From: Scenedesmus sp. PABB004
Taxonomy: Eukaryota
DNA: 64,000 bases
Direction: 5' to 3'
Assembly: GCA_014905635.1 (NCBI GenBank)
Contig: JABVCE010000016.1
Span: 744,001 to 808,000, forward strand
The notes under the pieces are model-generated. The model saw only the letters and a list, made by a program, of their open reading frames with translations. It was not told where the DNA came from and did no database searches. The position numbers and the translations under genes are program-made. Position 1 is the first letter of the stretch. Every line of letters begins with the position of its first letter. Shown piece by piece: positions 1 to 64,000 of the stretch.

Positions 1-536
1 GCCTGCGCCAGCTCTGCGTGGAGATGCTGGGCACGGTCGCGGCGGCGCCGAGCCTCGCGTCGGGCCTACGGTGCCTGCCGCACCTGACGGCCCTCGAGCT
101 CCACACCAACGACGCGCGCTCTCCCAACTGGGCAGACACGTATAACGCTGAGGAGGACGGGCTGCTCTGGGCGCACCAGTCGGCGCTGCGCACGCTCACG
201 CTGCGCGGCAGCGCGCGGCTGGGCGGGCTCACGACGGCGTCGGACGCGCTGCGGCGCCGCCTGCCGGCGAGCTGCCCGCAGCTGCAGGCCCTCGAGCTGG
301 TGGGCTGCGACGACCTGACGGCGGAGCACCTGCAGCAGCTCGCCGCGTGCCGCGCCGCGCCGCGCATCGTGGTGTCCGGAATACACACGTGGCTGCACAA
401 TCTCCGCTCGGGTTTGACGTTACCCGGCGGTACGGACCCAGTGGCGGTTGAGTTTGTCGCCGTGAGGCAGAGCGAGACCCGTGGTGGCTTCCAGCAGGTG
501 CGCCTCGACCGTCTGCTGCAGCTATACCTGAGCTGA
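1..536 (+). CDS. C-terminal part of an LRR/RNI-like (F-box/LRR-type) protein, 5' end outside the window
   Basis: Open frame with LxxLxL repeats (LPHLTALEL, LRTLTLRG, CPQLQALELVGC) ending at TGA 534-536. Confidence 0.5.
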   Translation, partial: LRQLCVEMLGTVAAAPSLASGLRCLPHLTALELHTNDARSPNWADTYNAEEDGLLWAHQSALRTLTLRGSARLGGLTTASDALRRRLPASCPQLQALELVGCDDLTAEHLQQLAACRAAPRIVVSGIHTWLHNLRSGLTLPGGTDPVAVEFVAVRQSETRGGFQQVRLDRLLQLYLS

Positions 537-663
537 CGCGTGGGCCGCCCCTTGGGTGGGGACGGGGTGAGACACTGCGGCAGCAGGCTGTTGCACTGCA
601 ACACGTCCCTCGCTCCGCACGCGGTGGACCGCGCCCGCGCCCGGCCTCCGCCCCGGCCGCCGC

Positions 664-3431
<2,768 letters not shown>

Positions 3432-4043
3432 CGCGGCCGGCGCTCGCTGCTGCCGCTGGCGGCGCTGTCGCCGACGCGCGGCCGCCCCGCGCTGGCCCGC
3501 GCCGCCCCGCTGGCGGGCGCGGGGTCAGCAGCCGCACGGGCGTGTGACGCGGGGCCCTGCACACCGGCGGCGGGCGGAACCGGGCGGCGGGGCGCGCGGA
3601 GAGCTGTTGCCGGTGTGGGCGCGGGTGGCTGCTGCCGGCGATGGCGCCAGCGAGCGGTTGCGCGCTTCGGGACGCCGCAGTGGGGCTGCGCCGAAGTGGC
3701 GGGAGGGAGGGGAGCGGCCGGCGGCGCAGCTGTCTGTTCGTTCGTAGCGCCCGGCGTAACACGCGCTCGTTTGCCCACGATCCGGCCTGGCAGCGCCTGT
3801 AACAGGCTGCAGGAGCTCCCTTACGGTCACCGCCGGGCTGCGGGGCAGGGGCGTGAACCTTAGCCTCCTTGGCGCGTGACGCCCGCGGCGGCGAGTGCGG
3901 TCGCTCAGGGGCGTGCGCCGCGGCCGCGCGGCCACCTCTGAGCACAGTTGCGCCGCTCGCCGCCGCACCCGCGCGCACGCAACGCGCGTGCGTGCGTCGG
4001 CGCCGGCAGCGGCAGGTCGCGCGCGCGCAGCGAGCGCGGAGCG

Positions 4044-5072
4044 ATGGCCGACCCGCCGCCGCCGCCCCCGGCTGGCCTCCCCGCCACTCCCTCCGCGCCC
4101 TCCTCACCCTCCGCGCCGCCCGACCACGACCTGCGCCCGCAGCCGGGGCACGGCGCGCGCGGGCGGTACGGCGGCGCGGGCCTTGAGAGCGCGTCGTGGT
4201 CCAGCGAGGAGGCGAGCGACGGCAGCGAGTCCCGCAGCTCGGGCGACGCCGCCGTCAGCAGCAGGGCGCAGCGTCGTGGCCGCAGCGGGCGCGCGGCCGG
4301 CGCGGCGGCCGCCGCGCCGCGCGCGCCGCGCAGCCGCCCGCGCGCCCGGCCCGCGGCCGCCGCCGGCGTGAGCAAGATCAAGGCGCCGCAGCGCTGGACC
4401 CAGGCCGAGCACGACCTGCTGGTGCAGGTGCGCTGCGCGGCGGGGCGCGGCGCGGCGGGCGCGGCGGGGCGCGGCTGGCCAGCCGCGGCGAGCGCTGGCC
4501 TGCGCGCGCAGGTCGTCGCACGCGCCGGCAACACGCGCAAGTGGGCCGAGATCGCCAAGGCCATGCCCGGCCGCACGGGCAAGCAGTGCCGCGAGCGCTA
4601 CGTCAACCACACGGCGTGAGCGCAGCGCGGCCGGCTGCCTCGCTCTGGCCCGGCCCGCGCCGCCCGCTCACGCCGCGATGGTGCACCGCAGGCCCGACGC
4701 CAAGCGCGGCACGTGGGGCGTGGAGGAGGAGCTGGAGCTCTGCACGTGAGCCCTGCGCTGCGCCGCGCCGCGCCGCGCCGCGCCGCCCGCGCCGCGCTGT
4801 GCGCCGCGCCCTGACGCCGCGCCCTGACGCCGACCAGCTGGCACTCGATCGTCGGCAGCCACTGGTCGCGCATCACGCGCCGGCTGGAGGGGCGCACCGA
4901 GAACGCGGTCAAGAACCACTGGGCCGCCGCGATGCGCGCCAAGGTCCACCTGCGCGCCGCCGCGGGAGCGGTGCCGCGCGCGCGCTGCGCGGGCTCAGCC
5001 ATGCGTGTGTGTGCGCGCGCTCGGGCTCGGCCGACTCGCTGCCGCCCGTCTGCCGCCGCGCCGCGCCCGCCC

Positions 5073-5103
<31 letters not shown>

Positions 5104-6946
5104 CCGGCGCTGGCGCGGGCAGATGCCCATGAAGCGCCGCACGCCGCTCAACATCTACGTCGGCCACATCCGCAGCGGCGTGGCGCCGCCCGACGCGCTC
5201 ACGCTGGTGCGGCGCGCGCGGGCCGCGGGCCGCGGGCCGCGGGGCCGCTGCGCGCGCGGCCCCGCCGACGCTGCCGGCGCCCCAGGTGCTGGAGGCGCTG
5301 CAGGAGGCGCACCCTGAGCTGGTCGCCGCGACCGCGCGCGCCTCGGCCGACATCCAGGCGCGCCGCGCGGCCGACCCCGCCGCCGCCGCGGCCGCCGCCG
5401 CCGCGGGCGCGGCGCCCGGCGGCCTGGAGCAGCCGGGCGGCGGCGGCGCAGCGCCCGCCGGCCGCCGCCGCGCGCCGCGGCGCGCCGGCGCGCACCCCGG
5501 CGCGCCGCCCGCCAAGCAGCCGCGCCTGGGCGCCGCCGCTGGCAGCGGCGGCAGCAGCACCGTCAGCAGCCGCGGCGGCTCGCCAGGCGAGCCGGGCGGC
5601 AGCGGCGCCGCCTCGCCCGCCGAGCCGGCCCAGGGCCAGCCGGCCGCGGCGCGCGGCAGCCCGCCCTGGCCGCCCCTGGCCGGCCGCGTCGCGGCGGGGC
5701 TCGGCGCCGGCGCGTTCCACAGCCCCACCGACCCCTCAAGCACCTCCAACACCAGCTGCGCGCCCGGCAACGGCCGCGCGGCCGCGCCGCCGGCGCTGGC
5801 CGCGTTTGGCCACGCCGCGCTCGAGCTGGGCGGCTTCCAGCAGACCCTGCAGCACAGCCAGCACCACCAGCACCAGCTGCAGCCCTTCGCCCACCAACTC
5901 TACTATGAGCTGGGCCAGCCGTTCCAGCCGTACGCTCACGCGTACGGCGGCGCGGCCGGCGGCGGCGACGCTGGCCGCGTGTGGGCGCAGGCGCAGGCGA
6001 TGGCGGGCGAGGCGCTCGCGTCGGTGCACGCGGCCGCCACGGCGGTGCTGACCGACCTGGGCATGGCGCCGCACGGCCAGTGCGTGTGGCGGCTGACGGG
6101 AGGGAGGGACGCCGCTGCGCAGTGCAGGGCGGCGCGGCCTGACCTGCCGTCGCCGTGCCCCGCCCCCGCGCGCGCAGGTGGCTCGACCCCGCGCAGCCGC
6201 CGCTGCCGCGCCACCTGCCGGCGGGGCTGGGCGGCGCGCCCGGAGGCGGCGCGGATGCCGCCGCCGCGGCCGCCTGGCAGCAGTGGCAGCAGCGCCAGCA
6301 CCAGGCGCCGCCGCCGGCCGCGCTGCAGCTCGGTGGCGGCGGCGCGGCGGAGCAGCGCACCCCCCACCGCAGCGTGAGCAGCGAGGGCTTTGACGCCATG
6401 CTCCGCACCGGGACGGTGCTGTCGCCGCTGCCTGGCACGCCCATCAGCACCGCGCTCGCGCGCTGGGCCGACGGCGACGGCTCCGGCGCCGGCGGCGCGT
6501 GGCATGGCTGGCCGCGCACCGTGACGACCGGCGAGCACCCGGCGGGCGCCGGCGGCGAGCACCACCACCGCGCCCTGCTGCGCAGCCAGTCGGAGCGCTT
6601 TGCGGCGCCGCCGCGCGCGAGCCTTGACATCCTGCCCCTGCAGCTGCCGCCCTGGTCCGCCGCCGCAGCTGCCGCCGGCGGCTGGCCCGCCAGCGGCAGC
6701 TGGACCGGCGGCCAGGTCCCGCTGGACCGCACGCACAGCGCGCCGGCCTTCCGCCACCACGCGGCGCCGCTGCAGCGCTTCGGCAGCCTGGGCAGCGGTG
6801 GGCGCGGGGCGCCGCCGCCGCCGCCGGGCGGCGCGGCCAGTCCCGGGCTGCCCGGGCTGGCCGGCCTGCGCGAGCTGGAGCTGCCCGAGCCGGAGCTCGA
6901 CGACCAGGCGCTGCTCGATGACATGCTGCGCGCGGGCAGCGAGTGA
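4044..6946 (+). CDS. R2R3-MYB transcription factor with a long low-complexity C-terminus
   Basis: Exons give WTQAEHDLLVQ|VV..KWAEIAKAMPGRTGKQCRERYVNH, KRGTWGVEEE, GSHWSRITRRLEGRTENAVKNHW. ATG 4044, TGA 6946; 6 GT-AG introns. Confidence 0.9.
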
Positions 6947-7030
6947 CGGGTTTGGGTGTGGCTGGGTGTGTGTGGCCTGCTGGTTGGCTTGCTGGCGCAG
7001 CGCGCGTCGTGCAGGGGGGAGGCCGCCGCG

Positions 7031-7035
7031 TTACA
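7031..7035 (-). promoter_or_regulatory. TGTAA polyadenylation signal for the CHI-fold gene
   Basis: ttaca on the + strand about 250 nt past the stop at 7288; UGUAA is the established chlorophyte poly(A) signal. Confidence 0.6.
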
Positions 7036-7287
7036 GGCGGCCGGCGGCCGCTGCCGCGAGCTCACATCCTGCGAAAGCGCCGCGCGCTCGCGCGCGCACG
7101 GGCACGCGCGCCGCGGGCCCAGCGCTTGCACAACACTGCCTGCTCGCGGGTGGAAAAACTTGATGCTAACGCCTCTGTGCCCTTCTGCTCCCCCCCCCCT
7201 CCCGCGCGCTCGCCGCCGCCGCCGCCGCCGTGGTGCACGCAGCGCCGCCCCCGCTCGCTCACTCGCTCCCTCACTCGCTCGGCTCGC

Positions 7288-8817
7288 TCACTCGTTGACG
7301 AGCGCCGCGAGGCCGCGGCCGATGCTGCGCTTGGCCTCGTCGCTGACCGGGTCGGGGCCAACGTAGATGTCAAACAGCGCCTTGACCAGCGCGGGGCTGC
7401 TGATGCTGCCGACCTGCGCGGCGCGGCGGGAGCGAGCGCGTGCGAGACCGAGCGAACCTCGCTCGCCGCCGCCGCCGCTGCGCGTGGCGGCGACCCCACC
7501 TCCGCCGCCGCAGCGGCTGCTGCAGCGGCCGCGGCGCGCGCACCTGCTTGCCGTCGATCTGCGTGACGAGCTGGCCCTTGTGGTGGCTGGCAAAGGCAAT
7601 CTCGGTGCCCTTCCTGAACGTCACGCCATCAAACAGCCCCTCAAACGCCTTCAGCGTGGCCGCCGGCTCCTTGGCCTGCACGCGCCGGCGGCGTCGCGGG
7701 CGCCGCGGCGCGTCACGGCGACCGCGGCGGCGTCGCGGCGGCCGCAGCGGCCGCAGCAGCAAGCCCCCCCCCCCGCCCCGCCCCGCCCGCCCGCTGCTGG
7801 GCGGCGGCCGGCGTGCCTTGGTGAGCGCGGGCTTGAGCCGCTCCTCGAGCGCGTTGAGGAAGGTCGCGCGCTTGAGGCCCCCGAAGGAGATGACCAGGCG
7901 CAGGCTCTTCTCAAACGCAGTCGACGCGACCAGCTCTGCGGCGCGGCGGCGCGCGGACCGCGGCGGCGCGGGCAGGCTCGCCGGCGCCCGGGCCGGGGCG
8001 GCGCCCGCGCGGCGGCGCCCGCGGCCGGCCGGCGCCGCACCGTCAAACGCCGCCTGGTTGGCGGTCAGCTTGTCGGCGTCGCTGCCCTTGAACTTGCCGA
8101 GCGCCTTCTTGGCGCCGGAGCCGTCCACGTAGAGCCCCACGGTGTAGACTGCGCCCGGGCGGCGGGCGCGCGTCGGCGGCGCGCGGCAGCAGCAGCGCGG
8201 CGCCGCCCTGCCGCGCAGACAAAGAAGCGGCCCCACGCCCGCACCGTTGATGTTTTTGAGACCCAGAATGCGCTTCGCGCGCACGCTGCGGCGGCCGCGT
8301 GCGGGCGGGAGGGCCGGGTGGGCGTTGCTGCTGAGGGGCCCATCAGCAGCGCCTCCCGGCCCAGCGCCGCGGCGCACTGCCGCGCCGCGCACCCGACGCC
8401 CGCGAGCTTGGGGCAGTGGCGCTTGGAGAGCACGCAGAACTCCTCGGCGTACGCCAGGCCGGTTGCGGGCTCGCTCAGCGCCGCGCCGAAGGCCCCCGAG
8501 CTCACCGCCGCGAACGGCGCCACACGGCCACGCGCGGGGCCTAGGCTGAAGGTCAGCGAGGCCAGGGGAGCCACGCGCCGGGCCTCGACGGGCCCGACCG
8601 GCACGGGCGCGCCGCTCTCGGCAAACATCGCGCCCGCCTGGAGCGCCTACGCGCGTGGGCCCTTGCGCGGGGCGCCGACGGATGCCCCAGCGAGTGTGGC
8701 GTTACTGGCGTCATCGGCGGCGCGCCAGACGCGCTGGCTGAGCCCCGGCACTCGTCCCGACAGCTGCTGCCAAGTCGGCACGCGCTGTGCCGCCCACGCG
8801 CGCTGATCGCCGCTCAT
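7288..8817 (-). CDS. Chalcone isomerase-fold (fatty-acid-binding protein-like) protein
   Basis: EPATGLAY, LAGVG|VRAKRILGLKNIN|VYTVGLYVD, FEKSLRLVI, VGSISSPALVKALFDIYVGPDPVSDEAK. The start is either ATG 8817 (with an intron) or ATG 8628. Confidence 0.85.
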
Positions 8818-8926
8818 TGCGCGCCCACGGTGTGACATTCCTTGCCCACGCGACGCTGCGCACCGCCTGCACACGAGCAGGGCACCAGCAGCGCGGCAGC
8901 GGCGAACAGTTCGGTTGCCCGCCGGC

Positions 8927-10587
8927 ATGGCGCACCTGGCGGGCGTGCTGCTCGCGGCGCTGGTGCGTGGGACCGATCAGAGCGGCCCGGCACCGGGGGC
9001 GCAGCCGGGGGATCGATCGCGCGCGGCGCGCTCGCGGCAGCAGCGGCGGCGCGCGCCGCGCGCCGCGGGCCTCGCCGACCGCGCCGCGCCGCGCGCAGGT
9101 CGCCGCGGCGGCCGCCAGCGGCGAGCAGTGCACCGCGCCCGACACCTGCACGGGCGGGCGCAAGGAGCGCGACTTTTCGGTCGAGGGCGGCGAGTGGTGC
9201 GCCGCCCGCCGCCGGCGGCGCGCAGCGGCGCAGCGGCGCAACGCTTCGGCCCGCGCGCGCACTCACCGCCGCCGCGCGCGCGCACCGCTGCCGCTGCCCG
9301 CCAGGTACGGGGAGTTCTTCCCTGAAGTCTCCAAGATCAAGTGAGGGGCGAGGCCCCTGGGGCTCATGCAGCCCGCCGCCGCTGCCGTTCCGCGCGGCTG
9401 CCGGTCGCCGCGCGCCGCCGCGGCGTGGCGCGTCGCGCAGCCGCCCGCGAGCGCCCGCCCTGCCCGCGCCGCCCGCGGCCGCCGCCTCGCGCCGCGCGCA
9501 GGTACGAGGGCCCCAAGTCGACCAACCCGCTGGCCTTCCGCTACTACAACGCAGACGAGAAGGTGCTGGGCAAGCCGATGAAGGACTGGTGAGGAGGGAG
9601 AGGGAGCCTGCCCCTTTCTGGCGCTGCAGCGGGCGCCCGCGGCTGTGTGCCTGCGTGGCCGCGTGCCTGCGCGCGCGGCGCCCGGCGCCCGGTGCCGCCG
9701 TGGGACCGCCGCCCGTGCCACGCCGCGCCGCGCAGGCTCAAGTTCAGCGTCGCGTTCTGGCACACCTTCCGCGGCGACGGCGGCGACCCGTTTGGCTCCG
9801 CGACCAAGGCCTGGCCCTGGGCCAAGCCGGCCGACCCGATGCAGGCGGCGTACGCGGCGATGCACGCCAACTTTGAGGTGCGGTCGAGGCCTGCGCGCCC
9901 AGCAGCACGGCGGATCGGCGGCGGCGGCCCTGCGCGGCCGCCCTGTGTGCAGCGGCCGCGGCGCGGGCGGGCGCCGACCGCCCGCCCCGTCCCCTGCACA
10001 CGCACAGTTCATGACCAAGCTTGGCGTGGAGCGCTGGTGCTTCCACGACCGGTGCGGCGCGGCGCATGCGCGCGCGCCCGCCGCCGCGCGCCCGCCCGCC
10101 CGTCGCGCTCGTTCACGCGTGCGGCTCCGCCGCCGGGCGCCCGCGCGCCAGGGACATCGCGCCGGAGGGCGCTGACCTGGCGGAGACCAACCGCAACCTC
10201 GACCTCGTCGCCGAGGTCGCGCTGCGCCTGCAGGCCGGCACGCCCATCCGCCCGCTCTGGGGCACCGCGCAGCTCTTCAAGCACCCCCGCTACATGCACG
10301 GCGCCGCCACGAGTGCGCTGGCGCGCTCGCGCGCCCGCGCCCGCCCGCCCGCCCGCGCGCGCGCGCGCGCCGGCGGGCCGCCGCGGCCTCCCCCGCCCGC
10401 GCGCCGCCGAGCCGCCGCCGCGCCCGCACCCACCGCCCCGCGCCGCGCCGCCGCGCCGCGCGGCGCAGGCCCCAACGCGACCGTGTTTGCGTACGCCGCG
10501 GCACAAGTCAAGAAGGCGCTGGACGTCACGCTGCTGCTGGGCGGCGAGAACTTTGTCTTCTGGGGCGGACGCGAGGTGCGAGCGCGC

Positions 10588-10656
<69 letters not shown>

Positions 10657-12551
10657 TGTGTGTGCGGTCGGGGGTGCGCAAGGGTTCCGAGGGCGGGGCA
10701 GGGCGCGGGGTTGTGAGGGGCGAGCGGCGGCCGCGCACACGCGGCAGCGGCAGGGCGGCGGGACGCGCCGCGGCGGCCGAGTCGCCGCCGCCGCCGCTGT
10801 CGCTCGTCAGGGCTACTCGAGCCTGCTCAACACCGACATGGCGCTGGAGCTGGACAACCTCGGCCGGTGCGCGCCGCGCGCCGCCGCGCGGGCGCCGCCG
10901 GGCGCGGCCGCGCGCCGCCGGGCGGCCCGCCGCCTCCCCCTCTCCCGCGCGCCGCCGCGCGTGCCACCTCCCTCTGAACCCTGCCTCCCTCCCCCGCAGC
11001 TTCATGTCGATGGCCGCCGCATACAAGAAGAAGATCGGCTTCAAAGGCACGCTGCTGCTCGAGCCCAAGCCCCAGGCGCGGACCGCGCCCGCGCCGCGCC
11101 CGCGCCGCGCCGCGTCGCCGCCGCGCGACGCCATCACGCCTCCGCCACGCTCCTCCCGCGCGTCGCCCGCTCCCTCGCTCGCTGGCTGCCTCCCTCCCTC
11201 CCTCCTGCCCGCCCGGCGCGCCTCTCGCCGCCGCCTCACCGCGCCCGCTGCCCCCGACGAAACAAAACACAACCCGGCAGGAGCCGACCAAGCACCAGTA
11301 CGACTGGGACGCCGCGACCACGACCGCCTTCCTGCGCCGCTACGGGCTGACCAAGGAGTTTAAGCTCAACATCGAGTGCAACCACGCGACGCTCTCGGGT
11401 GCGGCGGCGGCAGGGGCGGCGGGAGCAGGCGCGCGCGGCGCGTGTGCGTGGCGCGCGCGCGTGGGCGCGGCGGCCCAGCCCCGCGGCCGCGCGGCGTCGC
11501 GCCGCGCCGCGCAGGTCACAGCTGCGAGCACGAGCTCGAGACCGCGCGCATCAACGGGCTGCTGGGCAACATCGACGCCAACACGGGTGAGCCCCGCGCC
11601 GCCACGCGCGCCAGCTGGGGGCGCCCGGGGCCCGGTCGCTTGCAGCGCGGCCGCGGGGCGTGCCGCCGCCGCTCCCTCTTCCCCCGTCGCCACCACTCAC
11701 GCGCACACGCGCGCACACACGCACGCACGCCACCGCCCTCCGCTGCTCAGGCGACCCGCAGGTCGGGTGGGACACCGATCAGTTCCTGGTCGACCCGCGC
11801 GAGGCGGCGCTGGTCATGGGCGTGGTGGTCAAGAACGGCGGCCTCGGCACCGGCGGCATCAACTTTGACGCCAAGCTGCGGTGCGTCCGGGCGCGCCGCC
11901 GCGGCGCGCGCGGCGCGCGGCGCGGCGCGCGGCCGTGCCGCCGGACCGGGCGAGCGAACGGTCGCTGACTCGCCGCTCCGGCGCAGGCGCGAGAGCACCG
12001 ACCCGGCCGACCTCTTCTACGCCCACATCGCCGGCATGGACGCCCTCGCGCGCGGCCTGCGCGCCGCCGCGGCGCTCAAGGCGCGCGCGCCGCGCGCAGG
12101 CGGCCGCGTCCGTGCCGCGGCTGGCTCGTCCGCGTGCGCGGCGCCGCGCTCAGCCGCGCGCATCCGTCCGGCGCCGCAGGAGGCGGGGCTGTTGGACGGC
12201 CTGCTGTCGGAGCGCTACCACTCGTGGTCGGCCAAGGGCGGCCTCGGGCAGAAGATCATCAAGGGCAAGGTGCGGCCACGGGGAGGGCCTGCCAGGGCCG
12301 GCGGCGGGGCCGCGAGCTCAACCCGGGCGCCTGCGCGTCTGCTTGCGCGGCGCGCGGCCCGCCGTGCGGGCGTCGACGCACGCGCGTGCCGCGCCGCGCC
12401 GCGCCCGCGTCCGCCGCCGCCGCCGCGGCGCCGCGCGCAGGTCGGGTTTGAGGAGCTCGAGGCGTTTGCGCTGGCCAACCCCGACCCCGCCGAGTCGCTC
12501 GGCAGCGGGCGGCAGGAGCTGGCTGAGATCTACCTCGACATGGCGCTCTAG
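8927..12551 (+). CDS. xylA: Xylose isomerase (class II) with an N-terminal signal peptide, 16 exons
   Basis: [91 protein letters not shown]. Confidence 0.97.
10590..10652. repeat. (GT)n microsatellite in a xylA intron
   Basis: About 30 GT units, directly visible. Confidence 0.95.
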
Positions 12552-12554
12552 GGT

Positions 12555-12559
12555 TTACA
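12555..12559 (-). promoter_or_regulatory. TGTAA poly(A) signal for the pseudouridine synthase gene
   Basis: ttaca about 300 nt downstream of the minus-strand stop at 12856. Confidence 0.55.
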
Positions 12560-12855
12560 CAGGCAGCTCGGTGTGCAGGGCTTAGGAGAGGGCCTGCTGG
12601 AGTCGTTGCAGACCTGCGGGCGGGCGTGCCGGGCCGGCTGCGATGCGTCCCGACGGGGCGGCCGCGACGGCCGAGGCGCCTGGCGCGCGCGCGCGCACGC
12701 GCGCGGGCTGCGGATGGCGGCCGGGGCGCTGTGCGCGGCTGGGGCGCGCGTGCGGCGGCGGCGCGCGGGCGGCCGGCTGCATCGGACGGACCCGGGTGCA
12801 ACGCGCGTCGTTGCCGCACTCGGGGCGCGCCTCGCGCCCGGCGCGCGCCTCGCGC

Positions 12856-15800
12856 TCACATGAGGTCGTACAGGCTGTCCAGCTCGCCCGGGTCCAGCGC
12901 CGGCAGCGCCTGCTTCTGCTGCTGCGGCGCCGCCTGCGCCGCCGCCGCCGCCTGCTGCGCCAGCTGCTGCGCCGCCGCCTGCTCCGCCGCCGCTGCGGCG
13001 TCGTCAAACGCGCGCCGCATGTCCGCCAGCTCCTGCCGCGCCGCCGCCGCGCTCGGCGTGTCGCGGTGCGGCGCCTGGCCGTACGTCTCCTGCGCGGCGG
13101 CGGCGGCGGCGGCGCGGGTTGGGGAGGCCGGGGCTGCGCTGCGCGCCCGCAGCGCGGCGCGCTGCCGCCCCGCACCTGCATGCCCACCACCATCGCCGCG
13201 CTCGCGCCCTGCAGCCGCCCCGGGCGCGCGAGGCGCTGCTGCTTCGCCGCCGGCTGCGCCGCCTGCTGCCCCGCGCCGCCGCGCTTGCCGTCGGGTTGCT
13301 GCTGCTGCTGTTCCTGCTCCTGCTGCCCCTGCTGCTGCTGCTGGCCCTGCTGCTGCTGCTTCTGCGCGTCTGCCGCGGCCTTGGCCTCCGCCTTGGCCTT
13401 GGCGACGCAGCGCACCGGCGCCCAGCGCGCCCAGCTCGAGAACCTGCGCAGCGGCGGCGGCCGCAGCGCCGTCGCACGCCCTCGCTCGCACAACGCGCGG
13501 GCGCCGGCCCCACCCACAACCCTAAACGGCCGCCGCCGCCGCCGCCTGTCTCACTTGTAGTACGCGTCTGTGCAGGTGCGCAGCCAGAGCGCGTTGACGA
13601 GCTCGGCGCCGTCCGTCGACGCGATGTGGGGGTACAGCGCGGCCGCCTTGAACGCCTCGGCCGCGGGGCGGAAGGGCTCGAAGCTCACGGGGCCGTGCAG
13701 GTCCCCGAAGCGCGCGTTGTAGGCGTCGTAAAACGTCTCGTCCTGTGTGGCGGCGCGCGTGTAGTTCGGTGTGTGCGGCGTGTGCGCGCGTGTGCGGTGC
13801 AGCGTGCGCGGTGCGGTGTGTGCGCGTGCGCGGTGGGTCGGCGCGGGCGCGTGGCGCGTGGCGCCTGCCACCGCCAGCGCAAGAAGCCAGTGCGCGCGGC
13901 CAGCGGCTCGCAGCAGCGGGGCGCACCAGGAAGAGCCCCAGCTCTGGCGCCATGGGCGTGAGGTGGTCGCGGTCGGGGTCGAGCGCGAGGCCGAGGCACC
14001 CCGGCGGCGCGGTGCCGCGCATGATCGCGACCGCCATGCCCACCTGCCGCGGCGCGGCGCGGCGCGGCGCGGCGTGGGAGGCGGTGTGGGCGTGGACGAG
14101 GCGCGTGCAGGGCGCAGGGCACAGGGCGCAGGCGCGCATGGCGGCGCCGGCGGCGAGGTCGGGGGCCCGGCGCGCGTGCGTCGGGGGGCTCGCTCGGCGG
14201 CCCCGCCCGCCCGCCCCGCACACCGCGCACCAGCTTGCGTATCTGGTGCAGCATGAAGCTCTGGCCCACGACCACGAGCTTCACCCAGGGCGACCCGCCC
14301 ACGTCCATCGGCGCCGCGGTGAAGCTCAGGATGTAGCGCTGCGCGGCGGGGTCGGTCGCGTGCACGCGCACCTGCGCGGCGCGGCGCGGCGCGGCGCGGC
14401 GGTGAGCGCGACGGTGAGCGCGCGCGCGGGCTGGGGCGCGCGGGCGGCCGGTTGGCCGGCCGTTGGATTGCGCGGTGCGGCCTGCCTGTCTGGTGATTGA
14501 TCAACCGCCGAGCAGCGCACGCACCGTGTAGTTGTGAAAGTTGTGCGTCCCCCGGTACTGGTCGAGCACCTCGTTCAGCCGCGCGAGCTGCTCCGCCCCA
14601 AACGTGAACCGCGCCTGCGACGCAGCGATGTCCGCCCTGTCGCCGCAGCGGCGGCGGCAGCGGCGGCGGCGGGGTCGGCGGGGCCGGCGCGGCGCGGTGT
14701 CCGCGCCCCCAGCGGGCGCACCGCAGGCGCGCGAGCTTCTCGCTGCCGAGCTTGCTGGTGGACGCGCGCTCGTCGCAGGCGCGCTCCGCGCGGGCGCTGC
14801 GCGCCGCGCCGCCGCCGCCGACCGACTCGGCGCCGCTCGCGCCGTCGCCGTCCGCGTCCGCGTCGCCCGCCGCGGCCACCTCTGCGTCCGCCGCCGCCGC
14901 CGCGGCCGCCGCGTCCGCGGCGTCGGCCGCGTCCGCCTCTGCGTCCGCCGCGCCCAGCGCGCCGCCGCCGCCGGGCGCGCCGTCGCGGCCGGCCGCGCAG
15001 CAGGCCGGGTCGAAGACCCAGGCCGGCAGGATGTACTCGTACTTTCGCTTGTCACAGAACTTGCGCGCGTCAAAGCCGTCGGTCGTGCGCTGGATGCCAA
15101 AGACGCGGATCTGCGCCGCGGCAGCGGCGCGGGGGCACGGGATTCATCGCGAGTCAACGGCGGCGGCGCGCGAACACGACCGCGCGCGCGCGCGCGCACG
15201 CAGGCGCAAGCACGCGCACGCGCGCACACGCGCCTGCTGCGGCAGGTGTGCGTTGACGCGCTCCACAAAGGTGTCGACCGGGTCGATGATGAGCTTGGCG
15301 CTCACGACCTGGCACGCGGCCGACACGCCCTTGTCGGTGCGCGCGGCGCGCATCCAGTGGATCTGCGCGGCGCGCGCGCGTGGTGCGTGCGCGCTGGGCG
15401 CGGCGGCGCGGGGCGCGGCGGCGCGGAGCCGCGGCGGCCGGGCGCGCTGGCGCCCCGCGCGTGCTGCGCTGCGCCGTGCTGCGGCGCGCCTTCATGAAGC
15501 TGCCGGCGTTCTGGTCGCTGATCGCGCCCGCCCGCACGAGCGCCGCCTCCAGCTCCGCCTCAATCGTGGGGAAGCCGGGGTTGCGCTGCATGCCCTGCGG
15601 GGCATGCGGCGCGGCGCGGCAGCGCGGCGCGGCGCGGCAGCGCGGCGCGGCGCGTCGGCCGAGGCCGGGGCGCCGGCGCCGCCGCCCGGCCGGCGCGCGG
15701 CAGGCGCAGCGGCGCTGCGCACGTGGAAGCCGGCGCCGAGGTAGGCCAGGTGCATGGCCACCTTGCGCTTGGGCGGCAGCCGCGGCTTGGCGCCGGCGGC

Positions 15801-15889
15801 GCCGGCGGCCGCCGCGGCGCCGCCCGCCGCGCCCGCTGCTGGCCCCGGCGGCGCGGGTGGCGCGGCGGGTGGCGGGGGAGCTCCGCCAT
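12856..15889 (-). CDS. PUS1: tRNA pseudouridine synthase, PUS1/TruA family
   Basis: KRKVAMHLAYLGAGFH|GMQRNPG, RAARTDKGVSA (catalytic Asp), CDKRKYEYILP, GTHNFHNYT, GQSFMLHQIRKL, PMAPELGLFL. ATG 15889 is in frame only if the run at 15874-15878 lacks one base. Confidence 0.92.
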
Positions 15890-16348
15890 GCTGGGCGGCG
15901 GGCCGCGGCGCGGCGCCTCAGGGCTGGGGCAGGAGGGCGGGCCCGCTGCTGCCGCTGCTGCCGCCGCCCGGCCGGCGCGTGCGGCGCGGCGCGGTGTTCG
16001 TCGCGCCTGCGAGTGTGCCGGCGCAGCGTGCCACTGGGCCAGAGCGCCGGCCCGCCAGGGGCGCGGTCCAGCGCGCGGCCCAGCCCGGGACCGCGACGCG
16101 CGCAAAGCCCGGCGCAGGCGCTCTGGCGCTCCCCCGCGCCCGGCAGTCGCGCCACACCTTCCCCAGTGTCGCGCGCCGCGTCCCGAGCGCCGCCACAGGC
16201 ACCTTCGCCACCGCACCGACCGGCGCCGCCGCCGGAGCAGCAGTAGGGGCGCACGCGGCGCCGCCGCCGGAGCAGCACCACCAGGGGCGCACGCAGCGCC
16301 ACCGCTGTAGCAGCAGCACTACCAGGGCGCGGAGGCAAGCCCTGCACG

Positions 16349-16817
16349 ATGCAGGGCAAGGTCTCCGACCACTTCAGGGCGAGCAAGCCCGGCTCGTCGA
16401 AGGCCCGTGGCAAGGCCGGCAAGGCAGCGGCGGCCGAGCTGCTGGGCGCGCACGGCGAAGCTGCCACGTCCAACCGTGAGCCGCCGCCGCGCCGCCGCGC
16501 GGCGCCGGGAGGAGGCCGGCCGGGGGGCTCGCCGCGGGGCAGGGCAGAGCAGCGAGGCGCCCGCGGGGGCGGGCCAGCCTCACGCCGCCGCCGCGCCGCC
16601 GCCGCGGCCCGCAGTCGACGTGAGCGAGGAGGAGCGCCTGCTGCGCGCGTTCGACCTCGAGACGCGCTTCGGCCCCTGCGCCGGCCTCAGCCGCCTGGAG
16701 CGGTGGGAGCGCGCGGAGAAGTTTGGGCTGTCGCCGCCGCCGGCGGTCAAGGCGCTGCTGACCGGGCCGGGCGTCCCGGAGGCGCTCAACCGGTGCCTCT
16801 GGGACGGCCGCATCTGA
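16349..16817 (+). CDS. POLD4: DNA polymerase delta subunit 4 (p12/Cdm1), 2 exons
   Basis: N-terminal PIP-like QGKVSDHF; after the intron (about 16476-16614), LLRAFDLETRFGPCAGLSRLERWERAEKFGLSPP and CLWDGRI. Confidence 0.9.
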
Positions 16818-17299
16818 CGCGCCGCGCCCCGACAGCGGCAGCACTGCGGAGGGAGGGAGCGAGACCGACTTGGACGCGCCGGCGCGGGCGGCGGTTGCGA
16901 GCGCGGCGCGGGGGGCGTTGTGCGAGCGGCGCGCCGCCGTCGCTGTGCAGGGCTGGGGCAGGAGGGGGCGGTAGGGCGTGCGGAGGCAGGCTGCCGGCGG
17001 TGCTGAGGCGTTGACGGTACTGAGGGGCGGGGGACCCCGCGTGTGCAGGGTTGGTCGGCGTGCGGTGCGGGTGTGAACCAGGCAGCAGGATGGGCGCGCG
17101 GCGCAGGGTCGGGCGCAGCGAGTGCTGGGCCAGCGGCTGCTGCCGTGCGGGAGCCCCGGGACGCCGCCGCCGGCGGTGAGACATCCGCCGCGGCTGGCTG
17201 GCGAGGGCGGCGCGACGGGCGGCGCGGGGGCGCGTAACGGCGCGCGTGGTTTTGCCGTGCCGCAACTGCGCGCCCAACAACTCCGGTCGCCGCCGGGTC

Positions 17300-18056
17300 T
17301 CAGGTCTTGCGGTTGAAGCGGTCGATGCCCTGCCAGGGCGGCGCACGGCAGGCGGCGGCGGGTGGGCGCCGTCGGGGCGGGGGCGCGAGGGGTGCAGCAG
17401 CGCGCTCACGACAAGCCGCCCCCCGGCCGCGCCGTGCACCGCCGCACCGCCGCGCCGTGCACCGCCTGGTCGCCCTGGCCCGCGCCTGGGCCCGTGTGGC
17501 TGCGGTCGTACTGCGGGGCCTTGTCCTGCCGCGCCTGGGCCTCCATGCGCATCAGCTGCGGCGGCCGCACGGCGCGCCGCGGTCGGGCGGGCGGCGCGCA
17601 GCCGGCATCGCGCAGCCGCTGCGCACGCCGCGCGCTGGGCCGCGCGCTGGGCCGCGCGCACGTGCTTCTCGTCGGCGCTGGGCGCGGCGCCGTGCTCGCC
17701 CCGCAGCTCGTCTGGCAGCTCGCTCGGGCGCTGCTGTGTTTCGTGGGCGAGCCGGACGCCGATCGCGCGCGTCGCGCCCAGGCCGCGCGTCGCCTCGGCG
17801 CCGTGCTGCCGTCCTCGCTCTCGTGGATGGCGTCAACCAGCTCCTGGGGCGGCTTGAGCTCCCGCGTCGCCTTCTGCGCGCGGCACAGCGTGCGGCGCGC
17901 GCAGCAGCGGCGGCGGCGGCGGCGGCGGCGGGGCCTTGCGCTGCGATCGCGCAGCACCGGCCGGCGCCAGCGCTGGGCGAGGCTAGCACTGAGCGGGGCT
18001 GGCGTGGGGCAGCGCGCCCCGCGCGGGCGACGGCGCGGCCGCTGCGCGCGCACCAT
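17300..18056 (-). CDS. Hypothetical small hydrophilic protein, 4 exons
   Basis: ATG directly followed by a GT donor (18053); exons KATRELKPPQELVDAIHESEDG..ADEKH, LMRMEAQARQDKAPQYDRSH.., GIDRFNRKT*. Requires one extra base near 17810. Confidence 0.5.
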
Positions 18057-18190
18057 CGCGGCGGGCGGGCGTGGGCGGGCGCGGCGGCGGTCCGCGATCG
18101 CGTCGGCGGCGGTGTCTGCGGCGGCGGGGCTGCTCGCGGCGCCATCCGTGCGCTGAGGGGTCGCGCGCGGTTTTGCGCCATACCCCCGCG

Positions 18191-19433
18191 TCACGCCCCG
18201 CCCGCGCGCAGCGCCGCCACCGCCCGCCGCGCGGCGTGGCCGCGGAACGCCGCCTGCACGGTCGTCGCGGCCGCGCCGCGCCGCGCGTCCGCCCCGAGCG
18301 GCTCCTCTGGCGGCGCCGCCGCTGCTGCGCCGCCGTGCCCGCCGCTGCCGCCCGCCGCGCTCGCCGCGCTCGCCGCGGACGCTGCGCTCGCGGCCTTGGC
18401 CTCCGCCGCCGCGCCCGCCGCCGCCGCCTGCGCCGCCAGCGCCGCCGCGGCGGCGGGGTCGAGCTGCGTGTGGGGGCGGTTGGGGTTGTTGTCGAGCAGC
18501 CAGCTCCCCAGGAACGCCACGGCGGCGAGGCGGTCGCTCGTGGGCTTCTCCCGCGCGAGCGCGGTCAGCGCCTTGACCAGCGTCGGCTGCAGCCGCGCCG
18601 CAATGTACTCCTGCGCGGCGGCGGGGCGCGCGCCACGGGTGAGGCGGCCGGCGCCGCCGGGGCAGGGCGCGCGCCGGGCAGCGCGCCGGCGTGCGCGCGC
18701 GCGCGCGCCTGCGCCGCGGCCGCGTCGGCGGCCGCGCCCGCGAGCTGCAGCTTGGGGAAGAGCAGCCGTATCTCGCGCGCCGCGGCCTCGGCGCTGTCCG
18801 AGCCGTGCACCGCGTTGCGCGTGGCGTCGCTGCCGTAGAGGGCGCGCAGGCTGCGGCACGCAGGGGCGCGCGGGGGTGGCGGTGGCGCCCGCGCCGCCGC
18901 CCCGGCTGCGCGCCCACCCCACACCAGCGCGCCCGGCGGCCGCGGCGGGCGCACCTCTTGGGCGCCGCGAGGCGCGCGTCGAGCACGCTGGTCGGGCCAG
19001 CCAGCTCGCGCCAGGCGGCGACCGCGCCGGCGCGTGCGAGCACCATCGCCACAGCCGGCCCGCCGGTCATGAACTCCACCAGGCCAGCGAAGAAGGGCTT
19101 GCCGGCGTGCTCGGAGTAAAACGCCTCCGCGAGGCGCGGCGGCATCTGTCGCGCAGCAGCGGCGCGCGGCGCGTGCGGTGCGGCGGGCGTGAGGCGCGCG
19201 GCGGGGTGTGGCGGGGGGTCCCAGTCGGCTGGCTCGCTCGAGTGCCACTGGCAGCTGCCTGGGCGCCCCGTGCCGCCCACAGGCGCGCCAGCCAGCGCCC
19301 GGGCGCGCGCGCTCGCCTGCAGCTGCCGCCGCGCCAGCACGATGAAGCCCGCCATCTCCGCGAGCTGCGTGATCTCCTGCGCCTTTCCCGCGGCCACGGC
19401 GTCGGGCTTCACGATGGCGAGCGTGTACTCCAT
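18191..19433 (-). CDS. RSP23: Nucleoside diphosphate kinase NDK5/NME5 type (radial spoke protein 23-like) with Dpy-30 and IQ motifs
   Basis: TLAIVKPDAV, AFYSEHAGKPFF, SLRALYGSDATRNAVHGSDS, Dpy-30-like EYIAARLQPTLVKALTALAREKP, IQ motif ATTVQAAFRGHAARR. Confidence 0.85.
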
Positions 19434-19569
19434 GGCGGGGGCCGCTGCTGCGCAGCGTTGACCGCGCGACCGCGGCGCAGCCGTGCGCTCCGGGTGCACG
19501 GAGTGCGGCCGCTTGCGCTCGGCCCGCCGCCGGTCGCAGCACGAGCGCGGGCGGCGGGCACGCCCGACG

Positions 19570-22500
19570 TTACAGCGGCTCTGCGCGGCGCGCCCCGGCA
19601 GCGGCGACGCCGTGCCGCGGCGGCCGCCACACGCGCGCGCGCACCGCGTCCGCGTCCAGCGCGCCGCCCCGCGCAAGCAGCACGCCATCCAGCAGGCTGC
19701 GCGGCGCGCCCGGGTCGGGCGGCAGGCCGCACCAGCCGCGCAGCGCCGCGACGAGCTCGTCGCCGCCGCAGCCCGCGTGCAGGCCCATCGCCGCCGCCGC
19801 GGCCGCGCGCAGCCCGGCGGACCGCTCGGCGGCGCCGTCGGCGTCGTCTGCCTCGGCGAGCGGCGCAAACACGCCGTCGCACAGCGCCGCCGCGACGCAC
19901 CAGGCGGTGAGGTAGCAATGGTATGTCCCGGCATGTGCAGCCATGACCGGCAGTAGCGCGAGCTGCGGGGCGCGCGCAGCGAACGGCGCCCGCCGCAGCG
20001 GTCAACGGTGCATCCAGCTGAGCAGCAGCGCCAGCGGCGGCGGCGCGCAGCGGCAGCCCCGCGCGGCGCTGCCGGCGCGCACCTCGCGCAGGCTGCCGCC
20101 CGCCGCCACGGCGCCCGGCAGCCCCCCGACGGCGCGCCACGCGGCGCGCCAGTGGTCGCTGCAGGCGGCGGCGCCCAGCTCCCCAAGCGCCTGCTCCGCC
20201 AGCCCCGTCGCGACGCGGCCAGCGAGCGCGAGCGCGCTTGCGTAGCGCGCCCGATACCAGTCCGCCAGCGCGCGCGCGAGCTCGTCCGGCAGCGGCGCCC
20301 CGCTGGGCCCAGCGTGGCGGCAGACGCGCGCGAGCACGGCCGGCCGCGTCAGCAGGCACTCCATGAGCTGCGACGGCACCTCCAGCAGGTCGGGCGGCAG
20401 AAAGCGCCCCGACAGGTGCGCGGCGGGCTGCCTGCGTCGGCCCGGCCGGCGCGGGCGCCGGGGCGTCAGCGCGCGCAGCGCGCACGGCAGCCGGGCAGGC
20501 CCGGCAGAGCTGCGGGGGTCACCTGCTGCTGAGGATGAGGTGCAAAGCGTGGCCCATCTCGTGCCCCAGCTCCCACAGCTGCGCGACTGACAGCACACCC
20601 ACACTGCCGCCGCCGCCGCTGGCCGGCTCCGCCTCGTCCAGCGGCCCCTGCTCCTGCAGCAGCCGCTGGCCCGCGCCGGCGTCACCGGCGCCGGCGCTGC
20701 CGCCGAGGCGCCGCCCCGAGATGCCCACCGCGACCACCGGCGCGCCGCCGCACCGCTCCAGCAGCGCCGCCTGCGCCGCGGGCGGCAGCTCCGCCCAGCC
20801 GCGCGCATCGGGCGGCGCTGCGACCGGCGGCGGGCCCCCTGGCTCCGACGCGCGGGTCAAGCGAAGCTGGCGCGCGCCGTAGCCGCCACCGACATCCACG
20901 TACGCCACGCCCAGCAGCTGCAGGCCAGTGCCGCCGCCGCCACCGCCGCCGCCGCCGTCCGCGCCCTGCTGCCGCCGCACGACCATGGCGACGGCCACGT
21001 CGGCGCGCCACGTCTCTGCCTCGACCGCGGGGCGCAGCATCAGCTCGCACCCCAGCGTGCGCTGAAGCAGGTCGCTGAGGCCGGACAGCACGCCGCCGAG
21101 CGTGAGGTGCTCCGCCAGGCGCGGGTCGCGCAGCGGCTGCAGCAGCGGCGCGCGTGCGCGGTTCGCCAGCCAGTCCCAGTCCCAGGGGCCGTGCTGCGGC
21201 TCCTGCTGCTCCAGCTGCTGCTCCTGCTGCTGCTCCTGCTCCAGCTCCTGCAGCTGCTCCTGCTCCTGCTCCTGCTGCCGCTTCTGCTGCTGCTCGTCCG
21301 GCTGAGGCAGCTGCCGCAGAACCCACGCCACCTCCTCGTCTGCCAGCGGCTGCAGGGCGGCCGCCAGCTGGAGCAGGAAGTCCACGGGGGTGCTGCTCGC
21401 CCCACCACCGCCGCTGCCGTCGCTGTGCGCGTCGCCGTCGTCGCCGTCGGCGCCGGACCCGGGCGCCGCAAAGGCAGCGGTCAGGCGCTGTGATGTCTGC
21501 GCCAGGTAGCTGGCATGCCCCGCCAGCCGCGCCTGCTGCTGCCGGCAGTTGGCGAGCGCGCCGAGCAGCCGCGCCGCCTCGGCGAGGCGCGGGCGGAGGG
21601 CCTGCAGGTACGCCGCGCGCCGCACGCGGCCGTCGCCGCAGCGCTGCAGCAGCTGCTCCAGCACGCCCCGCGTCACCTGCACCACGTGAGTCGTCGAAGG
21701 CGCGGCGCCGCCGTCCGCTGCCCCCGCCCCTGCCGGCTGCTGCTCCGCCAGCAGCACGGCCAGCGGCGCGGGCAGCTCCAGCGGCACTGGGGCGGCGACG
21801 GACGGTGGCAGGGGCAGCGGCGCGGCCGTCAGCAGGGCTGCGCGGCGCCGCACGCCCCCGCGCGGCACGCCCCCGCGCGGCACGGCGCGGCGCGGCGCGG
21901 CGCGCACCCGGCCGGCGCAGCGCGTCGTCGATCGCGGCGATCGTGGCGGCCTCCCGCGCGCGCAGCGCCGCGAGCGCCTGCGCGTTGCTGTCGGGCGCCT
22001 CCAGCGCGGCGAGCCAGTCCAGCGAGTCGCGCGGCACGTAGCGCGCGTACGCCGCCGCGAGCACGCCGCACAGGCGCAGCTGCTGCGCGCGCGACAGGCC
22101 GTCGCCCGCGCCGTCGTCGCCGGCGGCGGCGCCGCGCTGCGCCTGCTGGCGCAGGCGCTCGCGCGCGCCGGCCAGGCGCGCCGCCGCGGCCTTGCTGCCG
22201 CACAGGTGCGCCTCGTACTTGGCGCAGTCGGCCGCCACCTGGGCCGCCGCCGCCGCCCACGCGGGGTCGGCGTGGCACTGCGAGACGTGCACCGCGAGCG
22301 CGCGCGCGCTGCGCAGCTCCGCGAGCGCCGCGTCGAGCGCCGCCAGCAGGCGGCCCGGGCTGCTCGTGCGCAGCGCGGCGCCCCACGCCGCCTCCAGGCG
22401 CGGCCGCACGGCGCCGCGCCAGTGGCGGTCGTACGCGTCCGGCGCGCCGACGCCGGGCAGGCAGAGCAGGCCGGGCGGGCGCGGCGCCTGCTGCTGCGCG

Positions 22501-22628
22501 GCCCGCGGCGGCGCAGCGGCAGCGGCGGCCGCCACGCGCCGCGCGGCGCGGCACGGCGGCTGCGCGCGCACCGCAGCGCGCCGCCGGGCGCACCGCGTCG
22601 CCGGCCGCGGCGCGGCGGGCGCGTGCAT
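19570..22628 (-). CDS. M3-family zinc metallopeptidase (mitochondrial intermediate peptidase/oligopeptidase-like), divergent
   Basis: LGHEMGHALH (HExxH), DLLEVPSQLME (third ligand Glu), GTYHCYL; Arg/Ala-rich N-terminus resembling a transit peptide; 3 GT-AG introns. Confidence 0.8.
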
Positions 22629-23146
22629 CGCCCGCCCCCGCCGCCCGCCGGGGGCGAGAGCGGCAGCAGCGGCGCCCGCCGCAGGCGAGCGCGGCGCAGC
22701 GGCGGCCGGGCGGCCGCGCCGGCGAGGCGGCGGCAGCGGTACTTGGCGGCGGGTCTGGCGACGCCGGCAGCGGCGGCGGCGGCAACGGGCGTCAAAGCAG
22801 CGGCGCTCGTTGAAGCGCCGCGGCGCAGCGGACCGTCGGGGCGCCAAGTGCGAACCGCCCGCACTCGCTTGCCCACGCACAGACGCGCCACCCCGCCGTC
22901 CGCCGCCCCCAGACTCGCCTGCAGGCGTGCTGCCTCGCCATCAGCGCTCCCCTCCCAGCTGGGCGCGGTCTGGGCCGAGCCGCGTCGCGTGCGAGTCCGC
23001 ACAGACACTGCGCATACCGTGCGCCGGTTGCAGCGCCAGGCAGGGCACAGCCAGGGCGACAGCAGCAGCAGCAGCAGACCCGGCGCCGCTGCCGCCGCGA
23101 TCGCGCGCGCCGGCCGCGGGCGTCGCGCGGCCGCCCGCCGGGCGCC

Positions 23147-23933
23147 ATGTCTAAGGAGGAGGAGCTGTCGGACAGCACGGGCGTCGCGCACATGGTCGGC
23201 GGTGCGTGGCGGCGCAGCCGGCTGCGCGGCGTCGACCGCGCCCCCGCCTCCACCCGCCCACGCCCACGCCCGCCCCCGCCGGCTCGCCGCGCCGCGGCGC
23301 CGCAGGCGTGGTGAAGGTCATCACCAACGACGGCCGCGTGGTCAAGGCACGCGCGCGCGCGCGCAACAGCGGCCCCGGCAGCGCGGCGCGTCGCGGCGCC
23401 CGGCCGGCCGCCGACGCGCGCGCTCGCCCTCGCGCCCTTGCCCCCCTTGCCCCCTTGCGCAGGGCGTGCTGCGGGGGTACGACCAGACCAATAATGTCAT
23501 CATCGAGGACTGCTGCGAGCTCGTGTTCAGCACCACGGTGCGGCGGCCCCGCGGAGCGAGCGAGCCCGCCGACGCGCGGCCCCGACCGCGCCAGCTGCGC
23601 GCAGCGCCGCCCACCTGCCTCTCCCGCGCGCGCCGCTCCCGCGTGCGCCGCAGGCGGGCGTGCAGCTGGCTGAGATGGGACTGCAGGTCATCCGCGGCAG
23701 CAACGTGTGAGCGGCGCGGGCGGCGCCGCGGGCGCGGGCGCCGCGCGCGGGCGCCGCGCGCGGGCGCCGCGCTGCGACCCTCACGCGCCGCGCCCCGCCC
23801 GCCGCCGCTGCCGCCTGCCGCCGCGCGCGTGGGCGGGGGCAGCGCCGTGATCGGCGAGGTGGACGAGGAGGCGTACGAGGCCATCGACCTGGACCAGCTG
23901 CGCGCGGCGCCGCTCAAGCCCATCGCGCACTAG
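23147..23933 (+). CDS. LSM8: Sm-like protein LSm8, 5 exons
   Basis: VKVITNDGRVVK|GVLRGYDQTNNVII, GLQVIRGSNVAVIGEVDEE, LRAAPLKPIAH. Confidence 0.92.
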
Positions 23934-24016
23934 CGGGCCCGCCCGCCGCGCGTGCGGGCCTCCTGGGTTTGCAACCGCCCCCTCCCCCCCTTCCCGCGCC
24001 TCGCTCGCCCGCCCGC

Positions 24017-24405
24017 TCACTCGCGCGCCGCGGCGGCCTCCTCCCGCACGCCCAGCAGCGGCGCCGGCGCGCAGGGCCCGCCCGCGTCGGCCGCGCCGTC
24101 GCCCGGCGCCGGCAGCACGTCGACCGGCCCCGCCTCGGCCGCCTCGAGCTCGGTCGCCGTCAGCTCGCCGACCGCGCGCCCCAGCAGCGCGCCCGCCGCC
24201 GCCGCGGCGACCACGGGCGCCGCGCCGCCTGCGTGCGCCGGCCGCGCGTGCTGAGCGGCGAGCGGCGCCGGCCGGCCGCGGCGCTGCGGGCGGGCGCACC
24301 GAGGACCGCGCCCGCCGCCAGGGCTCCGCCGGCCGCGCCCGCGAGCGTGCCGGCCGCCTTGGCCGCGCCGCCCTCCGCGCCCGGCTGCTGCTGCTCCGCC
24401 GACAT
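24017..24405 (-). CDS. Small glycine-zipper-like protein A (105 aa, 2 exons)
   Basis: gccATG at 24405; intron 24299-24229 (GT-AG); AAGTLAGAAGGALAAGAVLGGAAPVVAAAAAGALLGRAVG followed by an acidic tail. Confidence 0.6.
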
Positions 24406-24510
24406 GGCCGCGGGCGTGGGAGGGCGTGACGGGCTGGGGGCGTGATGGCGGGCGGCTGTGACGCGATCGCGGGCCGGCGGGAGCTCGTCGCCGCGCGGCG
24501 CGGCGGGCGG

Positions 24511-24527
24511 CGTCATGACTCATGACG
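24511..24527. promoter_or_regulatory. 17-bp palindrome CGTCATGACTCATGACG containing the AP-1/GCN4-type bZIP site ATGACTCAT
   Basis: Perfect 8-bp arms around the central C at 24519, in the divergent intergenic region. Confidence 0.6.
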
Positions 24528-24634
24528 ACCGGCACTCAAGCTGCCTCTCCCCGTCTCGATTAGGCCCTTCCCCCCGTCCCGCGGGTCCCCCGCCCACACA
24601 CCCGAGCTCTGGCCGCAACGAACGAACGACCGCG

Positions 24635-24982
24635 ATGGCCGACCCGCGCTCCGACGACGCGCGGCGCGGCATTCCCGCGATCGACCCAGCCGCAGCGGCG
24701 CAGGCGGGGGGCGCGGGCCGCGCGCAGGGCGCGGGCGCGGGCACCGCCTCGGGCGCCGCCCTCGGCGGCGCCGTCGGCGCGGCGGGCGGGCCCGCGGGCG
24801 CGGCGCTCGGCGCGGCGGCGGGCGGGCTCGCCGGCGGCGTCGCGGGCACGGTCGTCGCCGAGCAGCGCGGCGTGGGCGGGCAGGCGCTGTCGATGGGCGC
24901 GGTGCTCGAGCACGCGTCGGGCGAGCCCGCGGGCAGCCCCGCCACCGCCGGCGCGGCCACGGTCGGCGGCGGCGGCGCGTGA
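24635..24982 (+). CDS. Small glycine-zipper protein B (115 aa, intronless)
   Basis: gcgATGG start; GAGAGTASGAALGGAVGAAGGPAGAALGAAAGGLAGGVAG (GxxxG repeats); TGTAA 19 nt after the stop. Confidence 0.7.
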   Translation: MADPRSDDARRGIPAIDPAAAAQAGGAGRAQGAGAGTASGAALGGAVGAAGGPAGAALGAAAGGLAGGVAGTVVAEQRGVGGQALSMGAVLEHASGEPAGSPATAGAATVGGGGA

Positions 24983-25000
24983 TGCGGGCGTTCGGAGGAG

Positions 25001-25037
25001 TGTAATCGGCACCCGCGCGCGGCCGTGTCCGCTTACA
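25001..25037. promoter_or_regulatory. Facing TGTAA poly(A) signals: + at 25001 (glycine-zipper B) and - at 25033-25037 (RPL32)
   Basis: tgtaa and ttaca between two convergent genes. Confidence 0.65.
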
Positions 25038-25118
25038 CAACGACACCCCGCCCGCGCGCGGGCGGCAGCGCCTGCTGCCGCCGCGTGGCACGGGCGCGCG
25101 CGTGCGCGCGCGCGGCGC

Positions 25119-26198
25119 CTACTCGTCCTCCTGGCTGCGCAGCTTGGCGGCCTTGTTGGTGACCGCGATGTTGAGCTGCGTCGCGCGCTCGACAATCTCC
25201 TTGCGCTTGCGCGCCGACACGTCGTGCGCGACCTCGGCGCAGAAGACGCGGTTGTGCATCAGCAGCATCTCCAGGTCCTTCACGTTGTGCACCAGCACCT
25301 GCGCAAGCGGCCGCGCCCCCCGCCGCGGCGATATCAGCGGTCAGCGCTCAGCGCAGGCAGCGGTCGGCGCGCGGTCGCGGTCGCGGTCGTGCCGCGCCGC
25401 GCCGCCACGGCGGGGCCGCCGCCGCCGCGCGCCCGCCCGCCCGCCCGCGGCGCGCACCTTCTTGAAGCCGTTGGGCAGCACGTGGCGGTCCTTCTTGTTG
25501 GTGGCGTAGCCGATGTTGGGCATCTTGATGGCGCCCTTGAACTTCCTGCGAGGCCGCGGCGGCGGCGCGGCGCGGCGCGGTCGGCGCGGCGCGGCCGGCG
25601 GCCGCGGGCCGCGCGGGCTGCCGCCGCCCCGCCGCCGACGGCCCGCTGCTGGCTGGCAGCCGCCGCGAGCCCCGCTCTGATGCGAGTCGCGCGCCGGTGC
25701 CGCCGCGCGCCGCTGCCGCCGGTCGCCGCTGCCGCCGGTCGCCGCTGCCGCTTGCCCTCGCCGACCGCGCGCTGCGCCGCTCGCTGCTGCTGCTGCGCGC
25801 TGCTGCCGCCGCTCGCTGCTGCCGCTCGAGGGCTGCCGCCGCCACAGCTGCCAGCACGGCTGCTGCGCCTGCCGTTGCAGTCGCCACCGCTGCGGCCGCT
25901 GCCGCGGCCACTGCTGCCGCCGTCGCCGCCGCTGCCGCCGCCGCTGCGCGGCCTGCCGCCGCGGCCTGCTGCGCGTCGTCGCCCGCTGCCCCTCCCCCCT
26001 CCACCACCGCCACCGTGAGCCCCTGCTGCAGCCGCAGGAGGCCGCCTGCGCCGCGGCCGCGCACCTGCGCACGCGGCCATCGATACCCTTCGGGCGCCTC
26101 CAGCTGGGCTTGACGCAGAGCTTCCTGTCGCTCTGGTGGCGGTCGAAGTGCTTCTTGCGCTTCACCTCCTTCTTCCGCTTCACCAGCGGCTGCACCAT
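25119..26198 (-). CDS. RPL32: 60S ribosomal protein L32 (eL32), 3 coding exons
   Basis: [74 protein letters not shown]. Confidence 0.97.
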
Positions 26199-27021
26199 CT
26201 TGACCGGTCTGCGGCGGTGGCGGCGGGCGCGCGCGCGCGCAGCAGCAGCGGTGGGCGGCCGGCCGCCGCGCCGTCGCCGCCGCGGCTCCTCGGCCCGCCG
26301 GCCGCCCGCTGCGTGGCGCCCGCTCGCTGGCGCCGCTCTGACGCCGGGGGCGCGCGCCGGGGCTGGCGCGGCCGCCTGGCCGCCGGGGCAGCAGCCCGGG
26401 CTGATGATCGACTGCCGCCCCCGCCTCGCCCTCCGCCGGGGCCAGGGCCGCCCGCCCCGGCCCCGCACGCGCTGCGCCCGCCATGGCGCGTCCGCCAGCC
26501 GCGCGGGCGGCCCCTGTGCCGCTGCTGCCGGCGGGGCGATGCCTGCCCGGGCTGCGCCGTCGTGATGGGGCCGCAGCAGGCGCCGCGAGCCCGCGCTGTC
26601 GCTGTATCACGCCCACGCGCCCCTCCGCGGCCCCTTGAGCGCGGCCGGCCCGCGGCGCGAGCAGCCGACGCCGGCGGGCGCGGGCCGCACCTGCTGCGCC
26701 TGCGCTCCTCGAGGGATTCAGGCCGACGCGCAGCCGAAGAGGGCGAGCCCAGCTGGCGCGGGCGGGCAAGAGCGGGGCAGCAGCCGGTGAACCTCAATAC
26801 CTCGTGGCGGCCCGAGCCCGCGGCCGTCGCTGCCCGCCGCCGTGCCCACGCGGAATGCCGGATGTCACCAGGGGATGACGCGGCGACCGCGCCGCTCGCC
26901 GGCCGCCGTCTGCGCGCCGGCCGCCGCCGGCGCCCCGGCGCCCCCGGGCCCCGCCCGCCAGCGGCGCTGGCTGGCCCTGCCCCCTCGGCAGCAGGCAGCA
27001 GGCCAGGCCCAACACTCCTCG

Positions 27022-29849
27022 TCAGCCCTTGCCCCCGCACCCGCCGCCGAGCAGCTTGCGCCGCACCGCGTCGCCCGGACGCTCGGGCGCGCGCGCCCGG
27101 CCGCCGCGCCCCCGACCCCCGCCGCGCGCCGCCGCCGCCGCCTCGCCGGCCGCCTCGGCGTCGAGCTCCCGCTGCAGCGCCGCCGCGACGCCCTCGTCCG
27201 TGAAAGCACCGGCCAGCACCGCCTGGTTGTGGGTGGGCGGGGGGCGGCCGCGCCGCGCGCCGCGGCCGCCGCCGCGCCCGGCGTCGCTGCCGCCGCCGGC
27301 ACCTGCCGGCGGCGGCGGCGCAGCCGCGCCGGGCGCCGGCCCCGCGCCGGCTGCCGCCGGCGCTGCTGCGGCGCCCCGAGCTCCCGCCGCTGCGTCGGCC
27401 GGCCGCGGGCGCTTGGAGGGAGGCACATAGTAGCTGGCGGCGTGCCCCACCAGCTCCTGCAGCCTGGCGGCAGTCGCGGCAGTCGCGGCGGCAGCGCAGC
27501 CGCGGTCGGCGCGGGCGCCTCCCCCAGGGCTGCGCCCCCACGCGCGCCCGCGCCGCCCGCGCGCCCGCCCGCGCGCCGCCGCTGGCGCGCGCGCACCTGT
27601 GCTGCGGGATGGCCGCGTCGGCGTCGACCGCGCCCCAGTGGTTATACAGCTCCATGCCATGGCTGACCACGCCGTAGCTCGCGAGCAGCCAGTCGCTGCC
27701 GTCGACCGGCAGCTTCGGCGCCGACGCCAGCAGCTTGGCGCGCAGCGACGCGCTCAGCGCGCCGCCCGCGCCGCCCGCGCCGCCTGGGCTGCCTGGGCTG
27801 CCCGATGCGTCGCCCTCGTCGCCGCCGCCGCCGCGGCGCGGGCTGGCTGGCGGCGGGCTGGGGCTGTCGGGGCGCGCCACCCAGCGGCGCTGCTCCGCCT
27901 GCTCGCGCACCTCGCGCGGGATGATCCACTCGCCGCTGGGCGCGGTCGCGGGATCGCGCAGGCCCGCGTAGGCGTCGGCCGGCGTCGGCTGCTGCTGTGT
28001 CTGTGCCTGCTGCTGCTGAGCCTGCTGCTGCTGCTGAGGCTGAGGCTGCTGGGGCTGCTGCTGCTGCCGTCGAGGCTGCCGAGGCTGTAGGGGCTGCGAC
28101 TGCTGCGCCTGCAGGTGGCTCAACCCCGCTGCCGCCGCCGCCGCCGCCGCCGCGTCCATCTGGCGCCGCAGGCCGGCGCCGATGGTGATGCCCGCGGCGG
28201 CGGCGCCACCGCCTGCGTGCGGCGCCACGCGCAGCGGCTGCTCCGCCCTGCAGGGCAGCGCGCCCAGGGCGTCGGCCGGCGCGGGTGGCTCGCCAGCCGC
28301 AGCTGGCGCGGCGTCGCCGGCCGCAGCTGGCGCGGCGTCGCTGGCCACCGGCGCGCCTGGCGGCGCCCCCGCCTGCTGCGGCGCGGCGGCGCCCGGCAGC
28401 GCGCCCCAGTCGGCCGCCTGCTGCAGGTGGGCCTGGAGCTGCGCGCGCAGGTCCACGACCGCGCGCAGGTGGCCCTGCCGCCGCTGCTGTGCGTCGCCCT
28501 CGGGCAGCTGCAGCTGGCTGAGCATGCGCAGCGCGTCGAGCAGCTGGCGCGCGGCGGCGTGCTGCGCCTGCCGCGCCAGGTCGGCGAGCGTGTCGAGCAC
28601 CGTCGCGCGCCGCGCCGCGTGGGCGGGGTCGGGCGCCCTGCGCGGGCACACGCCGGGCGGGCGCGTGCGGCGTCGGCGCAGGTCTGCGGCGTGCGCAGAG
28701 AAAGCGACCCGCGCGCCGCGCGACTGCGACTCACGCTGGGACCTCAAACTCGCCGACCAGCTCCTCCATGTCCAGCTCAGCGCCGCCGCCCACGGCTGCT
28801 GGCCCGTCCGCCGGCGCAGGGGCTGGCCCCGGCGCCGCTGCTGCCGGCTGCTGCTGCTGCTGCTCCTGCTTCGGGCCCACATCCTCCCACTCCTGCTCGT
28901 CGGCGTCGGCTGCTGCGCCGCCGGCGCCCGCCGCGTCGGACGCGCTCGCCTGCGCACGCGGCAGCGGCTGCGGCGCCGGCGCCTCCTCCTGCTCCCCCGC
29001 CGCCGCCGCCTCCACCGGCTGCGCCAGCAGCTCAAAGCACTCCCGCATCTGGCGCAGCAGGCTCGCCAGCGCGGCGCGCTGCTGCGGCCAGTCGGCGGCA
29101 AACGCGGCGTAGCGCTGCGCGAGCGAGGCCTGGTGCCGCGCGCGGCGCGCCGCCTCGGCGGCGGCCGCCGCCGCGCGCCGGCTGCTGATCTCTGGGAACG
29201 AGTACTGCCGTTTGAGGTAGCGGTACGCCACGGTGACCGCGGGGTAGTGCAGCCCCCAGGCCTCGTGCCACGCCTCGATGGCCTCCAGCGCGCGCTCGCG
29301 CAGCGCGCGCGCAGCGCCCGCCGGCGGCGGCAGCGGCGCGTCGGGGCGGTGCCCGACCGCGAGCGCCACGAAGGCGCTGAACTGCCCTGCCAGCAGGGCG
29401 CGGAAGCGCTTGGAGCGCGCGAAGAGCACGTCGCAGAGCTCCAGCGCCAGCAGGCGCGTCTGCGCGGTGCGCGGCGCGGCGGCAGGGCGGGCGTCGGCGG
29501 CACGGCGGGCGTCGGCGGCGGCGACGGCGTGGGCGGCGGCGCGCGGCGCGGGCGCGCCGCGGGGGGCCTGGTCTGCTGAGTGGCCAGGGCGGCGGCTCGG
29601 CCCGACCTGCGCGTGGCCCGCGGCCAGGCGGTCCATGATGAGGCCGTGCGCGTGGCCCACCAGCTCGTCGCTGCCGCGGAGCAGCGCCTTGAGCTGCGCC
29701 AGCTGCGGCGCGTCCAGCGAGGCCGCCGCGCTGGGTGCGGTGAGGGCGTCCACCAGCGTCGACGCGCGGCGCGCGGCGCCAAAGTCCAGCGGCGGCGCGC
29801 CCGCAGCGGCGGCGCTGCTCGGCGCGGAGCGCGCGGCGCCCTGGTCCAT
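27022..29849 (-). CDS. UVSSA: UV-stimulated scaffold protein A homologue (VHS domain plus DUF2043-like region)
   Basis: LKALLRGSDELV, AQ|TRLLALELCDVLFARSKRFRALL, PLPPPAGAARALRERALEAIEAWHE, YRYLK; C-terminal LLASAPKLP and HWG. Confidence 0.85.
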
Positions 29850-30361
29850 GGGCGCGCCCTCGGCGCGCAGGCGCGCTCCAGGCGGCGCAGATTGCCTGAT
29901 TCCACGTAACGAGCTCGACGGGGGGCCTTGCTGTGCGTCCAGCAGCGCGCTGGAGCGGCCTAGGCGAGCGTCCCGAGCTCGCGCTCTCGGCGTCCCCCCG
30001 GGCCCCGGCGCGCCGCGGCCGCGGTCCGGGCGGTGCGAGCGAGATTGGGCCTGCGCCCTGGCCGGCGACGGGGGCGTGTGGGCGCCGCGCGGGCGCTGGG
30101 GAGGCGCAGCGGGGTTCTTGAAGCGGCGCGCACTCGCGCGCGCCCGCCCCGCGCCGCCCCGAGGCGCGCAGCGCGGCGGCGCGGGCACGATCGGTCGCGC
30201 CAACCCTCGCCCCCGCCCGGCCCGTGCAGCCTCGCCGCGTTGTTGCCGATCTCTCATGCCGCTGCCCCGCCCCGCGCCCGCCCCGCGCCCGCCCGCCCCC
30301 TGAGCCGCATGGCCGGGCGCTCCGGCCGCCGCTAGCGCGCACCCGGGGCGCCGGGGGCACC

Positions 30362-32819
30362 ATGCTGCGCTCCCTGAAGGCCAGCCTCAAGTCCGGCAAG
30401 AAAGCGTCCTCCAGCAGCCCGAAGGACGAGGCGGGCGGCCTGGCCGGCGCCAAGGCGACGGCCAGCGGCGCCGCGAAGGCGCCCGCGGCGGCGGCCAAGC
30501 AGCCCGCGGCGGCACGGGAGAAGCCGGGCCTGCCCATCATCAACGAGCAGGCCCTGGCCCACTACTACGCGGAGCCGCTGCCCTCCTTTCGCGACGTGCC
30601 GCCGGCGGAGAAGCAGCTGCTCTTCGTGCAGAAGCTGCACCTCTGCGCCTTCACGTTCGACTTCAGCGACCCGACCCGGCATGTCCGGGAGAAAGAGATC
30701 AAGCGGCAGACGCTGCTGGAGCTCGTAGACTACGCAAACAGCGGCCAGGGCAAGTTCACGGAGGCGGTGAGCGAGGACATCATCTTCATGCTCGCGCAGA
30801 ACCTGTTCCGCACGCTGCCGCCCTCCCGGAGCCACGACGTGGACAACTTCGACCCCGAGGAGGAGGAGCCCACCCTGGAGCCCGCCTGGCCCCACCTGCA
30901 GGCGCGCGCCGCGCCGCCGCCGGCCGCCGCGCCGCGCCGGCGCGCGCCGCCGCCGCCGCTGCTGCTGCCGCGCGCGCCGCTGCTGCTGGTGCTGCTGCTG
31001 CCGCGCGCGCCGCGGCCGCTGCTCTGCGCGGCCGCCCGGCGGGGCGGCGCGCGCCGACGCGCCCGCCGACGCGCCCGCGCCGCCGCCGCCCGCCCGCCCG
31101 CCCTCGCGTGCGCCGCGCCGCAGATCGTGTACGAGTTCCTGCTGCGCTACGTCGTGTCGAACGACACCGACGCCAAGGTCGCGAAGAAGTACATCGACCA
31201 GCACTTTGTGCTGAAGCTGCTGGAGCTGTTTGACAGCGAGGACCCGCGCGAGCGCGACTACCTCAAGACCATCCTGCACCGCGTGTACGGCAAGTTCATG
31301 GTGCACCGCCCCTTTGTGCGCAAGGCCATCAACAACGTCTTTTACCGCTTCATCTTTGAGACGGAGCACCACAACGGCGTCGCGGAGCTGCTCGAGATAC
31401 TCGGCTCCATCATCAACGGCTTCGCGCTGCCGCTCAAGGAGGAGCACAAGGCGCGCGCGGCGCACGCGGCGTGGCGCGGGGGCGCGCGCGCGGCGTGCGG
31501 CGCGGGCGGCGCGGCGCCCGCGGGACGGCGCCCGCGGGGACCGCCGGGGCGGCAGCGCGGCGGCGGCGGGGGATGGGACAGGGCGGCAGCGCGGCGCGGC
31601 GGGGGGAGGGGTCGACGGGGCGCGACGTGTGTGGCGGCCAGCATGCGCACGCGCGCGCGCGCGCGCGCTCGTCGGCGCGCCGCCGCCTCACGCGCCGCCC
31701 GCCGTCCGCGACCGCGCGCAGCAATTCCTGACGCGGGCGCTCATGCCGCTGCACAAGCCCAAGTGCGTGGCGATGTACCACCAGCAGCTGGCGTACTGCG
31801 TGACGCAGGTGCGGGCGGCGCCGGCGCGGGCGGCAGCAGCAGCGGCGGCGGGAGCAGCAGCGGCGGCGGCAGCGCCGGCGGCAACAGCGGCAGCAGCAGT
31901 GGCGGCAGTGGCAGCGGCGGGAGCAGCGGCGGCGGCGGCAGCGCCGTTGGCAGCAGCCGCAAAGCCGACTGCGGCTGTGGCGGCAGCAGGGCGGCAGCAG
32001 CAGCAGCAGCACCGCGGCGAGCCAGCGCAGCGGCGGCCCGCCCGCGCTCAGCCCCGCCCGCCCGCGCGCGCGCAGTTTGTGGAGAAGGACCCCAAGCTCG
32101 CAGAGCCGGTGCTGCTGCAGCTGCTCAAGTTCTGGCCGCTCACCAACAGCCAGAAGGAGGTGCTCTTCCTGGGCGAGCTCGAGGAGATCCTGGAGCTCAC
32201 GCAGCCGCTCGAGTTCCAGCGCGTGCTGGTGCCCCTCTTCAAGCAGCTCGCGCGCTGCCTCACCTCGGCGCACTTCCAGGCACGCGCCGCCGCGACGCGC
32301 CGCGCCGCGCGCGCGGCGGCACGAGCAGCGCCCGCAGCAGCGCGGCGGCAGGCACGGCACGCGGCGCGGCGCGCTCACGCGCCTCCTCCCCGCGCGCGCC
32401 CGCCCGCGTGCACCCGCGCCCGCCCGCGTGCGCCCCGCCAGGTCGCCGAGCGCAGCCTGTTCCTGTGGAACCACGAGTACATCATCACGCTCGTCGCGCA
32501 GTACCGCCAGGCGGTGCTGCCGATCGTGTTTGGCGCGCTCGAGGAGAACGCCAACAGCCACTGGAACCCCGCGGTGCACGGCCTGACCTGCAACGTGCGC
32601 AAGATGTTCATGGAGCTCGACGAGGCGCTGTACGAGGAGTGCCGCGCGCGCTACGAGGACGAGCAGCAGCAGCGGCGCACGAAAGAGGAGCAGCGGACGC
32701 AGGAGTGGCAGCAGATGCAGCAGCGCGCGCGCGCGAGCGCGGCGCAAAAGGGCCTGCCCAACTGCGTCGTCAACTGCAGCGCCACGTACCAGCCGATCCT
32801 CATCCGCAGCAAGAGCTGA
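30362..32819 (+). CDS. Protein phosphatase 2A regulatory subunit B' (B56), 5 exons
   Basis: [80 protein letters not shown]. Confidence 0.97.
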
Positions 32820-33762
32820 GGCGCGGCGCGCCGCCGTGCGGCGGCGCGCCGCGCGGCGGGCCGCGGCGCCCGCTGCGGCGGGGGGCGGACGACGGGCCGC
32901 GCGCGCGCCCGCGGCGGGCCGGCGGCGCGGCGGCGCCCGCGGCAGCGGCCGTGGCGCGCCCCGCGGGCGCCGGGGGGCGGCGGCCGCTGCGCCCTGCAGC
33001 TGCAGGTGGCGGGCGGCGCGCGCCCCTCGGCGCGCCGGGCGGCGCGGGCGGGCGCTCGCTGCTGCGTGCGCGCCGGGCGGGAGGCGGCTGGCATGGCATG
33101 CCTGCCCGCCGAGCACATTCATGGCGTCTGCCGCTCGGCGCCAGCGAATGAACGCGAGGGAGCGGCGCCGGCGGCGCGGCGGCGCGCACGCGCCCGCCAC
33201 GCCGCCGGCGCGCTCGGCCTGGCGGACGCAGCAGCCTCGGGGGCGTGCGGCGCGGCCAACGGGCGCGCGGCCGGCGGAGCGCCGCGCGGTGCCCGCGCTG
33301 CAGCGGAGCAGCGCGGCACACGGCGGGCGCAGCGGAGGGCCGCGGCGCACGCGGGGGCGGCGCGCGCCCCGGTGCGCCCGGCAGCTGCCGGCCGGCGCGG
33401 CTTCGGCCCCTGCGCGTTTTGCTTACGGCGCGCCCCGCTGCATGCACTGCACCCTTGACAAGCGCCACGGCGCGGCGGCGCTGCTGCACGGTGCGGCGGG
33501 CGCGGTGACTCTGGCACTGCGTGCGGGGGACGGATAGTCAGCTGGGATGGACGGGGGACGGGGCGGAGTTGGCGTGGCGCGCGGCGGGTGTGCGCGTGGC
33601 TGGCTGTGCGCAGCGCGCGGCGCTGCTGCGGCCGGCGCTGTATTTGTAGGCACCGCAGCTCAATCTTCGCCTGCCGGGCGGCGCGGCCCGGGCCCGGGCG
33701 CGCAGCGCCGCCGCCGCACGCCCGCCGCCCTGGTTTCGCGCTCACATGAGCGCGGCACGGCG

Positions 33763-33767
33763 TGTAA
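33763..33767 (+). promoter_or_regulatory. TGTAA poly(A) signal, probably for PP2A B' (long 3' UTR)
   Basis: First + strand TGTAA I found after the stop at 32819. Confidence 0.5.
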
Positions 33768-33923
33768 AGTGGCTTCTGCAGTGGCACGCGTTAACACGCG
33801 CGCGCACGGCACTGGACGCGCCGCGGCAGCCACGATCGATCGCGGGCGCTGCAAGCGGCAGCCGCTGCCTGCCCCGCGCGCACACGCGCCCGCAGCCGCC
33901 ACCCGACCACCCGCACGGCCCCG

Positions 33924-34789
33924 TCACTCCATGACCACCTTGCCGCCCACTGCAGGCGGCGGCGGCAGCGGCAGCGGGGTGAGCGCAGGTGCGCGGGCGC
34001 CGCAGCAGCGGCCACGGCCGCGGCGGCAGCAGCGTGGCGGCGGCCAGGGCGCGCACCTGCTTCTAGCTGCTTCTGCATCGCCTCCGCGTCCGCCTTGCTC
34101 ACGCCGGTCTTGATGACCACGGGCGCCTTCTCGACCTGCGGAGGAGCGCGCGCAGCGCGCGGCGGCGGTGAGGCCGGCCCGCGTGAGGCCGCGCAGCCGG
34201 CGGCAGCACTGCGCCGCGCCGCCCGCCCGTCCCCCGAGCGCGCCCCGCCCCTCCTCCTCCTCCTCCTCCGCCGCCGCCGCGCCCGCGCGCCGCCGCGCGC
34301 GCGCGCGCGCCGCGGGCGCACCAGCTCCTTGGCCTCCTTGAGGCCCAGCGCCGTGAGCGCGCGGATCTCCTTGATGACCTTGATCTTGCCCTCCGGCGTG
34401 AAGGACTCCAGCTTGACGTCAAACTCGGTCTTCTCCTTGGCCGGCGGCGCCGCGTCGGCCTCGGGCGCGGCGCCGGCCGCCGGCGGCGGCGCCGCCATCG
34501 CGGCGGCCATCATCGGCACCGCCGCGCCGCGCGGCACGCCGAGCTTTTCCCGCAGCAGGTTGCTGAGCTGGCTGCACTCCAGCACGCTCAGGGACATGAT
34601 GTCCTGGGCCAGCTGCTGCACGCGCTCGCCCGGCGCCTCGGCGTCGTCCGCTGGGTGATCACCCGCCGCCGCCGCGAGCGCTCTGCTGCCCCCGCCCCCC
34701 AGCAGGCGCGCGCAGGCACCGCCGGGCGCGCCCGGCGCCCAGGCCGCCTGCTGCGCGGCACGCGCGGCCGCCAGCAGCGCGAGCCGCAT
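33924..34789 (-). CDS. Organellar (probably mitochondrial) ribosomal protein L7/L12 (bL12), 3 exons
   Basis: Transit-like N-terminus, [50 protein letters not shown]. Confidence 0.93.
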
Positions 34790-35202
34790 GCTGCTGCTCC
34801 GCGATGCGGGGGCCGCCTGGGGCGCCGGCGCGGGTCCGAGGGTCGCGCTGGGCCTTCCCGGGCGCGGCGATCAGTGCGGGCCGCCCTCCGGCGGTGTCCG
34901 CCGGCGCGCAGGAGCAGGCGCTGCGCGGGTGGCCGCGACCGGCGGTGCCTCCCGGGTGCCTGCGTCCAGCGAGCGCGCGGTTGCGGGCCTGCGGGGGCGC
35001 GGATGCTCGTGGAGGCCCAGGGGCGTCCGCCCAGCAGCAGCCGGGCGGCGGGGCTCAAGCAGCGGCGGCGCAGGGCTCAGCGAGCAGCGGCCGCAGCCGG
35101 GGCGCGGCGGCGGCAGCCGGGGCGCGGCGGCGGCGGTGGGTGCTGCGCCGGCGAGAAGACAGCTGCGTCTCGTTTGCAGGTGATCATCGATGCCCAGTGC
35201 AG

Positions 35203-35237
<35 letters not shown>

Positions 35238-35412
35238 GCGTCGCCCGTCGCTCCTGCTCGTGTCGCACGGCCGGCCGCGCGGCGGCCAGCCCTCTCCTAG
35301 ACAAGCACACGTCGACGCTCGCGCTCCCCCGGCCGCAGGCGCGACAGCCCTGCCAGCGCGCTGGGCCGGGCGGGCCTGCCGCGCCGCGCCGCGCCGCGCC
35401 GCCGCCTAGCGG

Positions 35413-36487
35413 CTACTCGGTCTTGCCGTCATTGTCGTGCCCCCCACTGGCGGCTGCCCGCTCGCTGCGGGCGGCGGGGGCGGGGCGGCGGGCGGGGGTG
35501 AGCGCCTGGCGCCGCTGCCGGGGGCGGCGCTCCCGCGCGCTGCAGCACCGCACGCCGCCCCCGCGAGCGCGTCGCGTGCGCGTGCGCATGCGCTCACCCC
35601 GCCGGCTGCTGGTTGCTGTACAGGGTGTAATAGTTCCACCCCGCACCCATCCACAGCGTCGACAGGCCTGCAGCGCGCAGGTCAAAGCGCGCGTCAGGGT
35701 CGCGCGGTTGCGCCCGCCTGCTGCCGCCGGCCACGGCGCGTCGCGCGCCACGCCCTGCCGCCGCCCGCTGTCCCCCTGCCGCCGCCCGCTGCCCCGCTGC
35801 CCCGCTGCCGCCGCCCGCTGTGCCCCCTGCCGCCGCCGGCTGCCCCGCTGCCGCCGGCCGCAGCGCAGGCGCACCTGCGATGACCATCGGCGCCGCCGCG
35901 CCGCGCAGGCTCATCGTCTTGAACACCAGCAGCTCCGTCGCAAAGTGCGTCAGCGCCACCACGAACGACAGCAGCGTCGCGCCTGCCGCGGCGGCGGGCG
36001 TGTGGTGGGGGCGCGCGCCCGACAGTCGGCGCCGCGCCGCGCTGCTCGCCCGCCCCGCCCGCCGCCGGCTGCGCCCGGATCGCGCCGCGCTGGGGCCACG
36101 TCGCTGGCCGGTCCCGGGACGGCGCCGACGCGCACCGTAGATGGCGGCGTTGGTGGGGTTGCGCGCGCAAATGAGGCACAGCCCGCATGTCAGCACCGTC
36201 CAGGTCGCAAACAGGCGGCCGTACAGGTCGTTCACTGCGAGCGGGGCGGCGAGGGCGTCACGCTTTCCCCGTCGGAGGCCTCGCTGCGCCGTTGGGCGGG
36301 CCGTTCGCCGCGCCAGGCGGCCGCGAAGGCGGGCCCAGGCGCTCCCGCGCTCACCCAGGCCCGGCTGCAGGTCTATGAGCGCCGTGCGGAAGCGCCCTGG
36401 GTCAAACAGGCCTATGTAGACCGACAGTAGCCGCAGGCCGGCCACCACGACCAGCCATCGCGACAGGGCGACGGCCCCTTGTGACAT
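35413..36487 (-). CDS. ERG28: Ergosterol biosynthesis protein ERG28, 5 exons
   Basis: WLVVVAGLRLLSVYIG, LYGRLFATWTVLTCGLCLICA, ATLLSFVVALTHFATELLVFKTM, PMVIAGLSTLWM; the final exon GGHDNDGKTE* is inferred. Confidence 0.9.
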
Positions 36488-36823
36488 CGGGCGCCCAGGC
36501 TGCTCGCGGGCGCCCCTGCGCGCGCGGGGAGGGAGCCGGTGCCCAGCTCCAGGAGAGCGCTGCGTGTGGAGGGCGGCCGTGCGGCGGGCGGTCTGCGCGG
36601 CGGCGGCGGCGCGCGCGGGGCGCAGCGCGGCCGCTGCGCCCGAACCCTTGCCGCCGCACTGCAACGCGCCCGCCGCAGCGAGCCAGTCAACAGGCGACAG
36701 CACGCTCTGCCCACCCGGGAGGCGCGGACGTCGGGGGCGACGACTCTGGCGCGCCGCGCAACCGCTGCCGCTGCGCGCCGCCGGCCGCCCGCGCCTGCTG
36801 GCCGCCCGTCGCGCGCTCACGCC

Positions 36824-37519
36824 ATGGAGGGCGGCGGGCATCAGCCCAAGGTCGGCGCCGGGGGTGATCTGGAGCGGGGGCAGGCAGCGGCGCGCGCGCC
36901 GCAGCAGCAGCAGCAGCGGGCGCGCCGCGGCAGGCGCCAGCCGCCGCCGCTGCGCACGCGAACGCAGGCCCGGCCCGGCGTGAGCGGCGTGTTCAACCTG
37001 GTGCCCGCGGGCCTGCTGCAGCGCAAGCGCAAGTACGTGGCGGCGCGCTTCCCCCAGGCGAGCGAGCGGCAGCGCGGCGGGCGCAGCAGACGGCCGGCGC
37101 CGACCTGCTGGGCCGCTGCTGTGGCGGGCTGCTGGGCCGCGGCACGAGCGTGCGGCGCTGCCCGGCGGCCGCAGGGCCCGCCCAACTTCAAGGGTGACCT
37201 CTCCCTCGGCGTGGACGCCGCCGCCGCGCCAGTGATCAGGCCGAGGGATGGGTGCGCCCGCGCCGCGCGCGCCGCGCCGCCCGCGCGCGGCCGCCGTGGC
37301 CGGACGCCGCCGCGACCGCGCGCCGCCGCCGCCCGCCGCCCGCAGCGCGCCCGCCCCGCCACCTAAGCAGCCCGCGCTGCTGCTCGGCGCCAAGGGCGGC
37401 GCGGGGCGCCAGATGCAGGGCCTGCCGCGCACGGACCAGAGCAGCACCTATTTTGTGCTTATGAAGGTGCGCGGCCCGCGCGTGGGGCAGCGCTGCAGCA
37501 CCATCGCCGCGCGCGTCGA

Positions 37520-37582
<63 letters not shown>

Positions 37583-40247
37583 AGTCTGGGCGCGACTTTT
37601 CGGTGTACCCGCTGGAGGGCAGCTACACGTTCAAGCCCGTCGCCAGGTGGGACGCGCGGCGGCGGCGCGTGCTGCCAGGGCGGCTGCCGCACCGCGCGGC
37701 GGGGGCGCGACCGCGCCCGCGGCGCGCCCGCAGGCCGACCGCGGTGACCATCGAGGAGGTCGAGGCGGCGCAGCGCGGCCCCGCGGCGGCGGCGGCCGCG
37801 TCGGCAGCGGCCGACGCGGCGCTGCTCATGCCCCGCTCGCTGCGCGCCGCGCTCAAGGACGAGGCGGCCGCGGCGGCGGCGGACCGGCGGCTGCGCGAGG
37901 AGGCGGGGGTGAGCGGCTCGGCGGGCCCCGCCGCCGCGCGCCGCGCCCTCGAGCTGCCGGCCCGCGGCCGCCCCGACCGACCGCCGCGCCGCTCCGCGCC
38001 GCGCCGCAGACCGTGCTCGAGGGCGGCAAGGTGGCGGAGCTCGCCGTGCGCTACGCCGCCACCGGCAGCGCGGCCGCCGGCGCCGGCGGGGGCGGCGGCA
38101 GCAAGCTGGTGCTGCACGCCGACGACGACGAGGAGGGCGGCAGCGACGACATGGACTTTGGCGGTGCGCGGCGGGGCGCCGCGGAGCGCTGCCGGGAGCG
38201 GCGCAGGCCGCGGCAGCGGGCGCGCCCGCAGCGGCCGGCCCCGCGCCCTCCACAGCGCCGCGCCGCGCCGTGCGCACGCAGGCGACGACGACGACGACGC
38301 GGCGCGGCGGCGCGCCGGCAAGGGCCCGCGCCGCGACGAGCCCGCGGGGCGCGGCGGCGGCGGCGGCGCCCGCGGCAAAGCAGGCGCGCGCGCACAGTGC
38401 CGCGCGCGCTCGCCGCGGGCCTGCCCTGCCGGCGCTCGCCGCCCGGGCGCGCCTGTCACGCGCGCCGTGCCGAGCCCCGCGCCCGCCGCCGCCGCCGCGG
38501 CGCAGGCAAGGGCGCGGCGGGGCCTGACATCCCGGAGGACGAGGCGCCGGAGGACATATACGCGGGCGAGGAGGACGAGCTCCGCCCCGAGCGCCCCACC
38601 AAGGCGCGCCGCCGCCGCGAGCGGCGGCGCCGGCGCCGGCGCGGCCGTGCCGCGAGCGGGGCCTGCGCGAGCGCGCCGGCGCGCACACCGGCCGCCGCGC
38701 GTCCGCCGCGTGTCCGCCGCGCGTCGCACGCCGCCCGCCGCGCCGCCGTTTGTTCCACGCAGGCGGACGACTGGGAGTTTGAGGCGGACCACGACGACGA
38801 CGACCTGGCGCAGGGCGCCAGCGACGAGGAGGGCCTGGACGACGACCCGGGCCTGCGCAGGGAGCTGGGTGCGGCGCAGCGCGGCGCGCCCGGGGCGCAC
38901 GCAGCGTGCGCAGCGCGCGTACACAGCGCGCCGCCCGCCCAGCGCGCCGGCGAGCCCGCCGCCGCCGTCGCCGCCGCCGCCGCGGGTGCATGCGTGCGCG
39001 TGCGTGCGTGTGCGTGTGTGTGCGCGCCTGCAGGGATCGAGGGCGACGAGGAGGAGGAGGAGGAGAAGAAGAAGCGCGAGGCGGAGCTCGCGGCGGACGC
39101 CGAGGCCGCGGCCGCCGGCGGCGCGGGCGGCGCTGCGGGTGCGCGGCGGCGGCGCGGCGCCCGCGCCGCGGCGTGCCCCACCCCCGCGCCGCACCCGCGG
39201 ACGTGCCGGCCCGCCGCTCGCCACCCGCCGCTCGCCGCGCGCTGACCTGGCCGCCTGCTGGCCGCCTGCCGGCGCCGCGCCCCGCCGCCAGGCGGCGCGG
39301 AGGGCGAGCTGGAGGGCGAGCTGGAGGGCGACGGGGAGGGCGACATGGCAGACCTGGACGGCGACGACGACGACTATGGTGATGACTACGGGGAGGACTT
39401 TGACGCGGACGACCTGGACCGCCTCGCGGCGGAGCGGGAGGTGCGCAGGGAGAGGGGGTGCAGGGCGGGAGGGAGGCAGGTGCAATGCGGGAGGGAGGCC
39501 GGCGAGGACGGAGGGAGGGAGGGAGGGAGGCAGGGGAGGCAGCGCGCCGACGCTGTACCGCTCGGCCCGGCGGCCCGGCGCCGCCCGCAGAACGACACGC
39601 TCGGCGGCCCGGCGCTCAAGCGCCGCAAGCAGTCAGCGGGCTCCGGCGGCAGCGACCGCTCGCCCGCGCCGGCCGCGCTGCGCGCCGCGACGCCGCCCGG
39701 GGGCGGCACGCCCGGCGGTGGGCGCGACGCCACGCCCCCGGTCGGCGCGCCAGCGGCGCGCGGCGGCGGGCAGCTCACGCCGCCGCAGGGCGGCGGGCAG
39801 CGGCTCACGCCGCCCGCCAGCGGCGGCGCGAAGCGCAAGCGCGACCCGGCCGAGCCGGGCGGCGACGGCGAGGTTGACTGGCTGCCCAGGCCGGAGGTGG
39901 ACGCGCAGGGCGTGCCGACGACTGAGAGCATCGCGGCCGCGCTGCGCATGGCGGGGCCGATCCTGACCGACAAGCTCAACCAGCTGACGGTGCGGACGCG
40001 CTGCGCGCGCCGTCGGGAGCGCGCTGCGCTGGCTGCGGAGCCGCGCGGCTGCGGAACCGGCGCGGCGGCGGCGGCGCGCTCGCCGCGACGCGCGCGCCCC
40101 GCGCGGCATGTCGGCGGCGGCACGCCGCAGGTCCACTTTCTGGGCAAGTCCGCCTCTGACGAGGCCAAGATCCTGTTCAAGCGGCGCCTGCTGATGGTGG
40201 CACGGGTGGAGGTCATCGACGGCCGCAAGCACATGGTGCTCAAGTGA
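36824..40247 (+). CDS. Transcription initiation factor IIF subunit alpha (RAP74)
   Basis: KYVAARFPQ|GPPNF, STYFVLMK|SGRDFSVYPLEGSYTFKPVAR, VTIEEVE, acidic DDWEFEADHDDDD region, C-terminal winged-helix-like segment ending KHMVLK. Assigned by recalled similarity to plant RAP74. Confidence 0.75.
37519..37580. repeat. (CCG)n trinucleotide repeat in a TFIIF-alpha intron
   Basis: About 20 units, directly visible. Confidence 0.9.
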
Positions 40248-40512
40248 GGGAGGGAGGCCTGTGCAGCGACAACGCACCCCCTGCCCCCCGTTGGCAGAGA
40301 AGCCGAGCCGAGCCGCGGGCCTGCTGCGGAGCCGCCGCGGAGCTGAGCGGCTCTGCAGGGAGGCCTCGCCGCCAGCCAAGGCTGGCGGCCGAGTTGCGGC
40401 GCTGCGGGCTGTGAGCCTCCTCGCGCGTGCGCGGTGCGTGCTGTGTGACCGCCGAGCCGCTGTCATCGCGGCTGTGCCGCCCGTAGCCCGCGCGTCGCGG
40501 TCGCGTCATGCG

Positions 40513-40517
40513 TTACA
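40513..40517 (-). promoter_or_regulatory. TGTAA poly(A) signal for the LysM-LRR gene
   Basis: ttaca about 320 nt after the minus-strand stop at 40837. Confidence 0.55.
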
Positions 40518-40836
40518 GATGAGGGGCCGCGCCGCCGGGAGCCCCGGCTCGCAGTTGATCACAGCCCAATCGCCTCGCCGCCGCTTTTGGTCTGGCGCGG
40601 CGCCCGCCGCTTTCGGTTGGCTGGCCGCTCTGGCACTCGCTCGCGCACAGGCGCGCAGCGGCCCCGCCGCCGCTCCGAGCCCGCTCAGGCGGGCGGCAGC
40701 ACGCCGCGACGGGGCAGGCGCCAGAGCCAACACACTCAACACATGCACATGTCACGGGCGTCGCGAGCAGTGAATCGTCAAAGGGATGGTCGGAGCCTGC
40801 CGTGCCCGAGCAGGGAGGGGCCCTGCGCACGTCACG

Positions 40837-43088
40837 TCAGCAGAAGCCCTTGATGGCAGTGCCGAGGGCTGCGTCCTTCACGTTGGCGCTCAGCCCGCCG
40901 CTCGGCGCCTGGAAGTAACCCCGCCGGCTCGGGCCCGCGCCCTTCCAGAGCGCCGGCACGCAGCCGGCGAGGGCCTGGTTGTTGAACAGCGTGCTGCGGC
41001 GGGGCGCGGCGCGGGGGCTCAGCGCGCAGGGGCGCAGGGCGCGAGGCCGGCCACGGCGCGGCGGCGACGCGCGCGCGCGCGGCGCGCACATCGTCGCGAG
41101 CTGGCGCATGCCGCCCCACTCGCGCGGCACGCTGCCGGCGAGGCGGTTGTTATTGAGCTTGAGGGTGTGCAGCGCCGACAGGCCGCCCCAGGCCGGCGGC
41201 AGCGGGCCCGAGAGCTGGTTGTACGCCAGCGACCTGCGGGGAGGGGCGCGGCCGGCCGCGCGTGGGCGGGCGGGCGTGCGTGCGTGCGCGCGTGCTGCAA
41301 GCCCCATCGAGGGCAGGGAGAGAGGATCGCCATCAGAGCGCGGCAGCCGCGGCGCCGCCGGCGCAGCGGCGCTGGCGGGCGGCTCACAGCATGCGCAGCG
41401 TCGTCATCGCGCCCCATGCCGGCGGCAGCGGCCCTGAGAGCAGGTTGTCGTTCAACAGCCTGCGGGGAGCGGCGCGGCGGCGCGCCAGGTGAGAGCCCGC
41501 GCAGCGCGGCCGGGCGGCCGCGCAGCCGTCAGCGCCGCGCGCGCGCGCGCGCGCACAGCTCGACGGGCTGCAGCGTGACGCCCCAGTCGGCGGGCAGGGG
41601 GCCCCTGAGCAGGTTGCCGCCCAGGAAGCTGCGGGGGCGCGGCGGGGGCGGGGGCGGGGGCGGGGCCGCGTGCCGCGTCAGCGGCGGCGGGCCGCGCCAG
41701 CGCTGCGCGACGCGTGGCGCGCCGCGCGGCGCTGCGCACATGTGTGTGAGGTGGGGCAGCGCGGCCATGACGGTCCCGGGCGGCAGGCGGCCCTCGAGGC
41801 CCAGGTAGACCATGTTGAGCCTGAGAGGGGCGGGGGGAGGGTTGGTTTATTGTTATGTGATGTTTTGCATTCATTTGATCATCAAACGGGTGGCTGCCGG
41901 CGCCCAGGGCGCCGGCGCCCGGGCGCAGGGGCGGCCGCCGCCGCGGCGAGCGCGCGGGGGTCCCCGCACCGCACGACGCTCTGGTTGGCGTCGCAGGTGA
42001 CGTAGACCCAGGAGCAGTGCGTGACGTCGCTGGTCCAGCTCTTGAGGACGGCGCCCTTGGGGTCGACTGCCCGCTTGAAGTCCAGCAGCGCTGCACGGCA
42101 GGGGGCGGGGCGGCGGGCTCGGCGGGCGAGCGGCCGGCCGCGGGCGCGCCGCGCGGTGTGCGCCAGCGCCGCACCCTGCTTCTGCTGCACCGGCGACACC
42201 AGGGGGCGCGCCGTGCTGGCGGCGGGCGCGTTGGCGGGCCGCGGCGCGGGCCGCGGCACGGGCACCGGCCCCGCAGGCCGCGGCGCGGCAGGGCGCGGCG
42301 CGCCTGGCTGCGGCACGGGCACCGACGCAGCTGGCCGCGGCGCGGGTGGCCGCCGCGCGGGCACCGGCACGACGGGCCGCCGCGGGGACGCGGGCGCTCG
42401 CGGCTGCGCCGCCGGCGCCATCCGCACGGGCTGCGGCCGCCGGCCGTCTGCGGAAGGGGGCGAGGGGGGGGGGGGGCAGGCAGCGCGCGGCGCACGGTCA
42501 GCCCCGGCGGCACCCTGACTCACGCCGCCACGTCACGCGCGCGCCGCGCCCCACCCCCGCCCGCGCCCGCGCCGCGCGGCGCCGCGCACCGCGGCCGCAG
42601 AGCAGCACGCTGCGCCCGCCGAGCGGCTCGTCGGGCTCCGCGATGCTGCCCTGGTTGTCGCGCAGCACGTCGGCATAGCTCAGGCCAAAGAGCGCGGCGA
42701 CGCGCGAGAGCGTCTCGTTGCCGCTGCCCTCGTACACCACGCAGTTGCTGGCGCGCGCGGGCGTGAGGGCGGGGAACAGCCAGCCAAACGGGGAGGACCC
42801 CAACAGGCCACCCGTCGCTGGCCCGCCCGTCGCCGGCGCGTCCGCGCCGCCCGGCGCGACGACGGCGGGCGCGCCGCCCGCCGGCGCCGCCGGCTGGAGG
42901 AGGCCGCCCGTCAGCGCGCCCAGCAGGGCGCCGCCGCCGCCGCCGCCGCCGGGCGGCTCGCCCGGCGCCGCCGCCACGCCCGGCGACAGCAGGCCGCCCA
43001 GGAAGTCTAGCTGCCCCGCCGCGCGCTGCGCCGCGAGGAGGAGCAGCAGCGGCAGCAGGCAGCGCCGGGGCGCCCCGCGCGCCCGCAT
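40837..43088 (-). CDS. Secreted protein: signal peptide, Gly-rich region, LysM domain, Pro-rich linker, LRR N-cap and plant-type extracellular LRRs; 8 exons
   Basis: CLLPLLLLLAAQRAAG; CVVYEGSGNETLSRVAALFGLSYADVLRDNQGSIAEPDEPLGGRSVLLC; ALLDFK..LKSW..HCSWVYVTC; LxxNxLxGPLPxxW repeats; LAGCVP. Confidence 0.85.
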
Positions 43089-43433
43089 TGCGGCCTGGGC
43101 GGCCAGGGGGCGACCTGGCCGAGTGCTGCTGCTCGGAGCTGCTGGATCCGCGGTCACCCGCCGGCCGCGGGCCGGGTGAGACGGCCGTGAGCAGAAGGGA
43201 GTCGGCAAGCGTCCTTTTGCGCGGGCGGTCGGCGGCGGACACGCGTTCGGCGGCGGCGTGCGGCCGCGGCGCTGTCGCGTCGTCGTCACTGCCCGGCCGG
43301 CTGCACGTCCCTCGCTCAGCCGCTGCCGTCGGAACGACGCCACGCAGAACGCTCCACCGCGACCAGCCGAGCCCCGCTCACTCTCTCCTGTGCTGGCGCA
43401 CCCGCCGCCGCTGCTGCCGCTGCTGCCGCCGAG

Positions 43434-45280
43434 ATGGCGCTCCCAGGAGGAGGCGCCCCGCGCGCCCCGCGGCCCTTCAAGCTGGAGCGGTTCTTCGCCA
43501 AGTACGAGTTTGCGGCGCCGCACCTCATGTGCTGCTCCGACTGCGAGCCGCTGCCCATGGCCGAGCTCCTCGCGGCGGCGGACGCCGACTCCCTGGCACG
43601 GTGCGGCGCGCGGGCCACCGCAGCCGCGCGCACGCCCGGCGGCGGCGCCGGCTGACGGTCGGCGCGCCGCGCGCCGCGCGCCGCCCGCAGCTGGTCCAGC
43701 CTGCGCCTGGCCTACACCGAGAGCCAAGGCCTGCCGGTGCGCGCCGCGCAGGCCGCGCAGCGGGCCGCGGCCGCGCGGCGGGCCGCGGCCGCCGGCGCGG
43801 GTGGCGGGGGCGGTGCGCGCGCGCGCGCCGACCCGGTCGCCGCGCCGCGCGGCAGGCGCTGCGCGAGGCCATCGCCGGGCTGTACGAGGGCGTGTTGCCG
43901 GAGCAGGTCGTGGTCTGCGTGCCCGAGGAGGGTGAGCCGGCGGCGGCGCACGGCGGCGCGCGGCGCGCCCCGGCGCCGCTCCGCGCCAGGCCAGCGCGTG
44001 GCTCGCGCGTCGCGCGCCGCGCCGCTCGTGCGCCCATAATGCCCGTGCGTCCCGCCCGTGCGTCCCGCCCGTGCCCTGAACCCTGCCGCCCGCGGCGCCC
44101 CAGGCATCTACCTGACGATGCGCGCGCTGCTGCGCCCGGGGGACGAGATTGTGGCGCCGTCGCCCTGTTACCAGTCGCTGCACGAGCTCGCCGAGGCGGC
44201 GGGCTGCACGCTGTCGGAGTGGACGCCACGAGCCGCGGGCGGGCCGGGCGGCGGCGGGCGGCTCGAGTTTGCCGTATCCGACGTCCTCCCCCTCATCACC
44301 CGGCGCACGCGGCTCGTGGTGGCCAACTTCCCGCACAACCCCTCGGGCGCGACGCTGCCGGCCGAGGACTGGGCGGCCCTGGTCGCGGCCTGCCGCGCCG
44401 CGGGCTGCTGGCTCATGTCGGACGAGATGTACCGCGGCCTCGGTGAGTAGCGAGGCCACGCGCGCCGCCGTACCAGCACTCGCGGCCACGAGGGTCCTCC
44501 GCTGCGCTGCGCCGCGCCCGGCCCCTGCTCCGCACCGCGCCGCACACCCGCCGCCGCGTCCGCCGCAGAGGCGCCGCCGGCGGCGCCGCTGCCGTCTGGC
44601 GTCGAGTACGAGCGGGGCATCGTGCTGGGCGGGCTGAGCAAGGCCTGGGGCCTGCCCGGGCTGCGGCTCGGCTGGCTGGTCAGCCAGGACGCGGCGGTGC
44701 TGCAGGACGTGCTCACGTACAAGGACTATACGACGATTTGCTCCCCAGCCCCGAGCGAGGTGCGGCCTGGGTGGCTCACTGCGGCAGACGGCAAGGGAGC
44801 GCCTCGTTTGATTGCTGCGCCCCGCGGCGCCGAGGGCGCGCGCCGGTCGCGCTGTGCGAGCGCGCCGCCGCGCCTGCCCGCCGTGCGCGCGCGCGCGCGG
44901 CGCAGGTGCTGGCGCTCGCGGCGGTGCGCGCGACGCCGGCGCTGCAGGCGCGGTGCCGGCGCATCATCGCGGCCAACAGCGAGGCGGCGGAGCCCTTCTT
45001 TGCGCGCTGGCGCGACGTCTTTGACTGGGCGCCGCCGCAGGCGGGGCCGATCGCGTTCCCCCGCCTCGCCACGGGCGAGGACGCCGAGGCGTGGTGCGAC
45101 ACGCTCGTGCGCGAGGCCGGCGTGCTGCTGCTGCCCGCCGCGGCGTATGAGAACTGCCCGCCCGCCGCGCGCGACCGCGTGCGCGTCGGCCTCGGCCGCG
45201 CCGACTTCCCCGCGTGCCTCGCGGCGCTCGAGCCCTGGCTGCAGAAGCGCTACCGCAGCGGCGGCGGCGGCGGCCCCTGA
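43434..45280 (+). CDS. PLP-dependent aminotransferase class I/II (capreomycidine synthase/VioD-like subfamily), 6 exons
   Basis: FKLERFFAKYEF, LAYTESQGLP, NFPHNPSG, SDEMYRGL, GLSKAWGLPGLRLGW (PLP Lys), RVGLGR. Confidence 0.88.
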
Positions 45281-45415
45281 CGCCGCGCAGCACGGGCGCG
45301 GAGGCAAACTGGGGGGGGGGGGCGAACTTTGGAGGGAGCGAACTTCCTGGTGACAAATGACAAAGACGAGCACGCTGCGGCGCCACGCTCCGCCGCGCAC
45401 GCGCCGTCGGCGCCG

Positions 45416-53548
<8,133 letters not shown>

Positions 53549-54934
53549 TTCGACGCCGCTGCTGCTGCTCGCCCGGCGCCGCCGGCGCTAGGGCGCGGCG
53601 TGGGCGCGGCGCATGCCCGCAACGGCCGCGGGCTGCACGTGCGGGCTCGCCCGCCGCGCGGCGGCGCGGATGGGCGGGCGGGGAGTTGTCGCGCGGCGCG
53701 AGCAGTCGCCGCCGGCGTGGGCGCTGCAGCTGGTTTGTGGGCGCGCTTGCTGTGCGCGCAGATGCTTGGCCACTGTGGGCTGCACCAGGGCGGAGGACGC
53801 GGCGGAGGACGACGCGAGCTGCGGCGCCGCGGTGCAGCGCAAAGCCCTGATTTACACACGCAATGAGAGAAGCACGCATGGTCCGCGGCGCACGCCGGCG
53901 GCTTGATTGATTGGGCCCAAGCAGGCCGAGAGAGCGCCCAGGATGGGCAGCGCACGAGCCGAGCGGAGAGAGACGACGAGACAAGACACACACACAAGCG
54001 AGGCGCACGCTGCGGCGCGCGCGGCGGCGAGGCGCCGCCGCGGCGCTTTGTTTGCCTATGCCGCCGTTGGCTGCGGCAGCGCGCCTCGCCCAACGCCCGC
54101 ATGTGCAAACAGCCCCGAGCGAGCCCTCCGCACGCAGTTGAGGCGGCGCGGGACAAAACGGCCGGCGCCGCGCGCGCGGGCCGCCCAACGACGGCGCGCG
54201 CGCCGGGGACGCCGAACTCACGCTCCTCGCTCTCTGGCGCCTTGCACCCACACGCGAGGGGGAGGCAGGTGGAGGAGCTGGGGAAAAAAGCGCACCGCGC
54301 GGCCCGCGCCGCGCGCGCGAGCAGGTCAGGGCCGGAACGGCCGAACGGCCGGGCCGTCGCGGCCGGGCGGGCATGCGGCGCTGCTGGTGCAGCGCCCAGG
54401 GGCATGCCCGCAGCGCGGCACGCGCGGCGTGGGTGTGTGCGCCAACGACCGGCGCCGCCAATCGGCGCTAGACGCAGCAGTGGGTGCTGCTACTGCTACT
54501 GCTGCTTGCCTGGCTGGCGCAGGGCGCCGTGAACTCCCTTCTCGCATGCACACGCTCGCATGGCGCCGCCCTCCTCGCGAACGCCACACGCACACACACA
54601 CGCGCGCGCGCGAGCACGCGCGTCGGGCGGCACGCCGCTCCTGCGTCGCGTGCCGCGACGATGCCCGGGACAGCAGTTCAGCTAGAGACAGAGACACACA
54701 AGGGTATACAGTGCGCCAGGCGCAGGTCGCCGGGCCCGAAAATCTGTGCGCGCGAGGCGCCGGCGGCGTGCGCGAGCGTCCGGCGTGGGCTGGGCAGCGC
54801 GCCGCCAGCAACAATACAGGTCCTTGACGCCCCGGCCGGCCGCGCCGCGCCTCGCGAGGCGCGGCGGCGGTGGCGGCCGGGCCCGCGCGGCGCCGCGAAT
54901 GCCGCGGCGCCCGTGCGCGGCCGGCGGCGCGGCG

Positions 54935-55841
54935 TCACGCCGCCGTGAGCAGCAGCTGGTGGTGGTCCGACGCCGGCAGGTGCGCCGTGTGCGCGGGCTG
55001 CATGTCCAGGCCGCTGGCGGTGAGGATGAGCTCCTTGAAGCGCTCGAGGTAGTCCTGCGAGGCGGCGCGCGCGCGAGGCGGCGGCAGCAGCGGCGGCGGC
55101 GGCGGTTGGCCGGCCGCCCCGCGCGCGCGCGCGCGCTGCGCCCGCACGCCCAGCAGGGTGCCCCCGTGCCGACGCAGGGGCGGCGGCGGCGGCACGGGGC
55201 CGCGCGTGCGCGTGCAGGCCAGGCGCGTGCGCGCACCTCGACGTTCAAGAGGTGCACGAGCCGCAGGTCGTAGCTCTGCCGCTTGCTCGAGTCGGCGAGC
55301 ACTGCGCGCGGCGCGGGGCGCGCAGGTGAGGCGGCGCGCGCCAGGGGGCGCCCGGGCGGGCATGGTGGCAGCGCGGCGGCGCCGGCGCGGGCCGGCGCGG
55401 CGCCAACAGCGGCGGGCGCGGCGGCGCACCCTCGTAGGCCTCCTGAATCTGCTGGAACCGCCGCTTGGCCAGGTCGTCCCCGCGATGCCGGTCAGGGTGC
55501 CATTGCTGCGGCGCGGGCGCGCCGCGCGCGTGAGGGGCGGGCAGTCGGAGCCAGGCGCGGCCCAATGGGGGGCCCCTGCCGCCGCGCGCCCGCCAATCCG
55601 GGCCCGCTCGCCAGCCCTGCGCCTGCTCACCCTTGCCAGCCGGCGGTAGGCGGCCCGGATTTCCGTCTCCGGCGCCTGCGGGGGCGGGCGGCCGGGCGAG
55701 GCGTGAGGCGGGGCGCCCTCGCCGCCGCGAGGCCGTGCCCGGCCCGCCGGCGCTCGCCCCGCGTGCGCCGCGCGGCGCGCCACCCACCGTCAGCGCCACG
55801 CCCAGCACAGCGTAGAGCGTAGGGCTCGCGGGGCCCGCCAT
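54935..55841 (-). CDS. Small J-domain (DnaJ type III) protein, 5 exons
   Basis: TLYAVLGV, EIRAAYRRLAR|QWHPDR, RFQQIQEAYE|VLADSSKRQSYD. Confidence 0.92.
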
Positions 55842-56216
55842 GCTGGCGTCGACGGGGGCGCCCGGCCCGCGCCCACCGGGCAGGCTCCACGACCGGCTGG
55901 GCTGCTGGGTCCGCCGGCGCCGAATGACGACGCGCTGAAGGGGGTGGTGGGGTCGCGTCCTGCGGCCGAGACGGTGGCCGCTCCTGCGCGCGAAGCCGGC
56001 GCGGTGCGCTCGGGGCCCGAACACGCGGGTCGCTGCTCGAGTCGGACGGAAGGCTGGGACTGGGGCGGCGGCGGCGGCGGCGGCGTGGTGGGCCGCCGGC
56101 GGCGCGTTCGGTGGCTGCGACGCGGCGGCGCTGTGCCCTCGCGATCACGCGTCGCCGGCGGCCCGCGCGTTCGGCGTCCCCGACCACCAGCGCCAGCTTA
56201 CTCGCTCTCAACGTTG

Positions 56217-57526
56217 TCACAGCTGCGCGCGCGGGCCGCCGCCGCTCGCCGCGGGCGCGCGCAGCCGCCCCGGCGCAGCTGCACCGCGGCGGCGGTGATG
56301 GCGAGCGCGCCGCGGTCGACGACGCGCGTGACAAACACCACGCGGTCGCCCGGCTCCGCCCACATCTCCACCGCGAGCGTCTCGCCGGGGACCACGGGCG
56401 CGGCAAACCGCGCCTTGACGCTCGCCACGGCGCCGGGGTCGTCGCCGCCAAACGCGGCCAGCGCCTGCCGCACGCTGATGCCCAGGGTGCACAGCCCTGC
56501 GCGCGCGCGCGAGGGCGGGGGTGGCGCGGCGGCGGCCGCTCGCCGGCGGCCCACGCCGCGCGCGCCCGTGCGCACCGTGCAGAATGGGCGTGTCAAAGCC
56601 GGCGCGCCGCGAGACCTCCGGGTCGATGTGCAGCGGGTTGGCGTCGCCGCTCAGCCTGGCGGCGTCGGGGCGTGCGCGGCAGCGTCAGGGCGTGCGCGGC
56701 GGGCGGCGCGCCGCCGGCGCGGGTGGGTCGCCGCGGGCGCGGCGCGGCGCAACGAGCCCACCTGTAGAGCGCGGCTTGTTCCCGGCTGGTCGTGACGGTG
56801 CGCACCGCGTCGGGCGGCCGCGGCGGCGGCGCGTTGGTGGCGGTCGCGGCCGCGGGGCGCGGCAGCGGCGACGCCGCGCCCTCGAAGCCGCCCGCGCGCA
56901 GCACATAGGTGGTGAACTCGTTCACCGCGACCTCCGCGCCGCTGGCCGCGTCGGTGGTCACCGTGCGCAACACGACGACCGCGCCGCGCGCCTTGCTCTG
57001 CGGCGGCGGCAACGCGTTTGGCGCAGGGCGGCGCGCGCCGCGCCCGCGCGCCCTGGCCCACCTGCACGTCGACGACGCGCGCGCGCGTGACGAGCGTGCC
57101 CGCCGGCGGCAGCGGTGCGCGCAGCTCGAGGTAATGCTCCCCGTGCAGCGCGCGCGCGCGGTCGTAGCCCGGGATCCAACGCTCCAGCGGCACGCACATC
57201 GCGAGCGGGTGCGCGGGGATGACCGCAAACGTCGGCAGCGGCGCAAAGCCGTCGGCGCACTCATATACGTACCTGCGCGCGCGCGCGCGCGGGCCGCGGC
57301 GGCGGCGGCGGCGCGCGAGCTGGCGGTCGTCCGGCCGCGCTGCGACCGCCGGAGCCGGGCGCCCGGCGGCGCGCGAGCAGCAGCGAGCGGCGCACTTGAG
57401 GTCGTCCACGCCGCAGCCGACGCCAAGCGCATACAGCGCCAGGTCCCGCTCGCTGTACTCGTGCGTGTGCGGCGCCAGCTCCGCCGCCATGAGCGCCGCC
57501 ACGGGCTCCACGGCCCGCGGCGGCAT
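56217..57526 (-). CDS. ECH2: Peroxisomal enoyl-CoA hydratase 2 (MaoC double hot-dog fold), 5 exons
   Basis: [58 protein letters not shown]. Stop at 56217 (ending RAQL) if the run at 56268-56271 lacks a base, otherwise 56198. Confidence 0.93.
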
Positions 57527-58065
57527 CGCGCCGCGCGGCAGGCCCCCCGCCGCTGCGGCCGCAGCGCGCGTGCGCTGCTGCCGCTGCGCCGCGCGTGCGC
57601 TGCTGCCGCTGCGCCGCGCGTGCGCTGCTGCCGCTGCGCCGCTGCTGCTGCCGCTGCCGCTGTCGCTGCTGCTGGTGCTGACGCGCGCACGCAGCCGGGG
57701 CGGCGCGCTGGGGGGCGCGCGCTGCGGCTGGCGCGCACCGGCGCACGCCGCTGCTCGCGCTGGCAGCGGCCGGTCGGCGCCGGCGCTGCTGCTGCTGCGC
57801 GGCAGACGCTGGTCGCGCGGTCGTCTGTGGCGCGCGATGCTGAGAGGGAGAGGCGACGCCTCTTCGCGGCGCCGTCGCGTCGTCACCGTCATTCGTCAGC
57901 GGCGGTCCGCTGGCCACCCCACGCGCGACCAGGGCAGTCGCACGCAGACCCACGCCAGCCACGCCGGGACGCCGCCCAGCCCGCCCTGCCGCCGCTCGCG
58001 ACGACGCCCGCTCGCCGCCGCGCGCCGCCTGCAAACGCCATCTTCTCCCTCGACAGGGAGGCACG

Positions 58066-58390
58066 ATGATGTGCATCGAGATCGGGAGCAACAACCCGTG
58101 CCGGTGCGAGACCGTTGCCGCAGCGCGCGGGAGCTGCGGCTCGCAGCTCCCGCGCGGGAGCTGCGAGCCGCAGCGCGCGCGGCACGCGCGACCAACGGCC
58201 CCCGCCCGCCCGCGCGCGCAGCTGCAAGGTTCTCGGCCCGACGCTGGGCCTGGTCGTCGGCGCCGTCGCCGCGGTCTTCGCGTGGCCGGCAGGGGTCCTG
58301 GTGTGGGTGTGCTCCCGCTCCGCCTCGCGCCGCGCGTTCGGCCTGCCCTACGAGACCTACGTCGGCGTGAAGAGGGGCATCCCGATCTGA
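58066..58390 (+). CDS. Small 68-aa Cys-containing hydrophobic peptide (possibly TAXIMIN-like), 2 exons
   Basis: Exons 58066-58103 and 58222-58390 join in frame: MMCIEIGSNNPCRCKVLGPTLGLVVGAVAAVFAWPAGVLVWVCSRSASRRAFGLPYETYVGVKRGIPI, with G/C-ending codon usage typical of the real exons here. Confidence 0.75.
58124..58174. repeat. Overlapping inverted repeats (15-bp stem hairpin and 42-bp perfect palindrome) inside an intron
   Basis: 58124-58138 pairs with 58142-58156; 58133-58153 is the exact reverse complement of 58154-58174. Confidence 0.9.
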
Positions 58391-58444
58391 AGGAGGATTG
58401 AGTTGAGACCTGTTCAAACCAACAGGCATCCCACGCCAGGGCCT

Positions 58445-59552
58445 CTACGCCTTTTTGTACACCGTGTCCGCCGCGCCGTCCTTGGCCGCCTGCGCAGGCG
58501 CCGCGCGCGCGCGCGGGCGCCGGCGGGCGGCGGCGCGGTCGCGGCCTGCGCGCCGGGCGCCCAGGGGCGCGCCGAGGCGGGGGCGGCGCGCCGCGCCGGG
58601 CTGCTGCGCCGGGGCTGCCCGCCCGCCCACCCACCGCGTGGCGCGCGGCTGTGAAGAGGTAATCGCTCAGGCGGTTGAGGTACACGCCCACCTGCCCGCG
58701 CGCCGCGGCCAGGCGCACGGGCGCACAGCGCCGTGGGCGGCGCGCGCCCGCGGCCAGCGCCCGGCAGGCGGGCGGGCGCGGCGACGGCGTGGGGGCGGCG
58801 CGCGACGCACCTGCGCGTCCACCGCCTCGTCGCGCACGAGCGGCACGACGCTGCGCTCGGCGCGGCGGCAGACCGCGCGCGCGAGGTGCAGCAGCGCCGC
58901 CGCGCGGCCGCCGCCGGGCAGGATGAAGTTGCGCAGCGGGGGCAGGCCGTCGTCCAGCGCGTCCAGCCACGCCTGCGGGCGGCCCCCGGCCCCGCTCGGC
59001 CGGTGCCCGCTGGCGCGGCTGGCGCGCGCGCGGCGACGGCCCGCCGCCGCACGCGCGGCGCACCTCGAGCTGCGGCGCCGCGTCGGCCGCAAACGCGACG
59101 CGCGCGAGCTTGACCTCCGACGAGCTGTCGGCGGGCGTGGCGATCGCGCTGCCCACGTCCAGCAGCCGCGACTGGATGGCCTCCAGCTGCGCGCGGCGGG
59201 GGCAGGGCGGCGCCCATGAGCGCCGGCCGCGCCGCGCCGCCGCCGCCGCCGCCCGCGCCGCCCGCGCGCCTGCTCCTGCAGCGGCGCGTGCAGCTCGGCG
59301 CAGAACTCTCGCGCCACGCCGACCGCGCTGTTGAGCTCGTCCACGTCGCCCAGGGCGTGGAAGGTGGCGTCGTCCTTGGGCCGCCGCGCGCCGTTGTACA
59401 GCGCGGCGCTGCCCTTGTCGCCGGTGCGCGTATAGATGCGGAACCTGCCGCGGCGCGGGCACGTGGTGCCCGCTCAGCAGCGCGCGGCCGCTCCAGGGGA
59501 CCCCCCAGCCGCGCAGCGCCGCCCTCACTTGGCGCTGTCGCTCGCCATGGCC

Positions 59553-59597
<45 letters not shown>

Positions 59598-59677
59598 AGC
59601 GCGTGCCGCGCTGCTGCCTGCTGGCGGCTGAAAAGGATCAGGCGGGCTGCCAGGGAGACAGAAGGCGCCGAGAGCAT
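58445..59677 (-). CDS. MMAB: Cob(I)alamin adenosyltransferase, PduO/MMAB type, with a mitochondrial-like presequence; 6 exons
   Basis: [69 protein letters not shown]. Confidence 0.95.
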
Positions 59678-59920
59678 GCGCCAGGAGCGGGGCGTGCGGG
59701 CGTGGGGGGCGGCAACGGAGCGGAGCAGCGGACCGCCGGCGAACGAGTGGTGCTGCTGGCTACTGCGGCGTTGGCCGCGGCGCGCTGGACGTGTCACGGA
59801 GCGCGCTGTCCTGTGACGCGCTGCAGAGCGCGGCTGTCACTCGTGCGCGCGGGGCCCAGCCGCCGCTGCACCAAAACGCCGCCGCCCGCTCGCTCGCCGC
59901 CGCCATGCCCGCCGCGGCCG

Positions 59921-61453
59921 TCAGCCGTCTGCCGCCGCCAGGGCGATGAGGTTGAAGTTCAGGGAGTTGGTCCTGCTCGGCGCCGGGGCCAGGGCGGCGG
60001 CGGCGCGGCGGCGTGAGCTATGCTCACACACGGGCCTGCCTTGCGGCCCACGCCGCCGCCGCCGCACCGCGCCATAAACTCCTTGGCCACGCGCGCCACG
60101 TCCGTCAGCAGCCGCTCGCGCGAGGTGGGCCCGTGCGCGATAGGCCCCGCGCGCCGGCCGTCCAGCTCCCACAGCGTGCCTGCCGCGCGGCGCGGCGCGG
60201 GCGCGCGCCGTCGGCCGCAGCCGGCGCGCCAGCGCCGCCTGCGCTGCCGCACACGCCGCGCGCCGCGTGCCACACGCCGCGTGCGCCGCACCGTCGTGCT
60301 CCACAAAGGCAATGAAGTGGAGGTCAACCTCCTGCTCCGGCGGCGGCGCCGCGGTCGCGCCCGCCTCGCCCGCAGCCTGCGGCGGCGCGCGGCGCGTGCG
60401 CGCGCGTGTGCGCGCTGCACGCCCGCCAGCGCCCGCCGGCGGCTCGCAGCGAGCCGCTCGCTGCGCGCGTGCGCGTGCGCGTGCGCGCGTGCGCGTGGGC
60501 ACCTGGTGCGCCGCCTCGATGTCTGGCGCGTCGCCCGGCGGGTGCTCCAGGTACGCGCCGCGCGCCGCCGCGTCCATGCCGGCCGTCGCGGCGAAGAAGC
60601 GCTCCAGGAAGGACCCCGGCGCTGCGCGCAGTGCGGTGTGGCGGCGGGCTCGCGGTGCGGGGCGCCCGCGTCGCCGTGGCGGCGCTGCGCCGGGGGGCCG
60701 CGCCGCGCGCCCGCCGCGCACGCGCGCACCCAGCTCGAGGTGCTGCTGGGCGTTGCCGAGGGCGTGCAGCATCGCGATGGTGCCGCAGGCGTTGCCGATG
60801 GTCTGCCTCATGTAGTACAGCGACGCCGGCGCCGCGCCGGGGGGCCGCGCCGCGTCCGCTGCGCGCGGCGGTTGCGGCGGTTCCGGCGGTTGCAGCGGTT
60901 GCACGGCCGCCTCGCGGGAGGAGCGGCGGCGGCGCGCGCCGCCACCGCTGCTCGCGCGGGTGGCGCCGCCGCCAGGGGGCGCGCGCACCCTGCTTGTCGG
61001 CCGCCTCGCTCGCCTCGGTGATCGGGAACAGCAGCAGCACCGCCAGCACCGGCTGCGGCACCATCGCCAGCAGCTGCGCCCGCGCGCCACGCCAGCAGGA
61101 GCGGCGGCGGTGGCGGCGGCGGCGGCGGCGTGGGCGGCGCGGCAGCGGCAAGGCGCGGAGGCGCCGCGCGGCGCGTGCCCGCGCGGGGCGTGCAGCGGCG
61201 CGGCCGCTGCCGCCGCGCCTCGTCGTCGAGGCCGAACACGTCGTGGAAGGCCCAGCGCTCCGCGTCGAGCCCCAGGCGGCCCGCGAAGTCGGTGATGACC
61301 TCGGGGTTGGACTCGAGCGGGATCCACCTCTGCGCGCGCGCGCGCCGCGTGGGCGCAGCGCGCGGCGAGCAAGCAGCGGCGCGCGCGCCGGCGCCGGCGC
61401 CGGCGCCAGCAGCGGCGCGGCATCCGCAGCGCCGGCGGGGGCACCTTGGGCAT
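59921..61453 (-). CDS. Ubiquitin C-terminal hydrolase, peptidase C12 (UCH-L3-like), 8 exons
   Basis: RWIPLESNPEV, DVFGLDDE|LLAMVPQPVLAVLLLFP, QTIGNACGTIAMLHA, LHFIAFV, LWELDGRRAGPI, FNLIAL. Confidence 0.96.
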   Translation of the reverse strand: MPKVPPPALRMPRRCWRRRRRRRARRCLLAARCAHAARARAEVDPARVQPRGHHRLRGPPGARRGALGLPRRVRPRRRGAAAAAAPLHAPRGHAPRGASAPCRCRAAHAAAAAATAAAPAGVARGRSCWRWCRSRCWRCCCCSRSPRRARRPTSRVRAPPGGGATRASSGGGARRRRSSREAAVQPLQPPEPPQPPRAADAARPPGAAPASLYYMRQTIGNACGTIAMLHALGNAQQHLELGARVRGGRAARPPGAAPPRRRGRPAPRARRHTALRAAPGSFLERFFAATAGMDAAARGAYLEHPPGDAPDIEAAHQVPTRTRARARARAQRAARCEPPAGAGGRAARTRARTRRAPPQAAGEAGATAAPPPEQEVDLHFIAFVEHDGAAHAACGTRRAACAAAQAALARRLRPTARARAAPRGRHAVGAGRPARGAYRARAHLARAAADGRGARGQGVYGAVRRRRRGPQGRPVCEHSSRRRAAAALAPAPSRTNSLNFNLIALAAADG

Positions 61454-61993
61454 GGCTGCGGGCGGCGCGGCGCCCCCGGCGGAGCGGTCGTGCGGCGGCG
61501 GCGATCGGCGGCGAGCGGCGCGGCGGGGCGAGCGGTGCCTGCTGGCCAGGGCAGCCTCGGTGCAGCGCCTGATGTGCGTCCATCAGCGTCCCGGGATGCG
61601 CTAATGCATGACGCCGGCCGTCGCTTCTGCTGCCGCACCTTTACCAACCCGGTGGTTTCCCTGCGCACTCTCCCCCAGCACGCCGCTGAGCCTGTTCTGG
61701 ATTGCTCCCAGCAGCTGGCGAGGGCGCCCGGTCTGCGCACGCGGACCTCGCTGCGCGCCCGGGCGCGGCAGCAGCGGAGGCGGCTCGGGAGGGCGCGGTG
61801 AGGGCCGCGGACGGCGCGGGTGACGCGTGGGCATTGCCGCCAGGCGGCGCCGGCGCACCCGGCGGCGGCGGCGCAGCGGCGGCGGCCGCGCGCTGCTGCC
61901 GCGCCGCGGCGGCGGCCAGCGCGGCCAGCGGGCACTGTCAGCGGCTGGCCCTGCTGAGCTGAGCTCCCCGCCCGCCGCGCAGGAGCAGCGGCG

Positions 61994-64000
<2,007 letters not shown>

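Follow-up and report, generated by a model that had tools for sequence, protein, structure and literature searches.

Glycine-zipper hairpin proteins are, to our knowledge, well known in bacteria and almost unstudied in algae. CdzC/CdzD of Caulobacter is a two-peptide glycine-zipper bacteriocin, whose locus combines a secretion leader with a dedicated type I exporter and a gene for immunity, and in the SlyB/Pcp-type outer-membrane lipoproteins the zipper is preceded by a signal peptide with a lipobox cysteine. Among plant transcription factors, Arabidopsis bZIP53 heterodimers and bZIP1/44 homodimers are reported to bind TGACTCA and TGAC elements (PMC10163045).

The locus considered here lies in a 64,000-nt stretch (hereafter, the window) from Scenedesmus sp. 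PABB004, a green alga with a very GC-rich nuclear genome (about 80%). It comprises two small divergent reading frames of 105 aa (gene A, spliced, minus strand) and 115 aa (gene B, plus strand) separated by a 229-nt spacer. Recomputation reproduced all coordinates given for both frames, spacer and palindrome in an earlier note made from the DNA letters, while its description of two small divergent genes holds in full for gene B, which has homologues, and stands as a prediction, rather than an observation, for gene A. Our working interpretation, put forward tentatively and at somewhat less than even confidence, is that two small genes, encoding a hairpin protein (B) and a related protein (A), diverge from a shared central palindrome. 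The features of the locus are as follows.

23969..23974, no strand: TTGCAA palindrome between the convergent LSM8 and gene A stops; possible, weak UGCAA-type poly(A) signal for both
24017..24228, minus strand: predicted exon 2 of gene A; second hairpin helix, acidic Ala/Pro-rich tail, stop
24081-24174, minus strand: in-frame 48-nt tandem duplication inside predicted exon 2 of gene A
24229..24299, minus strand: predicted intron of gene A; 71 nt, GT..AG, phase 1, donor G|GTGCGC, acceptor CGCAG|G
24300..24405, minus strand: predicted exon 1 of gene A; 35 codons plus 1 nt, first half of the Gly/Ala hairpin
24406..24634, no strand: spacer of 229 nt; presumed to hold a bidirectional promoter and the 5' leaders of both genes
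24511..24527, no strand: perfect 17-nt palindrome CGTCATGACTCATGACG with a TGACTCA (TRE/GCN4-like) core and CGTCA/TGACG flanks; candidate shared bZIP site
24635..24982, plus strand: gene B; intronless, 115 aa plus stop, with GIPAIDPAA, a zipper hairpin with GGP turn, and RG..G..L.M
25001..25005, plus strand: TGTAA (poly(A) signal of chlorophytes), 19 nt past the gene B stop

Layout of the locus and its central palindrome

The nearest neighbours converge on the two frames (LSM8 ends at 23933 and RPL32 at 25119), so that, if A and B are both genes, the 229-nt spacer is necessarily shared between them. Within about 7 kb, Pfam-supported neighbours are NDK/Dpy-30, peptidase M3, LSM8, RPL32, UVSSA and PP2A-B56. 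The long minus-strand ORF at 20522-23317 had no match in the PDB, and Rfam gave no match at E<=1 over 23500-25500. Reads of four metatranscriptome runs (one study, 0.05 of words each) covered only the conserved RPL32 exon, with many differences, and short low-complexity scraps, and were uninformative on transcription of A and B.

The spacer itself is free of codon periodicity (A/T phases 18/15/22, p 0.51), and its GC skew changes sign at the palindrome, from +0.35 on the left to -0.37 on the right, so that either leader, read on its sense strand, is rich in C. The palindrome is centred at 24519, and its distances to the two ATGs are 114 and 116 nt, which bears out its reported position between the two starts to within 1 nt of the spacer midpoint. 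It also stands out statistically from the GC-rich background, as had been proposed: CGTCATGACTCATGACG was found in none of the shuffles (0/100), and palindromes with arms of at least 8 nt and at least 8 A/T, a criterion chosen post hoc, number two in the window (24511-24527 and a 42-nt GC-rich one at 58133) against an average of 0.03 per window in first-order Markov simulations. By itself, the TGACTCA core shows no enrichment across the window (2 vs. 1.1 expected). Within the palindrome, ATGACTCAT places a TGA(C/G)TCA core in a dyad-symmetric context of the TRE/GCN4 type. The proposed GCN4/AP-1 character of this core is supported at the level of TRE/GCN4-like TGACTCA, a kind of site described as bound by plant C/S1 bZIP dimers (PMC10163045).

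A possible trace of conservation comes from P0023, a member of the gene B family on a 32-kb metagenome contig, whose gene call includes 60 additional codons upstream of the true start, opening with MTHD; in the window, the in-frame ORF starting from the ATG of the palindrome (24515) likewise begins with MTHD. This start is seen in 1/12 upstream-extended family ORFs (1/3 of those reaching at least 40 codons), and the probability of such a coincidence arising by chance is roughly estimated as about 1e-3. A search with a 14-sequence family alignment gave no further upstream-extended family ORF among its 14 matches. The conservation argument for the palindrome consists of four residues of this one protein, known at the protein level.

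In the proposed mechanism, A and B would be transcribed outward from the 229-nt spacer and the central palindrome would serve as a shared control site, with a bZIP dimer as the most likely occupant of its TGACTCA core, switching both genes together. We consider the chances that the palindrome is functional to be evenly balanced; the identification of its binder as a bZIP protein is a more tentative suggestion, at less than even odds, and co-regulation of A and B is an inference.

Gene B and its glycine-zipper family

Gene B is almost certainly a real gene and a member of a conserved protein family, as judged by its sequence and homologues. Only 4/46 of its A/T bases fall on codon position 3, and the TGTAA downstream of its stop belongs to a motif that is enriched in the window (12 vs. 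[quoted passage not shown] A phmmer search yielded four proteins at E<=0.01, the best of them a Scenedesmus sp. hypothetical protein (E 9.6e-17, 62% identity across 84% of the query). A family profile run against 1.84 billion representatives gave 261 matches with E<=0.001, of which 14 reach E<=1e-10, and a word-indexed search with the 14-sequence alignment returned 14 matches (13 family members or fragments, with two bacterial-type zipper proteins included in the count). Gene B scores 103.5 bits against the family HMM, with full-length similarity to this family of small glycine-zipper proteins of Sphaeropleales.

The family comprises proteins of 105-145 aa, and every member named so far is from Sphaeropleales: Chromochloris Cz11g16110, Raphidocelis Rsub_04252, Monoraphidium MNEG_1734 and Scenedesmus sp. 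NREL 46B-D3 COO60DRAFT_1629551. The earlier note did not recognise such a module from algae; the B family is already present in databases for these four Sphaeropleales genomes. Its database labels are "hypothetical protein" or "Glycine zipper domain-containing protein", the latter assigned in UniRef to Rsub_04252. No publication was found under the identifiers of the four named members, and a literature search linking glycine zippers with Chlamydomonas retrieved only unrelated work; the family is conserved and so far without any studied function. Metagenome scans were unproductive in both forms applied: none of 599 stretches matched with the family alignment was confirmed, and none of 120 loci with back-translated GIPA(I/V)DPA encoded a family member (HMM E<=1e-3), the motif in these loci belonging to other proteins (e.g., sulfite-oxidase-like).

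Three blocks are kept across the homologues, namely the N-terminal GIPAxDPAA, the glycine-zipper hairpin turning at GGP, and RGPxGxAxDM. The 11-sequence family alignment contains 13 invariant columns, including R78, M87 and the zipper glycines (G36, G40, G44, G48, G52, G59, G67 and G71). Gene B combines these invariant zipper glycines with GGP and with GIPAIDPAA, an instance of the G(I/L)PAxDPA pattern. The GxxxGxxxG pattern occurs 9 times in gene B vs. 1.9 times in its own shuffles (fraction at or above the observed count 0.0005, 2000 shuffles). GC bias is ruled out as its explanation because the family is conserved in algae of lower GC; the zipper is still present in the Chromochloris member with only 16% Ala and 20% Gly.

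At the profile level, 8/11 family sequences match Pfam Gly-zipper_YMGG (best 8e-5) and 6/11 match Gly-zipper_Omp (best 5.8e-4) at E<=1, and the family profile matches SlyB (PDB 7ojf, 7ojf_A) with E 0.0022, across the zipper only. In a Pfam Gly-zipper scan of the kind suggested in the earlier note, gene B itself scores 15.1 bits, under the curated gathering cut-off of Gly-zipper_YMGG (28.9 bits), and the gene A exons give no match. By its sequence, gene B is a genuine glycine-zipper-type small protein.

The Gly/Ala-rich core of gene B would fold into a helix-turn-helix hairpin with a break at the conserved GGP. This hairpin would lie in or on a membrane, packing with its own copies or with a partner via GxxxG faces (cf. 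SlyB) and leaving the hydrophilic N-terminal GIPAxDPAA and the C-terminal RGPxGxAxDM on the same membrane side. We infer membrane insertion and oligomerisation of the product in this sense, and regard it as an even call whether the hairpin is membrane-embedded or oligomeric.

Gene A and the alternative readings

Gene A is probably a real gene, although with a modest degree of confidence, on the basis of codon periodicity and splice signals. In predicted exon 2, A/T bases fall predominantly on codon position 2 (23/28) and never on position 3 of sense codons (p 2.4e-7), a compositional signal that cannot by itself settle the strand. Of 2127 sliding windows, just 4.1% attain a periodicity of 1e-7, and the values for the two RPL32 introns are p 0.32 and 0.37. 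Exon 1 is less distinctive: its A/T phase counts of 4/11/1 (p 0.007) are no better than the most periodic RPL32 intron stretch (also p 0.007). The predicted intron is devoid of codon periodicity. The reading frame changes between the exons and the GT..AG pair 24299/24229 connects both frames; by inspection, no alternative GT..AG pair joins them. The donor and acceptor words are those of both RPL32 introns in the window (a local GTGCGC...GCAG consensus).

The relation of gene A to the B family is suggestive at best. Among the 715 six-frame ORFs of at least 25 aa in the 64-kb window, the exon-1 ORF ranks directly after gene B itself against the B-family HMM (10.8 bits, window-only E 0.012; next 0.21), and the spliced product beats 1999/2000 of its own shuffles, yet retains 1.0 bit after bias correction. 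The GIPAxDPA and RGP..DM motifs are absent, the intron falls 7-8 columns away from the conserved family intron site in the best alignment, and gene A does not qualify as a second B-family member. Its counts of GxxxGxxxG (2 vs. 0.5 in shuffles, fraction at or above observed 0.106, 2000 shuffles) and GxxxG (6 vs. 3.2, fraction 0.06) are within the shuffle range, and its zipper is, therefore, not shown to exceed composition. The GxxxG stretch ascribed to both genes is thus above shuffles in gene B and not in gene A, and the concern that GC bias alone accounts for the Gly/Ala content is dispelled by conservation at lower GC for gene B, while the zipper of gene A stays at the level of composition. 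Gene A would be a small spliced gene that evolves fast and encodes a hairpin related to that of B but degenerate, followed by an acidic tail; it may be an old paralogue of B.

Two other assignments of the region were rejected. Gene A as 5' exons of the M3 peptidase gene is precluded by LSM8 intervening on the opposite strand; furthermore, LSM8 ends at 23933 with a natural C-terminus, so that no larger gene on the minus strand includes gene A as an exon. A continuous 168-aa ORF from the minus-strand ATG of the palindrome (24523) would place the A/T bases of 24300-24405 on the third codon position.

The main competing explanation, which we consider rather unlikely, is that B alone is a gene, the A frames representing either the decayed remains of a duplicate or Gly/Ala-like non-coding sequence of the sort usual at 80% GC, and the palindrome an upstream element of B alone or a chance feature. 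At this GC content we would expect open frames some 100 codons long, by our estimate, no transcript data from this alga turned up, and the large-database searches, run with single exons rather than the spliced product, gave no homologue for exon 2, the sole searchable part of gene A (62 candidates in the protein search, none at E<=1; no usable match in the Atlas). The absence of TGTAA for gene A points the same way as its composition-level zipper and weakly periodic exon 1; nearby is only TGCAA, which is not enriched in the window (33 vs. 51 expected), the corresponding UGCAA being listed among UGUAA-like signals in Chlamydomonas (PMC4025486). Weighing against a solitary gene B are the strong periodicity of exon 2, matched in only about 4% of windows and by none of the tested introns, the canonical splice sites fitting the local consensus, the rank of exon 1 as the top non-self match to the B profile, and the mirror-symmetric GC skew around the palindrome, as expected with outward transcription on both sides. 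An origin of A and B as two arms of an old inverted duplication, with the palindrome as a leftover junction rather than a regulatory site, would fit the near-exact midpoint position of the palindrome, the hairpin of A being closer to that of B than any other ORF in the window, and the presence of an intron inside the zipper in A as well as in many B relatives. It is nevertheless improbable: outside the 17 nt, the two spacer arms together with the initial 100 nt of coding sequence show no similarity (global score -6 vs. a null of 1.3 +/- 5.9, with 459/500 shuffles at least as good), near-equal arms of 114 and 116 nt would be unexpected under neutrality if substitutions had erased all similarity, and the MTHD-starting frame in one relative suggests sequence conservation of the core.

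The proposed membrane placement of B faces its own alternative, namely a soluble or largely disordered Gly/Ala-rich protein (e.g., stress-protective or aggregation-prone), in which the zipper drives self-association in solution or on surfaces. This is unlikely in our estimation, somewhat more so than the solitary-gene explanation, despite several observations in its favour. The most hydrophobic 19-residue stretch of gene B has a Kyte-Doolittle mean of 1.56, a borderline value for a membrane span, and the range across nine family members is 1.45-1.79. The AF2 model, a helical hairpin (H18-50 and H53-77), is of low confidence over the core (mean pLDDT 54, pTM 0.20). The protein has no signal or transit peptide, lipobox or cysteine and has a conserved hydrophilic N-terminus, and its closest non-algal sequence neighbours are small bacterial proteins with hydrophilic flanks. 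On the other hand, the GxxxG register and the GGP turn match the Pfam glycine-zipper families and SlyB, the hairpin of which is lipid-embedded. A predicted complex of four copies of gene B residues 20-95 scored 0.03, a result that carries no weight for or against.

Implications and comparison with known systems

Overall, a compact family, conserved and recognisable by clear hallmarks in its sequence, is now defined in Scenedesmus, Chromochloris, Monoraphidium and Raphidocelis, together with a small symmetric presumed promoter containing one strong candidate bZIP site. These four genera are oil-producing and ecotoxicology model algae. Should the palindrome be functional, engineering of very GC-rich algae could draw on the 229-nt spacer as a minimal promoter that is bidirectional and possibly inducible, and the A/B pair would provide a simple system for the role of zipper proteins in eukaryotic membranes; should it be non-functional, the locus would reduce to one more hypothetical small protein beside an orphan ORF. 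The most far-reaching reading, highly speculative in our view, is that A and B are subunits of a Sphaeropleales-specific hetero-oligomeric zipper membrane assembly co-induced from a mirror-symmetric promoter by a starvation- or stress-responsive GCN4-like bZIP at the central palindrome; if true, the assembly would parallel, in a eukaryote, the zipper proteins that bacteria induce under stress, SlyB among them.

A comparison of the A/B pair with CdzC/CdzD, likened by description, is an analogy only: in both cases two small glycine-zipper-like products are encoded side by side, whereas the algal pair is eukaryotic and divergent, lacks a secretion leader, and has no exporter or immunity gene of the CdzC/CdzD type among its Pfam-supported neighbours within about 7 kb, LSM8 and RPL32 flanking it instead. 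The ATGACTCAT element resembles the GCN4-like and ACT elements of plant C/S1 bZIPs, presenting a perfect TRE with ACTCAT and TGACG/CGTCA half-site flanks; the 17-nt extent of the palindrome is longer than a single bZIP site, and it is a candidate site with a motif that is not enriched in the window.

Pfam Gly-zipper_YMGG (PF13441), Gly-zipper_Omp (PF13488), Rick_17kDa_Anti (PF05433) and SlyB share with gene B a repeated GxxxG register that spans about 45 residues and turns at its centre, and the profile-level matches to these zipper families and SlyB cover exactly its GxxxG stretch. Gene B differs from the bacterial families as a eukaryotic nuclear gene scoring below the Pfam cut-off and carrying N- and C-terminal motifs that they lack, and from SlyB/Pcp-type lipoproteins in having neither the signal peptide nor the lipobox cysteine. 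With the four named Sphaeropleales proteins it shares the length class and all three conserved blocks at 35-62% identity, while differing from them in the degraded third block (RGV..G..L.M vs. RGP.G.A.DM in relatives) and in the absence of an intron, which in many relatives interrupts the gene directly after GAA(L/F)G.

Gene B and its algal family

The 64,000-nt window, with G+C of about 80% throughout, comes from a eukaryotic nuclear genome that has spliced genes, and contains a divergent pair of small frames, for which all coordinates in the earlier note (both genes, spacer and palindrome) are correct:

24635-24982, plus strand: gene B, an intronless frame of 115 aa
24405-24017, minus strand: gene A, a predicted spliced frame of 105 aa (exon 1, 24405-24300; intron, 24299-24229; exon 2, 24228-24017)
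24511-24527: 17-nt palindrome with a TGACTCA core, inside the 229-nt spacer 24406-24634

As judged from sequence comparison, gene B is a real and conserved gene and adds a new member to an algal glycine-zipper family that is conserved but uncharacterised. A single-sequence search with B yielded four relatives, the best being a hypothetical protein of Scenedesmus sp. NREL 46B-D3 (62% identity, 84% of the query covered), and a profile search against 1.84 billion representatives yielded 261 matches at E<=0.001, 14 of them at E<=1e-10. Members identified by name through look-ups and a third search are Chromochloris Cz11g16110, Raphidocelis Rsub_04252 (UniRef name 'Glycine zipper domain-containing protein') and Monoraphidium MNEG_1734; all named members come from Sphaeropleales. 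Three elements are common to the family: close to the N-terminus the motif G(I/L)PAxDPA, a Gly/Ala zipper in which an invariant glycine recurs every four residues around the turn GGP, and the block (E/Q)RGPxGxAxDM. The GxxxGxxxG register occurs nine times in B vs. 1.9 in same-residue shuffles (fraction at or above observed 0.0005, 2000 shuffles). The Chromochloris member contains only 16% Ala and 20% Gly, so that GC content does not account for the zipper. Many relatives from genomic contigs stop directly after GAA(L/F)G; a conserved intron is therefore probable at this site, where B, unlike them, has none. Metagenome scans returned no B-family locus, and the literature, supplementary tables aside, contained no mention of COO60DRAFT_1629551, Cz11g16110, Rsub_04252 or MNEG_1734. 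The pore, toxin, lipid-droplet and stress roles suggested earlier for A and B are speculation.

Neighbouring genes and gene ends

The neighbours with Pfam-supported exons, up to about 7 kb from the pair, are:

About 17.4-23.3 kb, minus strand: NDK/Dpy-30 gene and M3 peptidase
23457-23933, plus strand: LSM8, adjoining A on the left, stop codon at 23931-23933
25119-26198, minus strand: RPL32, with two introns
Minus strand: UVSSA
Plus strand: PP2A-B56

Two LSM8 exons, the Sm exon (GVLRGYDQTNNVIIEDCCELVFS) and the last one, align with residues 24-49 and 64-96 of human LSm8, up to the C-terminus (E 3.9e-8). With LSM8 ending at 23933 and RPL32 at 25119, each convergent with the small frame next to it, the A/B frames are enclosed on either side. 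The sequencing runs found for the window come from other organisms and cover RPL32 alone. The NDK exons and the Dpy-30 motif lie together at 17409-20348 (minus strand), a combination also found in flagellar radial-spoke NDK proteins.

The word TGTAA, corresponding to the UGUAA reported to be the principal poly(A) signal in Chlamydomonas (PMC4025486), is found 12 times in the window vs. 3.2 expected (about four-fold; none of 100 shuffles reaches 12), and provides a handy gene-end marker in a very GC-rich genome. It lies just beyond the stop codon where checked (B and RPL32), 19 nt past that of B and, on the RPL32 strand, at 25033-25037, which leaves the 3' ends of these two genes no more than about 30 nt apart. 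Counting against gene A, its own stop is not followed by a TGTAA; the 83-nt stop-to-stop gap to LSM8 holds only the palindromic TTGCAA (23969-23974), a word without enrichment.

The probable gene A and the palindrome-centred spacer

Gene A is probably real, though not proven, and is a plausible orphan partner of B. In its exon 2, 23 of the 28 A/T bases fall on codon position 2 and none on sense-codon position 3 (p 2.4e-7); periodicity of 1e-7 is reached in just 4.1% of sliding windows (210 nt each, 2127 in all), and the p values for other stretches were 0.32 and 0.37 (RPL32 introns), 0.2 (proposed A intron) and 0.51 (spacer). The favoured phase switches between the two exons and is reconciled by the GT..AG pair 24299/24229, while the sole other usable AG found would, by our reading, yield an intron of 49 nt that is out of phase. 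The donor (G/GTGCGC) and acceptor (GCAG/G) are the same words as in both RPL32 introns (about 519 and 157 nt), which start with GTGCGC and end with GCAG. Among all 715 six-frame ORFs of at least 25 aa in the window, which share this GC background, the A exon-1 ORF is the best match after B to a profile built from the B family (E 0.012; next 0.21), and the spliced product outscores 1999 of 2000 of its own shuffles. Counting against gene A, this score falls to just 1 bit after bias correction, and exon 1 periodicity (p 0.007) equals that of the most periodic intron stretch. The zipper claimed earlier for both proteins is supported for B and not supported for A, whose GxxxG counts do not stand out from shuffles (fractions at or above observed 0.06 and 0.106). 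For exon 2, searches found no homologue and no Atlas neighbour. Composition alone leaves its strand undecided; we prefer the minus strand because the plus reading is about 30% arginine and lacks an ATG-started ORF of at least 40 aa. The A intron lies 7-8 columns off the B-family intron site in the best alignment, and a shared intron is therefore not supported. The tail of exon 2 carries one further feature, suggesting a recent expansion of a low-complexity C-terminus:

24081-24174, minus strand: in-frame tandem duplication of 48 nt, 2.0 copies, 78% matches

The palindrome CGTCATGACTCATGACG, found in no shuffle, is indeed unusual in this GC background: of the 80 palindromes in the window whose arms measure 8 nt or more, only two contain at least eight A/T bases, vs. 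a mean of 0.03 in Markov simulations. Its centre (24519) is 1 nt off the ATG-to-ATG midpoint, a centring expected for a random 17-mer in 229 nt with a chance of about 1.4% (our post hoc arithmetic), and TGACTCA as a heptamer by itself shows no enrichment (2 vs. 1.1 expected). GC skew switches at the palindrome from +0.35 on the A side to -0.37 on the B side, each leader being rich in C when read on its own sense strand. Three TGACG words lie in a stretch of about 100 nt (24427, 24459, 24523) vs. 55 on that strand in 64 kb. A recent inverted duplication as the origin of the A/B locus is argued against by the arms flanking the palindrome, between which no additional similarity was seen (global score -6, equalled or bettered by 459 of 500 shuffles). 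As a possible bZIP site shared by both genes, the centred palindrome is a good candidate. Plant C/S1 bZIP dimers bind TGACTCA and TGAC half-sites (PMC10163045), and a putative bZIP reader in a green alga is plausible. On the plus strand, an ORF opening at the ATG inside the palindrome (24515) shares the frame of B and starts with MTHD, as does the gene call of P0023, a family member on a 32-kb metagenome contig, extending 60 codons 5' of the true start. This start, seen in one of 12 upstream-extended relatives (one of three extended by at least 40 codons), may be a lead on palindrome conservation, with a chance of coincidence that we estimate at about 1e-3 from P0023 protein residues rather than DNA.

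Other sequence features were observed as well. The A-side leader/promoter (24412-24463) contains three spaced GGGCGTG(A) copies (CACGCCC on the A sense strand), two of which include the TGACG words at 24427 and 24459, 32 nt apart, the palindrome TGACG following another 64 nt on. The longest window palindrome is a perfect, GC-rich one of 42 nt (21-nt arms, 58133-58174). The only perfect CRE-type octamer in the window, TGACGTCA (34414-34421), some 650 nt past a TGTAA on the plus strand (33763) that comes after the PP2A-B56 ORFs, may lie in another promoter.

Comparison with known glycine-zipper families

The Pfam zipper scan proposed earlier leaves B itself below threshold (Gly-zipper_YMGG, 15.1 bits vs. 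a 28.9-bit cut-off), while eight of 11 family members match this model and six of 11 match Gly-zipper_Omp at E<=1 (best 8e-5, for YMGG). Against solved structures, the family profile matches a tape-measure protein from a phage (E 5.6e-5) as well as SlyB (E 0.0022), in both cases over the zipper part only. Language-model neighbours of B are bacterial clusters, with those Pfam families in only 11-20% (the three best that carry them). B is not a SlyB-type lipoprotein, because signal peptide and cysteine are both absent. The AF2 model of B is a low-confidence helix-turn-helix (H18-50 and H53-77; pLDDT 54). Taken together, the sub-threshold Pfam scores, profile matches and modelled hairpin suggest that B would work like a glycine-zipper hairpin, formally outside the Pfam family.
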